From Alphaproteobacteria bacterium (GTDB taxonomy: Bacteria > Pseudomonadota > Alphaproteobacteria > UBA828): 64,000 nucleotides of DNA. The stretch is taken from NCBI GenBank assembly GCA_965214705.1, contig CBDCCI010000002.1:1792001-1856000 (forward strand). Reading direction: 5' to 3'. Shown here piece after piece: positions 1 to 64,000 of this stretch (its first letter is position 1; every line of letters starts with the position of its first letter). The position numbers and the translations under genes are program-made. Under the pieces are notes generated by a model. The model saw only the letters and a program-made list of their open reading frames with translations. It was not told the origin of the DNA and made no database searches.

Positions 1-2
1 TT

Positions 3-98
3 CGCCTTACGAAGGGCCAGTTCGAGGCTCTCTTCGAGGGCCTCGACTGGCGCCGGGTGAAGGCCCGCCCGGTTCGCCGCCCGCTGGCGGCGGAGTGA
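3..98 (+). CDS. tnpB: IS66 accessory protein TnpB (Orf2), C-terminal fragment
   Basis: Frame 3 reads RLTKGQFEALFEGLDWRRVKARPVRRPLAAE*. The LxEGLDWR ending is typical of IS66 TnpB, and it lies upstream of the IS66 transposase. Confidence 0.8.
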   Translation, partial: RLTKGQFEALFEGLDWRRVKARPVRRPLAAE

Positions 99-106
99 GG
101 CGAGAC

Positions 107-151
107 GCAGGCGGGTCCGCAGATTTTTGTCGAGGTCCCGCCTGCACTTTT
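107..151 (+). terminator. Possible hairpin/terminator after tnpB
   Basis: GCAGGCGGG (107-115) pairs with CCCGCCTGC (137-145) and is followed by ACTTTT. The loop is large. Confidence 0.3.
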
Positions 152-182
152 CCCTGGTCACGCATTGGCGAATCGGATTAAG

Positions 183-2274
183 CCGAACTTCCAGTGTGGG
201 ATAGTCAAAGAACCGTTGTGCGGCAGGGGTTTCGGCGAGTTTCGAAGCGACGATTACTGGACAGGTTTGGCGGTGGTCATCCCCTTTTCGGTGAGCGCGG
301 GCGCAGGATGGGGCCGCAGCCCGAGCAATGCGAACGCCCTTTCCTGCAGTTCGGTCGGCTTGGTCAGGGCGGGCACGGCGAAGTCGGTTCCGGTGGCGAT
401 CTCAGTGGCAGCAAGCGTGCCGAGATGGCCGAGGAGATCGCGGAAGTCGCACACCGCAAGTCCATCATCCGTCTTTCGGCGCTTGTCCTTGCGCCGGGCC
501 TTTTCCGAGCGTTCCGGCGGCGCCACCGGGTTCGCGGACAGCGGCGCTCCGTCCTCCTCGGCGAACAGCAGCGGCGCCAGCCTGCGGCGCATGTGCCACT
601 CGACATACCAAGCCAGCATGCAGATCAGAAGATGCGCCCGTACTCGGTCGTCGCGCCAGTGGAAGATCGGGCGGATCCGCAACGACACCGTCTTGAGCGA
701 GCGGAAGGCGCGCTCGACGCGTGACAGGCTCTTGTAGACGCGGACCGCCTCGACGTCCTCGATCTCGTCCTCGTCCACGTTGGTGCGTATGACGTAGAGA
801 CCGTCGAGGGCGGCCTCGGCGTCGATCGACGCCCGGTCGCGTTCGCAACTGAAGGTGCCGCTGCCCTCGTCGAATTCGAAGCGGAAGTGCTTGGCCATCT
901 TGCGGCGGCGCAAGGTTCCCAGCCGACGGTTCAACTCGTCGCGGTCGATGTCGCCGGCGGCGTGGCGCGCGGCGAAATCGCGCGCGTCCGTCTCGGTCGC
1001 ATTGAGCAGCCCGTCGCGGTTGCGCTTGCGCTCGGCCGCCAGAACCGGGTTGTAGCAGACGATCAGCCTCTCGCCGGGATAGTCCGGCGTGGTCACCCGC
1101 GCGAGGCCCCAGGTGTCGAACAGGCCGGGCGTGACATGCCCCCGGTCGACGAGCTTGCGGATCGAGGATGCGCGCAGCGCCGTGATCCAGTCGATGCCGT
1201 TGGGCGCGAGGTCGCGGTCGATGCGGGTCTGCGCGATCATGCCGCGGTCCCCCACCAACACCACCCGCCGGATGCCGAAGCTGTCGCGGACCTTGCGCAC
1301 CTGGCTGGCCAGAGTCATCGGGTCGCCGGTGTTGCCGGCGAAGGCCTCGATCGAGACCGGACAGCCATCGCGGGTGCAGAGGAGGCCGTAGACGATCTGC
1401 GGGCGGTCGCCCCGGCGATCCCTCGAATAGCCGCGCTTCGCCATGGGGCAGGCGTTGCCCTCCATGTAGCTCGAGGACACGTCGTAGAGGACGAGATCGT
1501 CCTCTCCGAGATGGCGCCGGGCGAGCTTGCGCTCGATCGCGCCCTGTCGCGCGCCCAGCCAGTCCATGGCGGCGTAGAGTTCGTCGACGCTGACGCCTTC
1601 GACGCCGAGCAGGGCGGCGAGGGTGGTTGTGCCGGCCGCTCCCAGTTCGCGCTCGACGCGCAGCTTGGCGCCGGGCCGGATCAGGCGGGCGACGATCATG
1701 GCGATGACGAGGGCCCTGCGGCGATCGGGCCGGTGGAAGATGACGCGGTCGAGGCCGATGTCGCGAAGGGTGCCGAGAACGGCGCTGACGGCGCCGTGCG
1801 CCCGGCTGGCGCGCAGTTCGACGTCGGCGCTGTCGGGATTGAGGGCGGGTCCGCGCTTGAGGGCGCGTTTGAGGGCTTCGATGGCGTGTTCCGGGAGGGC
1901 GGAGAGGTTGCACAGGGTGCGCTTCTTGGGTTTTCCGTCCTGCCAGTAGGACTGTCTGAGGAGGTGGCAGCGGGAGTTTCCGGACCGGGTGGTTTCGATG
2001 TGCATATCGATCTGCCTAGCGAATCGCGGCAATCATATCGGAAAGGCTTGGGAATGCGGAGCAATTATCGTAACGAGAAAACTATCTACTGACTAGTATT
2101 CAGGTTTTGGTGGATGCGCCGGGACGGCGTGATCCAGCGCTGGAGCGCCGAATCGCGGCGGTTTCGGCGATCATTTCGGGAATTTCGCGCCAAACCGGGC
2201 GCTAAACTGCGCAGAAAGGGCGGAAACAGGCAAAATCCGGCCAGATCGGCAATCAGATGCTAACGGAAGTTCGG
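183..2274 (-). mobile_element. IS1634-family IS nested inside IS66
   Basis: 10-bp inverted repeats CCGAACTTCC (183-192) and GGAAGTTCGG (2265-2274), flanked by the direct repeat ATTAAG (177-182 and 2275-2280). Confidence 0.85.
254..2005 (-). CDS. IS1634-family DDE transposase
   Basis: Motifs LYDVSSSYMEG, GYSRD, VGDRGM, YKSLSRVERAFRSLK and RPIFHW..RVRAH. Probable start is MHIE at 2005. Confidence 0.9.
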   Translation of the reverse strand: MHIETTRSGNSRCHLLRQSYWQDGKPKKRTLCNLSALPEHAIEALKRALKRGPALNPDSADVELRASRAHGAVSAVLGTLRDIGLDRVIFHRPDRRRALVIAMIVARLIRPGAKLRVERELGAAGTTTLAALLGVEGVSVDELYAAMDWLGARQGAIERKLARRHLGEDDLVLYDVSSSYMEGNACPMAKRGYSRDRRGDRPQIVYGLLCTRDGCPVSIEAFAGNTGDPMTLASQVRKVRDSFGIRRVVLVGDRGMIAQTRIDRDLAPNGIDWITALRASSIRKLVDRGHVTPGLFDTWGLARVTTPDYPGERLIVCYNPVLAAERKRNRDGLLNATETDARDFAARHAAGDIDRDELNRRLGTLRRRKMAKHFRFEFDEGSGTFSCERDRASIDAEAALDGLYVIRTNVDEDEIEDVEAVRVYKSLSRVERAFRSLKTVSLRIRPIFHWRDDRVRAHLLICMLAWYVEWHMRRRLAPLLFAEEDGAPLSANPVAPPERSEKARRKDKRRKTDDGLAVCDFRDLLGHLGTLAATEIATGTDFAVPALTKPTELQERAFALLGLRPHPAPALTEKGMTTAKPVQ

Positions 2275-2289
2275 ATTAAGGGATCGGCC

Positions 2290-4005
2290 ATGCCGAAGGT
2301 CACGCCCTCACCCCTCAGCAGCGCCGGTTTGCCGTCGCCTGCGGTGGTTTCGGCGGCGCTGGCGACCCTGCAGGCGGAGCTTGCCGAGGAGCGCGCGGCG
2401 CGCCGTGCGACCGAAGCAGCCCTATGCGAAGCGGAGCAGGCACGCGGCGCGGCGGAGGCGGCGAGGCAGACGGCGGAAGCGCGGGCGGCACGGCTGGAGG
2501 CCGAGAACGCGCACAGCGCGGAGCAGATCAGCCGGCTTGAGCATCTCAACAAGGAGCTCAGGAAGGCGCTGTTCGGTCCGCGCTCCGAGAAGCTCAACGA
2601 GGACGAGCGCCAGCTTACGTTCGAGGAGTTTTGGGCGGCGATCGCTGAAGCCGGCGGTCGGCCCGAGGCAGATGACCAGGAGCAGGACGAGGGGGCTGGC
2701 GGCAAGCGCCGGCGGCGCTCTTCCCGGGGGTCGCGCAGCGGGGTGCGCTTCGGGCCCCAGGTCGACCGGCGCGAGGAGGTGATCGAGCCGGACACGATCA
2801 TGTGCCCCTGCGGCTGCGGCGAGATGACGAAGATCGGCGAGGACCGCAGCGAGCGGCTGGACTATGAGCCGGCGAAGTTCACCGTCATCGAGACCGTGCG
2901 CCCCCGCTACGCCTGCAACAAGTGCAAGGGCGGCGGGGTGGTGCAGGCGTCGGCGCCCGCCTCTCTGGTGGAGGGCGGCCTTCCCACCGAGGCTCTTCTG
3001 GCGCAGGTGCTGATCGCGAAGTACGGCGATCATTGCCCGCTCTACCGTCAGTCGCAGATTTACGAGCGCTCGGGGATCGAGGTTCACCGTGCGACGCTGG
3101 CGACGTGGGTGGGGCAGGCGTCGTTTCACCTGCGCCCCGTGGTCGCTTGCCTGAAGGATGAGCTGAAGAAGTCGGATCACCTGGGTCTGGACGAGACCAC
3201 GATCCGCGTTCTCGACCCGGGCCGGGGCAAGACGAAGACGGGCTACATGTGGACCCTTGTGCGCGACGAGCGCCACTGGAGCGGCGCCGACCCGCCGGGC
3301 GTTGTCTATCGCTATGAGCCCGGTCGCGGCGGCAAGTATGGCGCCAGGCTCTTGAAGGGCTTTTCGGGGACGGTGCAGCTCGACGCCTACTCGGGCCACA
3401 ACATCCTGGCGCGGCCGGACCGGCCCGGCGGCCCCGTGACGCGGGCTCTGTGCTGGGCGCACGTCAGGCGCAAGCTGAAAGAGGTGTACGACTCGAGCGC
3501 CTCGCCGATCGCGCTGGCTGGCCTGAAGCGGATCGCGACGCTCTATGCGATCGAGGAGAAGATCCGGGGCGAGCCGCCGGCGACGCGTCAGGCGATCCGC
3601 TGGGAGGAGTCGGCGCCGATCGTGAACGCCTTCGGTGTCTGGCTCGACGAACAGCGCTCGCGGGTCTCACCGCGCTCGCGTCTCGGCGAGAAGCTCACCT
3701 ATATCGCCAACCAGTGGGACGGGCTGCTGGAGTTCCTGCACGACGGCCGCGTCGAGATCGACTCGAACCTGGTGGAAAACCGAATCCGCCCGCTGAAGCT
3801 CACCGCCAAGAATGCGCTCTTCGCCGGCAACGACGAGGGTGCGCAAGCCTGGGCCCGCATCGCATCGCTGATCGAGACCTGCAAGATGAACGGCGTCGAG
3901 CCTTACGCCTGGATGCGGAGCACGCTCGAGAAGATCGCCAAGGGTCACCCGCAGTCCAAAATCCAGGAACTGCTGCCGTGGAACTTCGAGCCCGAGACAA
4001 ATTGA
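2290..4005 (+). CDS. tnpC: IS66-family transposase TnpC
   Basis: Coiled coil followed by LFGPRSEK, zinc finger CPCGC...CNKC, LDET, CWAHVRRK and IDSNLVENRIRP, ending ELLPWNF. Confidence 0.93.
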   Translation: MPKVTPSPLSSAGLPSPAVVSAALATLQAELAEERAARRATEAALCEAEQARGAAEAARQTAEARAARLEAENAHSAEQISRLEHLNKELRKALFGPRSEKLNEDERQLTFEEFWAAIAEAGGRPEADDQEQDEGAGGKRRRRSSRGSRSGVRFGPQVDRREEVIEPDTIMCPCGCGEMTKIGEDRSERLDYEPAKFTVIETVRPRYACNKCKGGGVVQASAPASLVEGGLPTEALLAQVLIAKYGDHCPLYRQSQIYERSGIEVHRATLATWVGQASFHLRPVVACLKDELKKSDHLGLDETTIRVLDPGRGKTKTGYMWTLVRDERHWSGADPPGVVYRYEPGRGGKYGARLLKGFSGTVQLDAYSGHNILARPDRPGGPVTRALCWAHVRRKLKEVYDSSASPIALAGLKRIATLYAIEEKIRGEPPATRQAIRWEESAPIVNAFGVWLDEQRSRVSPRSRLGEKLTYIANQWDGLLEFLHDGRVEIDSNLVENRIRPLKLTAKNALFAGNDEGAQAWARIASLIETCKMNGVEPYAWMRSTLEKIAKGHPQSKIQELLPWNFEPETN

Positions 4006-4046
4006 CTCGCGCGCTCACGGCGCTCCTCAACAAGTCCCCCTCGTAG

Positions 4047-4649
4047 TCAACCCAGATTCCGGCATGGGGTCTGCGTAACGCTTACGATGTAGGCGTAGTT
4101 CTCGGCGGCGGCGCCGATCTCCTGCAGGTTGGCCTCGGGGTCGCCGGCGATGATCGTCGCGGTACTGAGAAAGAAGATCGCTTCCTCGTCGTCCTTCGGC
4201 ACGCCGAGGCCGCGCGCATAGAGCACGCCGAGATTGAAGCGGCTGGCTGCATCGTCCTGCTCGGCCGCGCGCCTGAACCACTCCGCCGCCGCCTCGTAGT
4301 CGCGCTCGACACCGAGGCCGCCGGCATAGATGGTGCCCATGTTGAACTGCCCGGTGACGTCGCCCTGCTCGGCGGCGCGCCGGGTCCAGCGCAACGCCTT
4401 GGCATAGTCGACCGCGACCCCCTGGCCGTGGATGTAGAGGCTGCCGATCGCCGCCTGCGCCCGCGCGTCGCCCGCTTCGGCGAGCGGCTGCCATGCCTCG
4501 AGCGCAGCGGCTATATCGCCCCGCTCGAAGGCGGCCTGGCCCGTGCCCCAGTCCGCGGCGGCGGGCCCGGTGCCAAGCGCGAGCGCCGCAACGAAGAGGA
4601 CCGCGAGCGACAAGCGTGTGCGCCGGCGCATTCGCCTGTTCACTCCCAT
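4047..4649 (-). pseudogene. Sel1-like repeat secreted protein, 3' end truncated by IS66
   Basis: Signal peptide plus Sel1 repeats (AAEQGDVTGQFNMGTIYAGGLGVERD). The last 12 residues (VSVTQTPCRNLG) are read from the IS66 terminal repeat. Confidence 0.8.
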
Positions 4650-6184
4650 TCGATCGTTCCCGGCGGTTTCGAGGTCACGTCGTAGACCACGCGGTTGATG
4701 CCCTTCACCTCGTTGACGATGCGATTCGCGACACCGCCGAGGAAGCCCATGTCGAAGTGGTAGAAGTCGGCGGTCATGCCGTCTGCCGAGGTGACGGCGC
4801 GGAGTGCACAGACGTGCTCGTAGGTGCGCGCGTCGCCCATCACGCCCACCGTCTGGACCGGAAGGAGCACTGCGAAGGCCTGCCAGATGGCGTCGTAGAG
4901 GCCGGCGCTCCGGATTTCCTCGATGAAGATGGCGTCGGCCTGCTGCAGGACCGCGACCTTCTCCGCCGTCACCTCGCCGGGGATGCGGATCGCGAGGCCG
5001 GGGCCGGGGAAGGGGTGGCGCCCGGTCAGCGCTTCGGGCATCCCGAGAGCGCGGCCGAGGTCGCGCACCTCGTCCTTGAAGAGCGAGCGCAGCGGCTCGA
5101 CCAGGCTGAGGTTCATCCGCTCAGGCAGCCCGCCGACATTGTGGTGGGACTTGATTACGACGCTCGGCCCGCTGACGGAGACCGATTCGATCACATCCGG
5201 GTAGAGCGTTCCCTGGGCCAGGAAGTCGGCATCGCCGGCGCCACGCGCGGCCTCCTCGAACACGTCGATGAAGGTGGCGCCGATGATCTTGCGCTTCTCC
5301 TCGGGCTCGGTGACGCCGGCGAGCCGTTCCAGGAACACGGCCTGCGCATCCTCGTGGACAAGCGGGATGTTGTAGCTGCCGCGAAAGAGACTGGTGACCT
5401 CCTCGGCCTCGCCCTGGCGCATCAGGCCGGTGTCGACGAACACGCAAGTGAGCTGGTCCCCGATCGCCTCGTGCAAGAGCACCGCCACCACCGAGGAATC
5501 GACGCCGCCTGAGAGCCCGCAAATCACCCGTCCGTCGCCGACCTGTGCCCGAATCGCCTCGATGGCGCTGGCGCGGAACGAGGCCATCGTCCAGGTGCCT
5601 TGGCACCCCGCGACCCTGCGCGCAAAGTTCTGCAGCAGCGCCGCGCCGTGGGGCGTGTGCACCACCTCCGGGTGGAACTGGATACCGTAGAAGTGGCGCG
5701 CATCGTCCGCGATAGCCGCGAAGGGGGCCGAGTCGGTGCGGGCGACCACGCGAAAGCCCTCCGGCACCGCCGCCACCGCGTCGCCGTGGCTCATCCAGAC
5801 TTGCTCGCGCGCGCCCACCTGCCAGACGCCATCGAAGAGCAGGCAGGGCTCGACGATATCGAGGTGCGCCCGGCCGAATTCGCGCTGTGAGGTGGATTCC
5901 ACGGCGCCACCGAGTGCCGCGCACATCGCCTGCTGGCCGTAGCAGATGCCGAGAAGCGGAATGCCGAGCGCGTAGATCGCCTCGTCGGGGCGGGGCGCCT
6001 CGACCTTGGTAACGGACGCCGGGCCGCCCGAGAGGATGACGCCTTGGGGCGCCAGGCGCTCGATCTCTGCTGCCGGAGTCGTGAAGGGCCTGATCTCGCA
6101 GTAGACCCCGGCCTCGCGCACCCGGCGGGCGATCAGCTGGGTCACCTGCGAGCCGAAGTCGAGGATCAGGATTTGCTCGGTCAT
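4640..6184 (-). CDS. guaA: GMP synthase (glutamine-hydrolysing)
   Basis: [37 protein letters not shown] and the C-terminal KPPGTIEWE. Confidence 0.98.
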
Positions 6185-6278
6185 GAGTCGGTCTTAGGCG
6201 CGACCCTCAGCGTGCGATGGACTGCGATGCGGTTGCCGCCTATCGTAAAGCGGCACGGGAAGCGGAAAGGTCGCGGTC

Positions 6279-7433
6279 GTGGATAGCACGGCACTTGCCG
6301 AGCCAAAAGTGCCAGCGAAGGCATGGCTCAGGCGGACGGCGATCGCATGCGGTGTGCTGGCGGCCATGGCGTGCGCCGATGCGCTCGCCGGTGACCCGAT
6401 CACGGACGCACTCTCCCTGGTCGCCCAGGAGCGCTACGCGGAAGCGCACGAAGCGCTCGAACCGCTGGTCGAGCGCGAGCCCAATGCGCCCGGCGTGCGG
6501 CTGATTCAAGGCATCCTGAATGCGCGCGAGGGAAACTTCGCCGAGGCGATCGCCATATTCGAAAGCCTTCGAGACGATCATCCCACGATGTTCGAGGCGC
6601 ACAACAACCTTGCCGTGCTCTACGCCAAACTCGGACGGTTGAACGATGCGCGGGAGACGCTCATCGCGGCACTGGAGCTGAGACCCGACGCGGTCGTGTA
6701 CGCCAATCTCGGCGACGTCTATTTGCAGCTCGCGGAGAAGGCCTACATGCGCGCCCATGAGCTTCGCGTGGAGGGCTCTCCAGCGGCTGAGGGGAGCGAA
6801 CAGGCCGCGGCGAGCCCAGAGCCGGCAGCGACGGCGGAAGAGCCTGCCGCAGTTCAGATAACGCAGGACGAAGAGCCTGCCGCAGTTCCGACGACGCAGG
6901 CCGAAACGAAAGTGGAGACCGCAGAGGCGGAGAAGCCCGAAGTGTCGCCTGCCCAAGCGTCGATCGAGAACTGCGTTCGCGCGGAATGGTTCAAGAATTC
7001 CGATGCTGCTTACGAGGCGGCGGCCTGGATGCGCGCGCGCGGAGCGACGGAAATCAAGGTGCGCCAGGAGGAGCGCGAGGCGGTCAAGAACCACCACGTG
7101 TATATTCCGCCGCTTGCGAGCCGCGCGGCCGCTTCCGAAGTGGCGGACGAGCTTCGAAGCCGGGGCGTCAGCGACATCTGGATCTTCCGTGAAGGTGCGC
7201 GGGCCAACGGGATATCGCTGGGCGTCTTCCGGAACGAGCGTTACATGCGCCGCCGCGTCGCCGAGATCAGGGCGCTGGGCTATCCGGTCGTGTCCGCGCC
7301 GAATATGAAGGCCGTCAACGTCCATGTGATCGAGGCGGGCCTGGAAGGCGACCGCTCCGCCTTCGACGAAGCCTGGAAGACGGCGTTCCCGGAACAGGCC
7401 ATCCGCACCATCGATTGCGCCGGACAGGGCTGA
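6279..7433 (+). CDS. Secreted TPR-repeat protein with C-terminal SPOR-like domain
   Basis: Signal peptide, TPR motif EAHNNLAVLYAKLG, an acidic Ala/Pro linker, and a C-terminal VYIPP...NGISLGVF. Confidence 0.7.
   Translation: MDSTALAEPKVPAKAWLRRTAIACGVLAAMACADALAGDPITDALSLVAQERYAEAHEALEPLVEREPNAPGVRLIQGILNAREGNFAEAIAIFESLRDDHPTMFEAHNNLAVLYAKLGRLNDARETLIAALELRPDAVVYANLGDVYLQLAEKAYMRAHELRVEGSPAAEGSEQAAASPEPAATAEEPAAVQITQDEEPAAVPTTQAETKVETAEAEKPEVSPAQASIENCVRAEWFKNSDAAYEAAAWMRARGATEIKVRQEEREAVKNHHVYIPPLASRAAASEVADELRSRGVSDIWIFREGARANGISLGVFRNERYMRRRVAEIRALGYPVVSAPNMKAVNVHVIEAGLEGDRSAFDEAWKTAFPEQAIRTIDCAGQG
6837..6900 (+). repeat. 33-bp-period tandem duplication in the linker
   Basis: GAAGAGCCTGCCGCAGTTC occurs at 6837 and 6870 (EEPAAVQITQD / EEPAAVPTTQA). 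Confidence 0.75.
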
Positions 7434-7551
7434 GGCGCCGTCCAGCACCATCCCAGCGTTCACGACTCCCTTCGGATCGTTCGTCCGGAGCATCGGAACG
7501 CGTATGCTGTCGGCAGCGAGAAGGGGGACGGAGAGCGGGGCGGGCATTCCG

Positions 7552-7812
7552 ATGGAACGATGCAACCCGCACGCGTGGCGGACGCCGGTCGTCGGCGATA
7601 CAGCGCTCGTCTGCGACGTCTGTGAATACCGGATGGACCTCGCGCGCGACATCACTGCCGAGGCGCAGGCGGAGATTCTGCGTGAATACCGCCGGCACAA
7701 CGGGCCCATCGTGGGCGGTCACTTCGAGATGGCGCTGGAGGCTGCCCTGGCGGCTGCACGGGAGCGTGCCTCGGATGTCAATCCAGAGTCATCGGAGGAG
7801 GTGGGCGCGTAG
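7552..7812 (+). CDS. Small hypothetical protein (CxxH...CxxC)
   Basis: ORF MERCNPHAW...CDVCE with GC3-rich codons. Confidence 0.5.
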   Translation: MERCNPHAWRTPVVGDTALVCDVCEYRMDLARDITAEAQAEILREYRRHNGPIVGGHFEMALEAALAAARERASDVNPESSEEVGA

Positions 7813-7813
7813 C

Positions 7814-7957
7814 ATGAAGCGCTTCCTGAGGGACGCTGTCGTCGCGCTGTTCGTCGGCGCAGTCCTAGTGGCGCTGGCCATGTTCCTGAAGCAACCTGCC
7901 AACGACGACCCGTCAGGCGACGGCCCCACACCGGCCCAGGAGTCGCCGACACAGTAG
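7814..7957 (+). CDS. Small single-pass membrane protein
   Basis: MKRFLRDAVVALFVGAVLVALAMFLKQ; ATG lies 1 nt after the upstream stop. Confidence 0.5.
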   Translation: MKRFLRDAVVALFVGAVLVALAMFLKQPANDDPSGDGPTPAQESPTQ

Positions 7958-7963
7958 GGCACC

Positions 7964-9157
7964 TCAAACTGACGCCTTCAGACGCGTACCCAGGTAATCG
8001 ATGGCGGCGGAGGTGCCGCCCTTGCCGTGGGGGATATCGAGGGTGGCGAGACCAGTCTCGATGGCGCCGAGCGTGCCGAGCATCATGGGCGCGTTCACGT
8101 GGCCCATGTGGGCGATGCGGAGGGCGTGGCCGGAAAGCGGCCCGAGCCCGATGCCGAGGCTGACGTTGCAAACCTTCCAGACCCAGTCGAGCAGCCGGCC
8201 CAGGTGGGGCTCTTCCAGAAGAATCGTGGTTACGGTGGGCGAGCGCTCGGCGGGCTCCGGTATGTTGAAGGAGAGCGGCCCGGTTTCGCTCCAGCGCTCC
8301 ACGGCCGCCTGGGTCGCGCCCGCCAGCAGCTCGTGGCGGCGGAAGGCGGCCTCCATGCCTTCCTCGAACAGCATGTCGAGGGACTTGCGCAGGCCGAACA
8401 GCAAGTGCACCGGCGGCGTGCCGCAATATTTCATGTAGTGAAGCTCGCCCTCACGCACGGTCCAGTCCCAGTAGCGGGTGCGGAGGCCGGCGTTGGCGTG
8501 GGCGGCCAGCGCTCTTTCCCTTGCGGCGATGAAACTCAGGCCGGGCGTCATCATGAGCCCCTTCTGCGCGCCACCGACCGCGACATCAATGCCCCACGCG
8601 TCCATCTCGAACGGCATCGAGGCGAGCGAGGCGATGACATCGACCATGAAGAGGGCGCCGTGCCCGCTGCGGGCGATGGCCTGGCCCAGCGCCGCGATGT
8701 CGTTCGCGATGCCCGAGGCCGTGTCCACCTGCACTACCAGGATGGCCTTGATCTCGCCCGCACTGTCGGCACGGAGGCGCAGCTCCAAGGCCTCGGGCAA
8801 CACCGCCCGATTGGGCTCGGCCTCCAACTCCTCGACCTCGATGCCGAGCGGCTCCGCCATCTCGCCCCAGCCGACGGCGAAACGCCCGCTCTCCAGCACC
8901 AGCACCTTGTCGCCGCGCGAGAGGACGTTGGAGAGCGCCGCCTCCCAGGCGCCATGGCCGTTGGCGATGTAGATGTACGTGCGGCCCTGCTCAGTGCGGA
9001 AGACGCGCCGCAGATCGTCCAGGCAACTGTCGGTGACGGCGGTCAGCTCCTCGCCGTAGATGTCCACCGCCGGCCGCTGCATGGCCTGCAGCACCTCGTG
9101 GGGGACGGTAGTGGGGCCGGGGAGGGCCAGGAAATCGCGGCCGCGGCTTACGGTCAT
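7964..9157 (-). CDS. Class V PLP aminotransferase (serine-glyoxylate / alanine-glyoxylate type)
   Basis: LPGPT, NGHGAWEAA, VDTASG, GGAQKGLM (PLP lysine) and RIAHMG. Confidence 0.9.
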   Translation of the reverse strand: MTVSRGRDFLALPGPTTVPHEVLQAMQRPAVDIYGEELTAVTDSCLDDLRRVFRTEQGRTYIYIANGHGAWEAALSNVLSRGDKVLVLESGRFAVGWGEMAEPLGIEVEELEAEPNRAVLPEALELRLRADSAGEIKAILVVQVDTASGIANDIAALGQAIARSGHGALFMVDVIASLASMPFEMDAWGIDVAVGGAQKGLMMTPGLSFIAARERALAAHANAGLRTRYWDWTVREGELHYMKYCGTPPVHLLFGLRKSLDMLFEEGMEAAFRRHELLAGATQAAVERWSETGPLSFNIPEPAERSPTVTTILLEEPHLGRLLDWVWKVCNVSLGIGLGPLSGHALRIAHMGHVNAPMMLGTLGAIETGLATLDIPHGKGGTSAAIDYLGTRLKASV

Positions 9158-9287
9158 GGCGCACCTCGTGGAGTTCGGCGGCCGGGCGGGCCGCCGGCGC
9201 TTGGCCTACTCCTCCCGCATCGGTTGGGCAAGCCCGTCGTTCAGTGCCTCGGCGGCATGGGACGGCCGGGGCGCGAAGGTATCTCCC

Positions 9288-10133
9288 TCACAGCCCCATC
9301 TGGGCGAGGGCCGCCTGCGTGAGGGCGCTGCCGGGGCGGCCCATCTCGCTCACCACGTTGAAGTGGTGGAGCCCTTCGATCTCCATGACGGTGGCTTCGA
9401 AGCCGCGCGCCTGCCAGGCCTCGGCGAAGGCGCGGTTCTGAGCGACGAACGCGGGCGTTTCCTCTGCCCCCACGACGGCGATCAGGGGCGCGCCGGCCGC
9501 CGGCAGGTTGTGGATCGGGCTGTTGCGCGCGGCCGATTCGGCGTCGAGCCGGACATCGTCGTTGATGCTGGTCTCCAGGATCGGCGCCAGGTCGAAGATG
9601 CCGGAGATCGGGGTGCCGCCCTTCACCAGACCGGCCGGGCGCCCGCGCGCCGCCCAGTCTGTGCAGAGCATCATGGCGGTGAGGTGCCCGCCGGCTGAAT
9701 GGCCGGAGACGAAGATGCGGTCAGGATCCCCGTTAAGCCGGCCGGCATTGTCCGCGATCCATTCGAGCGCCGTGCGGCACTGCTCGACGATGGTATCGAG
9801 GGTCACCGCAGGCGCCAGCGCGTAGTTGAGCGACACCGCCGCACCGCCGGCGGCGACGAAGCCCTCGGCGGGGAACGAGTGCACGTCCTTGTCCATGGCG
9901 CGCCAGTAGCCACCGTGGATGAAGACCTGGATCGGCGCGCAGCCCGCCGGCGCCGGGAACAGGTCGGCGGTCATGTTGGGGCCAGCGCCGTAGCGGACAT
10001 CGAGGGTACAGGCGAGGGCCTCGCGCACCCGCACGCTCTCGGCTTCCCACACCGCGAAGTAGTCTTCGAAGTCGGGGTGGCGCTTGCGCAGGTTGTAGCC
10101 CGGCTCCTGGGGCAGATCCCGTTGCTCGTTCAT
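9288..10133 (-). CDS. Alpha/beta hydrolase, arylformamidase-like
   Basis: FIHGGYW, GHSAGG, ISGIFDL and a C-terminal HHF. Confidence 0.85.
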   Translation of the reverse strand: MNEQRDLPQEPGYNLRKRHPDFEDYFAVWEAESVRVREALACTLDVRYGAGPNMTADLFPAPAGCAPIQVFIHGGYWRAMDKDVHSFPAEGFVAAGGAAVSLNYALAPAVTLDTIVEQCRTALEWIADNAGRLNGDPDRIFVSGHSAGGHLTAMMLCTDWAARGRPAGLVKGGTPISGIFDLAPILETSINDDVRLDAESAARNSPIHNLPAAGAPLIAVVGAEETPAFVAQNRAFAEAWQARGFEATVMEIEGLHHFNVVSEMGRPGSALTQAALAQMGL

Positions 10134-10214
10134 CCGCTTGCTCCCGTTGTTCGTCAGCGCCGTTACTCTCCCCGAAGCACGTCGAAGGCGATGCTATCAC
10201 GGACCGCCACCGCC

Positions 10215-11318
10215 TCAGCCGCGCTCGGCACTTGACTTCGTTACCGGGCCGGGCCGGTGGCGCGCCGCGTAGCGCACGAGCTTTCGCGTGAGCGTCGGGA
10301 GCGCATGTTCCGAGAAGCGCGATGGCGGGCACCAAATGCCGCTCTTCTCGGAGCCGTACTCAGTTTCCGCTGCGGCCACCAGCAGCTCGATCTCGAAATG
10401 GGTGAAGCCATGGCGGACCGGCTCCGGCAGCGCCTGCCACGCCAGCGACTGGGGCGCATGGGCCGAGGCTTCTGCTAAATCCCAGGGCTCGTTGCGCCAG
10501 GGCGTAGTCGGCAGCTCGATCATCCCGCCGAGCAGGCCCTCATCCGGCCGGCGACGCAGCAGCACGGCGCCATCTGGGCGCATCAGCCAGAAGGCGACGC
10601 CGTGGCGCAGCGGGCGCTCTCGCTTCGGCGACCGGCGCGGCAGGTTCTCCGCCGTGCCGCGCGCGCGGCCTTCGCAGGCGTTCTGCCAGGGACAGGCGAG
10701 GCAGCCGGGATTGCGCGGCGTGCAGACGCTCGCGCCGAGGTCCATCAGCGCCTGCGCGTAGTCGCCGGGGCGGGCCTCGGGCGTGAGTTCGGCGGCAAGG
10801 GCGTAGAGCGCGGTCTTCGCCTGCGGCAGCGGGGTCTCCACCGCGCGCAGGCGGGCGATCACCCGCTCCACGTTGCCGTCGACAACGGTCGCCGACCGGT
10901 CGAAAGCGATGGCCGCGATCGCCGCGGCGGTGTAGCGCCCGATCCCCGGCAGGTCCCGCAGCGCGTTCTCTTCGGCCGGGAAGCGCCCGCCGTGCTCGGC
11001 GACGAGGCGCCGCGCGCAAGCGTACAGATTGCGCGCGCGGGCGTAGTAGCCGAGCCCCTGCCAGGCGTGGAGCACGTCGTCGAGCTCGGCTTGGGCCAGC
11101 GCTTCGAGGGTCGGCCAGCGCTCCAGGAAACGCTGGAAATAGCCTCCGACCACCGGAACAGTAGTCTGCTGCAGCATGATCTCGCTGAGCCAGACCCGGT
11201 AGGGATCCGGGCGGACGCCGGGGGCGGCGCGCCAGGGCAGCCGGCGGCGGTGGCGGTCGTACCAGTCGAGCAGCGCGTGCGCCAGGTGCGCGGGCGAGGC
11301 GGGCCGGGCGGCGCTCAT
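10215..11318 (-). CDS. mutY: A/G-specific adenine glycosylase
   Basis: WLSEIMLQQT, GLGYYARARN, LPGIGRYTA, VDGNVERV and the Fe-S cluster Cys motif. Confidence 0.97.
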   Translation of the reverse strand: MSAARPASPAHLAHALLDWYDRHRRRLPWRAAPGVRPDPYRVWLSEIMLQQTTVPVVGGYFQRFLERWPTLEALAQAELDDVLHAWQGLGYYARARNLYACARRLVAEHGGRFPAEENALRDLPGIGRYTAAAIAAIAFDRSATVVDGNVERVIARLRAVETPLPQAKTALYALAAELTPEARPGDYAQALMDLGASVCTPRNPGCLACPWQNACEGRARGTAENLPRRSPKRERPLRHGVAFWLMRPDGAVLLRRRPDEGLLGGMIELPTTPWRNEPWDLAEASAHAPQSLAWQALPEPVRHGFTHFEIELLVAAAETEYGSEKSGIWCPPSRFSEHALPTLTRKLVRYAARHRPGPVTKSSAERG

Positions 11319-11360
11319 GGGCGGCGGCGCTTCACAGCGGGCGTCGGAGGGCGTACACCC

Positions 11361-11861
11361 ATGGTCTGGACCCTGCGACTCCCGGCCTCAGCCATGCGCA
11401 AACCCCGCCAGGCGCAGCCGCTCGCCGCACTGATCGGTAAGATCACCGCCAAGTCCTTCGAGTCGCGCGGGCTGGTGGCGGCGGGGATTGCCACCGAATG
11501 GCCGGCGATCGTGGGCGAGGCCGTCGCCGCCTCTTCGTGGCCTGAGCGTCTGGGACGGGACGGCACGCTCAGAGTGTGCGTCTCCGGGCCAGTCGCGGTC
11601 GAGCTTCAGCATCTCGAACCCCAAATTCTGGAGCGGATCGCCGCTTTCTATGGCTACCGCGCGGTGACGCGGATTGCCTATGTAAACCGTGCGCCGTCGC
11701 CACAGCCAGCGCGGGTTTCGGAGCGCCGGACCGCGCCGAAAATCGACTCGGAGTCGGCTGCACGTGTCGAATCTGCCGTCGATTCCACCGGGGACCATCG
11801 CCTGAGGTCGGCCCTTGCGGCCCTGGGCCGGGCGGTCGCCGCCCGCTCGCAAAGAAAGTAA
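11361..11861 (+). CDS. DUF721 / DciA-family protein (start may be 11394)
   Basis: EWPAIVG, GTLRVCV and ELQHLEPQILERI; divergent from mutY as in alphaproteobacteria. Confidence 0.8.
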   Translation: MVWTLRLPASAMRKPRQAQPLAALIGKITAKSFESRGLVAAGIATEWPAIVGEAVAASSWPERLGRDGTLRVCVSGPVAVELQHLEPQILERIAAFYGYRAVTRIAYVNRAPSPQPARVSERRTAPKIDSESAARVESAVDSTGDHRLRSALAALGRAVAARSQRK

Positions 11862-11987
11862 GCTGTTGATAATACGCAAGTATTGCGATTGAAACCGCAG
11901 GGCGCAGCCGGGTGCTTGGGTGGCGCGGCGGCCTTCCGTGTTGAAAGCTATACAATTTGACGCAGGCGGGCGTACAGTCCGGCGCGA

Positions 11988-12731
11988 ATGGTGAACGACG
12001 TCTCTACGCCGCTGGAAGAGCCGCCGAGCACGGAAAGCGTCTCGGTGTTCTCGTCCGTGCGGCAGGTGGACCAGCCGCCATTGGCGTTGCCGCCGGGCCT
12101 CGCCTTCAATTGCCGGCTGGAGATGGAGGGGCTGCGCTTCCTCGGCCTGCTGCCTTCCGGCGCCGTTCCCGTCGCGTTCCTGGATCCGCAGTATCGCGGC
12201 GTGCTCGACCATCTCGCCTACGGCAACGAGGGTGTGCGCCGGGGCGCCGCCCGCGCCTCCCTGCCGCAGATGACCGACGAAATCCCGCAATTCATCCGCG
12301 AGATCGACCGCTGCCTGATGCCGAGCGGCCATCTCTTCCTCTGGACCGACAAGTATCACCTTTGCACCGGGATCGGCGACTGGCTTGAGGGCACGTCCCT
12401 CGAGATCGTGGACATGGTCACGTGGCACAAGAAGCGGATCGGCATGGGCTACCGCACCAGGCGCGCGAGTGAGCACCTGATCGTGCTGCAGAAGGCGCCG
12501 CGCAAGGCCAAGGGCGTGTGGAAGGTCCACACCATCCCGGATGTGTGGAGCGAGGCCATCGGCAAGCGCGACCGTGTCCATCCGAAGCCGGTGGGGCTCC
12601 AGAGCGCTTTGATCGAGGCTGTCAGCAATCCGGGTGACGTGATCATCGACCCTGCGGCCGGCTCGTTCTCGGTCATGGAGGCGTGCAGGCAGAAGGAGCG
12701 GACCTTCCTCGGATGCGACATCAACGGATGA
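11988..12731 (+). CDS. N4/N6 DNA methyltransferase (beta-type motif order), orphan
   Basis: Catalytic FLDPQY precedes HPKP and the SAM-binding motif IIDPAAGSFS...FLGCDI. Confidence 0.85.
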   Translation: MVNDVSTPLEEPPSTESVSVFSSVRQVDQPPLALPPGLAFNCRLEMEGLRFLGLLPSGAVPVAFLDPQYRGVLDHLAYGNEGVRRGAARASLPQMTDEIPQFIREIDRCLMPSGHLFLWTDKYHLCTGIGDWLEGTSLEIVDMVTWHKKRIGMGYRTRRASEHLIVLQKAPRKAKGVWKVHTIPDVWSEAIGKRDRVHPKPVGLQSALIEAVSNPGDVIIDPAAGSFSVMEACRQKERTFLGCDING

Positions 12732-12741
12732 GGATACGCAG

Positions 12742-13362
12742 ATGATTTCGCGCCGTTTCCTGGTTGGGGCAATGGCGGTCCTACCAGCCGCCGCTATGCT
12801 GGTGCCGGTCGCGCCCGGCCGCGCCGCCGGCATCGGCGAGAGGCCCGGCGACATGGCGGTCGGCGACCCCGACGCGCCGGTCACCGTGATCGAGTTTCTC
12901 TCACTCACCTGCCCCAGTTGCTTGCGGTTCCACAAGAACGTCTACAACCGGCTGAAGCCGGAGTACGTAGACACCGGCAAGGTGCGCTTCGTGGCCCGCG
13001 ACTTTCCGCTCAACATGCCGGCCGTTGAGGCGGCAGTGCTCGCCCACTGCGCCGGCCGGGACCGCTACTTCACTTTCATCGACGTGCTGTTCCAGACCTT
13101 CGACGACTGGGCAAGTTCGCGCGACTACACGGACATGCTCGCGCAGATCGGCGAGCTGGGCGGCGTGAGCCGGGACCGGTTCGAGGAGTGCCTAAACGAC
13201 AAGGCACTCGAGAACACGATTTTCCAGTCGATAGTGGACGGCCAGGCCGAATACGACGTGAGCGGGACACCGACACTGGTCGTCAACGGCGAGAAATACG
13301 ACGGCAAGATGACCTTCGATGCGCTTTCCAGGCACATCGACCGTCTCCTCGCGGGGTCGTAG
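12742..13362 (+). CDS. DsbA-family thioredoxin-fold protein
   Basis: GDPDAPVTVIEF, CPSC, RDFPLN and GTPT; RR-containing leader. Confidence 0.9.
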   Translation: MISRRFLVGAMAVLPAAAMLVPVAPGRAAGIGERPGDMAVGDPDAPVTVIEFLSLTCPSCLRFHKNVYNRLKPEYVDTGKVRFVARDFPLNMPAVEAAVLAHCAGRDRYFTFIDVLFQTFDDWASSRDYTDMLAQIGELGGVSRDRFEECLNDKALENTIFQSIVDGQAEYDVSGTPTLVVNGEKYDGKMTFDALSRHIDRLLAGS

Positions 13363-13377
13363 ACGGAGCGCACGGCC

Positions 13378-16300
13378 GTGCAGGTAACGAAGCTCAGGGT
13401 CGCGGGCTTCAAGTCCTTCGTCGAGCCGACAGAGCTGCACATCGAGCCGGGGCTCACCGGAATCGTCGGCCCCAACGGCTGCGGCAAGTCGAATCTCGTC
13501 GAGGCGATGCGCTGGGTCATGGGTGAGACCGCGCCCCGCCAGATGCGCGGCGGCGGCATGGAGGACGTGATCTTCGGCGGCACCACCCGCCGCCCGGCGC
13601 ATGATATCGCCGGGGTCACGCTCGGCCTCGACAACTCGGACGGGACGGCGCCGCGCGAATTGAGCGACGCCGCCGAGATCGAGGTGACCCGCCTCATCGA
13701 GCGCGGCGAGGGCTCGACCTATACCGTGAACGGCAACGAGGTCCGTGCTCGCGACGTGCAGCTCCTGTTTGCCGACGCCGCCACCGGCGCGCACAGCGCT
13801 GCACTGGTGGGGCAGGGGCGCATCGGCGACATCATCGGCGCGAAGCCGGCCCAGCGCCGCGCCTTGCTCGAAGAGGCGGCCGGAATCACCGGCCTGCACG
13901 CCAGGCGGCATGAAGCAGAACTCAAGCTCCGGGCGGCGGAATCCAACCTGGAGCGTCTCCAAGACGTGATCGGCACTTTGGAGACTCAACTGCGCGATCT
14001 CGAACGCCAGGCACGCCACGCCAAGCGCTACAAGCGTCTCTCCGAGAGGATTCGCGAGACCGAGGCGGCGCTGCTTCTGGTGCGCTGGATGGCGGCCCGA
14101 GCCCGTGTCGAGGAGGTGACGCGCCAAGCCGATGACGCCGCTCGCCGGGTGGCCGAGGCGACGGAGGCCGCTGCCCAGGCTGCGCGCCGGCAGGCGGACG
14201 CCGAGACGGTTCTACCCGAGCGCCGCCAGCAGGAAGCGGAGCGCGCCGCGGCCCTGCATCGGTTGCGCATCGAGCATGAACGGCTGGCCGAGGAGGAGGA
14301 GCGCGTCGCGCGCGCCCGTGAGGAGAATGCGCGCAAGCGTTCCCAGATCGCCGCCGATGTCGAACGCGAAGAAGCCCTCGCGCGGGATGCGGAGACGGCG
14401 CAGGAGCGCGTCGACGAGATCCGCGAGAGGCTCGCCCGTGCGGCCGAGGGCGATGCCGCGGCCGAGGCGGCGGCGCGCAGTGCGCGGGAGGAGGCACGCG
14501 CCGAGGTCGAGGCGGTGGAGCAACGCCTTGCGGCGCTTGCCCAGACACAGGCCAGGGCCGAGGCGGAGCGCGAGGCGCTTGGCAGGAGGATCGAGGAAGC
14601 GCGAACCCGACGTTCTCGGCTTGAGCAAGAGCTTGCGCGGGGGCGGGAGGAGCGCGCCGCGCTGGAGCGGGATGCGCCCGCCGATGGGCGGTTGTCGGAA
14701 GCCGAGGCAGAAGAACGTGTCCGGAGCGAGAGCTTCGAGGCGGCGCGCACCGCGCTGCAGGAGGCGGAGACGGCGCGGGCGGAGGCCGTAGACCGCGAAC
14801 GTGCGCTGCGCGAGAAGCTGCGCGAGGCGGACGCAGCGCTTGCAGGCGGCGAGGCCGAGCGTGCGGCCCTTACCGCGCTGCTCGACGACCCGGCCGCCGG
14901 CCCCGGCCGGGCGCTCTGGGATCGGGTTACGGTCAAGCCCGGCTTCGAGGCGGCCGTGGGCGCCGCGCTGGGTGACGACCTCCAGGCCAGCACGGACACC
15001 GACGCACCGGTCCATTGGCGAAGACTGGCGCATGCGGACGATGCCCAACCGCTGCCTGAAGGCACTGCGCCGCTGGCGGAAGCGGTTCGCGCCCCCGAAG
15101 CGCTGGCCGCTCGGCTCGCACAGATCGGGGTGGTGGCGGAGGCGGACGGAGCCCGCTTGCAGGCGGAGCTTCGTACCGGCCAGCGCCTGGTGAGCCGGGA
15201 AGGCTCGCTCTGGCGCTGGGATGGCTTCTCGGTCGCCGCCGAGGCGCCGACGGCCGCCGCCCGTCGGCTGGAGGCGCGCAACCGGCTGGCCGTGCTGGCG
15301 GAGACCTGCGCACAGGCGGAAGGCGACAAGCGCACGGCGGAGAACGCGGTCACGGCGGCGGCCGCGGCCAGGGAAGACGCCGAATTAGCGTGCCAGCGTG
15401 CCCGCTCACGTGCTGATGACGCGGCAGAGGCCTTGCGGGCGGCTCGGGAGGCGCGCGCGACGGCCTCCGCCGAGGCTACGGCCACGCGCTCGCGTCTCGC
15501 TGCGCTTGACGAAACCGCGGCGCGGCTCGAACACGAGATCACCGAGACCAGGGAGGCGGAGCGCGCAGCCCGTGCTGTGCTTGACGCGCTTCCCGCAGAG
15601 GGTGCCGGGGGCGAGGACGAGGGCGAGCGGCTACGCGCCGCTCTCGTGGGACTGCGCGCGCGCCACGAGGAGGCAGCGCAGCACCACCATAAGGTTGCGC
15701 AAGCGGCGGACGGGCGTGGCGCCCGGATCGCCGAGCTGGTGCGGGAAAGCGAGGGCTGGGCGGCGCGCGCAGACAGCGCGCGGAAGCGACTCAGCGAGCT
15801 CGCCGACCGTCTTGACGAGGCCCGATCCGAGCAAGCGGCGCTCGACGCCCGACCAGCCGAGCTCGAGGCGCGGCGCGCCGGGCTTCTGGGCACGATCGAG
15901 CAGGCGCAGGGCGAGCACCGCGCCGCCGTCGATGCCCTGGCGAGCGCCGAGAGGGAGACGAAGGAGACCGCAAGCGCGCTCAAGCAGGCCGAAGCGACTC
16001 TGGGTGAGGCGCGCGAGGCTGCGGCCCGGCTGGACGGCCTCATGACCGAGGCCGGGCAAGCGGAGACGGTTGCCGGCGCCCAGATCATGGAGCGCCTCGG
16101 CGTCGGGCCGGAACAGGCGCAGGAGATCGCCGGGATCGATCCCGATGCCGAGCTTCCCGATGCCGAAGCCGTAGAGATCAAGCTGCAGCGGCTGATGCGC
16201 GAGCGCGAGAACATCGGCGCCGTCAACCTGCGTGCGGAGGAGGAGGCGAGCGAGCTCGACGAGCGCATTCGCGAGATGCAGGACTCCCGCACCGACCTGC

Positions 16301-16839
16301 TGGAGGCGATCGGGCGCCTGCGCCGGGGCATCGCCGGCCTCAACCGCGAGGGGCGGGAGCGGATGCGGGCGGCGTTCGAAACGATCGACGGGCACTTCCG
16401 CAAGCTCTTCACGGAGCTCTTCGCTGGCGGCAAGGCGCATCTTGCACTGGTCGATTCGGACGATCCCCTGGAGGCCGGGCTGGAGATAGTGGCGAGCCCG
16501 CCCGGCAAGCGACCGCAATCGCTCTCGCTGCTCTCCGGCGGCGAAAAGGCGCTGACTGCCATCGCGCTGCTCTTCGCCGCGTTCCTCACCAACCCGGCGC
16601 CGATCTGCGTTCTTGACGAGGTGGACGCGCCGCTCGACGACAGCAACGTGGAGCGCTTCTGCACACTCATCACGCGGCTGGCGGAGGAGACCGACACGCG
16701 CTTCATCGTCGTTACCCACCATCGCATCACCATGGCCCGTGTCGACCGGCTGTTCGGCGTCACCATGGTGGAGCAGGGGGTCTCCGAACTCGTCTCGGTC
16801 GATCTGGAGCGCGCCGTGCAATTGCGCGAGACAGCCTGA
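13378..16839 (+). CDS. smc: Chromosome segregation protein SMC
   Basis: GFKSF, GPNGCGKSN, long coiled coils with a hinge, LSGGEK and LDEVDAPLD. Confidence 0.97.
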   Translation: MQVTKLRVAGFKSFVEPTELHIEPGLTGIVGPNGCGKSNLVEAMRWVMGETAPRQMRGGGMEDVIFGGTTRRPAHDIAGVTLGLDNSDGTAPRELSDAAEIEVTRLIERGEGSTYTVNGNEVRARDVQLLFADAATGAHSAALVGQGRIGDIIGAKPAQRRALLEEAAGITGLHARRHEAELKLRAAESNLERLQDVIGTLETQLRDLERQARHAKRYKRLSERIRETEAALLLVRWMAARARVEEVTRQADDAARRVAEATEAAAQAARRQADAETVLPERRQQEAERAAALHRLRIEHERLAEEEERVARAREENARKRSQIAADVEREEALARDAETAQERVDEIRERLARAAEGDAAAEAAARSAREEARAEVEAVEQRLAALAQTQARAEAEREALGRRIEEARTRRSRLEQELARGREERAALERDAPADGRLSEAEAEERVRSESFEAARTALQEAETARAEAVDRERALREKLREADAALAGGEAERAALTALLDDPAAGPGRALWDRVTVKPGFEAAVGAALGDDLQASTDTDAPVHWRRLAHADDAQPLPEGTAPLAEAVRAPEALAARLAQIGVVAEADGARLQAELRTGQRLVSREGSLWRWDGFSVAAEAPTAAARRLEARNRLAVLAETCAQAEGDKRTAENAVTAAAAAREDAELACQRARSRADDAAEALRAAREARATASAEATATRSRLAALDETAARLEHEITETREAERAARAVLDALPAEGAGGEDEGERLRAALVGLRARHEEAAQHHHKVAQAADGRGARIAELVRESEGWAARADSARKRLSELADRLDEARSEQAALDARPAELEARRAGLLGTIEQAQGEHRAAVDALASAERETKETASALKQAEATLGEAREAAARLDGLMTEAGQAETVAGAQIMERLGVGPEQAQEIAGIDPDAELPDAEAVEIKLQRLMRERENIGAVNLRAEEEASELDERIREMQDSRTDLLEAIGRLRRGIAGLNREGRERMRAAFETIDGHFRKLFTELFAGGKAHLALVDSDDPLEAGLEIVASPPGKRPQSLSLLSGGEKALTAIALLFAAFLTNPAPICVLDEVDAPLDDSNVERFCTLITRLAEETDTRFIVVTHHRITMARVDRLFGVTMVEQGVSELVSVDLERAVQLRETA

Positions 16840-16921
16840 GCGCCCGCACGCAATTTCTGGCGGCGCAAATTCATAAGTTATTTCAGTCCTCTAAGGCGCT
16901 TGGGGGCGCCGTTTCCCCGGC

Positions 16922-16950
16922 TTGACAGGGGGCAGGGCAGTCCCTATGGT
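16922..16950 (+). promoter_or_regulatory. Sigma70-type promoter of the atp F0 operon
   Basis: TTGACA-N17-TATGGT upstream of atpI. Confidence 0.7.
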
Positions 16951-17003
16951 GCGGGCGCTTTTCGACTGCGGGGCACGCGCGCGCCCTGGCCGAGCGGGTT
17001 TGC

Positions 17004-17354
17004 ATGGACGACAAACCACGGCCATCCCTGGAGGATCTGGACTCCCGGCTGCGCAAAGCCCGAGGCGGAAACGAGTCGGGCAATCGTGGCCGGTTGCCCG
17101 ACACGCGTCTTGGGCAAGCGCTGCACCTCGCGATCGAGATGGCGGCCGCGCTGGCCGTCGGCGGCGGCATCGGCTGGCTGCTCGACGAATGGCTCGGTAC
17201 AAGGCCGTGGCTGTTCGTGGTCTTCATCTTTGTGGGGATCGCGGCCGGCATCCTGAACGCGTTTCGGGCGGCACAGAGAATGGGGGCCACGCCGTTGTCC
17301 CGCGAGAGCGCGGACGAGCGGGGTGAAGGACAAGACGGGCGAAGCCAGGGGTAG
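17004..17354 (+). CDS. atpI: ATP synthase protein I (AtpZ/AtpI family)
   Basis: VGGGIGWLLDEWLGTRPW; first gene of the operon. Confidence 0.88.
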   Translation: MDDKPRPSLEDLDSRLRKARGGNESGNRGRLPDTRLGQALHLAIEMAAALAVGGGIGWLLDEWLGTRPWLFVVFIFVGIAAGILNAFRAAQRMGATPLSRESADERGEGQDGRSQG

Positions 17355-17362
17355 GACAGCCA

Positions 17363-18133
17363 GTGGCAACGACGGATAACGGCGCCGGGCATAACGGCGA
17401 CGCGCATCACGGCCCGCTCGATCAATTCGCGATCAACCGCTACGTCGAGATCGACCTCGGCGGTTTCGACGCGTCGTTCACCAACTCAGCGCTGATGATG
17501 TGCGTGACCGTGATCATCATCACGCTGCTTACCACGGTAGGCATGGGCCGCGGGCGACTGGTGCCGGGGCGGGTGCAATCCATTGTGGAGATGAGCTACG
17601 AGATGATCGCCCGAATGTTGGGCGACATCGTGGGCGGCCGCGGCGCCCAGAAGTTCTTCCCGTTCGTGTTCAGCCTGTTCATGTTCCTGCTGCTGGGCAA
17701 TGTGCTCGGGCTGATTCCCTACTCCTTCACCTTCACCAGCCACATCATCGTGACGCTCGCGTTCGCGCTGGTGGTCTTCGTCGGTGTGACGATTCTCGCG
17801 ATCGTCATCCACAAGCACCGCTTCCTGACCTTCTTCCTGCCGCCCGGCGTGCCCATGTGGATGGCGCCGCTGCTGGTGCCGATCGAGGTCGTCTCCTACA
17901 TGGCGCGGCCGATCAGCCTCTCCGTGCGGCTCTTCGCCAACATGATGGCAGGGCACTCGATCCTGCACGTGTTCGGCGCCTTCGTCTTCGTCCTGAGCTT
18001 CGCCGGCGTTCTGCCCTTCGCGTTCATCGTGGCGCTCTACGGGCTCGAACTCCTTGTCGCCGTGCTCCAGGCCTACGTCTTCACCATTCTGACCTGCCTC
18101 TACATCCGCGACGCGATCGAGTTGCATCACTGA
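17363..18133 (+). CDS. atpB: F0 ATP synthase subunit a
   Basis: SFTNSAL, RPISLSVRLFANMMAGH and LQAYVF. Confidence 0.97.
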   Translation: MATTDNGAGHNGDAHHGPLDQFAINRYVEIDLGGFDASFTNSALMMCVTVIIITLLTTVGMGRGRLVPGRVQSIVEMSYEMIARMLGDIVGGRGAQKFFPFVFSLFMFLLLGNVLGLIPYSFTFTSHIIVTLAFALVVFVGVTILAIVIHKHRFLTFFLPPGVPMWMAPLLVPIEVVSYMARPISLSVRLFANMMAGHSILHVFGAFVFVLSFAGVLPFAFIVALYGLELLVAVLQAYVFTILTCLYIRDAIELHH

Positions 18134-18190
18134 GCGGCGAGACGCGGGTCACAAGCCACAAACTCCGAACAAACCGAGGGAACCAGGATC

Positions 18191-18430
18191 ATGGAAGCAG
18201 ATGCAGCGAAACTGCTCGGTCAGCTCATCGGCGGCGGTCTCGCCACGATCGGTGTGGCGGGCTCCGGTGTCGGTATCGGCATCATCTTCGGCAACTACGT
18301 CTCGGCGGCGGGACGCAACCCGGCGGCGGCGCCGAAGCTGTTCGGTAACGTGCTGCTGGGCTTCGCGCTGACCGAGGCGATCGCGCTGTTCGCGCTCGTC
18401 ATGGCCTTCATCATCCTGTTCGGCTCCTGA
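18191..18430 (+). CDS. atpE: F0 ATP synthase subunit c
   Basis: GxGxGxG, RNP and GFALTEA. Confidence 0.97.
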
Positions 18431-18474
18431 TCGACGGCAGTCCGGCTGCCTGAGACGGAGGCAGGAGGCGCCCC

Positions 18475-18966
18475 ATGCCACAGCTCGAGATGGGGGACTA
18501 CGCGCCCCAGATCTTCTGGCTGGTCGTCACCTTCGTCGCGCTCATGGTGATCATGTGGTCCGTGGGCCTGCCGCGGATCCGCCGCGTCATCGAGGCGCGC
18601 GAATCGAAGATCAGCGACGACCTGGCCGAAGCCGAGAGCGCGAAGGGCAGGGCGGAAGCCGCGCTCAAGGCCTACGAGGAGGCGCTGGCAGAGGCGCGCT
18701 CCAAGGCCCACGGCGTGCTCGCCGAGACCCAGGCGAAGCTCTCGGCGGAGGCGGACGCGCTGCGCGCGGAGCTCGACGCCGACCTCGCGGCTAAGGCGGC
18801 AGAGGCGGAGGCGCGCATCCAGGAGACGCGCGCCCAGGCGCTCGCCAGCCTGCGCGACGTGGCGGGAGACGTGGCCCGTGCCGCGACCGAGCGGCTGGTC
18901 GGCACCGCACCCTCCGAGGCCGCCGCCCGTGCCGCGGTGGAAGCCAGCATGGGCGAGGGGCGCTGA
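18475..18966 (+). CDS. F0 ATP synthase subunit b'
   Basis: MPQL...QIFWL followed by an Ala/Glu-rich coiled coil. Confidence 0.92.
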   Translation: MPQLEMGDYAPQIFWLVVTFVALMVIMWSVGLPRIRRVIEARESKISDDLAEAESAKGRAEAALKAYEEALAEARSKAHGVLAETQAKLSAEADALRAELDADLAAKAAEAEARIQETRAQALASLRDVAGDVARAATERLVGTAPSEAAARAAVEASMGEGR

Positions 18967-18969
18967 GCC

Positions 18970-19527
18970 ATGAAGAGGATGGTCCGCAAGCCCGAGTTCT
19001 GGGTCATCGTCGCCGCCTGCGTCTTCGTCGTCGTCGGCAGCCAGATCACCGAGTCGGCAAACTTCTGGATCCTGATCGCCTTCATCACCTTTTTCGGCGC
19101 CTTCGGCCGTGCGGCCTACAAGAAGGTGACCGAGATCCTCGACAAGCGGGCGGAGCGGATCAAGAACGAGCTCGACGAGGCGGCGGCGCTCCGTGCCGAG
19201 GCCCAGGCGCTGCTGGCGGAGCACGAGCGCAAGCGCCAGGAGGCCGAGGAAGAGGCGCGCCAGATGGTCGAGCACGCTAAGGCGGAGGCCGAGCGCCACG
19301 CGGCCGAGGCGCGCGCCGCGCTCGAGGAGACCATGAAGCGCCGCGCCGCGCTCGCCGAGCAGCGTATCGCCCGCGCCGAGGAAGAGGCGATGCGGGAGGT
19401 GCGCCAGACCGCCGCTGTGCTGGCCATCGAGGCCGCGCGCCGTCTCATGAGCGAGACGATCGACGAAGACCGCGCCAACCGCATGATCGAGGAATCGATC
19501 CAAGAGGTCCGCGACCGGCTGAACTGA
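18970..19527 (+). CDS. atpF: F0 ATP synthase subunit b
   Basis: FW transmembrane anchor, LDKRAERIKNELDEA and a coiled coil. Confidence 0.92.
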   Translation: MKRMVRKPEFWVIVAACVFVVVGSQITESANFWILIAFITFFGAFGRAAYKKVTEILDKRAERIKNELDEAAALRAEAQALLAEHERKRQEAEEEARQMVEHAKAEAERHAAEARAALEETMKRRAALAEQRIARAEEEAMREVRQTAAVLAIEAARRLMSETIDEDRANRMIEESIQEVRDRLN

Positions 19528-19584
19528 CCCACGCGCCGGGCAGTATAATGACCGCGCCACGGGCGCGGCGCGGGAGGCGCGACT

Positions 19585-20772
19585 GTGTACAAGGGCATGT
19601 ACGCGTACCCCTGGGACCTGGTGGACGAGGGGATCGGTGTCGCAACGGGCCGGATGCGCGACTGCGGCATCAACACGGTCACCCTCGCTGCGAGCTACCA
19701 TGCCGGCAAGTTCCTGCGCCCCCACTCCCCGGCGGGGAAGGTCTACTTTCCCGAAGACGGCACCGTCTACGTGCGACCGCGCGCCGGGCGCTACGGCGCC
19801 ATCAAGCCGATCCAGAGCAAACTCGCCGGCGAGCGCGACGTCTTCGCCGAGCTTGCGGCGGAGGCGCCCGACATGGGGCGCGTCGCCTGGACCGTGTGCC
19901 TGCACAACACGCCGCTCGGCATGCGCCACCCGGAGCTCACGGTGCGCAACTGCTACGGCGATTCCTACGTCTACAGCCTGTGCCCGGCTTACGAGGAGGT
20001 GCGCCGCTACGTTGTGACGCTCTTCGTCGACATGGCCGAGCGCTACGAGCTCGACGGACTGGCGCTGGAGACCCCCGGATTTCTGCCCTTTGATCACGGC
20101 TTCCACCACGAGTTCTTCCTGCTGCCGATGAACCGCTGGGCCGGCTGGCTACTCGGGCTCTGCTTCTCCGAGGGCACCATCGCCGCGGCTGAGGCGCGTG
20201 GGATCGATGCCGAGCGGCTGCGCTGGCAGGCGTGCGCGGCGCTCGACGGGTTCTTCGCGCGGCCGGAGCCGGTGCCGGACCTCATCGCCGCCGAGTGGTG
20301 GATCGCGGACCTAATCGCGGATCCCGAGTGGGCGGTATTCCTGAGCTGGCGCTGCCAGCTGGTGGCGGACCTGGTGGCCGAGGTCCGTGCGGCGCTGCCG
20401 GAGGAAACTTCGCTCGCGGTGATCCCGACCGTGCAGCGGCCGACGGCGGCGGCCTGGTCGGAAGGGACCGATCTGCGCCTGCTGGCCGAGGCGGCGGATA
20501 CGCTGGAGGTCCCGGCCTATGAGGCGAGCGCGGCGGCCGTCGCATTGGACGCCGGTGACGTGCGCCGCCGGGCGGGCGCGGGAGCGCGGATCAGTTACAT
20601 CCTGCGCCCGGCTCACCCCGACCTCGCGAACGGGGCGGAGACCGCTGCCGCCGTGCGTGGGCTCAAGGCAGGCGGGCTTCAAGGAATCGCGTTCTACAAC
20701 TACGGCCACGTCGCGCTCAGCGCGCTCGAGCGGGTGCGCGAAGCGCTGGCCGTGCTGGAGGAGGCGACATGA
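19585..20772 (+). CDS. Conserved hypothetical protein, possible glycoside-hydrolase-like TIM barrel
   Basis: Long GC3-rich ORF with YPWD, AASYH, LCP, LDGLALE and FYNYG. The fold is inferred only. Confidence 0.6.
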   Translation: MYKGMYAYPWDLVDEGIGVATGRMRDCGINTVTLAASYHAGKFLRPHSPAGKVYFPEDGTVYVRPRAGRYGAIKPIQSKLAGERDVFAELAAEAPDMGRVAWTVCLHNTPLGMRHPELTVRNCYGDSYVYSLCPAYEEVRRYVVTLFVDMAERYELDGLALETPGFLPFDHGFHHEFFLLPMNRWAGWLLGLCFSEGTIAAAEARGIDAERLRWQACAALDGFFARPEPVPDLIAAEWWIADLIADPEWAVFLSWRCQLVADLVAEVRAALPEETSLAVIPTVQRPTAAAWSEGTDLRLLAEAADTLEVPAYEASAAAVALDAGDVRRRAGAGARISYILRPAHPDLANGAETAAAVRGLKAGGLQGIAFYNYGHVALSALERVREALAVLEEAT

Positions 20773-21560
20773 TGCGCTTCGAGGGGAAGGCGGCGTTGGT
20801 GACCGGCGGGGGCGGCGGCATCGGCAGCGCCATCGCGCTGCGGCTGGCGGAGGAGGGCGCCGCGGTCGGCGTGCTCGACCGGCGGGGCGACGCGGCGAAG
20901 GCTGTAGCCGCGCAGGTGGAGGCGGCGGGAGGGCGCGCGCTGGCGCTCACGGCCGAGATAACGGACCCCGATTCGGTCGCCGCCGCATTGGCACAGATGA
21001 CCGACGCCATCGGCGCGCCGGACGTGCTGATCAACAACGCGGCCTGGGCGCTCAAGGGCGATCTGGAAAGCACCGACCTCGCCGACTGGCGGGCGGAGGT
21101 CGGGATCGACCTGGACGGCCAGTTCGTCTGCGCCAAGGCCGTGCTGCCCGGCATGGTCGCGCGTGGCGCCGGCGCCATTGTCAACATCGGTTCGGTGAAC
21201 GGCCTGATGGCGCTCGGCAACCCCGCCTACAGCGCCGCCAAGGCCGGGCTGCTCAGCTTCACCCGCTCGCTTGCGGTGGAATACGGTTCCAAGGGCATCC
21301 GCGCCAACATGGTCTCGCCCGGCACGGTGGAAACGGATATCGAGACCTGGCGTATCCGGCGCGAGAAAAATCCTGGAATTTTCGATCAGCTTGCGCGCTG
21401 GTATCCCGTCGGGCGCGTGGGCCAGCCGGAGGATATCGCCGCAGCCGTGGCCTTCGTCGCGGCCGACGAAGCGGGCTTCGTCAATGGCGCCAACCTGGTG
21501 GTCGACGGTGGCCTGACCGCCGGGCTTCCGGTGATGATTGAGGAGCTGATCCTGGAATAG
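20769..21560 (+). CDS. SDR-family oxidoreductase
   Basis: TGGGGGIG, NNA and YSAAK; ATGA overlap with the upstream gene. Confidence 0.93.
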   Translation: MMRFEGKAALVTGGGGGIGSAIALRLAEEGAAVGVLDRRGDAAKAVAAQVEAAGGRALALTAEITDPDSVAAALAQMTDAIGAPDVLINNAAWALKGDLESTDLADWRAEVGIDLDGQFVCAKAVLPGMVARGAGAIVNIGSVNGLMALGNPAYSAAKAGLLSFTRSLAVEYGSKGIRANMVSPGTVETDIETWRIRREKNPGIFDQLARWYPVGRVGQPEDIAAAVAFVAADEAGFVNGANLVVDGGLTAGLPVMIEELILE

Positions 21561-21669
21561 ACGCATCCCCAACCGACCTTTCCCTCGCTGCACAAACAGG
21601 CTCCCTTGCTCAGGCTTCCGGCCTGCCCTACTAGTGGACGGAGGCATTCAATTCGTGAGGTGGATATCC

Positions 21670-22077
21670 ATGTCCGAGACGCTCTCTGGTGGCTGCCTCT
21701 GCGGCGACGTGCGCTACCAGGTCCAAGGCGAGCCGGTGTACGTCTTCCATTGCCATTGCTCGATGTGCCGCCGGGCGGGTGGCACTGCGTTCCAGACATG
21801 GGCGGGCTTCGGAGACGATGCCCTCACGGTTACGCAGGGAACGACGGAACGCTACAAATCGTCGTCGTTTGCGACCCGGCGTTTCTGCGGACGCTGTGGG
21901 GGACAGTTATTCTACAATTACACCTCGGGGCAGAGCCCGTCGGTGTGGGTCACGGTGGGAACGCTTGACCACCCGGAGTCGATGACACCCCAACGCCACG
22001 TATTTGAGGGGGACCGCGTGCCGTGGGTGCACATGGAAGACGGGCTGCCAAGGACCGAAGGGGACCCGGAACTCTAG
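21670..22077 (+). CDS. GFA (CENP-V) family protein
   Basis: GGCLCG, CHCSMCRR and RRFCGRCG. Confidence 0.9.
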   Translation: MSETLSGGCLCGDVRYQVQGEPVYVFHCHCSMCRRAGGTAFQTWAGFGDDALTVTQGTTERYKSSSFATRRFCGRCGGQLFYNYTSGQSPSVWVTVGTLDHPESMTPQRHVFEGDRVPWVHMEDGLPRTEGDPEL

Positions 22078-22110
22078 CGGGCGGCGCGGTCAGAAACGGC
22101 GGCGGACGTA

Positions 22111-23142
22111 GTGCAAGACTTTCTCGATTCGACCGACTTGATGGGCAATGGGCCGGCGCTGGCCGAACGGCTCAGGCGCGACGGCTATCTCTTCCTGCGC
22201 GGATTATTGCCTCGCGAGGCCGTGCTCGCGGTTCGCCGACGCCTTTTGGAAAAAGCGGCGGCGGGGGGCTGGCTCGACCCGGCGCACTCGATCGAGGAGG
22301 GCATTGCCAACCCGGATGCGGCCTGCAAGGACCCCGAGGAACGCTACATGGCGGTGTTCCGCGGCATCTGGGCCGACGAGGCGCTGCACCGGCTCCGGAC
22401 CCATCCGGCAGTGCTGGCGCTCTTCGAAGGCATCTTCGGCGAGCCCGCGCTCGCGCATCCCATGTTCGTCCAGCGCAACATCTTCCCGCAAAGCGAGAGC
22501 TTCGACTTCACCACGGGCGAGCATCAGGACAAGGTCCATATCGGCGGCGCAACCAATCACGCGATGTGGGTCCCGTTGGGCGATTGCCCGAGAGAGAAGG
22601 GGTCGCTGGCGGTCGCGGCCGGTTCGCACCTGGCGGGCGTGCTGGACACGAAGGTCGGCAGCGGTGCCGGTGGCATGGACATCTGTGTGCCGATCCCTGG
22701 TCGATGGGTGAGCGGCTCCTTCGAGGCAGGAGATGTGCTGATTTTTTCGGATACCACCGTGCATCGCGCGCTGCCCAATCGCTCGGCTGAGTTGCGGCAG
22801 TCCTTCGATGCCCGTTACCAGCCCGCAAGCCAGCCTGTAGCCGAGACCAACATGGTCCCGTATTCCGGTTGTGGGACCTGGGAAGAGGTCTATACGGGCT
22901 GGTCCTCCGACGACGAGAAGTATTACTGGACGGCGCTCTCCCCCCATGTCGTGCCGCTCGACCGCAGCTATTACGAGCGTCGTGACCAGATGGCGTTCGA
23001 GATGGCGGAGAGCGGCGACATCACGGCGCGCGATACGCTGCTGCGCATCGCCCAGCGCGATCCGAACGAGGAGAAGCGGCAGCGCGCGGAACACCTGCTG
23101 CGCCGTCTCGACGAAAAGGAAATCCCCGCCATCTCAGCGTGA
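22111..23142 (+). CDS. PhyH-family Fe(II)/2-oxoglutarate dioxygenase
   Basis: DGYLFLRG, HQD, WVPLGD, GSH, GDVLIF...VH and R.S.D.RYQ. Confidence 0.88.
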   Translation: MQDFLDSTDLMGNGPALAERLRRDGYLFLRGLLPREAVLAVRRRLLEKAAAGGWLDPAHSIEEGIANPDAACKDPEERYMAVFRGIWADEALHRLRTHPAVLALFEGIFGEPALAHPMFVQRNIFPQSESFDFTTGEHQDKVHIGGATNHAMWVPLGDCPREKGSLAVAAGSHLAGVLDTKVGSGAGGMDICVPIPGRWVSGSFEAGDVLIFSDTTVHRALPNRSAELRQSFDARYQPASQPVAETNMVPYSGCGTWEEVYTGWSSDDEKYYWTALSPHVVPLDRSYYERRDQMAFEMAESGDITARDTLLRIAQRDPNEEKRQRAEHLLRRLDEKEIPAISA

Positions 23143-23184
23143 TGGCGGGGATTCCTAACTCGAGAACTTTACTGTGATAGCGGC

Positions 23185-25188
23185 CTATTCGGCGGCTTGG
23201 TCGAGCTCCGCGATGGCGTCGTTCCAGTGGGCGGCCGAGCGCTTCTTCATCATCGTGCGGAACTCGGCGGTGGTCTTGGGGAAGTACTCGCCGGTGCCCC
23301 AGTCCACGATGACGCCGTAGCGGCGCACCATGTCGAACTCGTCGAGCTCGCCATTGCGGTAGCGCTCGGCGACGGTAGCGCCGTCCTCCTCGAGCCAACT
23401 GCGCCGGGCCTTGGCGATGGCCGCACGCTCGGTGCGCGTGGCCTCGACGTCCACCTCGTAGCTCGCGAGGTCCAGATCGATGACCTTGAGCACGACGCCG
23501 TAGTCCTTGCGCGCGCGCTCGATCGAGACGTAGTCGTCCTCCACGTCGCGCATCACCAGGGCCGGGTCGCGCTCGAGTGGGTCGCCCAGGCCGCCGCCGC
23601 CGGCGGTGGGCCGCGAGAAGATGTCGCCGGACTCGATGGGTACGTCAGAGAAGATCGAGCCGAGCCACTCGCGCTCGTTCTTGCCCTTGCGCTGGATGTA
23701 GAGGCCGTGGGGCATGGACGGCAGGCCGCCCTTGATGCCCCAGACGATCGCGCGCTCGCGGTCGCAGATGTAGGAGATGACGGTGCTCTCGGCGTCTTGC
23801 AGCGTGCTGGTCTTGACCACGCCGGCGCCGCCCCGCCACTTGCCGGGGCCGGGGGAATCCGTGTTGATCTGGTACTCGTTGGCGATGATCGGGCAGAGCC
23901 GCTCCTGGCCCTCCACCGGTTGGGTCATCAGGCCGGTGCCGAAGCAGGCGGTGGTGACGTTGCAGCCGTCCTTGCCGTTGCGCCCGCCCCAGCCGCCGGG
24001 CAGCCAGTCGTAGAACATGAAGATGTTGCGGTCCTCGGTGCGCAGGTCGCGGCCGCCGGTGAGCAGGTATTCCAGGTTGAAGGCGCAGGCGATGGCGCGC
24101 TCGGGCATGATGTCGGACCAGATCTCGTAGATCGAGTTCATGATCTTCTCGAACGGCATCAGGAAGCCCGTCACCGCGACCGGCCACTTGGCGTCAACGA
24201 TGGAGTTCTCGGGCGCGATCACGTTGATCGGCCGGTAGAAGCCGGAATTGAGCGGGAGATCGGGGAAGTAGGTCTTCATGCCGGCGACCACGGCGGAGAA
24301 GGTGCCGCCGAAGGCCGAGTTGTAGAGCGTGCTGATGGTGTCGTGGCTGCCGGTGAAGTCGTAGGTGACCTCGTCGCCCTTGATGGTGAGCTTCACCTTG
24401 ATCGGGATCATGCCCTCGCCGAGGGCCGGGTCGCGGTCGATGTAGTCGACGTTCTCCCAGGTGCCGTCGGGGAGCTCGGAGATGCGCTGGCGGGTGGCGA
24501 GCTCGACGTAGTCCTGCACCTCCTTGCAGCCGGTGACAACGGTGTCCTTGCCGTACTTCTCCACCAGCCGCAGGATTTCGCGCTCGGCGACGCGGGTGGC
24601 CTCGGCCTGCGCGTTCATGTCGCCGATGATGGATTCCGGATCGCGGGTGTTGGCGGCGATCATCTCGGCGAAGTCGTGGCGCCACTTGCCCGCATCGATG
24701 AGTCGGGTGGGGGTGATGCGGATGCCCTCGCGGAACATCTCCTTGGCGAGCACGTCGAAGGAGCCGGGCGTGGAGCCGCCGACATCGGACCAGTGACCGT
24801 TGGACTGGGCGAAGGCGATGATCTCGTCGCCCACGAACACCGGGCGGATGATGCGCACGTCGTTAAAGTGGGTGCCGCCGGCGTAGGGGTCGTTGGTCAT
24901 GAACACGTCGCCCGGCCGCATGTCGTCCTTGAAGGTGTCGATGACCGCCTTGCAGGTGTAGTGCAGCGTGCCGACGTGGACCGCGATGTCCATGTTGCCC
25001 TGGGCGATGGAATCGCCGTTGGCGTCGTTCAGCGCGGAGGAAAAGTCGCGGTTGTAGATGACGAAGGAATAGCAGGTCCGGAGGATCTGCTCCGCCATCT
25101 GATCGACGGTCGTGATGAACGAGTTCTTCAGGACCTCGAAGGTGACGGGATCGAGCGTGATGCCGCTGCCGTTCTTGCTCATCTTCAT
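23185..25188 (-). CDS. Hydantoinase B / oxoprolinase-family subunit
   Basis: LDPVTFEV, NDPYAGGTHFND, HWSDVGG and GGGGLGDPLERD; ATGA-coupled to subunit A. Confidence 0.93.
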   Translation of the reverse strand: MKMSKNGSGITLDPVTFEVLKNSFITTVDQMAEQILRTCYSFVIYNRDFSSALNDANGDSIAQGNMDIAVHVGTLHYTCKAVIDTFKDDMRPGDVFMTNDPYAGGTHFNDVRIIRPVFVGDEIIAFAQSNGHWSDVGGSTPGSFDVLAKEMFREGIRITPTRLIDAGKWRHDFAEMIAANTRDPESIIGDMNAQAEATRVAEREILRLVEKYGKDTVVTGCKEVQDYVELATRQRISELPDGTWENVDYIDRDPALGEGMIPIKVKLTIKGDEVTYDFTGSHDTISTLYNSAFGGTFSAVVAGMKTYFPDLPLNSGFYRPINVIAPENSIVDAKWPVAVTGFLMPFEKIMNSIYEIWSDIMPERAIACAFNLEYLLTGGRDLRTEDRNIFMFYDWLPGGWGGRNGKDGCNVTTACFGTGLMTQPVEGQERLCPIIANEYQINTDSPGPGKWRGGAGVVKTSTLQDAESTVISYICDRERAIVWGIKGGLPSMPHGLYIQRKGKNEREWLGSIFSDVPIESGDIFSRPTAGGGGLGDPLERDPALVMRDVEDDYVSIERARKDYGVVLKVIDLDLASYEVDVEATRTERAAIAKARRSWLEEDGATVAERYRNGELDEFDMVRRYGVIVDWGTGEYFPKTTAEFRTMMKKRSAAHWNDAIAELDQAAE

Positions 25189-27221
25189 GCCTCCGCTACG
25201 TGGATTCGAATGTTGAGCCATTCGTCCACTTCTGCGCGTACGCCGGGCGGGATGACGGTCGTCGAATCGAGCTGCTCGACGATGGCCGGCCCCTCGATGG
25301 TCACACCCGCCGGAAGCCCTTCGTGGGAGTATATCGGGGTCTCGAGGGCGCCCTCAACCTCGTCGAAATCGACCATGCGCGAGGAGTCCGCCACGGCCTT
25401 GGCTCCGTTCGCCGTATGGCTCATCAGCTCGGCCTTGGGCACCGTGCCGATGGCCGTGACGCTGAGGCGGAAAAGCTCGACCGGCGTGTCGTCGCGGCGG
25501 AAGGCGTATTCGCGGTCGTGGTCCGCGTGGAAGGCGGCGACCGCCTCGGGCACCGACGTGAAGGGCGAGGCCACCGGCACCTGGAGCGAGCGCCACTGGC
25601 CCTGGTACATCATGTCGATGCTGCGCTGCAGGACCATGTCGGCCTCCGCAACGCCTTCCTTCACCAGCCGGCGGTGCGCCTCCGCCTCCATCTCACCGAA
25701 GCGGGCCTCGATATCGGCCGGGTCGGCCTCGGCGGCGAGCGCGAGGTACGTCTGCGAGAGGTCGTGGCGCACGTCCACGAGCAGACAGCCCAGCGCCGAG
25801 GTGACGCCCGGATTGGGCGGCACGATCACGGTCGGGATGGAGAGTTCCTTGGCAAGCGCCACGCCGTGCAGTGCGCCCGCGCCACCGAAGGCGACGAGCG
25901 CGAAGTCGCGCGGATCGTAGCCCCGGCTGATGGAGATGAGCCTGACGGCGTCCGCCATGTTGGCGTTGGCGACGCTGACGATGGCCTTGGCGGCGGTGAC
26001 GGGGTCCATGCCGAGCGGCTCGGCGACGGCGGTGCGCACGGCTTCTTCCGAGGCCGTCTTGTCGAGCTCGATCTGCCCACCCGCGAGCGAGGTGCCGAGC
26101 CGGCCGAGGGCCAGGTTCGCATCGGTGTTGGTGGGCGTGGTGTTGCCGCGCCCGTAGCAGGCCGGGCCGGGATCGGCGCCCGCCGACTGCGGCCCGTTGT
26201 GCAGCGAGCCGGCATCGTCGATCCAGGCGAGTGAGCCGCCGCCCGCGCCGATGGTCAGCACCTCGATGCTGGGGAAGCGGATCGGGTAGCCGAACTCGAT
26301 GTGCCAGTCCTTGGTGACGCGGGATTCGCCGCCGAAGACCAGCGAGACGTCGCAGCTGGTGCCGCCCATGTCCAGGCCGATGGAGTTCTCGTAACCGCAG
26401 AGCATGGCGATGTGGCGGCTCGCGATGGCGCCGGCGGCGATGCCGGAGCCGGCGAGGCGGCCCGCGAACTGGCCGGCAGTCGCGGGCGTCATCACGCCGC
26501 CGCCTGAGTGCAGCATCAAGAGGTCGCTGGCGTAGCCGCCCTGCTGCAGCGCGTCGTTCATGCGCTTCACGTAGCCGCCGACGACCGGGCTCAGGATCGC
26601 GTTCACGACGGTGGTGGAGAAGCGCTCGTGCTCGAAGATCTCGGGCAGGGTCTCGGAGGACGTGGTGATCTCCACGCCCGGCAGCTCCTCCTGCAGGATC
26701 TCCTTCATGCGCGCTTCGTGCTGCGGGTTGATGAAGGAGTTCATGAAGCAGACGGCGACGGCCTCCACGCCGCGCTTGCGCAGGATTCTGGCTTTCTCGC
26801 GCGCGTCCGTCTCGTCCAGCGGGGTGGCGACCCTACCGCCGTGATCGATGCGCTCGCGCACGGTGAGCCGGTCGCGGCGCCGGATATAGGGCTGGGCCAC
26901 GTCGTTGTAGGTGTCCCAGAGGTCCTCCTTGTTGGAGCGCCTGATCTCGATCACGTCGCGATAGCCCTCGGTGCAGATCATCGCGGCGGGCGGCAGCCGG
27001 CGCGTGATGAGCGCGTTGGTGGCGACGGTGGTGCCGTGGGAGAAGAGGGTCACGTCCTTGAGCGAGACGCTCGCCTCGTCCAGCCCGCGCATGGCACCGA
27101 TCAAGGGGTCGTCGGGCGTCGATGCCGTCTTCGCGACCCTGAGCGCGCCTGAGTCCTCGTCGAGAATACAGATATCGGTGAACGTGCCGCCGATATCGAC
27201 CGCTACCCTGAGCTTCGTCAC
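25185..27221 (-). CDS. Hydantoinase A / oxoprolinase-family ATP-binding subunit
   Basis: DIGGTFTD, HGTTVATN, DMGGTS, IGAGGGS and FGGAGALH; GTG start after GGAGG. Confidence 0.93.
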   Translation of the reverse strand: MTKLRVAVDIGGTFTDICILDEDSGALRVAKTASTPDDPLIGAMRGLDEASVSLKDVTLFSHGTTVATNALITRRLPPAAMICTEGYRDVIEIRRSNKEDLWDTYNDVAQPYIRRRDRLTVRERIDHGGRVATPLDETDAREKARILRKRGVEAVAVCFMNSFINPQHEARMKEILQEELPGVEITTSSETLPEIFEHERFSTTVVNAILSPVVGGYVKRMNDALQQGGYASDLLMLHSGGGVMTPATAGQFAGRLAGSGIAAGAIASRHIAMLCGYENSIGLDMGGTSCDVSLVFGGESRVTKDWHIEFGYPIRFPSIEVLTIGAGGGSLAWIDDAGSLHNGPQSAGADPGPACYGRGNTTPTNTDANLALGRLGTSLAGGQIELDKTASEEAVRTAVAEPLGMDPVTAAKAIVSVANANMADAVRLISISRGYDPRDFALVAFGGAGALHGVALAKELSIPTVIVPPNPGVTSALGCLLVDVRHDLSQTYLALAAEADPADIEARFGEMEAEAHRRLVKEGVAEADMVLQRSIDMMYQGQWRSLQVPVASPFTSVPEAVAAFHADHDREYAFRRDDTPVELFRLSVTAIGTVPKAELMSHTANGAKAVADSSRMVDFDEVEGALETPIYSHEGLPAGVTIEGPAIVEQLDSTTVIPPGVRAEVDEWLNIRIHVAEA

Positions 27222-27303
27222 GAAGTCCTCCCTTCCGCGCTCTACCTGTTGTCGCCGCCGCGCCGGGGGCGCCGCGGCCTCCCTGTCTCCTTTGGCCCCG
27301 GCC

Positions 27304-28023
27304 TTACCCCGTCGCAGATGCCTTGCTGTCGCGAAGGTCGAGCTCCGGCGGCAGAACGGTCCGCTCGTCGAGGATTGCCGCCTCCAGTTGCGCCGGCGTG
27401 AGGTTGCGCACCTCGCCCAGGTCGGCGCCGGAGAGATCGGCGTCCGCGAGAGCCACGCCACCAAAATAGGCGCTCCTCAGCGACGCATTGCGAAAGCTGG
27501 TGCCGGGGAACTCGGCGCCCACCAGCATGGCGCCTTCCAGGTTCGCCTGCTCGAAGCTGGCACGACCCGCCCAGGTGCCGTGCAGATCGGCGCGGGTCAG
27601 CGTCGCGTGCTCCAGGTGCGCGCGGCCGAGCCAGGCGCGCTGCAGGCTGGCCTCCACCAGTGAGGCGTGCTCCATGCGGGCATCGCCGAGGGCGGCGTCG
27701 GAGAGATCGGTCTTGTCCAGCACCGCGCGCTGCAGCGTGGAGCCGGCGAGGTCGGCGCGGTTCAGGTTGGCGCCCGTGAAGTCGGCTTCCGAGAGATCGG
27801 CGCCCGCGAAGTCGGCTCGGAAGAGGTTGGCGCCCGTGAAGCGCGCGCGGCGCAGGTCCGCACCGGGGAAGCGCACGTCGAAGAGTTCCATGCCGGAGAA
27901 GTCGGCGCGCGCGCCCTCCGCACCGTCGCTCTTGAGCCAGCGCGCGTGGTCCGCGCGCGCCTGCGCGATGGTGTCGAGGTCGGGCCTCTCGCCCGCCGCC
28001 GTGCCCCCAGCGGGGTTCGCCAT
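27304..28023 (-). CDS. Pentapeptide repeat protein
   Basis: A(D/N)LxxA pentapeptide repeats throughout the ORF. Confidence 0.9.
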   Translation of the reverse strand: MANPAGGTAAGERPDLDTIAQARADHARWLKSDGAEGARADFSGMELFDVRFPGADLRRARFTGANLFRADFAGADLSEADFTGANLNRADLAGSTLQRAVLDKTDLSDAALGDARMEHASLVEASLQRAWLGRAHLEHATLTRADLHGTWAGRASFEQANLEGAMLVGAEFPGTSFRNASLRSAYFGGVALADADLSGADLGEVRNLTPAQLEAAILDERTVLPPELDLRDSKASATG

Positions 28024-28172
28024 GGCGCACACTCCCTTGCCCCGCGCAGCCGCGTCCCGGCGCCGCACAGGGTCCCTTCGCCGATGGTGGCTATCCAATA
28101 GCGATAGAAGGCGTTTCGATCAATGGTGAAGGGGAAAGGGGAACCACATGGTTAGATGGATGGACGGGGCGA

Positions 28173-28514
28173 TCACCAAGCCCAGTATTGGTCGCGGAGG
28201 CGCTCAGTCACAGCCTTCTGGGACTCGTCGATCTCGCGGATGTCGGTTTGCTCGCGGGCCATCTCTTCAGCTGCGCTCAAATCGGACTGCACGTCGAGAT
28301 GCTCTGGCGCGTCCGGGGCTGCGAGCCTGAGCGGCGCAGGAGTCTCCGGCGCCTCGATGACGCCGACGGCGCGCAAGGCAATGCCGGGGTTCTGAAGCCG
28401 GGCGTGCAAGGCGGCGCGTGCGGCTTGCGTGTGCCTCTGCCACGCCGCCGCGAGGTGCTGGAGCCCGGCCAGGAACTCGAAGAACGACTGCACCTCGGCT
28501 TTTTGGGGTTGCAC
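28173..28514 (-). CDS. Hypothetical protein
   Basis: GAGGAG ribosome-binding site before a GTG start; 113 aa ending DQYWAW. Confidence 0.55.
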   Translation of the reverse strand: MQPQKAEVQSFFEFLAGLQHLAAAWQRHTQAARAALHARLQNPGIALRAVGVIEAPETPAPLRLAAPDAPEHLDVQSDLSAAEEMAREQTDIREIDESQKAVTERLRDQYWAW

Positions 28515-28592
28515 GACGCACTCCTCTGTCGGTCGGCGTGAGGTCTCGGCTTCGGTCTTCGCGGGCCACCGCGACCCGTAGGTGTCACCAAA

Positions 28593-28624
28593 CCGCAATA
28601 TATAGGGGTGGGGCGGTGCGTCAA
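28593..28624 (-). promoter_or_regulatory. Promoter TTGACG-N16-TATATT overlapped by an NrdR-box-like palindrome
   Basis: CCGCAATATATAGGGG (28593-28608) resembles the NrdR consensus aCaCwAtATaTwGtGt; the -35 element is at 28624-28619. Confidence 0.5.
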
Positions 28625-28692
28625 CCGCTTTCACTGGTATTGCGGCCCAAGGGAAGGGTTCGAGACTGCGGGCCCGGTTTGGTGCGTGTGGT

Positions 28693-29847
28693 CTATCCGG
28701 CGACCGGTGCGCCGGCCAGGCGGTTAGCGGGGACGAGGACGCGGCCTTCCATCAGGCGGCGCGCGGTGCGGATCACGGTGAGGCGGGCGATGCGGGGTGG
28801 GTCGGCGGCGGCGAAATCGACCGCGACCTCGGCGACGCCGGAAGGATGGCCGAGGCGGACGGGGGTCTCGTCGGCCGTGCCGGGGCGGGCGGCCTCGGCG
28901 GCGAGGGTGCCGGGGATGTGCGCGGCCGCGGCCAGCGCGAGCGCGGCGGTGAGCGGCAGCGCCCGGTGCGGACGGCCCATGGAAATTGCCCGCGTCGTGA
29001 GATCGACCGAGTCGGCCGCGAGGCGCGCGCCGCTCAGCGTCGTCGCGTCCGCAGGAGAGGCGACGAAGGCGACCTTGGGTACGCTCTCTGTCTCCGGCGC
29101 GAGCCTCATGGCGGCGGCGCCGGCACGGCGGATCGCCGCCAGCCGCGCGGCCAGGGCGGGGTCGGCTTCGATGACGCCGGGCAGCTCGACCCCGGTCAGG
29201 CCTAGGGCGTCGGCGCGGACGATGACCAAGGCGGTCGATGCGTCGATCAGCGTGGCCTCGATCGGGCCTTCGCCCGGCACATCGAGCATGTCGCGGACGT
29301 GGCCCGTCGGCAGCAGGCAGCCGGTGACGGCGCCGCCCGGCTCCAGGAAGGAGAGGCCGATGGGCGCGCCCTGGCCTGCGACGCCGTCGAGCACCGTCTC
29401 GCCGTCGGTCGCCGCGCGGCCGTTCGCAACCTGGAAACGCGCCTCGATCCGTTGATCCAGATTGCAGTTGTGCAGGGTGAGGGCGGCCTCGCCGTCCGCC
29501 GCCGGCACCAGCCCTTCGTCCACGGCAAACGGCCCGACGGCGGCGCTGAGGTTGCCGCAGTTGCTGCGGTAATCGACGCGTGCCTTCTCCACCGCCACCT
29601 GGCCGAAGAGATAGTCGATATCGACGCCGGGGCGTGTGCTCCGGCTCACCACCACCACCTTGCTGAGCGACGAGATGCCGCCGCCCATGCCGTCGAGCTG
29701 GCGGCCGTAGGGGTCGGGGCTGCCGAGCGCGGCGAGGAAGAGCGCGTCCCATTCGGCGCGCGCTGCCGGCAGGTCGCGGCGGTGGAAGAAGAGACCCTTG
29801 CTGGTGCCGCCCCGCATGAAGACGGCGGGGAGCGCGATCTGGCTCAC
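28693..29847 (-). CDS. PrpF-family isomerase
   Basis: MRGGTSKG, QLDGMGGG.SSLSK, NCGNL and RTARRLM. Confidence 0.92.
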   Translation of the reverse strand: MSQIALPAVFMRGGTSKGLFFHRRDLPAARAEWDALFLAALGSPDPYGRQLDGMGGGISSLSKVVVVSRSTRPGVDIDYLFGQVAVEKARVDYRSNCGNLSAAVGPFAVDEGLVPAADGEAALTLHNCNLDQRIEARFQVANGRAATDGETVLDGVAGQGAPIGLSFLEPGGAVTGCLLPTGHVRDMLDVPGEGPIEATLIDASTALVIVRADALGLTGVELPGVIEADPALAARLAAIRRAGAAAMRLAPETESVPKVAFVASPADATTLSGARLAADSVDLTTRAISMGRPHRALPLTAALALAAAAHIPGTLAAEAARPGTADETPVRLGHPSGVAEVAVDFAAADPPRIARLTVIRTARRLMEGRVLVPANRLAGAPVAG

Positions 29848-29857
29848 GTCGGGCTCG

Positions 29858-31330
29858 TCACGGGCGGTTCTTGCGCGCCGCCGCGTCGAGGCCCGCGATC
29901 CGGCCGAAGACCGCGCCGCGCATCACCGAGGTGGAGCCGGTGTAGGTGCGGTAGTAGAGGCCGGCGGTCTCGCCTGCCGCGTAGAGGCCGGGGATGGTCT
30001 CGCCGTCGGTGTTGAGCACCTGGGCCGCCGGGTTGATCTTGAGGCCGCCGAAGGTGAAGCAGTTGGCGGCGATGATCGGCCAGGCGCGGTAGGGCGGCCG
30101 GTCCACGGGGCGCGCCCAGTTGGACTTGCGGGGCACGAGGCCGTCGGTGCCGAGGCCGTCGAGGGCGAGGGGGGTGAAGCCGTCCTCGGGCCGGCAAGCG
30201 GCGTTGTAGTCGCCGAGGGTGCGCGCGAGTCCTTCGCCGTCGATACCGAGGGCCTGGGCCAGCGCCGCCGGGGTCTCCGCCTCCACCGGCGGCCGGTCCG
30301 TGCGCACGGACTTCTGCCAGTTGGGCACGTCGTCGAGTCGGGCGTCGGTGATGGCGAAGGCGATGCCCTCCGTCTGCGCCATCATCCGGCGCGAGGCGGC
30401 CTCGTAGCTCGCGTCCACGGTCGCCGGCGCCTCGTCGACGAAGCGGCGGCCCTCGCGGTTTACCAAGATGCCGTAAGGATAGTTCAGCACCACGGGCTCG
30501 TGTTGGCCGGAGCGGGGGTCTACCGGCTGGGCGTGGAAGCTGCCGTAGTCGCCGCAGGGGGCGGCGCCGATCTCCAGCGCCATGCGGATGCCTTCGCCCC
30601 GGTTGTAGTAGCCGCCGCGCGCGACCGGGCGAATGAACTGGCTCTGCGGGCCGAGATAGCGGCTCAGCATCTCGGGGTTGCCCTCGAAGCCGCCGGAGGC
30701 CAGCACCACCGCACGCGCGGTGAGGCGCGTGGTGCGGTTGCGGGCGCCGGTCGCCTCGATGCCGGTGACGCGGCCCGTCTCGTCCTGGGTGAGGCGGCGC
30801 GCCGTGGTCTCGTAGTGGATGGCGATGCGGTCCGGCACGGTCTCGGCATGGGCCGCGAGCGCCTCCACCAGGGCGAGGCCGCCGCCGGCCGGCGCCATGC
30901 GGGTCGTGCTCTCGGTGATGAAGTAGTTGGGCAGGAAGTCGAACGCGACGCCGAAGCCGGTGAGCCAGCGGAGCGTGGACCCGGCGTTGTCCGCAAGCGT
31001 CGCGACCAGCTCGGGATCGACGAAGCCGAGGCCGCGCAGGAGCCTGGGCCACTCGTCGTAGGGCCTGACGCTGTCCCCGATCACGGCGGGGTCGAGGTGG
31101 CCGCCCGCGTTCTCGGCGAAGCGCTCCAGAAAATCCTCGGAGACCTCGTCGTGGCTCCGCATGCGCCAGAAGGATTCGGTGTAGCGGGTGTTGCCGCCGC
31201 GCTCCTCCCTGGGCGCGCGCTCCAGCAGCGCGACGCGGGCGCCGGCCTGCTGGGCGCTGACGGCGGCGGACAGGCCGGCGATGCCGCAGCCCACCACGAT
31301 CGCGTCGTAGCCGTCGTCCCCGCTCGCCAC
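29858..31330 (-). CDS. FAD-dependent oxidoreductase, TcuA (tricarballylate dehydrogenase)-like
   Basis: VGCGIAG, ERGGNTRYT, LASGGFEGN, FTFGGL and GLYAAGE. Confidence 0.82.
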   Translation of the reverse strand: MASGDDGYDAIVVGCGIAGLSAAVSAQQAGARVALLERAPREERGGNTRYTESFWRMRSHDEVSEDFLERFAENAGGHLDPAVIGDSVRPYDEWPRLLRGLGFVDPELVATLADNAGSTLRWLTGFGVAFDFLPNYFITESTTRMAPAGGGLALVEALAAHAETVPDRIAIHYETTARRLTQDETGRVTGIEATGARNRTTRLTARAVVLASGGFEGNPEMLSRYLGPQSQFIRPVARGGYYNRGEGIRMALEIGAAPCGDYGSFHAQPVDPRSGQHEPVVLNYPYGILVNREGRRFVDEAPATVDASYEAASRRMMAQTEGIAFAITDARLDDVPNWQKSVRTDRPPVEAETPAALAQALGIDGEGLARTLGDYNAACRPEDGFTPLALDGLGTDGLVPRKSNWARPVDRPPYRAWPIIAANCFTFGGLKINPAAQVLNTDGETIPGLYAAGETAGLYYRTYTGSTSVMRGAVFGRIAGLDAAARKNRP

Positions 31331-31420
31331 GTCCCCGCGTGTCCCATCTTGTCCCGGCGTTTGCGGCCGGGCGCCCGGCTATCTAACGTGCGCGCGCACG
31401 CACGGCAATGCGGGGGCGGG

Positions 31421-33778
31421 ATGACGGACGGTATCGGCGCGGCGGAGCGGCGGATGGAGGACGAGCGCTTCCTCACCGGGCGCGGGCGCTATCTCGACGA
31501 TCTCGCGCTGCCGCGCCAGGCTTGGGGGTGCGTGGTGCGCTCGCCCCACGCCCACGCCGAGCTGGGCGCGATCGACGCGCGCGCCGCGGCGGTGATGCCG
31601 GGGGTGCTTGCGGTCTACACCGCCGCCGATCTGGCCGAGGCCGGGATCGGGGCGATTCCCTGCGTGATGGCGCCCAAAGGTGCCGACGGCAGCGAGAGCG
31701 CGACTCCGCCCCGCCCGGTGCTCGCGGCGGGACGGGTTCGCGTGGTGGGCGATCCGGTCGCCTTCGTGGTGGCGGAGAGCACCGCCGAGGCGCAAGAGGC
31801 GGCCGAGGCGGTCACTGTCGATTACCGGCCACTGCCCGCGGTCACGGATGCCGAGGCCGCGCTGCGCGAGGACGTGCCCGAACTTCACGCCGAAGCGCCG
31901 GGCAATCTCTGCCTCGACTGGGAGCTGGGCGACCGGGCGGCGACGGAAGCGGCGCTGGCCAAAGCGGCCCACCGGGTGAGCCTGGAGAGCCTCAACCCGC
32001 GGGTCAGCGTCTGCCCCATGGAGACCCGTTCGGCGCTCGGCGCCTACGGTGCCGGCAGCGGCGTCTACACGCTGACCGCAGGCACGCAGGGCGTCCACCT
32101 GGTGCGGAGCGTCCTGGCCAAACACGTGCTGAAGGTGCCGGCGCAGCGGGTGCGCGTGGTGACGCCGGATGTGGGCGGCGCCTTCGGGGTCAAGCTCTGG
32201 GTCTATCCCGAGTACGCGCTGGTGCTGTTCGCGGCATACAAGCTGGGGCGCCCGGTCAAGTGGGTGGCGGAGCGGGGCGAGGCCATGGCGAGCGATCACC
32301 AGGGCCGGGACCTCCGTTCGCGGGCGACGCTCGCGCTGGACGCTGATGGGTATTTCTTGGCGCTTGCCATCGAGAGCGTCGCCAATCTCGGCGCCTATGC
32401 CTCCAACTATGGGCCCTCTGTCGCCACTGTGGGCGGCACCCGCGCGCTGATCGGCCCCTACCGGACGCCGGCGCTCCATGTCCGCGTGCGGGCCGCCTAC
32501 ACCAACACGGCGCCGACGGACGCCTACCGCGGTGCCGGGAGACCCGAGAACGTCTATCTGCTGGAGCGCCTGATCGACAAAGCGGCGCACGAACTCGGCC
32601 TCGATCCCGCCGCGCTGCGCCGGCACAACATGGTTGCCGCCGACGCCATGCCCTACCTCACGCCGCTGGGGCACACCTATGATTCGGGCGACTTCCCCGC
32701 GATTCTGGAGAAGGCATGCGATGCGAGCGGCTGGGACGCGGCGCGCAGGCGAGAGGCCGGAGCGGGGGAGGGGACGTGCCTGCGCGGCATCGGGATGGCC
32801 TTCTACGTCGATCCCTGCGGCGCCAACCGCAACCAGTGGGTAGCGTTGCGCTTCGACGCGGAAGGTGCTGCGACGCTGCTCATCGGCAGCCAGTCGACGG
32901 GGCAGGGGCACGAGACGGCGTATGCCCAGATCGTCGCCGATCATCTTGGCATGCCCGTGAGCCACGTGCGCGTGCGGCAGGGAGACACCGACCTCATCGC
33001 GCACGGCAGCGGCTCCAGCGGCTCGCGAAGCCTCCCCTACGGCGGCAACGCGGTGCTGCGCGCGGCGGACGAAGCGGCGGAGCGCGGGCGCGCCGTTGCC
33101 GCCGCGCTGCTGGAAGCGCGGGAGGCGGACGTGCGCTTCGAGGGCGGGCGCTACCGCATCGCCGGCACGGACCGCGCGGCGGGCTTTGCGGAGGTGGCGC
33201 GCGCCTCGTTCGACCCGGCGCTCCGACCTGAAGCGGAGACGCTCGGCCTCGACGGGGAGGTCAATCACGTAGGCCGCGCCGTGACCTTCGCCAACGGCTG
33301 CCACGTGTGCGAGGTGGAGATCGAGCGGGCCACCGGCCGGGTGCGGATCTTGCGCTACACCACCGTGGACGACTTCGGGCGGATTCTCAATCCGCTTCTG
33401 GCGGAAGGCCAGAACCACGGCGCCATCGCGCAAGGCATCGGCCAGGCATTGACCGAGCACGCGGTCTACGACGAGGCGAGCGGTCAACTCCTCGCCGGCT
33501 CGTTCATGGACTACACGCTGCCGCGCGCCGACGACCTGCCGTTCCTCGACGGGCAGTTCGCCGTGGTACCGTGCCTCACCAACCCGCTCGGCGTGAAGGG
33601 CTTGGGCGAGGCCGGCTCCATCGTGTCGCCGGCGGCGGTGATGAACGCGGTGGCCGATGCGCTTCGCGACCACGGCGGCCACGACGCGGTCGCGATGCCG
33701 GCCACACCCGAAGCGATCTGGCGCATCCTGCACGGGCAATCGCCATCCGGCCCAAAGGAAGGAACCGACCACTCATGA
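31421..33778 (+). CDS. Xanthine dehydrogenase-family molybdopterin-binding subunit (CoxL form II-like)
   Basis: RMEDERFLTG.G.Y.DD, VRSPHAHA, VGGAFG.K, AYRGAGRPE, GQGHET and KGLGEAG. Confidence 0.92.
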   Translation: MTDGIGAAERRMEDERFLTGRGRYLDDLALPRQAWGCVVRSPHAHAELGAIDARAAAVMPGVLAVYTAADLAEAGIGAIPCVMAPKGADGSESATPPRPVLAAGRVRVVGDPVAFVVAESTAEAQEAAEAVTVDYRPLPAVTDAEAALREDVPELHAEAPGNLCLDWELGDRAATEAALAKAAHRVSLESLNPRVSVCPMETRSALGAYGAGSGVYTLTAGTQGVHLVRSVLAKHVLKVPAQRVRVVTPDVGGAFGVKLWVYPEYALVLFAAYKLGRPVKWVAERGEAMASDHQGRDLRSRATLALDADGYFLALAIESVANLGAYASNYGPSVATVGGTRALIGPYRTPALHVRVRAAYTNTAPTDAYRGAGRPENVYLLERLIDKAAHELGLDPAALRRHNMVAADAMPYLTPLGHTYDSGDFPAILEKACDASGWDAARRREAGAGEGTCLRGIGMAFYVDPCGANRNQWVALRFDAEGAATLLIGSQSTGQGHETAYAQIVADHLGMPVSHVRVRQGDTDLIAHGSGSSGSRSLPYGGNAVLRAADEAAERGRAVAAALLEAREADVRFEGGRYRIAGTDRAAGFAEVARASFDPALRPEAETLGLDGEVNHVGRAVTFANGCHVCEVEIERATGRVRILRYTTVDDFGRILNPLLAEGQNHGAIAQGIGQALTEHAVYDEASGQLLAGSFMDYTLPRADDLPFLDGQFAVVPCLTNPLGVKGLGEAGSIVSPAAVMNAVADALRDHGGHDAVAMPATPEAIWRILHGQSPSGPKEGTDHS

Positions 33779-34806
33779 CGAGCTGGCGCAACCGCAAGAC
33801 CTTGATCCTCAGCCGCACCGACATGATGGGCCTGCTGGAGCCCGGCGAGTACGTCGATTGCGTCGAGACCGCGTTCCGCCGGCACGGCGAGGGGCGCTGC
33901 TACCTGGAGCCCAAGGGCCACATCGTGCTCGACAAATATCCGGGCGAGTGGGAGGTCATGCCCTCCTACATCGAGGAGCCGGCGGGCGCGGGCGTGACCG
34001 AGGCGGCAGCATGCAAGTGGGTCTCGATCCGCGAGCACAACCGCGCGAAGTTCGACTTGCCGACGGTGTTCTCGATCTTGGTCTATACCGAGCCCGAGAC
34101 CGGCTTTCCCCTCGCCATCGTGGACGGCAGCTACCACACCATGATGCGCACCGGCGCATCGGCGGCGGTCTCGATCCGCTGGCTCGCGCGCAAGGATGCG
34201 TCGGTGCTGGCGCTGGTGGGCGCGGGCGACGTGGGCATTGGCTCGCTCCGGACCTGCGCGGCGGTCCGCGAGTGGTCGGAGGTGCGCGTGTGGAGCCGCA
34301 CGCAGGCCACGCTCAATGCCTTCATGGCGAGCGAGGCGCCGCGCCATCCGGACCTCACCCTGGTGGCGTCGACCGATCTGGAGGCAGTGGTGCGGGGCGC
34401 CGATGCGGTCGTGACCACGACCACCGGCGCGGATCCCGTGGTTCGCGACGCATGGATCGCGGACGGCACGCACATCGCGGCGCTGGGCTCCGACCTCGCC
34501 GGCAACCAGGAGCTGGAGAGCGCGATTGCAGCACGGGCCCGCATCCTCGTGGACGACATCAGGCAATGCGTGCCCGACGGCGAGATCAACGTGCCGATTA
34601 CAGAGGGCGTCATCGGGCCGGACGACGTGGCCGGCGAGATCGGCGCCGTCATCTGCGGCCGGCTAGAGGGCCGGCGGGACGATGCCGAGATTACGCTCTT
34701 CGATTCGACCGGAATCGCGATCCAGGATTCGGCGACCGTCCCGCTCGAGTATCAGCGCGCGGTGGAGGCCGGAGTCGGCATCGAGAAGAAGATGATCTCG
34801 ACTTGA
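33775..34806 (+). CDS. Ornithine cyclodeaminase / mu-crystallin family protein
   Basis: RTGASAA, GAG, GSD, GR...ITLFDSTGIAIQD; ATGA overlap with the upstream gene. Confidence 0.88.
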   Translation: MTSWRNRKTLILSRTDMMGLLEPGEYVDCVETAFRRHGEGRCYLEPKGHIVLDKYPGEWEVMPSYIEEPAGAGVTEAAACKWVSIREHNRAKFDLPTVFSILVYTEPETGFPLAIVDGSYHTMMRTGASAAVSIRWLARKDASVLALVGAGDVGIGSLRTCAAVREWSEVRVWSRTQATLNAFMASEAPRHPDLTLVASTDLEAVVRGADAVVTTTTGADPVVRDAWIADGTHIAALGSDLAGNQELESAIAARARILVDDIRQCVPDGEINVPITEGVIGPDDVAGEIGAVICGRLEGRRDDAEITLFDSTGIAIQDSATVPLEYQRAVEAGVGIEKKMIST

Positions 34807-34831
34807 TCGGCGCCCTGCGATCAGCGGTCGC

Positions 34832-35596
34832 CTAGCCGTTGTCCCAGATCACCTTCGGGTAGGGCACGACCCAAGAAGCCTTGAGGTACCAGGTCTCCAA
34901 AATCTCCACCGGCGCGAGCCTGTGGAGATGCGGGTAGAGGCCGGAGCGCCCGAGCTCCAGATGGCCGGTGCCGGTCCAGATCTCGTGCAGGGCGAAGTCC
35001 TCGGGCCGGATCAGGAGCAGCTGCTTGATCGGCTTGCCGCCTTCCTCGGGGTTGGGAATCTTGCGGATCTGCAGGAAGTCGGCGTCGACTAGCTCTGCGA
35101 AGCGATCCTCGATGGCGCTGTCGGCGCGGCGGATCGGCGGCGGGCTGGTGACGTTCATGCTGAGCCGCATGAGGCATTCGCTGGCGCGGTCGCAGTGGCC
35201 GATCACCTGGCTGCCGTAGAACTTGAGCGGCGTGGTGTCGCACAGGTTGGCGGGCCAGCCGTAGATCTCGCGCTCGAAGGTGAGCGCCATGTCGTTGTCG
35301 ACCCAGATGTAGTTGATGTACCAGCCGGTCCACTCCTTGTAGCGGACCATGATGCCGGTCAGGCACTCGTGATAGAGCTCGACCGAGTGGGTCGGCTGAC
35401 CCATGTCGCCGAGCCAGGCGAGCACGAGGTTGGGCTCGACCGGCTCCAGCGGCTCCGGCACCTCGAAGGCGACCGCGGCCGGGTCGGCGCGGTAGGCCAT
35501 CATCAGGATTTTGCTGTCGGGCGTTGCGTAGAATGGCGGCTTCGTGAAGGTCGGCGCCGCGAGCGGCATCGAATAGCCTTCTTCGTGCTCCTTCAT
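34832..35596 (-). CDS. Acetoacetate decarboxylase-like superfamily protein
   Basis: YSMP, VPEPLEP, Y.E, REIYGWP and K.IP. Confidence 0.8.
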   Translation of the reverse strand: MKEHEEGYSMPLAAPTFTKPPFYATPDSKILMMAYRADPAAVAFEVPEPLEPVEPNLVLAWLGDMGQPTHSVELYHECLTGIMVRYKEWTGWYINYIWVDNDMALTFEREIYGWPANLCDTTPLKFYGSQVIGHCDRASECLMRLSMNVTSPPPIRRADSAIEDRFAELVDADFLQIRKIPNPEEGGKPIKQLLLIRPEDFALHEIWTGTGHLELGRSGLYPHLHRLAPVEILETWYLKASWVVPYPKVIWDNG

Positions 35597-35681
35597 GGTC
35601 TCCCTCTTGTCGTTGGTCGCGGTGGCGTATCGGGCGCGGCGAGTGTGGTGGCGATGGCTGGGGTGGTCAAATTGAGGCCGG

Positions 35682-36434
35682 CTAATAGGTCGCGCGGCCG
35701 CCTGACAGATCGAACACGCCGCCGGTCGAAAACGAGCAGTCCTCCGAGCAGAGCCAGGCGACCATGGCGGCGATCTCTTGTGGCAGCCCGAAGCGGCCGA
35801 GCGGAATTTTCGACTTCATCATGTCGATGTGGGTCTGGGTCATCTGGTCGAAGATGCGGGTCTCCACGGCTGCAGGCGTCACGCAGTTCACCAGCACGCC
35901 GGAGCCTGCGAGCTCCTTGCCGAGGCTCTTGGTAAGCGCGATCAGGCCGCCCTTCGCCGCGCTGTAGGCAGGCGCGTTGGGGTTGCCCTCCTTGCCGGCC
36001 ACCGAGGCGATGTTGACGATCCGCCCCCAACCAGCGTCCTTCATCAGCGGCACCACGGCGCGGCTCACCAGGAAGGGGCCGTTGAGGTCGATTTCGATCA
36101 CCCGGCGCCAGTCGTCAACGGGGTATTCCCAGGTCGGCATGTTGGGGCCGGAGATGCCCGCGTTGTTGACCAGGATGTCGATGCCACCGGAGCTGGCCAG
36201 CGTCTCGCGAAGGGCTGCCTCCACCGCATCCGGATCGGAAACATCGACTTCGATCCACCCGGCAGGGCCACCGTGGGGCCAGTCGGCCTGCGCCTTCTCC
36301 ATCGCGGCTGGGTCGAAATCCCAGACGTAGACGGCGGCGCCCGAGGCCTGCAGCCGCTGGCCGATGGCGCGCCCCAGCCCCTGGGCTGCGCCGGTCACGA
36401 TGGCGCGGCGGCCATTCAGGTCGATGCTGTTCAT
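35682..36434 (-). CDS. SDR-family oxidoreductase
   Basis: TGAAQGLG, NNAGISG, YSAAK and the C-terminal FDLSGGRATY. Confidence 0.93.
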   Translation of the reverse strand: MNSIDLNGRRAIVTGAAQGLGRAIGQRLQASGAAVYVWDFDPAAMEKAQADWPHGGPAGWIEVDVSDPDAVEAALRETLASSGGIDILVNNAGISGPNMPTWEYPVDDWRRVIEIDLNGPFLVSRAVVPLMKDAGWGRIVNIASVAGKEGNPNAPAYSAAKGGLIALTKSLGKELAGSGVLVNCVTPAAVETRIFDQMTQTHIDMMKSKIPLGRFGLPQEIAAMVAWLCSEDCSFSTGGVFDLSGGRATY

Positions 36435-36535
36435 GGAATCAGTTCCTTTGTCTGCCCGGCGTCTGTCATCGGTTGCCAGGAATGCCAGCAGAGGCACGCG
36501 AGGGCATCAAGAAGCAGGAGGCTCGCTACCGTCAC
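36431..36535 (-). pseudogene. Degenerate VapC/PIN toxin N-terminal remnant
   Basis: Overlapping the antitoxin stop, SLLLLDA is followed in another frame by LLAFLATDDRR. Together they resemble the LLLDTHxLLWxLxDDxRL start of VapC. Confidence 0.45.
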
Positions 36536-36764
36536 CGTAGAATCCTATCTCCAGCTCTTTCGGGAGTGGGGCGTCGAAGTCGTCGGCCATCCAGACTTGG
36601 CCTTCCCAGCCGCCGGGCTTGCGCGGGCGCGTCGAGGCTTCCAGCGCGACCAGGCGTGCTACCGGCCGGTTGTGCTTGGTGATGACGATCTCCTCCCCGT
36701 CGGCTGCCTCTTCGACGAGACGCGACAGAAGGGCCTTCGCTTGGCTGATGTTGACTACGCGCAT
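36507..36764 (-). CDS. Phd/YefM-family antitoxin
   Basis: VNISQAKALLSRLVEEA..GEEIVITKHNRPVARLV and DDFDAPLP. Confidence 0.9.
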   Translation of the reverse strand: MRVVNISQAKALLSRLVEEAADGEEIVITKHNRPVARLVALEASTRPRKPGGWEGQVWMADDFDAPLPKELEIGFYGDGSEPPAS

Positions 36765-36865
36765 CTGGATGACCTAAGCGCGACCATGGGCGCCGTCAAC
36801 AGCTTCCAGGTGTTCACCACTGGCTCTGGCGCCGCAGGTCGTCTCGGGCCACCATGCGGGCCACC

Positions 36866-37750
36866 ATGAACGGGATCGTCGACGCTCACCATCACATCTG
36901 GCGCCAGCGCGACCTGCCGTGGCTCATGGGCCCGATGCAGCCGCGCATCTTCGGCCCCTACGAGCCGATCCGGCGCGACTATGCCATCGAGGAGTATCTG
37001 GGCGACATCGAGGGCAGCGGCGTCGCGCAGTCGATCTATGTGCAGGCCAACTGGGCGCCCGCGCGGGCGGTCGACGAGGTGGCGTGGGTGCAGGGCGAGG
37101 CCGACCGCACCGGCTACCCTCACGCCATCGTGGGCTACGCCGACCTGCGCGACCAGGACGTCGGCGCGGTGCTCAAGGCGCAAGCCCAGTACCCGCTGCT
37201 GCGCGGCATCCGCATGCAGCTACACTGGCACGAGAACGAGCAATACCGCTTTGCCGACGGGCCTGCGGTGATGAACGACGCGGCGCTGCGCCGCAACGTC
37301 GGGCTGCTGGCCGATCACGGTTTCGTCTTCGAGCTGCAGATCTTTTCCGCGCAGATGGCGGACGGCGCCGCCTTCGCTGCGGCGTTCCCCGACGTGCCGA
37401 TGGTGCTCGCCCACTGTGGGATGCCCGAGGACCTCACGACCGAAGGCTGGCAGGCCTGGCGCGAGGGTATGGAGCGGCTCGCCGCCGTGTCCAGCGTCTC
37501 CGCCAAACTCTCGGGGCTCGGTACCTTCATCCACCGGGTCGACCAGGCCCATATCGCGCGCACGGTGCGCGAGACTGTCGATCTGTTCGGGCCGGAGCGC
37601 TGCCTCTATGGCAGCAACTTCCCCATCGAGAAGCTGTGGACCGACTACGCGAGCCTGATCGGCGCCTACCGGAAGGCGCTGGCGTACTTGAGCGAGGCGG
37701 ATCAGGCGCAGATATTCGCCGGCACCGCTCGGCGGCTTTACCGGCTGTAG
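36866..37750 (+). CDS. Amidohydrolase family protein (sugar-lactonase-like; start may be 36854)
   Basis: VDAHHHIW, RGIR, LAHCG.P, KLSG and YGSNFP. Confidence 0.88.
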   Translation: MNGIVDAHHHIWRQRDLPWLMGPMQPRIFGPYEPIRRDYAIEEYLGDIEGSGVAQSIYVQANWAPARAVDEVAWVQGEADRTGYPHAIVGYADLRDQDVGAVLKAQAQYPLLRGIRMQLHWHENEQYRFADGPAVMNDAALRRNVGLLADHGFVFELQIFSAQMADGAAFAAAFPDVPMVLAHCGMPEDLTTEGWQAWREGMERLAAVSSVSAKLSGLGTFIHRVDQAHIARTVRETVDLFGPERCLYGSNFPIEKLWTDYASLIGAYRKALAYLSEADQAQIFAGTARRLYRL

Positions 37751-37800
37751 CCGGGCGGCAACGCCGCCGGCAGGGACGAGACAGAAGGGAAGGAACGACA

Positions 37801-38205
37801 ATGGCAATCGAACGCGTGCGGACGCCCCACGTGGCCGAGCCGGCCCCCGGCCTCTGGTCCAACTGCCTGCGTTGCGGCAACCAGGTCTACATTGCGGGCC
37901 TCGTGGCGGTGGACGCGGACTTCAACGTGCTTGCGGTGGGCGATCCGGGCGAGCAGTCGCGCATCATCTTCCGCAACATCCGGCACTATCTCGAAGCCGC
38001 CGGCGGCAGCCTTGCCGACATCGTCCGGATGCGGGTGTATCTGTCGAATCTGGAGCGCGACCGCCCGGCCTTCTTGGAGGCACGGCGGGAGTTCTTCACG
38101 GGCGACTTCCCGTGCTCGACTCTGGTGGAGGTCGCAGCGCTGGTCTCGCCGGAGATGCTGGTCGAGGTGGATGCCGATGCCATCATCGGTGCCGGTGCGG
38201 CATAG
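37801..38205 (+). CDS. RidA/YjgF-family protein
   Basis: VYIAGLV, FPCSTLVEVAALV and LVEVDA; GGAAGG ribosome-binding site. Confidence 0.88.
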   Translation: MAIERVRTPHVAEPAPGLWSNCLRCGNQVYIAGLVAVDADFNVLAVGDPGEQSRIIFRNIRHYLEAAGGSLADIVRMRVYLSNLERDRPAFLEARREFFTGDFPCSTLVEVAALVSPEMLVEVDADAIIGAGAA

Positions 38206-38283
38206 CATCGGCGACACGAAGTGATAGGATCGGGCCGCCGCCGGGCGTGAGCGAGGCGCGTCGCCGCAAAGGGAGATGAGAAG

Positions 38284-39180
38284 ATGATCGAGGTCAATTC
38301 ACCGAGGCTGCTGGACCTCGTGGCCGAGGATGCCAGTGTCGACCAGATTTGCACGGGCTTTATGTTCACCGAGGGGCCGATCTGGCACCCCGGCGAGCAA
38401 TGCCTCTACTTCAGCGACATCCCGGCGGACACGCGCCGGCGCTGGAGCGCGGCGGACGGTGCCAGCGACGTGCGCCACCCCAACAACAAGGGCAACGGCA
38501 TGACGCTGGATGCCGACCTCAACCTCTACATCTGCGAGCATGTGACCAGCGTGCTGGCGCGCGAGACGCCGTCCGGCGAGCGCCAGGTGCTGGCCTCGCA
38601 TTACGACGGCAAGGAGCTGAACAGTCCCAACGACGTGGTGGTGAAGTCAGACGGCTCGGTCTACTTCTCCGATCCGTGGTACGGCCGCATGCCGGTCTTC
38701 GGCGAAGAGCGAGAGCGGGAGCTGGGCTTCCAGGCGGTCTTCCGCGTCGCGACCAACGGCGAAGTCCATTGCGAGGTCGATGACTTCGACCAACCGAACG
38801 GCCTCTGCTTCTCACCGGACGAGAGCATCCTCTACGTCAACGACACGACCCGCGCGCACATCCGGGTGTTCGACGTGGGCGAGGACGGCTCGCTCTCCAA
38901 CGGGCGCATGTTCGCCGAGAACGTCGGTGACGGTGTGCTGGAGAACGGCGTGGTCGACGGCATGAAGTGCGACGAGCACGGCAACGTCTACGTCACCGGC
39001 CCGCGCGGCTTCTGGGTTTACGCGCCGGACGGCGAGCACCTCGGCGTGATCGGAATGCCGGAGCACTCGGCCAACCTCAACTGGGGCGGCACCGGGTGGA
39101 ACGAGCTCTACTGCACCTGCTCGACCTCGGTTTATCGGATTGCGCTTAAGGTCGCCGGCAACCGCCTGGCGTACATGTAG
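38284..39180 (+). CDS. SMP-30 / gluconolactonase-family protein
   Basis: FTEGPIW, NGMT, NSPNDVV, PNGLCFSPD and DGMKCD. Confidence 0.92.
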   Translation: MIEVNSPRLLDLVAEDASVDQICTGFMFTEGPIWHPGEQCLYFSDIPADTRRRWSAADGASDVRHPNNKGNGMTLDADLNLYICEHVTSVLARETPSGERQVLASHYDGKELNSPNDVVVKSDGSVYFSDPWYGRMPVFGEERERELGFQAVFRVATNGEVHCEVDDFDQPNGLCFSPDESILYVNDTTRAHIRVFDVGEDGSLSNGRMFAENVGDGVLENGVVDGMKCDEHGNVYVTGPRGFWVYAPDGEHLGVIGMPEHSANLNWGGTGWNELYCTCSTSVYRIALKVAGNRLAYM

Positions 39181-39191
39181 GGGAGGGAGCC

Positions 39192-39803
39192 ATGGCCTTC
39201 GAACTGGACCCTGCGCGCAGCGCGCTGATCATCCAGGACCTGCAGAACGACGTGATCGCGGAAGGCGGCGCCTTCGCCGATTCCGGCGCGCCGGCGCACG
39301 CGCAGTCGCAGAACGTGGTGGAGAACGTGAAGTCTCTCGCCGCAGCCGCACGCAAGGCCGGCATGGCGGTCATCCACGTCCATTACATCGTGGAGGAAGG
39401 CGCGCCGGGCCTGAAGCTGAACGCGCCGCTCTTCCAGGGCATCGCCGAGGCGAAGGCGATGGTGCGCGGCAGCTGGGGTGCTGCGGCTGTGGCGGGGCTG
39501 GAGCCGCAGTCGGGCGATCTGGTGGTCGAGAAGATGCGCATGAACGCGTTCCACGACACACACCTCGAGACCATCCTCAAGGGGCTCGGCGTGGACACCA
39601 TCGTGATCTCCGGCGCGTGGACCAACTTCTCGGTCGAGCACACCGCGCGGCACGGTGCCGATGCCGGCTACCGTGCCGTCGTGCTCACCGACGGCACCTC
39701 CACCGTCAACGATGAGTGGCACAACGCCGGCCTCAACTACGCGCTGGAGAATATCGCCGAACGCGTCACCTGCGCCGAGGCGGCGGCAGCGCTGGGGGGC
39801 TGA
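39192..39803 (+). CDS. Isochorismatase-family hydrolase
   Basis: ALIIQDLQND, K.RMNAF and GAWTNFSVEHTAR. Confidence 0.88.
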   Translation: MAFELDPARSALIIQDLQNDVIAEGGAFADSGAPAHAQSQNVVENVKSLAAAARKAGMAVIHVHYIVEEGAPGLKLNAPLFQGIAEAKAMVRGSWGAAAVAGLEPQSGDLVVEKMRMNAFHDTHLETILKGLGVDTIVISGAWTNFSVEHTARHGADAGYRAVVLTDGTSTVNDEWHNAGLNYALENIAERVTCAEAAAALGG

Positions 39804-39818
39804 GACACCGCTGGCGTG

Positions 39819-40664
39819 TCAGTCCGGCAGGGGCGCGAGAAGGTCGTTGCGGGCGCTGAGGAAGTTGACCACCACCCGCATGTTCTCCTCGGTGCCGTCG
39901 AACAGCGTCGAGTGGTTCGAGCCCCGGACCACGTACTTGACGGCGTTCGGGATGTTCTCGGCGAGCCAGGTCTGGCCGGCGCCGGTCTCGCCCACCTCCC
40001 ACGGCGTCATGATGTCCTCGTCGCCGCCGATCACTAGGGTCGGCGCCTTGATCTGCGCGGCGTAGGGCCGGAGGTCCATCTCCATCATCGCGCGGCAGGC
40101 CCGCTGGTAAACCTCCCGTCGGTTCGAGCGCTCCAGGATGTCCTGGATCATGTCGACCGCGCCGGCGCCGTTCGGCCCGTCGAGAAATTTTCGGGAGAGC
40201 GCCTGAACTGCGATCAGCTCGGCCAGGGTGCGGCTGCCGCAGCCGTAGGCCTCGGAGATATCGATCCAGTTCTGGAAGGTGAGGCGGCCGGCGAGATCGA
40301 GCTTCGCGGCCGAGCAGTTGATGACTAGCCGGTCGGTCCGGTCGGCGTACTTGGCGCCGAAGACCTGGGCGATCATTCCGCCCATCGAGGTGCCGTGGAT
40401 GTGGGCGCGCTCGATCTTCAGCGCGTCCATGAGGCCGGCCACGTCGTCGGCCCACACTTCCATGTCGTAGGGCTGGATGGGCTTGTCGGACTGCCCGTAG
40501 CCGCGCATGTCGAAATCGATGCAGCGGAAGTATTTCGACGCGATCGGAGTCGCGGTGGCGAAGTTGAAGTGACCGAAGCCCGCACCGTGGATGTGAACCA
40601 CGGGCGTGCCTTCACCCGTCGTCTCGTACCAGAGCTTGACGCCGTTGACCTCCGCGAACGCCAT
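39819..40664 (-). CDS. Alpha/beta hydrolase
   Basis: HGAG, DMRGYGQSD, GTSMGG, GDED and a C-terminal His. Confidence 0.88.
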   Translation of the reverse strand: MAFAEVNGVKLWYETTGEGTPVVHIHGAGFGHFNFATATPIASKYFRCIDFDMRGYGQSDKPIQPYDMEVWADDVAGLMDALKIERAHIHGTSMGGMIAQVFGAKYADRTDRLVINCSAAKLDLAGRLTFQNWIDISEAYGCGSRTLAELIAVQALSRKFLDGPNGAGAVDMIQDILERSNRREVYQRACRAMMEMDLRPYAAQIKAPTLVIGGDEDIMTPWEVGETGAGQTWLAENIPNAVKYVVRGSNHSTLFDGTEENMRVVVNFLSARNDLLAPLPD

Positions 40665-40836
40665 GACCGCCTCCCCTTTGTCAGCCTCGCGTGCCGTGAG
40701 CGGCCGATACTACACCGCTGGCGCTGCGAAAAAACGCGCGGTTGTCTCGGGTCCGCGCGATTCTGTTTGCCATCCAGGGGCGTTGAGACCAAAGTCCCGC
40801 GGCCGCGACGCGGCGAATCGGGCAAGGGGACAGGGC

Positions 40837-43143
40837 ATGGCGGAAGACCTGCGCCAAGCGGCGCTCGACTATCACCGCGAGCCCAAGCCGGGCAAGCTCG
40901 GCATCCACGCCACCAAGCGCATGGGCACGCAGCGCGACCTCGCCCTCGCCTACAGCCCCGGCGTGGCCGCGCCCTGCCTGGAAATCGCCGAAGACCCGGC
41001 GCGGGTATGGGACTACACCGCGCGGGCTAACCTGGTCGCGGTGATCAGCAACGGCAGCGCAGTCCTGGGCCTCGGCGCCATCGGCGCGCTCGCCTCCAAG
41101 CCGGTGATGGAAGGCAAGGCGGTCCTCTTCAAGAAGTTCGCCAACATCGACGTGTTCGACATCGAGGTCGACGAAGGCGACGTGGACGCGCTGGTGGAGA
41201 CCGTGGCCCGGTTGGAGCCGACCTTCGGCGCGATCAACCTGGAGGACATCAAGGCGCCTGAGTGCTTCGAGATCGAGCGCCGCCTCAAAGAGCGGCTCAA
41301 CATTCCGGTGTTTCACGACGATCAGCACGGCACCGCGATCTGCGTCGCCGCCGCCGCGCTCAACGCGCTGAGGATCGTCGGCAAGACGCCGGACGCGGCG
41401 CGGGTGGTGTGCTCGGGCGCTGGCGCCGCAGCGATCGCCTGCCTCGATCTTCTGCAGGAGCTCGGGGTCGCGCGCGCCAACATCGCGGTGTGCGACAGCA
41501 AGGGCGTGGTTCACACGGGCCGGACGGACTTGAACGAGCAGAAGCAGCGCTACGCGCTGGACACGGATGCGCGCACGCTGGACGACGCGATTGCGGATGC
41601 GGACATCTTTCTGGGCCTCTCGGGCCCCGGCACCATGACCCAGGCGATGGTGCGGAGCATGGGCTCCAAACCCATTATCCTCGCGCTCGCGAACCCGACG
41701 CCGGAGATCATGCCGGAGGACGCGCTCGCGGCACGGCCCGACGCGATCATCGCGACCGGGCGTTCCGACTATCCAAACCAGGTCAACAACGTGCTCTGCT
41801 TCCCGTTCATCTTCCGGGGCGCGCTCGACTGCGGGGCAACCGAGATCAACACGGCGATGAAGCTCGCCTGCGTGCGCGCGATCGCCGATCTCGCTACCGC
41901 CGAATCCTCCGATGTCGTGGCCGCGGCCTACGGCGACCAGTCGCAGAAGTTCGGCCCGGACTACATCATCCCGAAGCCTTTCGATCCCCGCCTGATCGAG
42001 ACCGTGCCGGCTGCCGTGGCCGAGGCCGCGATGCAGAGCGGTGTCGCTGCCCGGCCGATCGCCGACCTCGCGGCCTACCGGCAGGAGCTCGCGGGCCTCG
42101 TGTTCCGCACCGGCTACCTGATGAAGGTGGTGATCGACCAGGCCAAGAAGGACCGGCAGCGGGTGGTCTACGCCGCCGGCGAGAACGAGCGCGTGCTGCG
42201 CGCTGCCCAGCAGGCGATCGACGAGGGCATCGCGCGGCCAATCCTGATCGGGCGGTCGTCGCGCATCGAAGAACGGATCGACCGGCTCTCGCTCCGGCTC
42301 GAGCCCGGCGCCAACGTCGATGTCATCAATCCGGCGGACTACGAGAAGTACGACACCTATTGGCGGCTCTATCACGAGCTGATGGGACGGCGCGGAGTCG
42401 CGCCTGCGGCGGCGCGCACGACACTCCGCAACCAGCCCACGGTAATCGCGTCGATGATGGTGCGCTGCGGCGACGCCGACGCGCTGCTGGCCGGCCCGGC
42501 TCCACGCTTCCGGCCTGAGCTCAACTACGTGCTCGACGTTATTGGGCTCCGGCCCGGCGTCGACTCGGCGGCGGCGCTGCGGGTCCTGATCCTGACCAAG
42601 GGCATCTTCTTCATCGCCGATACCGATATCATGGAGGATCCGAGCCCCTCACAGATATGCCAATCGGCCGTGCTGACGGCCAGGCAGGTGCGGCGCTTCG
42701 GCATGACGCCTAAGATCGCACTTCTGTCCGCCTCCAACTTCGGCAGCAACGACCTCGCGTCGTCGGTCAAGATGCGCGAGGCGCTGCATCTGCTGCACCA
42801 GCACGCACCCGAGCTGGAGGCCGAGGGCGAGATGAACGCCGATGCCGCGCTCGATGAGGCGATCCGCGCGGAGAGGTTCCCCAACTCACGGCTCAAGGGT
42901 CAGGCCAACACGCTGATCCTCCCCGACCTGACCACGGCCAATATCGCTTACGGCATGCTCAAGGTGCTGGCCGACGGCATCTCGGTCGGCCCGATCCTGC
43001 TCGGGCTCGCGGCGCCGGCCTACGTGCTACACGGCTCCGCCACCACCCGCGGCGTTCTCAACATGACCGCCGTTGCCGCCGTCGAGGCGCAGAGCCGGGC
43101 AGAGGAGGGCGACAGCGCGATCGCCGCCGACGCGGCGAGCTAG
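40837..43143 (+). CDS. maeB: NADP-dependent malic enzyme with phosphotransacetylase-like domain
   Basis: [36 protein letters not shown] and a C-terminal PTA domain. Confidence 0.95.
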
Positions 43144-43154
43144 GAGAGGCTTCG

Positions 43155-44561
43155 GTGGCACAGTCCGACTTGCCGCCGGAAGCAGGCACGGCGCCCGAGC
43201 CAGGCGGGCGGGAAGGGCTCTACGGCCTCACCACCGAACTCGTCAGTGCCGTGCGCGCGGCGCTCGCGGAGTCGAACGGTGACCGCGTCCGCGCCCTGGT
43301 GGCGCCCTTGCACGAAGCCGACATCGCCGATCTGATCGAGCGATTTAGCGCCGGCGAGCGCCGCCGTCTTGTCGCTGTCGCCCACGACGTGCTGAGCGGC
43401 GACGTGCTCCCCCATGTCGAGGATGAAATCCGCGAGGAACTGATCGGCGAAATCGGGGCAGAGCGCGCCGCCGAGGCCATCGCGGACATGGAGAGCGACG
43501 ACGCGGTCGCCGTGCTCGAGGATCTCGACGATCCGCAGCGCAAGGAGATTCTCGACGCGATCTCCAGCGAGGAGCGGGCCGGCGTCGCGGAAAGTCTGAC
43601 CTATCCCGAGGATAGCGCCGGCCGCCTGATGCAACGCGAGCTGGTCGCGCTGCCGGCGTTCTGGACGGTGGGCCAGACCATCGACCACATGCGCGAGACC
43701 GGCGGCGACATGCCGGACGACTTCTACGAGATCTATGTCATCGACCCGCAGTACCGGCCGATTGGGCGAATCCCGTTGCACCGGCTGCTCCGCACCCGGC
43801 GCCCGGTGCGGTTGCGCACCATCATGGCGACGGATGTGAGGGCGATCCCCGCCGAGACCGACCAGGAAGAGGTAGGTCACGTCTTCGACCAGTACGACCT
43901 CGTGTCTGCGCCGGTGGTTGGCGAATCCGGGCGCCTGATCGGCGTGATCACCGTGGACGACGTGGTCGACGTGATCCAGGAGGAGGCGGAAGAGGACATC
44001 CTGCGCCTCAGCGGCGTGCGGGAGCCGGACATCTACCGCGCCGCGCTGCGCACCGCCACCGGCCGCTTCACTTGGCTGCTGGTCAATCTCGGCACCGCGA
44101 TTCTGGCGTCCCTTGTGATCTATCAGTTCGATGGGACCATCGATCAGATGGTGGCGCTCGCGGTACTCATGCCCATCGTCGCCTCCATGGGCGGCAACGC
44201 CGGCACCCAGACCATGGCCGTGGCGGTGCGCGCCATTGCCACCAAGGACCTGACGACGGCCAACTTTCTCAGAGTGCTGTGGAAGGAGGTCCTGGTCGGC
44301 GGCTTCAACGGCGTGGTGTTCGCCGTCCTCATCGGCGTCGCCGCCGCGGCCTGGTACGACAACATCGCGCTTGGCATCGTGATCGCCGCCGCGATGATCA
44401 TCAACATGCTGGTGGCTGGTGTGTTCGGCCTGGTGATCCCGGTGGCGCTGTGGCGGCTGAAGATCGACCCGGCGACGGCGGCCGGCGTGGTGCTCACAAC
44501 CATCACGGATGTGATCGGCTTCCTCGCCTTCCTCGGTCTCGCGGGGATGCTGCTGGTGTGA
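43155..44561 (+). CDS. mgtE: Magnesium transporter MgtE
   Basis: YPEDSAGRLM, CBS domain pair, MGGNAGTQ, DPA and TDVIG. Confidence 0.95.
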   Translation: MAQSDLPPEAGTAPEPGGREGLYGLTTELVSAVRAALAESNGDRVRALVAPLHEADIADLIERFSAGERRRLVAVAHDVLSGDVLPHVEDEIREELIGEIGAERAAEAIADMESDDAVAVLEDLDDPQRKEILDAISSEERAGVAESLTYPEDSAGRLMQRELVALPAFWTVGQTIDHMRETGGDMPDDFYEIYVIDPQYRPIGRIPLHRLLRTRRPVRLRTIMATDVRAIPAETDQEEVGHVFDQYDLVSAPVVGESGRLIGVITVDDVVDVIQEEAEEDILRLSGVREPDIYRAALRTATGRFTWLLVNLGTAILASLVIYQFDGTIDQMVALAVLMPIVASMGGNAGTQTMAVAVRAIATKDLTTANFLRVLWKEVLVGGFNGVVFAVLIGVAAAAWYDNIALGIVIAAAMIINMLVAGVFGLVIPVALWRLKIDPATAAGVVLTTITDVIGFLAFLGLAGMLLV

Positions 44562-44700
44562 TGGCGGCTCAACGGCCGCTGCTGGCGGAGCTGCGGGGCC
44601 GTTGATAGATTCGAGGAGGCGCGCTCACGTTTCGACGCGTGTTCAGCGCCCGCTTCTCCGGACTGGCAGGGAACCGGAACCGACGAAGAGGTATCGAACC

Positions 44701-45705
44701 ATGGCGCATGCCGCGAAACGCGCAGCCGTCGCCCTTGCTTCCGCGGCGCTGCTCTCAATCTCACTGACCGCGACCGCCGTCGCCGAGACCGAATGGGACC
44801 TGCCGCTCGCCTGGCCCGACGGCAACTTCCACGTCGAGAATGCCAAGACCTTCGCCAAGGTGGTGGGGCAGGTCACCGGCGGCGAGGTCGTCATCAATAT
44901 CCACGCGGGCGGGTCCCTCGGCTTCAAGGGGCCGGAGATGCTGAACGCGGTCGGCGACGGCCTCGTGCCCATCGGCGAGATGTTGCTCAACCAGCAGGTG
45001 GGAGAGCGGAAGATCCTGGGGCTGGAGACGCAGCCCTACGTCGTCGAGGACCTCGACCAGTTCGCGATCTTCCACAAGCACTTCCGCCCGGCCATCGAGC
45101 GGGTGGCGGCGGATTACAACCAGAAGGTGCTCTACGTGGTGCCGTGGCCGCGCCAGTACGTCTACACCAAGGTGGAGGCGATGGGCGTCGCGGACCTCAC
45201 CGGCATCAAGATTCGCACCTACAACGACACGACGACCGAGATGTTCAACCGCATCGGCATGACCTCGGTGCAGCTCCCCTGGGGCGAGGTGGTGCCCTCG
45301 CTCGCGGCCGGCACCATCGACGCGGTCACGACATCGGCGAGCTCTGGTGTGGACGGGAAGTTCTGGGAGTTCCTGACGCACATGTACCCGACGAGCCACG
45401 TCTGGTCGTCGAACGCGGTTTCCGTGAACCTCGATGCCTGGAACGACCTCACCGGTGGCCAGCGCGACGCCATCGAGGCTGCGGCCCGGATGCTTGAACC
45501 GGTGTTCTGGCAGGTCAGCAAGGCGGAGGACGCGGCGAAGTCGAAGATCCTGAACGAGCGGGGCGTGGCGATGGCGGAAGTGTCGGCGGCGATGCTGGCC
45601 GACATGCAGGCCGCGACCGAGCCGATGCTGGCCGAGGCACTGGCCGAGCTCGGCGACGAGGGCGAGGCCATCATCGACGGCTTCTTCCGAGACATCGGCC
45701 GCTAG
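44701..45705 (+). CDS. TRAP transporter solute-binding protein (DctP)
   Basis: Signal peptide, GGSLG.KG.E, KIRTY and LPWGEV. Confidence 0.9.
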   Translation: MAHAAKRAAVALASAALLSISLTATAVAETEWDLPLAWPDGNFHVENAKTFAKVVGQVTGGEVVINIHAGGSLGFKGPEMLNAVGDGLVPIGEMLLNQQVGERKILGLETQPYVVEDLDQFAIFHKHFRPAIERVAADYNQKVLYVVPWPRQYVYTKVEAMGVADLTGIKIRTYNDTTTEMFNRIGMTSVQLPWGEVVPSLAAGTIDAVTTSASSGVDGKFWEFLTHMYPTSHVWSSNAVSVNLDAWNDLTGGQRDAIEAAARMLEPVFWQVSKAEDAAKSKILNERGVAMAEVSAAMLADMQAATEPMLAEALAELGDEGEAIIDGFFRDIGR

Positions 45706-45792
45706 CGGGGCACGGCTCCGGTGCCCGGCGGAGCGTCGCCAGCGCCGGGTTCCGGTCTGGATAGCCTGGAGCGGGCAGGGGAGGCCGGCACC

Positions 45793-46326
45793 GTGTCCGT
45801 TCTGGTGCGGATTCTGGCGGGGATCGACGCGTTGTCGCGCGCCTGCGGCTACATCGCGGCCGCGCTCGTTCTCGGGATCGCGGGGCTCATCCTGGCCGAA
45901 ATCTTCTGCCGCACGGTGCTCAACCTAAGCCTCTCCTTCGCCTGGGAGTACGCCGTGTACTTCTTCGCCGTCTCGATCCTGCTCGGCGCGGCGTTCGCCT
46001 TGCGGACGGGCGGGCACGTCAGGGTGATGCTGCTCTCGCAGAGCGTCCCGCCGAGAGTGGCGCACTGGCTCGACGTCGCGGCCACCGTGGTCGGCACTCT
46101 GATCGCCGGGTTCCTCGCGTGGGCGCTGACCGCCTTCGCCGCGCGGTCATGGGTGAGCGGCAGCACGTCCCCCACCATCGATGAGACGCCGCTGGTCTAT
46201 CCGCAGGCCGCGATGGCGTTCGGGGCGGCGCTGCTCACGCTGCAGCTCGTGGCCCGTGCGGTGCGGCTGCTCGTTGGCGAGCCGCCCGAGGACGAGGAGC
46301 AGACGCGGGAGTTCGGCGCGGGATGA
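45793..46326 (+). CDS. TRAP small permease (DctQ)
   Basis: Four transmembrane segments and GGHVRV. Confidence 0.88.
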   Translation: MSVLVRILAGIDALSRACGYIAAALVLGIAGLILAEIFCRTVLNLSLSFAWEYAVYFFAVSILLGAAFALRTGGHVRVMLLSQSVPPRVAHWLDVAATVVGTLIAGFLAWALTAFAARSWVSGSTSPTIDETPLVYPQAAMAFGAALLTLQLVARAVRLLVGEPPEDEEQTREFGAG

Positions 46327-46330
46327 GGGC

Positions 46331-47635
46331 ATGACCGTCGCCGCCGCCGGCGCCGTTCTCGGCGTGCTCGCCCTGGTGCTGGGCGTCGGGGTCTGGGTCG
46401 GACTCGCGCTCTTCGCTCCCGGCCTCGTCAGCCTCGCCGTCTTCCGCAGCCTGCCGGTCGAGAAGCTTCTCGCGCAGCTCACCTGGAACGCGACCACCAC
46501 GCCGGAGCTGATCGCGCTCCCGCTCTTCATCCTGATGGCCGAGATCCTGTTCCACTCGCGGCTCTCGGCTTCGCTCTTCACCGGGCTCGCGCCGTGGACG
46601 ACCCGCCTGCCGGGCCGGCTGCTGCACGTGAACGTGCTGGGCTGCACCATGTTCGCGGCGATCTCGGGCTCCTCGGCCGCGACCACCGCCACCGTGGGCC
46701 GCATCACGCTGACGGAGCTCCTGCGGCGCGGCTACGACCGCGATCTGGCCATGGGCTCGCTCGCAGGCGCCGGCACGCTGGGCTTCCTGATACCGCCGAG
46801 CATCATCCTCATCATCTACGGCGTGCTCTCGGAAACCTCGATCCTCAAGCTCTTTCTCGCTGGGATCATTCCGGGGCTGATGCTCGCCGTGCTCTACATG
46901 ACCTGGCTCGGCATCCGCGCGCGCTGGAAGCCCTCGGTCGTGCCGGAGGAAGCGGAGAGCATGAGCCTCGCCGAGAAGCTGCTCGGGCTCCGGCACCTTA
47001 TCCCCGTGGTGTTCCTGATCCTCGCGGTTCTGGGCTCGATGTACGGCGGCATCGCCAGCCCGTCCGAAGCCGCGGCAGTGGGCGTGCTGGGCGCGCTGAT
47101 CGTGAGCGCCGCGCAGCGGACGCTCACTTGGGAGACGATCCGCAAGGCAAGCCTGGGCGCGGTTCGGACCATCAGCATGATCGGCCTGATCATCGCGGGC
47201 GCGTACTTCCTGTCGATCGCCATGGGGTTCCTCGGCATACCCCGCTTGATCGCTGGCGAGATCGCGGCGCTCCAGCTCTCGCCCATCGCGCTCATTATCC
47301 TGCTGCTCGCCTTCTACGCGATCCTCGGCTGCGTGCTGGAGGGCATGTCGAGCATCGTCATGACACTCCCCATCACCTTGCCGCTGGTGACTGCGGCGGG
47401 CTTCGACAAGATCTGGTTCGGGGTGTTCCTGGTGATCGTGGTGGAGATGGCCCAGATCACGCCGCCGGTCGGCTTCAACCTGTTCGTGATTCAGGGGATG
47501 ACGGGGGAGCGGATCGGACGGATCGCCCGCGCGACGCTGCCGTTCTTCCTGATCATGGCGGGGCTCGCGCTGCTCATCACCCTCGTGCCTGAGGTTGTGA
47601 CCGTTCTGCCGAACGCGATCCGCCTGGGTAACTGA
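46331..47635 (+). CDS. TRAP large permease (DctM)
   Basis: ALPLFILM, SGSSAAT, LIPPSI and ITPPVGFNLF. Confidence 0.93.
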   Translation: MTVAAAGAVLGVLALVLGVGVWVGLALFAPGLVSLAVFRSLPVEKLLAQLTWNATTTPELIALPLFILMAEILFHSRLSASLFTGLAPWTTRLPGRLLHVNVLGCTMFAAISGSSAATTATVGRITLTELLRRGYDRDLAMGSLAGAGTLGFLIPPSIILIIYGVLSETSILKLFLAGIIPGLMLAVLYMTWLGIRARWKPSVVPEEAESMSLAEKLLGLRHLIPVVFLILAVLGSMYGGIASPSEAAAVGVLGALIVSAAQRTLTWETIRKASLGAVRTISMIGLIIAGAYFLSIAMGFLGIPRLIAGEIAALQLSPIALIILLLAFYAILGCVLEGMSSIVMTLPITLPLVTAAGFDKIWFGVFLVIVVEMAQITPPVGFNLFVIQGMTGERIGRIARATLPFFLIMAGLALLITLVPEVVTVLPNAIRLGN

Positions 47636-47673
47636 AGGGTGAGACAACGGAGATCAACGGTGTGCAGTGAGCG

Positions 47674-48078
47674 CTATTCCTCCCGCAGCCAGCGGGTCGC
47701 GTGCGCCGGCGCATGCGTGGGGTCGAACTCGAAGAGCTCCAGCAGCACGTCGTCGGGCGCGGCGCACATGATGTAGCGCCAGGTGCCGAACTCGCGGATG
47801 TCGCTGCGGAAAGTCACGCCTTGGGCCTTCATGCGTGCGACCAGGGCGCGCAGGTCGTCGCTGCGGATGCCGATGTGGTGGACGGCGCCGCGGCCTTCGT
47901 CGCGGGGCGGCTGGTCGTAGAGGTGCAGCCCGCCGCTACCGATGCGCATGAAGACGTTGCGGGAGCCGGCGAGCACGCCGTCGTAGATCAACTCGCCGTC
48001 CAGCATGTCGTGCCACCAGGCGATGGTCGCGTCGATGTCGCGGGCGAAGATGTGGACGTGGTGGAGGCTCTCGGCCAT
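47674..48078 (-). CDS. VOC / glyoxalase-family protein
   Basis: LHHVHI, VHHIGI and PDDVLLELFE. Confidence 0.85.
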   Translation of the reverse strand: MAESLHHVHIFARDIDATIAWWHDMLDGELIYDGVLAGSRNVFMRIGSGGLHLYDQPPRDEGRGAVHHIGIRSDDLRALVARMKAQGVTFRSDIREFGTWRYIMCAAPDDVLLELFEFDPTHAPAHATRWLREE

Positions 48079-48140
48079 GGTGAGTTGAAGCTAGAGCCCT
48101 TTTCGCGAGGCGTCTTTGCACCCGCACGAATTCCCCCTTG

Positions 48141-48226
48141 CGTCATGGCCGGGCTTGTCCCGGCCATCCACGTCCCTCCGCAGCACGTGGCCGACATGGA
48201 TGCCCGGATCAAGTCCGGGCATGACG
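48141..48226. repeat. REP-like palindromic element, copy 1
   Basis: CGTCATGGCCGGGCTTGTCCCGGCCATCCACG...GATGCCCGGATCAAGTCCGGGCATGACG. Confidence 0.85.
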
Positions 48227-48296
48227 AGAGAGGTAGTCACCGGCTCGGAAAGCGATCCGACCGACCCGCCATCGCACAAGTGTCGGAACCGGGACA

Positions 48297-49313
48297 CTAG
48301 GCGGCGCCTTCGACCAGCGGCACCACCTCTTCGGCGAAGAGCCGCATGCTGTCGGTCACCTGGGCGTGCGGCATGCCGAGCCAGTCCATGCCGAGGATGA
48401 ACGTGGTGATGCCGAGGCGGCGGTCGTAGCCAGCGATCTGCTCGGCGACCTCCTCGGGCGAGCCGAAGAGGAAGCGGTCCCGCATCAGCTCCTCGAAGTC
48501 GAGCGAGAGGTCGTCGTCGCCCTTGGGCATGGCCTTGTCCTGACCCCACTGGTGGTAGGTCTTGTACTTCTCCTCCAGGTAGGGGCGGGCAAGACGCTTG
48601 GCTTCCGCCCTGGTGCGGGCGACGAAGATCTCGCGCATGAGCGGGAGTTCGTCGGGGAAAGGTTTCTTGGCCTCGTCAAGCGCGCGCCGGTAGATCGCGA
48701 GTTGGCGCTCGGTGGTCTCCATGCGCTGGTGCGGGTTGATGAACCAGGTGTCGCCGAGCCGGGCCGCGCGCTCGACCGCGGCGTCGGCATTCGCGCCGAG
48801 CCAGATCGGCGGGTGCGGCTGCTGCATCGGCTTGAGCGAGACGGTCGCGTTCTCGAGCGTGAAGTGGGAGCCCGCCATGCTGACGCCGTCCTCGGTCCAG
48901 AGGCGGACGACGGCCTCCAGGTTCTCCTCGAGCCGCATGACGCGCTCGACCTGGGTAGTGCCGAAACCCTTGAACTCCACCTCGCGATAGCCGAGGCCCG
49001 CGCCGAAGATCATGCGCCCGCCCGACATCACGTCGAGCGTCGCGACCTGCTCCGCGATATCGAGCGGTTTGTGCAGCGAGAGCAGGATGATCCCTGGCAG
49101 CAGGCGGCAGCGGGGCGCCTCGACCATGAGCCGCGCCAGCAGCGGGATCTGCTGATACTGCTGCAAGGGGTAAGCGGCGTAATGCATGCCAGTGGCGAGA
49201 ATGTCGAAGCCCAGCTCGTCCGCGAGCCTCGCTTGAGCGCAGAGGTCCGCGAAGCGCGCGTTCATGTCCTCGCCGCGGCGGAACTGGCCGCGGATGAAGA
49301 ATCCGTACTTCAT
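48297..49313 (-). CDS. LLM-class flavin-dependent oxidoreductase
   Basis: ADELGFD, AEQVATLDVMSGGR, GLGYR..EF, PPIWLGA and LFAEEVVP. Confidence 0.9.
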   Translation of the reverse strand: MKYGFFIRGQFRRGEDMNARFADLCAQARLADELGFDILATGMHYAAYPLQQYQQIPLLARLMVEAPRCRLLPGIILLSLHKPLDIAEQVATLDVMSGGRMIFGAGLGYREVEFKGFGTTQVERVMRLEENLEAVVRLWTEDGVSMAGSHFTLENATVSLKPMQQPHPPIWLGANADAAVERAARLGDTWFINPHQRMETTERQLAIYRRALDEAKKPFPDELPLMREIFVARTRAEAKRLARPYLEEKYKTYHQWGQDKAMPKGDDDLSLDFEELMRDRFLFGSPEEVAEQIAGYDRRLGITTFILGMDWLGMPHAQVTDSMRLFAEEVVPLVEGAA

Positions 49314-49321
49314 GGTGCTCC

Positions 49322-50125
49322 TCAGCCCGCCGCCGGCTCCTGCGAGAGCGTGCGGAGGCAATCGTCGTCCAGGGGCTCGATCGGCGACCAGTCGCGGGTG
49401 CAGTGATGCTCGGCGCGCTCGAACCTGGTCGGCGGGTTATCGGTGGCGGCGACGTTGAGATAGAAGATGCGGCGCGGCCAAGGGGTGATGTTGCCAGCCG
49501 AGCCGTGGACCATGTTGGCATGGCTGATCAGCACCGAGCCGGCCGGACCGGTGACCTGTTCGATGCCGCCCGCGTCCACGATGTGGGTAAGGTGCTCGTC
49601 GGAGATGACGAAGAGCGTGTAGCCGGGCGATTCCTCGTTGTCCGCAGCCTCGGCGATCAGCCCGTAGTGGTGCGAGCCCGGCACCAGCATGAGCGGGCCG
49701 TTGGCGGCGCTGGCCTCGTCCAGCAGGATCGCAACCATGAAGGCTCTGGGTTCCTTGAGCCCGTCGCGGTCCGACCAGGTGGCGTAGTCCTGATGCCAGT
49801 CCCACGGGCCGCCGTGGAACGCCGCCTTGGGGTTGAGCCGCGACTGGTGGATGTAGACCGGGCCGCCCATCAGCTCCTGCACCGGCGCCAGCCAGCGCGG
49901 ATGGCGCGAGAGACGGTGGAACGCCTCGTTGAAGCGATGGGCGCCGTAGACGAGCCTGACCGCGTCCGACTCCGCTTCCGGGACCACCTCGGGGCCTTCC
50001 CGCGCCGCCACCGTCTCGACCTCGGCCCGGAGCGGCGCGATTTCCTCCTCCGAGAAGAGAGCGGGGAGGAGCAGGTAACCGTGGTCCTCGAATTCGCGCC
50101 GCTGGGCGTCGGTGAGCGCGGGCAT
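49322..50125 (-). CDS. PhyH-family dioxygenase (ectoine / proline hydroxylase-like)
   Basis: QSRLNPK, WHQDY, NGPLMLVPGSH and VHGS..N. Confidence 0.88.
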   Translation of the reverse strand: MPALTDAQRREFEDHGYLLLPALFSEEEIAPLRAEVETVAAREGPEVVPEAESDAVRLVYGAHRFNEAFHRLSRHPRWLAPVQELMGGPVYIHQSRLNPKAAFHGGPWDWHQDYATWSDRDGLKEPRAFMVAILLDEASAANGPLMLVPGSHHYGLIAEAADNEESPGYTLFVISDEHLTHIVDAGGIEQVTGPAGSVLISHANMVHGSAGNITPWPRRIFYLNVAATDNPPTRFERAEHHCTRDWSPIEPLDDDCLRTLSQEPAAG

Positions 50126-50186
50126 GGCCAGAGACCCTAGCGTCCTGTTCTGCAACAGAAGACGAACGGTAGCCGAGTCTCCTTCT

Positions 50187-50276
50187 CGTCATGGCCGGGC
50201 TTGTCCCGGCCATCCACGGGGGCGCCCCGGTCTCGCGTGGCGGAACGAGATGCCCGGATCAAGTCCGGGCATGACG
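50187..50276. repeat. REP-like palindromic element, copy 2
   Basis: Same two arms as 48141-48226, with a different spacer. Confidence 0.85.
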
Positions 50277-50321
50277 TGAAGGGGAGACTGGCGAATTTCA
50301 TGCGACTTTCCGTGACACGAC

Positions 50322-51026
50322 CTAACCGCCCATGCCGACGAACTCGGCGACGAGGTCGGGGTCGGAGAGCTGCGACGGCGACACCTCGCTGGTGAACTGG
50401 CCGCGCTGGATGATGAGCACGCGCTGGGAGAGCTCGGCGATGAAGTCGAGGTTCTGCTCGACCAGCACGACGGTGAGCTTGCGCCGGGCCTGCAACGTCT
50501 TGAGGATCTCGACGATCTCTTCGACGATCGAGGGCTGGATGCCTTCGGTCGGCTCGTCCAGGAGGATCAGGCGGGGGCGGCCGCAGAGGCAGCGCGCCAG
50601 CGCCAGGATCTGCTGCTCACCGCCGGAGAGCACGCGGCCGGCGCGGTCGAGCAGCGGCTTGAGGCGCGGAAACTCCTCCAGCACCTCGTCGAGCACCTCC
50701 TGCTCGTCCACCTTTTGCACCGCGAAGCCCAGCCTGAGATTGTCGCGCACGCTCACGTTGGGGAAGATCTCGCGGCCCTGCGGCACGTAGCCGATGCCGC
50801 GCCGGTTGCGCCTGTGCGGTGGCTCCCGCGTGATGGTCTCGCCCTCGAAGGTGATCGTGCCATCAGTGGTCTTGACCAGGCCGATCAGGGTCTTGAGCAG
50901 CGTGGTCTTGCCCATGCCGTTGTGGCCCAGGATGCCGACGAATTCACCCTCTGCCACCTGGAGGTCGACGCCGTGCAGGATCGGGATCCTGCCGTAGCTC
51001 GCGCGAATGCCTTCTGCGCTCAGCAT
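50322..51026 (-). CDS. ABC ATP-binding protein (UrtE/LivF-like)
   Basis: GHNGMGKT, LSGGEQQ and LDEPTEGIQPS. Confidence 0.92.
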   Translation of the reverse strand: MLSAEGIRASYGRIPILHGVDLQVAEGEFVGILGHNGMGKTTLLKTLIGLVKTTDGTITFEGETITREPPHRRNRRGIGYVPQGREIFPNVSVRDNLRLGFAVQKVDEQEVLDEVLEEFPRLKPLLDRAGRVLSGGEQQILALARCLCGRPRLILLDEPTEGIQPSIVEEIVEILKTLQARRKLTVVLVEQNLDFIAELSQRVLIIQRGQFTSEVSPSQLSDPDLVAEFVGMGG

Positions 51027-51029
51027 CGC

Positions 51030-51770
51030 TCAGGCCTGGTGCTGCTTGCCGAGGTAGATGTCGCGCACCTGTTGATTCTTCTCCAGGTTCGCCATGGTGT
51101 CCTCGATCAGGATCGCTCCTTGATGGAACACGGTCACCCGCTTCGCGATCGACTTGATGAACTGCATGTCATGTTCGACAACGATCATCGACGTGGTCTT
51201 GTTAATTTCGAGAATCAGGTCTGTGGTCTGGTTGACCTCCTCGTGGGTCATGCCCGCCGTCGGCTCGTCGAGCAGGATCAGCTCCGGCTCGCCGGTGAGC
51301 ACGGTGCCGAGCTCGACCCGCTGGCGCTCGCCGTGAGCGAGCTGGCCGACGACGCGGCGGGCGAGGGCGCTGAGGCGGAGGCGGTCCAGAATCTCGTCCA
51401 CGATGCGGTTGGCCTCGCGGCGGCCGTGATGGCGGCGGGCTGCGACCCAGATGTTCTCGTGCACGCTCAAGCCGTCGAAGACGCTCGGCACCTGGGTCTT
51501 GATGCCGATGCCGCGGCGCGCGATCTGGTAGGTGTGGGAGCCGGTGATGTCGGCGCCCCGGAAGCGGACCCGCCCGGCGGACGCCTTGTACTGGTGGGTC
51601 AGGCACTTGAAGAAGGTGCTCTTGCCGGCGCCGTTGGGGCCGATCAAGCAGCGCAGCTCGCCCTCATCCATGGAGAAGTCGACATCGTCGACCGCGACCA
51701 CGCCGCCGAAGCGCATGGTGAGCCGGTGCGTCTCCAGGATGGGCACTCCGTTCGTCGCTGAGTCGGTCAC
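51030..51770 (-). CDS. ABC ATP-binding protein (UrtD/LivG-like)
   Basis: GPNGAGKST, LAHGERQ, LDEPTAGM and VEHDM. Confidence 0.92.
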   Translation of the reverse strand: MTDSATNGVPILETHRLTMRFGGVVAVDDVDFSMDEGELRCLIGPNGAGKSTFFKCLTHQYKASAGRVRFRGADITGSHTYQIARRGIGIKTQVPSVFDGLSVHENIWVAARRHHGRREANRIVDEILDRLRLSALARRVVGQLAHGERQRVELGTVLTGEPELILLDEPTAGMTHEEVNQTTDLILEINKTTSMIVVEHDMQFIKSIAKRVTVFHQGAILIEDTMANLEKNQQVRDIYLGKQHQA

Positions 51771-52822
51771 CGCGCCGCCTCCTGTCGTCCCCCGCCGCCC
51801 GGGCCGCCGAAACCCGCCCCGGGCAGAATACGCTCCGCCAGCATGCGTGCGGTAGGCAGCAGCCCGGCCGGCACCGCCAGCACGAACACCATAATGATCC
51901 CGCCGAAGATCAGGTAGGTGTTGGTGATCTGCTGCTGGCCGATCTCGAACTTTAGCATCAAGAGCCCGATGCAACCGATCATCGGCCCGACCAGGGTGCC
52001 GAGGCCGCCGATCAGCGTCCACATGATGATCTCGGCCGCGAAGTTGAGCGCGAACACGTCCGGGTTGACGAAGGAGTTGAAGTTGACACCGAGGCAGCCT
52101 GCGAGGCCCGCCATGCCGCCGCCGATGGTGAAGGTCTGCAGCTTGTGCAGGCGGACGTCGTAGCCGAGCAGCTCGGCGCGCAGCTCGTTCTCCCGGATCG
52201 CAACCGCGACCCGGCCGAAGTGCGAGCGGTTGAGCAGCTTGAGGCCGAAATAGCACAGAATCAGGCACCCCATCGCGAGATGGAATATCTCGTCGGGGAA
52301 GAGTAGAGCGTTGCCGTCCCCCGGCCAGTTGATGGGCTGGATCGACGAGATGCCGTTGAAGCCCATCAGCCGCTGCGCGCCGATGACGTATTCCTCGCCC
52401 GCCGTCGAGCGCATGAAGTTGTAGAGGATGAGCGTGACCGCGAGCGTCACCACCGCGAGGTACACGTCGCTGAGGCGGCCGTAAAACATGAAGTAGCCGA
52501 GCAGGGCGGCGAAGGCGGCAGGCACGATGATCGCCAGGAAGAAGGGCCCCGTGCTCTCGCCGATGTTGCCCACGGCGATGGCGTAGGTGTAGGCGCCGAG
52601 GCCGTAGAAGGCGGACTGCCCGAAGCAGAGGATGCCGCCATAGCCCCAAATGAAGCCCATGGAGAGCGCCAAGATCGCCATGGCAACGAAAAGCGTCACC
52701 TTGAAGAGCAGGAACAGGTCGAAGATGTGCGGGCCTGCGAACAGCAGCACCAGCATGACCAAACCGACCAACGCGGTGCCCAGGGTCTCCCAGCTTCTCA
52801 GGTTGACGCCGAGGACGGTCAC
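51767..52822 (-). CDS. ABC permease (UrtC/LivM-like)
   Basis: WGYGGILCFGQSAFYGLGAY and AIRENE.RA..LGY. Confidence 0.9.
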   Translation of the reverse strand: MTVLGVNLRSWETLGTALVGLVMLVLLFAGPHIFDLFLLFKVTLFVAMAILALSMGFIWGYGGILCFGQSAFYGLGAYTYAIAVGNIGESTGPFFLAIIVPAAFAALLGYFMFYGRLSDVYLAVVTLAVTLILYNFMRSTAGEEYVIGAQRLMGFNGISSIQPINWPGDGNALLFPDEIFHLAMGCLILCYFGLKLLNRSHFGRVAVAIRENELRAELLGYDVRLHKLQTFTIGGGMAGLAGCLGVNFNSFVNPDVFALNFAAEIIMWTLIGGLGTLVGPMIGCIGLLMLKFEIGQQQITNTYLIFGGIIMVFVLAVPAGLLPTARMLAERILPGAGFGGPGGGGRQEAAR

Positions 52823-53688
52823 AGCGAACGCCTGAAGATCTTGCCGGTGATGCCTTGCGGCAGGAGCCGCAGCATCACCACCGCGACGATGAGCAGGCCG
52901 ACGCCGCCGAGCACCGGCGTGAACTCGTAGCTCAAGAGCTGCCGCACGGTGCCAAAGACGCCCGAGGCGACCAGAGTGCCGGTCACGGCGCCGGTGCCGC
53001 CGGTGATGACGGTGATGAACGTCTGCGCGACGTAGGCCGCGCCGGCGGTCGGGATGACTTGCGAGATCGGCGCAAGTAGGCCGCCCGCAAGCCCGGTCAG
53101 GCCAGCGCCGACCGCGAAGGTCACCATGTAGACGCGCTGCGTGCTGATGCCGAGCACGGAGGCTTGGGCCGGGTTCTGCATGGTGCCGCGCGCGATGAGG
53201 CCGAGCTTGGTGCGCGTCAGTACCAGGAAGACCCCGATGAACAGCAGGATCACGATGCCGATGAGCACCATGCGGTACTGGGCGACGTTGTAGACGCCGA
53301 CCTCGAAACTGCCCATGGGCGCGGAGACGCCCTCGATGATGTTGCCGAAGATGGCGGTGACGATGCCAATGAGCAGCAGGCTCAAGCCCCAAGTCGCGAT
53401 CAGCGTGTCGATCATGCGGCCGTAGAAGAAGCGGATGAAGGTCCGCTCCACGATGACGCCGATGATCCCGACGACGATCGGCGAGATGATCAGCATCGAG
53501 ATCCAGATGTTGATGCCCAGCGTCTTGGTGCACACCACGGTGGTGTAGGCGCCCAGCATCATGAACTCGCCGTAGGCAAAATTGATCACCCGCATCATGC
53601 CGAAAATGATTGCCAGCCCGGCGCAGGCGAGCGCCAGGCTGGCAATCCCGTTCAGCACTTCGATGATCAGGAGCGCAGCGGTATCCAC
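52819..53688 (-). CDS. ABC permease (UrtB/LivH-like)
   Basis: GLAIIFGMMRVINFAYGEF and TLIATWGLSL. Confidence 0.9.
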   Translation of the reverse strand: MDTAALLIIEVLNGIASLALACAGLAIIFGMMRVINFAYGEFMMLGAYTTVVCTKTLGINIWISMLIISPIVVGIIGVIVERTFIRFFYGRMIDTLIATWGLSLLLIGIVTAIFGNIIEGVSAPMGSFEVGVYNVAQYRMVLIGIVILLFIGVFLVLTRTKLGLIARGTMQNPAQASVLGISTQRVYMVTFAVGAGLTGLAGGLLAPISQVIPTAGAAYVAQTFITVITGGTGAVTGTLVASGVFGTVRQLLSYEFTPVLGGVGLLIVAVVMLRLLPQGITGKIFRRSL

Positions 53689-53745
53689 GGCGCGCCCGTC
53701 GTCAAGCGTGCTTTCGCACTCGTTACGCTGCGACCTTCAGAACGC

Positions 53746-54993
53746 CTAGATGATCGGCTCCAGGTGGGCGTTCATGTCGGGATCCTTGGTCAGGTCGCAA
53801 CGATCGATCACGTCGCTCGGGTACATCTGCGAGTAGCTCTCGAAGATGTTCCAAGTCTGGTTCTGGCACTCGGCCATGTGCATGTCCTGGATGACGTGGT
53901 TGGTCACTGGATCGACCACCATGTGCCCGGCCGGGCCGTCCCAGGCGATGTCGCCGCTGCGCAGCGCCGCGATCACGTCCTCGCGCTCGTGGCTGCCGGC
54001 GGCCTTGACGCCGAGCGACCAGAGCATGGTGCCGAGGTAGCCGCCGATGCCCACCGAGTTAAGGTACTGGGCATCGTCGCCGAAGCGCTCCTGATAGCGT
54101 TTTACGAACTCGACGTTGGCGGGGAGCTGCAACTCCTGGAAGTAGGGCTGGGCGCTGACGATGCCGTTGCCTTCCTCGGCGCTGAGCTGGACGTGTTCGT
54201 TGCCGACGCCGAAGGTCACCGAGACGATCGGGATCTCGTTCAGCATGCCGGCCGCGTACCACTGGCGGTAGAAGCCGGTGTGCGCCGCGCCCACGAGACA
54301 GGTGGAGAGCCAGTCGGGCTTCGCTTCCTGAATCTTGGCGATGGCCGGGCCGAACTCCGCCACGTCGAGGGGGAAGAAGTCCTTGGTGATGACTTCGGAA
54401 CTTTGTTCCTTGGCAAAGACCTCGGTCCACTTGCCGATAATCTGGGGCGCGTTGTAGTCGGCGCCGATGTAGTAGCAGCGCTTGCCGTGGGTCTTGAAGC
54501 CATAGTCAGCCATCGGCTTCACCCACTGCACGGCGGTCACGCCGCTGACGAAATTGTTGATGTCGCAGACGCCGCCTTCGTAGATCACGCTGTACCAGAG
54601 GAGCGTCTGGAAGCGGCGCAGGATCGGGCGGATCACCTCGCGCGAGGCGCTGGTGATGGCGCCGTGCACCAGGTCGACACGCTCCTTGAGCGCCGCCTCC
54701 TGGGCGTACTGCGCGTAAAGCTCCATGTTGGACTGCGGGTCGTACTTGATCAGCCGGATCTTCTTGCCGAGCAGGCCGCCGGCCGCGTTGATCTCCTCGA
54801 CCGCGAGCTCGCAGGTCTGGGTCATCGGCGTGCCGTAGATGTCGAGGCCGCCGGACTGGTCGAAGATACTGGCGACGACGATCTCGTCGTCGTCGGCATA
54901 GGCCTTGGGCGAGGCCGCCAGGCCTGCTGCCACCAGTGTTGCGGCACTCCCAACCGTGCCCTTGAGGAAACCTCTCCGAGTGCTGTCGAACAT
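53746..54993 (-). CDS. ABC substrate-binding protein (UrtA/AmiC-like), Tat-exported
   Basis: Tat motif TRRGFLKG, EEINAAGGLLG, TSASRE and YEGG. Confidence 0.9.
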   Translation of the reverse strand: MFDSTRRGFLKGTVGSAATLVAAGLAASPKAYADDDEIVVASIFDQSGGLDIYGTPMTQTCELAVEEINAAGGLLGKKIRLIKYDPQSNMELYAQYAQEAALKERVDLVHGAITSASREVIRPILRRFQTLLWYSVIYEGGVCDINNFVSGVTAVQWVKPMADYGFKTHGKRCYYIGADYNAPQIIGKWTEVFAKEQSSEVITKDFFPLDVAEFGPAIAKIQEAKPDWLSTCLVGAAHTGFYRQWYAAGMLNEIPIVSVTFGVGNEHVQLSAEEGNGIVSAQPYFQELQLPANVEFVKRYQERFGDDAQYLNSVGIGGYLGTMLWSLGVKAAGSHEREDVIAALRSGDIAWDGPAGHMVVDPVTNHVIQDMHMAECQNQTWNIFESYSQMYPSDVIDRCDLTKDPDMNAHLEPII

Positions 54994-55151
54994 GGGTTCT
55001 AGCCCCTCCCTAAGTTCATCGAATGCGCGCTCCCGCGCCCTGCCGCAGGGTAGGCGCACGGCGCTGCCCGCGCAACGCTGCGGCGTGCGGTAGAATACTC
55101 GCGCGCTACAGGATTCGCCTCTCTTCGAAGGCTTTTAGCGGATACAGCCCG

Positions 55152-55787
55152 CTACGTCCGCCTCCGATCCGGCCGATAGTCCCTGGGATCGAGACAGGCA
55201 TCGTAGAAGTCCCGGTCCATCCGGAACCAGTCGGTCCGATCAATACCCCGCCGCACGGTCGCGTTCGGCCCGACGGGGAAAGCCGAGACCACTTTCAACC
55301 AGCGCCCAGCGCTTCGCGAGATGTCGCGGACTTCCCGCGCTACTTCGCTGAGGTCCTGGTCCTGACTGAAAATGATCGCCACATCCAGCTCCGCGTTTCG
55401 CGCCATGCGCACCACGTCGAGGCCGAGCCGGAGATCGATTCCCTTCTCCCTCTCGACCGGAAGCTCGTGAATCGTACCGTCAGGCAGCCGGATCCGCTCG
55501 ACCCGATAGCGCAGGCTTCGTGACGTGACGACGATGCCCGCTCGCCGCATTGCGGTTAGTCGCCGCGTCCAGTAGCCGTGCCACATCGGCGACCTGTCGG
55601 CGCTGGGTACGCCGGTATAGAAGCGGACGCCGCAATCGACCCAACCTCGATCGGCGCACACCGCGTCGGCAAGCCTGCGGGGATCGAAGTTGGGATGATG
55701 GTAGCCGAACGCGTCCTTCGCGTGCCGGTACAGGTTCTGCCCGTCGATAAACGAGACGGCGCGTTTGATTTTAGGTTCGGCGGGCAT
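55152..55787 (-). CDS. NYN-domain (PIN-like) ribonuclease
   Basis: FIDGQNL, RFYTG, EKGIDL.L.LD and FSQDQDL form the acidic catalytic set. Confidence 0.88.
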   Translation of the reverse strand: MPAEPKIKRAVSFIDGQNLYRHAKDAFGYHHPNFDPRRLADAVCADRGWVDCGVRFYTGVPSADRSPMWHGYWTRRLTAMRRAGIVVTSRSLRYRVERIRLPDGTIHELPVEREKGIDLRLGLDVVRMARNAELDVAIIFSQDQDLSEVAREVRDISRSAGRWLKVVSAFPVGPNATVRRGIDRTDWFRMDRDFYDACLDPRDYRPDRRRT

Positions 55788-55794
55788 GGCGGAA

Positions 55795-55843
55795 GAAATA
55801 ACCCCGCCGGGGCCTTGCGGCGAGTCCGGCGGGGACCAAGTGT
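55795..55843 (-). ncRNA. Candidate structured RNA in the NYN 5' leader
   Basis: Sense strand reads CCCCGCCGG-ACUC-GCC-GCAA-GGC-C-CCGGCGGGG: a 9-bp GC stem, an internal loop and a GNRA-capped inner stem. Confidence 0.55.
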
Positions 55844-55848
55844 CCGGC

Positions 55849-55878
55849 ACCATAGATGTGCCTGCAGCCGAGCGTCAA
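55849..55878 (-). promoter_or_regulatory. Sigma70-type promoter for the leader and NYN gene
   Basis: TTGACG (55878-55873)-N18-TATGGT (55854-55849). Confidence 0.55.
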
Positions 55879-55910
55879 CGTGAAAACCCAGGCGGAGCGT
55901 TGTCGGCGGC

Positions 55911-57083
55911 TCACCCGGCGAAACCGAGGGTGCGCTCGATCAAGGCGCGGAGGATCAGCGCCGCGTCCACCATTTCGGCGAGAGGGATGAACTCGTTGGC
56001 GGCGTGGCTCATGGCGCCGTCGCCGGGGCCGAAATTGACGATCTCGATGCCGTCGCGGGCGAAGAAGCGGCCGTCGCTCGCGGCGAGCGCGTTGAGCACC
56101 GCCGGCGGCTTCCCCAGGCGCTCTTCGATGGCCGCCACCAGCGCCGACACGTGGGGGCCGTCGAGGGGCGCGGAGAAGCCGTTGGTGCCGACCAGGCGGC
56201 GCCCGGTGCAGGTCCCCCTGGGCTCGCCGGCGCTGGCCACCAGGGCCTCGATCTCGGTGAAGGCCGCATCGACTGATTCTTCCGGCAGGAGCCGCCGGTC
56301 GATCAGGAGCGTGCAGCGGTCGGGCACGACATTGGGGTTTTCGCCGGCATGGATCGTGCCGATGTTCATGGTCGAAACTTTTTCGCCGCTGCGCCGTGCG
56401 GCGAGCCGCGGCGCGAGCTCGGCCTGGAGCCTCTCCAGCAGGCGCATCATGCGGAGGATGGCGTTGTCGCCGGCCGGCGGATCGCCGCCGTGGGCGGCCC
56501 GGCCGGCGGTCTCGATCTCGACCCAGAGGATGCCGCGCTCCTCGATGATGATCTGGTTCTCGGTGGGCGAGCCGAGCACCAGGGCGTCGGGCTCGATCAG
56601 GCCTTCCTCGCGCAGGAAGGCGGTGCCCTCCGGGCCCAGGCGTTCCTCGTCGCCGGCGAGCACGAAGACCACGCTTCCTAGCCTGGGCCCGCCGCGCCGG
56701 GCGATTTCGTCCGCGAGCCAGAGGTGCACCGCCGCCGAGCCCTTGCAGTTGTTGGCGCCGGGCCCGTAGATGCAGCCCTTCTCCAGCGTCGCGGCGAAGG
56801 GGTCGGTGCGCCAGGCCGCGCGGTCGCCGGTGCCGACCGTGTCGATGTGGGCATTGAACACCACGCAGGGCGAGCCCTCGCCCAGCCGCGCAACCAGGTT
56901 GGCGATCGGCGGGGTCCGCATGGGCATGGAGACCTCGTAGCCGGCCGCCTTGAAATGCTCGCCGGCGGCTTCGCAGATCGCCTGCGTGTCGCCGGGCGGC
57001 GTGGTGGACGGGATCGCGATCAGCTCGGCGAGGAGGGCGTGCAGCGATTCGGCAATGGATTTCTCGGTGTCCGACACGGTCAC
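55911..57083 (-). CDS. M20/ArgE/DapE-family metallohydrolase
   Basis: NAHIDTV, W..DPF, DEE, GRAAHG, NVVPD and H..NE. Confidence 0.85.
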   Translation of the reverse strand: MTVSDTEKSIAESLHALLAELIAIPSTTPPGDTQAICEAAGEHFKAAGYEVSMPMRTPPIANLVARLGEGSPCVVFNAHIDTVGTGDRAAWRTDPFAATLEKGCIYGPGANNCKGSAAVHLWLADEIARRGGPRLGSVVFVLAGDEERLGPEGTAFLREEGLIEPDALVLGSPTENQIIIEERGILWVEIETAGRAAHGGDPPAGDNAILRMMRLLERLQAELAPRLAARRSGEKVSTMNIGTIHAGENPNVVPDRCTLLIDRRLLPEESVDAAFTEIEALVASAGEPRGTCTGRRLVGTNGFSAPLDGPHVSALVAAIEERLGKPPAVLNALAASDGRFFARDGIEIVNFGPGDGAMSHAANEFIPLAEMVDAALILRALIERTLGFAG

Positions 57084-57973
57084 TTGTCCTTGTCGGCACG
57101 GATGATGGACGTGCCGGAGAGCGAGCGCGGATCGCGGGCGCCCCAACGGCCGTTCTCGACCTGGGCGAAGAAGTCCGCGCACGCCTGGTTGAAGGCGTCG
57201 GGCTCTTCCAGGTTGATCGTGTGGCCCGACTTCGGGATCACCAGGAGGCCGGCGGTCGGGATCGTGCGCTTGAGGTAGAGGTTGGCGTCGAGGCAGGGCT
57301 CGTCCTCATCGCCGGTGATGAGCAACGTCGGCACGGTCAAGGCTGCGAGGCCGTCCTCCAGATCGTAGAGCGAGGGGCGGCGAGACTGCACGCCGCGTAG
57401 GGTGTTGGCCGTGCCCTTGGCCGAATGGTCGACGAGCCGGTTGCGGAAGGTGGCCCAGCCTCGCGGGTCCTTAGTCTGGAACTGCACGCGGGTGGGGCCG
57501 AGCGCGTAGTCGGCTCCGACCGGGCCGGCGCCCTCGCGCTCCAGGCGGTCGGCTACGGCGTTGGTCTCACGCTTGAAGTCCGAGCGGGCGTCCTTCGGCG
57601 CGCCGTAGCCGCAGCCGGCGACCACGAGGGCCGACGCGCGCGCCGGGTGCTTGAGGCCGATGTGGATGGTCGCGAACCCGCCCATGCTCAAGCCCACGAC
57701 GTGGGCGCGCTCGATACCGAGATGGTCGAGGACGGCGATCGCGTCTGCTACCGCGTGGTCCTGGCTGTAAGCCTCCGTGTCCTCCGGCACGTCGGAGGGC
57801 GGGTAGCCGCGGGCGTTGTAGGCGATGCAGCGGTAGCGCCGCGAGAAATGGCAGAGTTGCGGCTCCCAGCTCAGGTGATCGCCCGCGAACTCGTGGACAA
57901 AAAGTACAGGATGGCCCGACCCGGCCTCTTCGTAGTAAAGCCTGGTCCCGTCCGGTGACTGCGCGTGGGGCAT
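57080..57973 (-). CDS. Alpha/beta hydrolase
   Basis: FVHEFAG, NARGYPPSD, GLSMGG, GDEDEP and GHTINLE. Confidence 0.9.
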   Translation of the reverse strand: MPHAQSPDGTRLYYEEAGSGHPVLFVHEFAGDHLSWEPQLCHFSRRYRCIAYNARGYPPSDVPEDTEAYSQDHAVADAIAVLDHLGIERAHVVGLSMGGFATIHIGLKHPARASALVVAGCGYGAPKDARSDFKRETNAVADRLEREGAGPVGADYALGPTRVQFQTKDPRGWATFRNRLVDHSAKGTANTLRGVQSRRPSLYDLEDGLAALTVPTLLITGDEDEPCLDANLYLKRTIPTAGLLVIPKSGHTINLEEPDAFNQACADFFAQVENGRWGARDPRSLSGTSIIRADKDK

Positions 57974-58080
57974 GGCTGATCTTCCTCAGACTGGGGGCAT
58001 GATAAAGGTGCGTCGGCGCGCGAGTCCTAGAATCGTGATATGATAGAGCACCTTCGAGGGTATGGAACGGGACTCAGCGC

Positions 58081-59022
58081 ATGTGCGGAATAGCGGGCGT
58101 GATGTTCAAGCACGGGAGCACGGGACTTGGCACCGGTCAGGCTCTGATCGATATGCTGGACGGCTGCCAGCACCGTGGTCCGGATTCCACCGGCTTCGCG
58201 CTCTACGAGGATGTCGAACCGGGCAAGCTCCGGCTTCGCTTTCTCGTGGAGGAGGAGAACGGTGCGAGCGATGGCGTTGGCCACAATAGCGGGGTCGAGG
58301 CCGCGATCGCAGACATTCGTACCACGCTTGAGGACCACGGCGCCGAGATCGTGGAAGACGAGCACGTGGGCAACAGCTACCGGGTGGTCGTGCGCTTCTC
58401 CGGCGATGTGCAGAAGCTCACCTACGACATGGAGCATGCGGCGACGCTGATCTCGATCGGCGAGAGTCTGGACATCCGCAAGGACGTGGGCGGCGCCCAC
58501 GACGTGGACGATGTGTTCCACGTGCGCGAGGTGCAGGGCACCCACGGTCTGGGTCACGTGCGGCTTGCGACCGAATCCGAAGTGAAGCCCGAGGCGGCGC
58601 ATCCCTTCTGGGCAACCGGGTTCACCGACATCGCAATCGTGCACAACGGCCAGATCACCAACTACTGGAAGATGCGGCGCAGGCTCGAGCGGCGCGGATT
58701 CGAGTTCCACACGGATAACGACAGCGAGCTGATTGCGGTCTATCTGGCGGACAAGCTCGCCAACGAGGTGCCGCTGGAAGACGCGCTGAAGACCTCGATC
58801 GACGACCTCGACGGCACGTTCTCGTTCCTGGTCTCGACCAAGGACGAGATCGGCTACGCCAAGGATCATCTCGCGGCGAAGCCGATGATCATGTACGAGA
58901 ACGACGACCTGATCGCGATTGCCTCGGAGGAGGTCTCGTTGAACCGCCTCTTCCCAGGCCGCGCACTCGATACCAGGGAACCGCCGCCGGGGAGCTACGG
59001 TACATGGTCCAGATTGACCTAG
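58081..59022 (+). CDS. Class II glutamine amidotransferase (GltB N-domain / MgsA-like)
   Basis: N-terminal MCGI, HRGPDS, GHVRLAT, AHPF, VHNGQITN and DSE. Confidence 0.9.
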   Translation: MCGIAGVMFKHGSTGLGTGQALIDMLDGCQHRGPDSTGFALYEDVEPGKLRLRFLVEEENGASDGVGHNSGVEAAIADIRTTLEDHGAEIVEDEHVGNSYRVVVRFSGDVQKLTYDMEHAATLISIGESLDIRKDVGGAHDVDDVFHVREVQGTHGLGHVRLATESEVKPEAAHPFWATGFTDIAIVHNGQITNYWKMRRRLERRGFEFHTDNDSELIAVYLADKLANEVPLEDALKTSIDDLDGTFSFLVSTKDEIGYAKDHLAAKPMIMYENDDLIAIASEEVSLNRLFPGRALDTREPPPGSYGTWSRLT

Positions 59023-60962
59023 GACAGGTTTCGGTCCGGGACGCCAACGAACAAATCCGCAAGTGGGGGACTGAGGGCGAGGACGTCGAGGTCCTCAACC
59101 CCGACGCGCGCCATCACATCGGCGTCGGCCTGATCCACCCGGTGCGGGTGCACATCAAGGGCTCTGCCGGCTACTTCTGCGCAGGGCTCGCGGACCAGGC
59201 GCGGTTCGAAATCGACAACAACGTCGGCTGGGGCCTCGGCGACAACATGTACGCCGGCACGGTGACGGTGCGCGGCAACGCGGGCGCGATCGCGGGTGTC
59301 GCGATCCGGGGCGCCGAGATCGTGGTGCACGGCAATGTGGGCTCGCGCGCGGGCCAGGTAATGAAGGCGGGGACGCTCTGCTGCGTCGGCAACGCCAATT
59401 TCATGGCCGGCTACATGATGTATGGCGGGCGCATCATCATCCTGGGCGAGTCCGGCGAGCGCGTGGGCGAGGACATGGCGGCCGGGGATATCTATGTCGG
59501 CGGCGCGGTGCGCTCGCTCGGCTCCGACGCGCAGCTGACCGATATCGAGGAGGCCGAGGTCGACGATATCCGCGCGTTCCTGGACCGTCACGAGATCGCC
59601 TACAAGGGCGGCTTCCAGAAGATCGTGAACGCCGGCAAGCGGCTCCGCTACGCCACCAGCGAGCAGCAGGTGCGCAGCATCCCCTTCTTCACCTTCTCGG
59701 GCACGTCCGACTACTGGAACCCGAAGGTGCAGGAGGATGTCTACATAAAGTCGCAGGTCGGCCGCTATCGGGTGCGAGGCTACGGCGGCGCGCGCACGCT
59801 GCCGCATCTCTCGGACCTCGCGTTCAAGCGCGATCTGTCCAGCGCGGGCACGGCAGGCGATCCGGTGGCAGCGGTCGAGATGTATACGGAGATCGGGGGC
59901 CTCAACGGGGCACGGCCGCTCAAGCTCTCGATGCCGGTGATGATCGCGCCGATGAGCTACGGCGCCTTGTCACGCTCCACCAAGCAGGCGGTGGGCATGG
60001 CATCCAGCATGGCCGGCATTGCCGAGAACACCGGCGAAGGCGGCATGAGCGACGCCCAGCGGGGCGCGGCGGAGCAGCTGGTGTTCCAGTGTCTGGGCGG
60101 CCGGCTCGGCTGGAACATCCACGACATGAATCGGGCCGACGGGCTCGAGATCTACATCAGCCAGGGGGCCAAGCCCGGCTTCGGCGGCCAGTTGATGGCG
60201 AAGAAGGTGACCAAGGAGCTCGCCACCATCCGGGGGATTCCCGAGGGCATCGACCTGCGCTCGCCCTCGCGGCACCCGGACATTCTCGGCGCCGACGACC
60301 TGGTCATCAAGGTGGAGGAGTTCCGGGAGGCCACGGGCTACCGCATCCCGGTGAGTGTGAAGCTGGGTGCGGGCCGGGTGCGGGACGACATCAAGATCGC
60401 CTACAAGGACGGCTTCGACTTCGTGGAGCTCGACGGGATGCAGGGCTCCACGGGCGCGGGCGGCGCCGAGGTGATGGAGCATGTGGGCGTGCCCACGCTC
60501 GCCGCCATCACCCAGGCGATGGCGGCGCTGGGAGAGGTGGAAGGCCTCGGCAAGATGGAAGTCGTGCTGATGGGCGGCGTCCGGGACGGCATCGACGCGG
60601 TGAAGGGCCTCTGCCTGGGCGCCAATGCGGTCGCGATGGGGACGGCGGTGATCATCGCCGGGGGCTGCATCGCCTGCATGCAATGCCACGTGGGGCAATG
60701 CGTGACCGGGATCGCCACCCAGGACCCGCAGCATGAGCGGCGTTACAACCCGGTGGCGGAGGCGCGCAATATCCACCGCTACTTGGAAGGCGTGCGCTGG
60801 CAGATCGCGGCGCTGACCCAGGCGATGGGCTATGCCAGCACCACCCAACTCTGCCGCGACGACCTAGTGGCTCTCACGCGCGACGCGGCGGAGATGACAG
60901 GCCTGCCGTATGCGCCGGAATATCGCGAGCGCGAGCTGGCGCTGCGCGGCAGGGTGGGCTGA
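59004..60962 (+). CDS. Fusion of GltB GXGXG beta-helix and FMN-binding glutamate-synthase domains (MgsB+MgsC-like)
   Basis: N-terminal G-rich repeats (AGYMMYGGRI), then APMSYGALS, NTGEGG, SQGAKPGFGG, SP.RH and CIACMQCHVGQC. Confidence 0.88.
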   Translation: MVQIDLGQVSVRDANEQIRKWGTEGEDVEVLNPDARHHIGVGLIHPVRVHIKGSAGYFCAGLADQARFEIDNNVGWGLGDNMYAGTVTVRGNAGAIAGVAIRGAEIVVHGNVGSRAGQVMKAGTLCCVGNANFMAGYMMYGGRIIILGESGERVGEDMAAGDIYVGGAVRSLGSDAQLTDIEEAEVDDIRAFLDRHEIAYKGGFQKIVNAGKRLRYATSEQQVRSIPFFTFSGTSDYWNPKVQEDVYIKSQVGRYRVRGYGGARTLPHLSDLAFKRDLSSAGTAGDPVAAVEMYTEIGGLNGARPLKLSMPVMIAPMSYGALSRSTKQAVGMASSMAGIAENTGEGGMSDAQRGAAEQLVFQCLGGRLGWNIHDMNRADGLEIYISQGAKPGFGGQLMAKKVTKELATIRGIPEGIDLRSPSRHPDILGADDLVIKVEEFREATGYRIPVSVKLGAGRVRDDIKIAYKDGFDFVELDGMQGSTGAGGAEVMEHVGVPTLAAITQAMAALGEVEGLGKMEVVLMGGVRDGIDAVKGLCLGANAVAMGTAVIIAGGCIACMQCHVGQCVTGIATQDPQHERRYNPVAEARNIHRYLEGVRWQIAALTQAMGYASTTQLCRDDLVALTRDAAEMTGLPYAPEYRERELALRGRVG

Positions 60963-60965
60963 GCC

Positions 60966-63485
60966 ATGGCGATCCTGAAGGAGATGGAGGCGGGCGGGCA
61001 GCTTCTCGCGGAGCTGCCGGACGACACGGACGACGCGCACTTCGTGCCGGCGCCCTGCCAGATCGCCTGCCCGGTGGGGACGGATGCGCCGTCCTACATC
61101 GCCTATATCTGGGAGCGGAAGTTCGAGGAGGCGTTCGAGGCGATCACGGCGACCAACCCGTTCAGCTCGATCTGCGGCCGGGTGTGCGATGCTCCGTGCG
61201 AGCCGGCGTGCCGGCGGACCGATTCCGACGGCCCGGTTCAGATCCGCAACCTGAAGCGCTTCGTCATGGACGAGGTAGGGCACGACTACGACCCGCCGCC
61301 GGTGCCGGTGCGGCACGAGCAGAGCGTGGCCGTGGTGGGCTCGGGCCCGGCGGGGCTAACCGCGGCGCACGAGCTCTCGGTCGCGGGCTATCGCGTTCAC
61401 GTCTACGAGATGACCGACCGTCTCGGCGGCATGATGATCTGGGGGATTCCGGCGTTCCGGCTGCCGCCCGGAATCATCCAGGAGGATATCGACCGCATGG
61501 CCCGGCGCTGCCCGGGGATGGAGGTTCACCTCAACACTGCGCTCGGCCGAGACGTGACGCTGGACGACCTCAAGGAGCGGCACGACGCGGTGGTCCTCGC
61601 CATCGGCGCATGGTGGGGCAAGAACATGGGCATTCCGGGGGAGGACGACACGCGCGTGATCGACGGCGTGCAGTTCCTGCGCGACGTGAATGAAGGCGCG
61701 CGGCCCGAGATGCCGGAGACGGTGGTGGTGGTGGGCGGCGGCGATGTCGCCATGGACGCCTGCAGGGTCGCGAAGCGCCTACCAGGCTGCAAGGACGTGA
61801 AGGTGATCTACCGACGGGGCCCGGCGGAGATCCCGGCACGCAAGATCGAGCTCGAAGGCGCGATCGAGGAGGGAATCGAGTTCATCTACCACACCCAGCA
61901 GACCGCGATCGTGCCGAAAGGCAACGAGCTCGCGGTGCGCTGCGTGCAGACGACGCTAGGCGATCCGGACGAGTCAGGCCGGCGCGCGCCGGTGAATGTG
62001 CCGGGCACGGAGCACGACATCGGCTGCGGCATGGTGATCGCCTCGGTGGGGCAGGAGGGTCTCTGTGACGACCTCGACCGGCGCGGCATGATGCTCTCCG
62101 ACCGGGTGCGGACCGAGTGGGAAGGCATGCGCACGAGCGATCCCAACGTGTTCGCGGCGGGCGACGGGGCCTTTGGCGGGTCCACCATCGTGATGGCGAT
62201 GAACCACGGCCAACGCGTCGCCTACTACGTGAAGGCGTTTCTCGAAGGGCGCGAGGACCCGTTGCCCTATCGCACGCCTCACCGGACGCGCCGCGTGCCG
62301 GTGGCGCAAGACCTGGAGTGGGAGCTGCTGCCGGTACAGCACCCGGACTTCCTCGGCCTTGGCGAGAACCCGGTGTCGTTCCCGGAGATCGAAACCACCT
62401 ATGGCTGGGAGGCGGCACGCAAGGAGGCGGCACGGTGCTTCCGCTGCGATGCGGAGACGGGCTCTGCCGACTATGCGGTGGACCATCGCGAAGACATCTT
62501 CGTGATGGCCCGCACCAGCCCCGACGACACGGTGCGCCAGAAGGCGATGCTGGAGAAGCGCATGGTCGAGCGCGGCGATCCCTTCCCGGCTGAGCTTCCA
62601 GGGGTGCTGGACGATATTGCGTTCCTGCCGGCGAACCTGTCGCGGCTGGTGATCGACCCCTATCGGGAGGCCTGCCGCATCGGCACCACCGTCGGCGGCA
62701 CCGATCTGGCGCTGCCCTTCATGGTGACGGGCTTCGACGACGCGCCGGCCGAGGTGCGGGCTGCGGTCGGCCAGGGCATTGCCGAGGTCGATGCGAGCTA
62801 CCTGGGGGTGCGGCCCGTTGGCGGCGACGCGCGCTGGTTCCAGCTTGTGCTGCCGGGGCAGATCGCGCCGAGCTCCGACGCGGCCGGGCTGATCTACGCG
62901 CTCGGGCATCGCTTCGCGCCGGTGGAGGCGACAAGGGCGGCCGAGGGCCAGATACTGGGCCTCTCAGTCTCCTCGCCGGCGGTGTTGGAAGAGGCGATAC
63001 CCTACGCGCTCGATGCGGGCTTCGACATGCTGCTGCTGGACGGCAGCGCAGGCCTCGGCACGCCCTGGGCGGAGCTTACGGGTGCGCCCGACCTCACCAT
63101 CCTGCGCGATGCCGTGGCGATCCTGCGCCGGTTGGATCGCGAGGAGGAGATCGATCTCGTCTACTTCGGCGGTGTGCGCTCCGGCACCGATGCGGCCAAG
63201 GTGATCGCGCTTGGTACCGTCGCCGTGGTGCTGGGCGTGGCGGTCGGCCTCGCCGCAGGCGGCGCCATCACCGGTACCCGCGAGCTCACGTTCGCCGCCG
63301 ACCGCAGCGACGAGGACCGCACCCACGGCACCGCCAACATCATCAAGGCGACCGCCTCCGAGGCCTCGATGATGGCGCGCTGCACCGGCAAGACGAACCT
63401 GCAGAACGTCGAGCCCGAAGACCTCCGCGCGCTCACCGTCGCGACCGCGACCGCAACCGGTATTCCCCTCGCCGGAACGAGGTAG
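60966..63485 (+). CDS. GltD-like Fe-S flavoprotein fused to a degenerate glutamate-synthase FMN-barrel-like domain
   Basis: PCQIACP, CGRVC..PCE..C, GSGPAG, GGGDVA, FAAGD and RCFRC; the C-terminus has LDDIAFLPANLSRL and GGVRSGTDAAKVIALG. Confidence 0.8.
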   Translation: MAILKEMEAGGQLLAELPDDTDDAHFVPAPCQIACPVGTDAPSYIAYIWERKFEEAFEAITATNPFSSICGRVCDAPCEPACRRTDSDGPVQIRNLKRFVMDEVGHDYDPPPVPVRHEQSVAVVGSGPAGLTAAHELSVAGYRVHVYEMTDRLGGMMIWGIPAFRLPPGIIQEDIDRMARRCPGMEVHLNTALGRDVTLDDLKERHDAVVLAIGAWWGKNMGIPGEDDTRVIDGVQFLRDVNEGARPEMPETVVVVGGGDVAMDACRVAKRLPGCKDVKVIYRRGPAEIPARKIELEGAIEEGIEFIYHTQQTAIVPKGNELAVRCVQTTLGDPDESGRRAPVNVPGTEHDIGCGMVIASVGQEGLCDDLDRRGMMLSDRVRTEWEGMRTSDPNVFAAGDGAFGGSTIVMAMNHGQRVAYYVKAFLEGREDPLPYRTPHRTRRVPVAQDLEWELLPVQHPDFLGLGENPVSFPEIETTYGWEAARKEAARCFRCDAETGSADYAVDHREDIFVMARTSPDDTVRQKAMLEKRMVERGDPFPAELPGVLDDIAFLPANLSRLVIDPYREACRIGTTVGGTDLALPFMVTGFDDAPAEVRAAVGQGIAEVDASYLGVRPVGGDARWFQLVLPGQIAPSSDAAGLIYALGHRFAPVEATRAAEGQILGLSVSSPAVLEEAIPYALDAGFDMLLLDGSAGLGTPWAELTGAPDLTILRDAVAILRRLDREEEIDLVYFGGVRSGTDAAKVIALGTVAVVLGVAVGLAAGGAITGTRELTFAADRSDEDRTHGTANIIKATASEASMMARCTGKTNLQNVEPEDLRALTVATATATGIPLAGTR

Positions 63486-63531
63486 GGCGCGAGGGCTGCC
63501 GTTGCATCGCGTGATGGCATAGGCTGAGCAC

Positions 63532-64000
63532 GTGCTCGTCCACCTGAATTACGGCCGGGGACAGCGGGCGGTGGATCTGCCCGACGACCTCGATGTCTCC
63601 GTGATCGCCAAGCAGGCCATGCCGTTGCTCGCGGATTCGGCGGCGGCGATGGACCAGGCGCTCGCTCAGCCCGTGGGTTGCCCGGCACTCGCGGAAGAAG
63701 CGGCACGCGCCGAGAGCGCCTGCATCCTGATCTGCGACTTCACGCGCCCGGTACCGAACAGCGTGATTCTGCCGCCGCTGATCCGCACCCTGCTCGGTGC
63801 CGGGATGGCGCCGGAGCAGATAACGGTGCTGGTGGCGACCGGGTTGCACCGGCCCAACGAGGGCGAGGAGCTTGCCGCCCTGGTGGGCGATCCCTGGGTG
63901 CTGGAGACGGTGAACGTCGCGAACCATTTCGCGCGCGAGGACGCCGACCACGTGCTGGTGGGCACGACGGAGCGCGGCACGGTGGTGCGGCTCGACCGGC
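63532..64000 (+). CDS. larA: Nickel-pincer LarA-family racemase/epimerase (partial, runs off the window)
   Basis: Manual translation gives LNYGRG, ICDFTRPVPN, VATGLHRPN and NHFAR. It is absent from the ORF track because it has no stop in the window. Confidence 0.85.
   Translation, partial: MLVHLNYGRGQRAVDLPDDLDVSVIAKQAMPLLADSAAAMDQALAQPVGCPALAEEAARAESACILICDFTRPVPNSVILPPLIRTLLGAGMAPEQITVLVATGLHRPNEGEELAALVGDPWVLETVNVANHFAREDADHVLVGTTERGTVVRLDR

Follow-up and report, generated by a model that had tools for sequence, protein, structure and literature searches.

A solitary gene for a putative NYN-type ribonuclease, preceded by its own promoter and a short hairpin RNA, raises the question of whether that RNA is a partner of the enzyme, a control element of its mRNA or a feature belonging to some other part of the locus. 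The gene is located among those of an M20 peptidase, a periplasmic binding protein and an alpha/beta hydrolase within the window (the whole 64,000-nt stretch of DNA that was analysed). Promoter, hairpin, leader and NYN gene had each been described in the initial annotation, and all were found on the minus strand as follows:

55092-55910, minus strand: whole cassette of ~820 bp (promoter, leader RNA, NYN gene and ~60 nt 3' tail), delimited by the similarity gap against NYN-less relatives
55849-55878, minus strand: sigma-70-type promoter-like site (-35 TTGACG, 55878-55873; 18-nt spacer; -10 TATGGT, 55854-55849)
55835-55843, minus strand: short single-stranded 5' end of the leader, (A)CACUUGGU, with the predicted transcript start at ~55843-55841 as placed from the -10 position
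55802-55834, minus strand: leader hairpin, 33 nt (CCCCGCCGG / ACUC / GCC-GCAA-GGC / C / CCGGCGGGG, then UUAUUUCUU)
55834-55826 with 55810-55802, minus strand: stem P1, 9 bp, GC
55825-55822 and 55811, minus strand: 4x1 internal loop, 5' ACUC and 3' bulged C
55821-55819 with 55814-55812, minus strand: stem P2, GCC/GGC
55818-55815, minus strand: GCAA loop
55793-55801, minus strand: U-rich tail UUAUUUCUU, abutting the stem and flagged as terminator-like
55152-55787, minus strand: NYN ribonuclease gene (predicted; LabA/MARF1-type, PIN-like), 211 aa, ATG 55787, stop TAG 55154-55152

The cassette and its protein

The NYN gene is favoured to begin at ATG 55787 because most homologues are 208-211 aa in length; its frame is open from ATG 55853, for which the mechanical ORF list gives 233 aa, and in some databases the annotated protein has 230-233 aa. 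The U-rich tail is followed by CCGCC and then by the ATG, and these 14 nt between stem and start codon contain no Shine-Dalgarno sequence, in agreement with the initial annotation. Its description of the gene as "stand-alone" also holds across the homologous loci, where neither a conserved protein partner nor a candidate protein antitoxin was identified next to NYN.

NYN (PF01936) was the sole Pfam family matched at E <=0.01 (residues 13-154; E 1.4e-7, 32.5 bits against a cut-off of 24.2). NCBIfam returned just a chance-level match to BcsE (E 0.16), and a sequence-profile search of the PDB gave nothing meaningful (best E 0.86). The fold predicted by AlphaFold2 (pLDDT 76.3) was nearest to 2qip (Z 14.9, rmsd 3.5, 160 of 162 residues aligned), which was also the first hit of Foldseek (E 2.8e-7), and the NYN domain of MARF1 (5yaa) aligned over 147 residues (Z 12.2); residues 3-200 of the model align with NYN structures. 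On the strength of this model, the protein is assigned an NYN-type PIN-like fold and is a predicted ribonuclease. Residues D15, N18, D118, D124, S141, D143 and D145 are invariant in 16 sequences. In the available text of PMC5499597, four conserved acidic residues of the NYN domain are described as binding metal, and the invariance of D15, D118, D124, D143 and D145 would place these residues at catalytic positions. For the group to which 2qip belongs, NYN.COG1432 (LabA-like), the same text gives nuclease activity as being without functional study as of that 2017 classification.

On one side the cassette borders the stop codon of the M20 peptidase gene (TGA 55913-55911), on the other the region upstream of the binding-protein gene. 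In at least nine genomes of the same genus that have no NYN orthologue, these two genes adjoin and neither the hairpin nor its motif is present. Similarity to these NYN-less relatives ends at 55075-55091 and returns at 55910-55920, with ~8-30 nt of other sequence in between (13 nt in genome G014), and in a sponge-metagenome run two contigs pass straight from 55087 or 55091 to 55920. Neither a target-site duplication nor terminal repeats were seen at the ends of the cassette. No conserved 3' element was found past the stop codon, where the sequences of different loci are unrelated, with the exception of a short box in one alphaproteobacterial subclade. Judged by these genome comparisons, the unit is a self-contained, horizontally mobile one-gene cassette, made up of a sigma-70 promoter, a leader RNA of ~50 nt and a LabA/MARF1-type NYN gene.

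The promoter-like site is unique within 54900-56200 (shuffled sequences average 0.2), and an equivalent -35/-10 pair (score >=9/12) was identified at 63 of 81 loci. The distance from the end of the -10 box to the stem is 13-17 nt at 74 of 81 loci, and because this distance is fixed the leader RNA is predicted to make up the opening ~50 nt of the transcript. Four close genomes share both hexamers and, without a single change, the sequence from just past the -10 box to the U-tail, while the flanking 1.1-1.4 kb are 85-92% identical. The 5' end of the leader carries a semi-conserved box, A-(A/C)-U-U-G. Among the contigs of an RNA run (X20), which contained 6% of the sampled words, one reaches from the coding sequence of a relative into the 3' arm of its hairpin, possibly as a result of DNA carry-over.

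Conservation of the leader hairpin

From a single GC-rich sequence, the hairpin is unremarkable. The 50-nt leader is predicted to fold with -25.0 kcal/mol (z -2.77; equalled by 1 of 200 shuffles), its antisense 50-mer folds as well (-26.1), and the complete intergenic stretch of 136 nt is unexceptional (z -0.22; equalled by 82 of 200 shuffles). Only the sense strand has the GNRA tetraloop, as was claimed earlier, GCAA reading UUGC on the opposite strand. The significance of the hairpin rests on comparative data.

The motif was matched exactly once per source in 82 of 82 sources (the window and 81 homologous loci), always upstream of NYN and on the sense strand. The hairpin of the window scored 74.8 bits with the covariance model (R1), and the median hairpin energy across loci is -24.3 kcal/mol. 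In a MAFFT alignment of 64 sequences, 98.7% of cells are paired, a percentage inflated by the choice of the model-building alignment with a script that demanded at least eight P1 pairs; double changes occur in 8 of the 12 pairs, and none of 500 shuffles matched this. Seventeen loci and L014 were motif carriers left out of model building. With all 82 sequences, in an alignment fitted to the model, pairing stands at 97.0% of cells and double changes affect 9 of 12 pairs (57 cells; again matched by 0 of 500 shuffles), and sliding the pairing partner lowers pairing to 35-63%. The 5' side of the internal loop begins with A, and the 3' bulge is C, at 79 of 82 loci each. P2 is variable and contains inserts of up to ~60 nt. 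A pseudoknot pairing the 5' CUUG box with the CAAG of the loop was rejected on inspection of the alignments by eye: no co-variation links them, CAAUUG being found together with GCAA, and CACUUG with GAAA and GUAC. The test that the initial annotation had proposed, conservation and covariation upstream of homologous NYN genes, thus came out in favour of the hairpin.

A GC-rich hairpin with an immediate U-run has the form of an intrinsic (Rho-independent) terminator, and this form is seen in the window and across loci: at least five T are found within the first 8 nt of the tail at 78 of 82 loci, and the tail starts with TTATT at 66 of 82. The tail UUAUUUCUU could act as the U-tract of a terminator, as a place where ribosomes load or as one where the RNA is cut. 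The initial annotation was silent on the U-run, which gives the hairpin a terminator-like form right where the NYN transcript begins. For the Dehalococcoidia variant of the motif no stable fold is predicted (-12.8 kcal/mol, z +0.95), yet the conserved bases are kept.

Within 61 related genomes, the motif was identified only in the five that carry the NYN orthologue. It is absent beside seven other NYN paralogues of the same genome and beside eight weak NYN matches in relatives. When metagenomes were searched with the RNA pattern first, an NYN homologue (45-85% identical) was found to begin ~70 nt or less downstream in 36 of 39 contigs. The motif heads other ORFs in two of the 39 (L149, L168), nothing recognisable follows it in one (L146), and at a further locus (L045) a 125-aa unknown ORF lies between motif and NYN. 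The promoter-leader module may therefore serve other genes, and its presence before non-NYN ORFs weakens a strict NYN-RNA partnership. Two tandem copies of the motif were seen in one of the 39 contigs (L162); no tandem repeat was found in the window at 55050-56000. The exact hairpin occurs once in its own genome (150 of ~5,900 first-look candidates scored), which rules out a dispersed REP-like repeat. Taken across the sequences compared, the hairpin RNA is a genuine covarying motif, tightly tied to the NYN subfamily.

This subfamily is unusually conserved across phyla (55-95% identity). The homologous loci carry nine phylum labels, which derive from MAG bins and are in some cases suspect: identical or near-identical proteins are labelled both Gammaproteobacteria and Gaiellaceae, and likewise Spirochaetia and Dehalococcoidia. 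The upstream genes differ at almost every locus, and motif and promoter move with NYN. In a neighbour scan of 102 ORFs from 52 of 80 loci, genes with a mobile-element or defence role were identified at 14-16 of the 52 (TrwC, integrase, DDE transposase, Cas3, HsdM, AbiEii, DruA, Uma2, WYL and capsid). Many loci lie among housekeeping genes, and a seven-member Dehalococcoidia clade keeps stable synteny. No NYN homologue was detected in 50,697 phage records, while 72,556 plasmid records yielded one real homologue (55% identity, on a 2.8-Mb replicon of Methylobacterium bullatum) and two distant NYN genes. Besides M. bullatum, cultured carriers include Blastochloris sulfoviridis DSM 729 (L098), Nitratireductor arenosus CAU 1489 (L089) and Salibaculum halophilum WDS1C4 (L104). 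Three loci were found in IMG/VR, two of them with the motif and the third ending at the 5' side, before the upstream region.

No match to Rfam 15 was obtained at the hairpin (54900-56100, E <=10) or in ten diverse loci covering 63.7 kb (E <=1), so that the hairpin is without an Rfam family. Mimicry of the asymmetric loop of SRP RNA was considered and discarded, there being no SRP match in Rfam. In the full-text literature searched, mostly outside the subscription journals, no account was found of an RNA motif preceding NYN genes in bacteria, and "NYN" does not occur in the text of the paper on 224 candidate structured RNAs (PMC5737381).

Possible roles of the leader

The best overall explanation, which could as readily prove wrong as right, is that the leader throttles NYN and that its hairpin is the RNase's own recognition site, giving negative feedback. 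Most transcripts from the cassette promoter would end after the hairpin and yield a small hairpin RNA; little read-through NYN mRNA would be made, and the leader would in this way restrain a potentially harmful RNase. Kept across phyla are the ACUY/C internal loop, the A of UUAUUU, the AYUUG box at the 5' end and two sets of fixed pairs, CCCC/GGGG and GG/CC, even in the clade whose mid-stem has lost its Watson-Crick pairing. A terminator has no need of these features, and NYN is the only protein co-inherited with them throughout; hence the hairpin is most probably the recognition site of the RNase. That unpaired bases are conserved points to specific recognition, for which NYN would be the simplest candidate, with the RNA serving for feedback or as an antidote. 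Binding or cutting of the leader by NYN, for instance in the UUAUUU tail, would then exert negative feedback on NYN production.

Some readings of the locus do without any such recognition. That the hairpin is the terminator of the M20 peptidase gene had been raised in the initial annotation, and the element is indeed terminator-like and lies 77 nt past the M20 stop; the NYN-less relatives nevertheless have the M20 gene and no hairpin, and upstream genes vary while motif and promoter follow NYN. The hairpin is not the terminator of the M20 gene, because promoter, RNA and gene form an insertion between otherwise adjacent genes. A DNA palindrome (operator or recombination site) would account for the antisense strand folding equally well, but the compensatory changes, the excess of G.U over A.C cells (20 to 5), the one-sided U-run and the variable P2 fit an RNA and not an operator. 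Were the sequence instead part of a 233-aa NYN coding region from ATG 55853, as the open frame and the longer database calls would allow, the stem-to-ATG spacer should not vary between loci by non-multiples of three, as it does, nor should most homologues have the shorter length. All three are contradicted by the comparative data and are hardly credible. A tiny riboswitch of the HMP-PP (thiS) type, in which a small molecule or ion at the internal loop would set read-through into NYN, has in its favour the conserved internal-loop bases within a terminator stem and a precedent for a terminator-embedded aptamer in the available text of PMC6478431. It is nonetheless very unlikely: just 6-8 nt precede the hairpin in the predicted transcript, leaving no space for an alternative antiterminator fold or pairing partner, only ~5 unpaired conserved bases are available to an aptamer, and neither a metabolic gene context nor an Rfam match was found.

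Two further alternatives are somewhat less unlikely. The cassette could be a portable, general-purpose expression module not linked to NYN in particular, its 5' hairpin blocking 5'-end-dependent decay and its U-rich tract loading ribosomes without a Shine-Dalgarno sequence in many phyla. Such a module would suit the scarcity of SD-like sequences (18 of 80 loci), the short and fairly constant spacer (AUG at a median of 18 nt past the stem), the ORFs other than NYN at L045, L149 and L168 and the spread over many phyla. A stabiliser needs neither a conserved 4x1 loop nor fixed stem sequences, however; the 6-8 unpaired nucleotides at the 5' end are long for a protective hairpin, the motif is tied to the NYN subfamily both in the 61 genomes and in the 36 of 39 RNA-first matches, and the Dehalococcoidia form is conserved though predicted to be unstable, all of which makes this reading improbable. 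A type III toxin-antitoxin-like pair is doubtful too. Here an abundant, terminated hairpin RNA of ~50 nt would bind and neutralise NYN; if transcription or the RNA failed, as in a cell that is infected by a phage or has lost the cassette, NYN would be free to degrade cellular or invader RNA. The order of promoter, short RNA, terminator and RNase gene resembles that of ToxIN-type loci, and the missing protein antitoxin, the patchy distribution across phyla, the mobile-element and defence neighbours, the tandem motif copies of L162 and a weak PADLOC match to the NYN candidate HEC-09 all point the same way. Against it stand the single motif copy at 82 of 82 loci and the lack of a tandem repeat in the window, a toxin fold that is NYN and not ToxN/AbiQ-like, the many loci amid housekeeping genes with the syntenic Dehalococcoidia clade, the phage and plasmid counts given above and the failure of HEC-09 to protect.

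If the hairpin is an antidote or feedback site, one hairpin would be terminator, product and recognition site together, and the cassette would offer a minimal way of moving a dangerous RNase safely among unrelated hosts. A bolder and rather unlikely form of this proposal is that a single hairpin RNA of ~50 nt, its ends set by the promoter and its own terminator and requiring neither repeats nor processing, is a dedicated antidote or sensor of NYN, carried as a selfish or defensive unit of ~0.8 kb across at least nine bacterial phyla and notably in sponge-associated communities. Similar hairpin-plus-U-run leaders before other NYN subfamilies would turn this into a general rule for stand-alone bacterial NYN RNases. 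LabA-like NYN proteins are a very large family in bacteria, and a small defined RNA inherited with one NYN subfamily across phyla is a concrete candidate for a substrate or ligand. The leader motif is also a well-supported structured RNA new to Rfam 15; should it turn out to be no more than an expression module, it would nonetheless represent a compact unit of promoter and leader, present in loci labelled Proteobacteria, Chloroflexi, Acidobacteria and others.

Comparison with known systems

Type III toxin-antitoxin systems (ToxIN, CptIN, TenpIN) have in common with this locus a short non-coding RNA that immediately precedes an endoribonuclease gene and shares its promoter, a terminator placed between RNA and gene that would set their ratio, the absence of a protein antitoxin and a mobile, patchy distribution. 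The leader described here is one hairpin that doubles as the terminator-like element, whereas type III RNAs form an array of 2-6 direct repeats; the RNase has an NYN/PIN-like fold instead of the ToxN/AbiQ fold. Type III toxins are defined as being of the ToxN/AbiQ/CptN type, and the type III order of promoter, RNA, terminator and toxin gene is matched in form only. The RNA-controlled RNase module proposed in the initial annotation is therefore upheld in part: its hairpin is conserved, covarying, linked to NYN and without an Rfam family, whereas membership of type III fails on toxin fold and repeat array.

The rne and rnc leaders of E. coli are comparable as structured 5' UTR elements that may be bound or cut by the RNase encoded downstream. 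They differ in showing no sequence or structural similarity to the NYN leader, which has no Rfam match, is much smaller and terminator-shaped, and moves with its gene between phyla. In its promoter followed within ~50 nt by a putative intrinsic terminator, which would make a short RNA the default product and read-through rare or aided, the locus also resembles the strong promoter-terminator unit lambda PR'-tR' (6S RNA), the differences being that no Q-like antiterminator protein is encoded here and that the hairpin has conserved non-helical bases.

The catalytic fold predicted for the NYN protein is that of Regnase-1/ZC3H12A and MARF1 (5yaa, as above). Among the stem-loops recognised by Regnase-1 is one in its own mRNA. 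These proteins differ in being eukaryotic and multidomain and in acting on 3' UTRs, and the NYN protein need not share their loop preference. The LabA-like group NYN.COG1432, represented by 2qip, provides the best structural match; no RNA motif is reported for that group in the literature searched, and the subfamily described here stands apart in its unusual conservation. PADLOC HEC-09 is a single-gene NYN candidate matched weakly by profile (E 7e-7, 27.1 bits, residues 8-171). According to the available text of 10.1101/2024.01.29.577857, it protected against no phage tested, and it differs from the NYN protein of the cassette in joining an N-terminal helix-turn-helix-like region to a C-terminal NYN domain.

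Layout of the locus and the NYN protein

The promoter, hairpin leader and stand-alone NYN gene described in the initial annotation are accurate at the window coordinates, and the locus is arranged as follows:

57182-55911, minus strand: M20 peptidase gene, TGA stop at 55913-55911
55878-55873, minus strand: -35 box TTGACG, 32 nt past the M20 stop
55854-55849, minus strand: -10 box TATGGT, spacer of 18 nt from the -35 box
55848-55835, minus strand: unpaired 5' stretch, 14 nt from the -10 box to the stem
55834-55802, minus strand: hairpin CCCCGCCGG-ACUC-GCC-GCAA-GGC-C-CCGGCGGGG
55801-55793, minus strand: tail UUAUUUCUU, then CCGCC
55787-55152, minus strand: NYN gene, 211 aa

A promoter and terminator scan of 54900-56200 found one promoter-like site, against 0.2 expected from shuffles, and scored the hairpin and tail as terminator-like. 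The ATG at 55787 is preferred as start codon over an in-frame upstream ATG at 55853 because the best 120 NYN relatives (68-95% identity) are mostly 208-211 aa in length. Pfam analysis of the neighbouring genes identified the M20 peptidase, a periplasmic binding protein and an alpha/beta hydrolase. The 50-nt leader has a fold energy of -25 kcal/mol (z -2.77); its antisense folds equally well, and the fold energy of the surrounding 136-nt stretch is not exceptional. Taken from the window sequence alone, the hairpin is little proof.

The protein matches the Pfam family NYN at E 1.4e-7 and exceeds the curated cut-off. Residues 3-200 of its AlphaFold2 model (pLDDT 76) align with LabA-like 2qip (Z 14.9, rmsd 3.5, 160 aligned), also the first-ranked Foldseek hit, and the same model aligns with the mouse MARF1 NYN domain (Z 12.2), with weaker alignment to FEN-type nucleases and Rae1/YacP. 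Across 16 aligned sequences, D15, N18, D118, D124, S141, D143 and D145 do not vary, and the aspartates among them would fit the four metal-binding acidic residues of NYN domains described in PMC5499597. PADLOC gave a weak match to the NYN candidate HEC-09, whose domain order, as reported in its preprint (10.1101/2024.01.29.577857), is unlike that of this protein; in that study, HEC-09 protected against 0 of the tested phages.

The leader motif and its association with NYN genes

Relatives of the NYN protein numbered 5109 at E <= 1e-3 (of 5650 candidates). A scan using one genome per species identified 548 related loci, of which the best 80 (55-95% identity) were taken, many of them from closed chromosomes. 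Labels among these 80 include Alpha- and Gammaproteobacteria, Dehalococcoidia, Anaerolineales, Thermoanaerobaculia, Vicinamibacterales, Bryobacteraceae, Gaiellaceae, Binatia, Spirochaetia, Entotheonella, Bipolaricaulota and Micavibrio; they derive from MAG bins, and some are doubtful and may be wrong. The NYN reading frame is broken in 6/80 loci. These six (L032, L038, L046, L048, L065, L087) and the copy in related genome G015 (L014/L022) carry premature stops or frameshifts in NYN while the motif score is still high; they may be genuine pseudogenes or reflect errors of long-read assembly.

The 110 nt upstream of NYN have a near-uniform arrangement across loci: a TTGAC-type -35 box, a TAnnnT -10 box, an A-(A/C)-U-U-G box preceding the stem, a 9-bp stem with CCCC at its start and GG at its end, a 5' internal loop ACU(C/U), a variable capping helix of 3-6 bp (GNRA or other loops, with inserts of up to ~60 nt in some) and, on the 3' side, a bulged C followed by the 3' arm and UUAUUU. 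In a MAFFT alignment of the window and 63 loci, 98.7% of cells were paired, a percentage biased upward because a script had picked loci with 8 or more stem pairs and hairpins no longer than 40 nt. Two-sided changes occurred at 8/12 pairs (e.g. G-C to A-U, U-A or C-G); this covariation was matched by 0/500 shuffles, and sliding the partner reduced pairing to 35-60%. A covariance model made from this 64-sequence alignment detected the motif in 17/17 homologous loci left out of its building, as well as at the 64%-identical gene of G015. There was one model match per source in 82/82 sources (the window and 81 loci), all upstream and on the sense strand; in the 82-row alignment fitted to the model, pairing reached 97.0% of cells and 9/12 pairs were doubly changed (57 cells; shuffles 0/500), which bears out the conservation and covariation upstream of homologues anticipated in the initial annotation. 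The structure is assigned to the NYN sense strand, because G.U cells outnumber A.C cells (20 vs 5), a promoter precedes it and the U-run is one-sided.

No covariance-model match was identified beside the 7 other NYN paralogues of the same genome or beside 8 weak NYN matches in relatives. The 7.9-Mb genome holds a single copy of the motif, and 61 related genomes have it in exactly the 5 orthologue carriers (both whole-genome searches scored a subset of the first-look candidates). An RNA-first degenerate-pattern search of metagenome contigs returned 39 contigs, 36 of which have an NYN homologue (45-85% identical) beginning ~9-66 nt downstream of the motif. The Rfam 15 comparison suggested in the initial annotation returned no family, neither at the motif in the window (E <= 10) nor anywhere in ten diverse loci (E <= 1). 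On comparative sequence evidence, the hairpin is an RNA motif, both conserved and covarying, that is linked to this NYN subfamily.

Several individual loci differ from this arrangement. The promoter-motif module heads a non-NYN ORF in contigs L149 (445-693, plus strand, 83 aa) and L168 (2-325, minus strand, at least 108 aa), with no convincing Pfam family for either beyond a sub-threshold UBX match (E 0.008), and nothing recognisable lies downstream of the motif in L146. In L045, a MAG labelled Binatia, the motif (2499-2551) heads a two-gene unit in which a lower-GC ORF of 125 aa (2563-2940, plus strand), with no Pfam family, precedes NYN (3001-3627). Metagenome contig L162 has two tandem motif copies ahead of a 45%-identical NYN gene, one at 331-368 on the motif strand and the other about 50 nt earlier, their middle stem pairs differing (UAU/AUA vs GCC/GGC); it is the sole repeat-like case in 39 + 82 loci. 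NYN remnants cut short behind an intact motif were seen in L145 and L161. In 4/4 runs, several short contigs of other organisms align solely to window 55796-55856, with loose ends at 55795/55796 and 55838-55841, which would fit many different cassettes with a common motif in one community.

Insertion site and mobility

The M20 gene is present in 20/20 other genomes of the genus, and NYN adjoins it in G006, G017 and G009 only. Nine genomes (G014, G020, G019, G001, G002, G013, G018, G008 and G004) have no cassette, and in these the M20 stop is followed after ~8-30 nt (13 in G014) by the upstream region of the binding-protein gene; therefore, window 55092 to about 55910 represents an insertion of ~820 bp. 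In a run labelled sponge metagenome, two contigs span the same empty junction, and contigs of a run so labelled match parts of the window at an identity of 99% or higher (4/40 pieces). The G015 copy is at another genomic site and apparently frameshifted.

When flanking ORFs were compared all against all, no neighbour recurred across loci except through synteny within a lineage; the largest clusters other than NYN comprised 7 loci, of Dehalococcoidia only. No conservation between loci was found before the -35 box or after the stop codon. Pfam analysis of the flanks covered 102 ORFs at 52 of 80 loci. Unrelated housekeeping genes flank NYN in most of the 52, and mobile-element or defence genes in 14-16 of them (TrwC relaxase, integrases, DDE transposase, Cas3, HsdM, a methylase-HNH fusion, AbiEii, DruA, Uma2, WYL and a phage capsid protein). 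Phylum labels are mixed in a protein tree of 75 sequences (13 label changes vs a minimum of 8, some bin labels being doubtful). Judged from this distribution, the cassette is a mobile single-gene unit. A role as nothing more than the M20 terminator, which the initial annotation had allowed for the hairpin, is excluded by these observations, among them the empty junctions, unshared neighbours and unconserved flanks.

In one alphaproteobacterial subclade (L089, L095, L096, also L081 and L104), a short common box, about CTGAGACACTACC, lies just past the NYN stop; a Nitratireductor contig terminates directly after it, pointing to a repeat or an element boundary. The NYN frame of metagenome contig L140 is broken after codon 32 by a ~200-nt insert between direct repeats GGCTATAACCACCC, which looks like a small insertion element. 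Perhaps by coincidence, an M20 peptidase gene lies beside the cassette in L052 and L056 (Paracoccaceae), as it does in the window.

Leader function and relation to known systems

The distance from the end of the -10 box to the stem is 13-17 nt in 74/81 loci, so the RNA should start 6-8 nt ahead of the stem, which would leave no space for an antiterminator helix to compete. With a median of -24.3 kcal/mol the hairpin is very stable, and in 78/82 loci the 8 nt directly after it include 5 or more T; the element is thus shaped like an intrinsic terminator. The median distance from stem to start codon is 18 nt, and an SD-like sequence occurs in 18/80 loci. The 5' loop opens with A in 79/82 loci (ACUC 37, ACUU 24), the bulged C is kept in 79/82, the tail opens TTATT in 66/82, and the outer CCCC/GGGG and inner GG/CC pairs are almost invariant. 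This conservation of loop, bulge, tail bases and fixed pairs is beyond the needs of a terminator. The hairpin top is probably not the recognised part, since the apical helix tolerates large inserts. In the Dehalococcoidia clade, the three pairs in the middle of the stem give way to G.A-type oppositions and the fold is predicted not to be stable (-12.8 kcal/mol, z +0.95), with the conserved bases and U-run kept. Alignments and covariance searches together show a promoter-proximal, terminator-shaped, covarying RNA co-inherited with a stand-alone NYN RNase.

In the reading to which we give about an even chance, the default product would be a ~50-nt hairpin RNA with little read-through, scarce read-through would keep NYN low, and the conserved bases of loop, bulge and tail would form a recognition site. 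NYN would be the simplest candidate reader, because it is the sole protein travelling with the RNA into such different hosts, and its binding or cutting of its own leader would provide feedback. An antitoxin RNA of type III kind would share the same layout, the lack of a protein partner, the minority of loci with defence or mobile neighbours and the tandem motifs of L162; we consider it unlikely, as the motif is single-copy and the putative toxin has a different fold.

Only slightly less likely is a generic portable leader, whose hairpin would stabilise the mRNA and whose U-run would load ribosomes: it agrees with the rarity of SD sequences, the other ORFs headed by the motif in L149 and L168 and the ORF between motif and NYN in L045, but leaves the conserved loop and near-exclusive NYN link unexplained. 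A terminator-embedded riboswitch is very improbable. An M20 terminator, a DNA palindrome and a coding extension, even taken jointly, are scarcely credible, each being contradicted by the comparative data.

Distant NYN genes in relatives (L016, L017, L018, L020) and in the same genome (L006, contig C3 near 1530572) have a long GC hairpin with a T-run after it, within 5-35 nt of the start, and the L016 and L017 hairpins differ by one compensatory change. Hairpin and T-run before other NYN subfamilies may be a general theme, or terminators of upstream genes.

A full-text search of incomplete coverage found no description of the motif in the literature. The repeat array and toxin type of type III toxin-antitoxin loci were both looked for and are absent from the cassette, and there is no Rfam match; the cassette is a member of neither these loci nor the self-regulating leaders of RNase genes. 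The motif is a real uncatalogued RNA with a clear genetic partner, and its closest likenesses are the RNA-terminator-RNase layout of type III loci, which the cassette resembles, and the leaders by which RNase genes regulate themselves.
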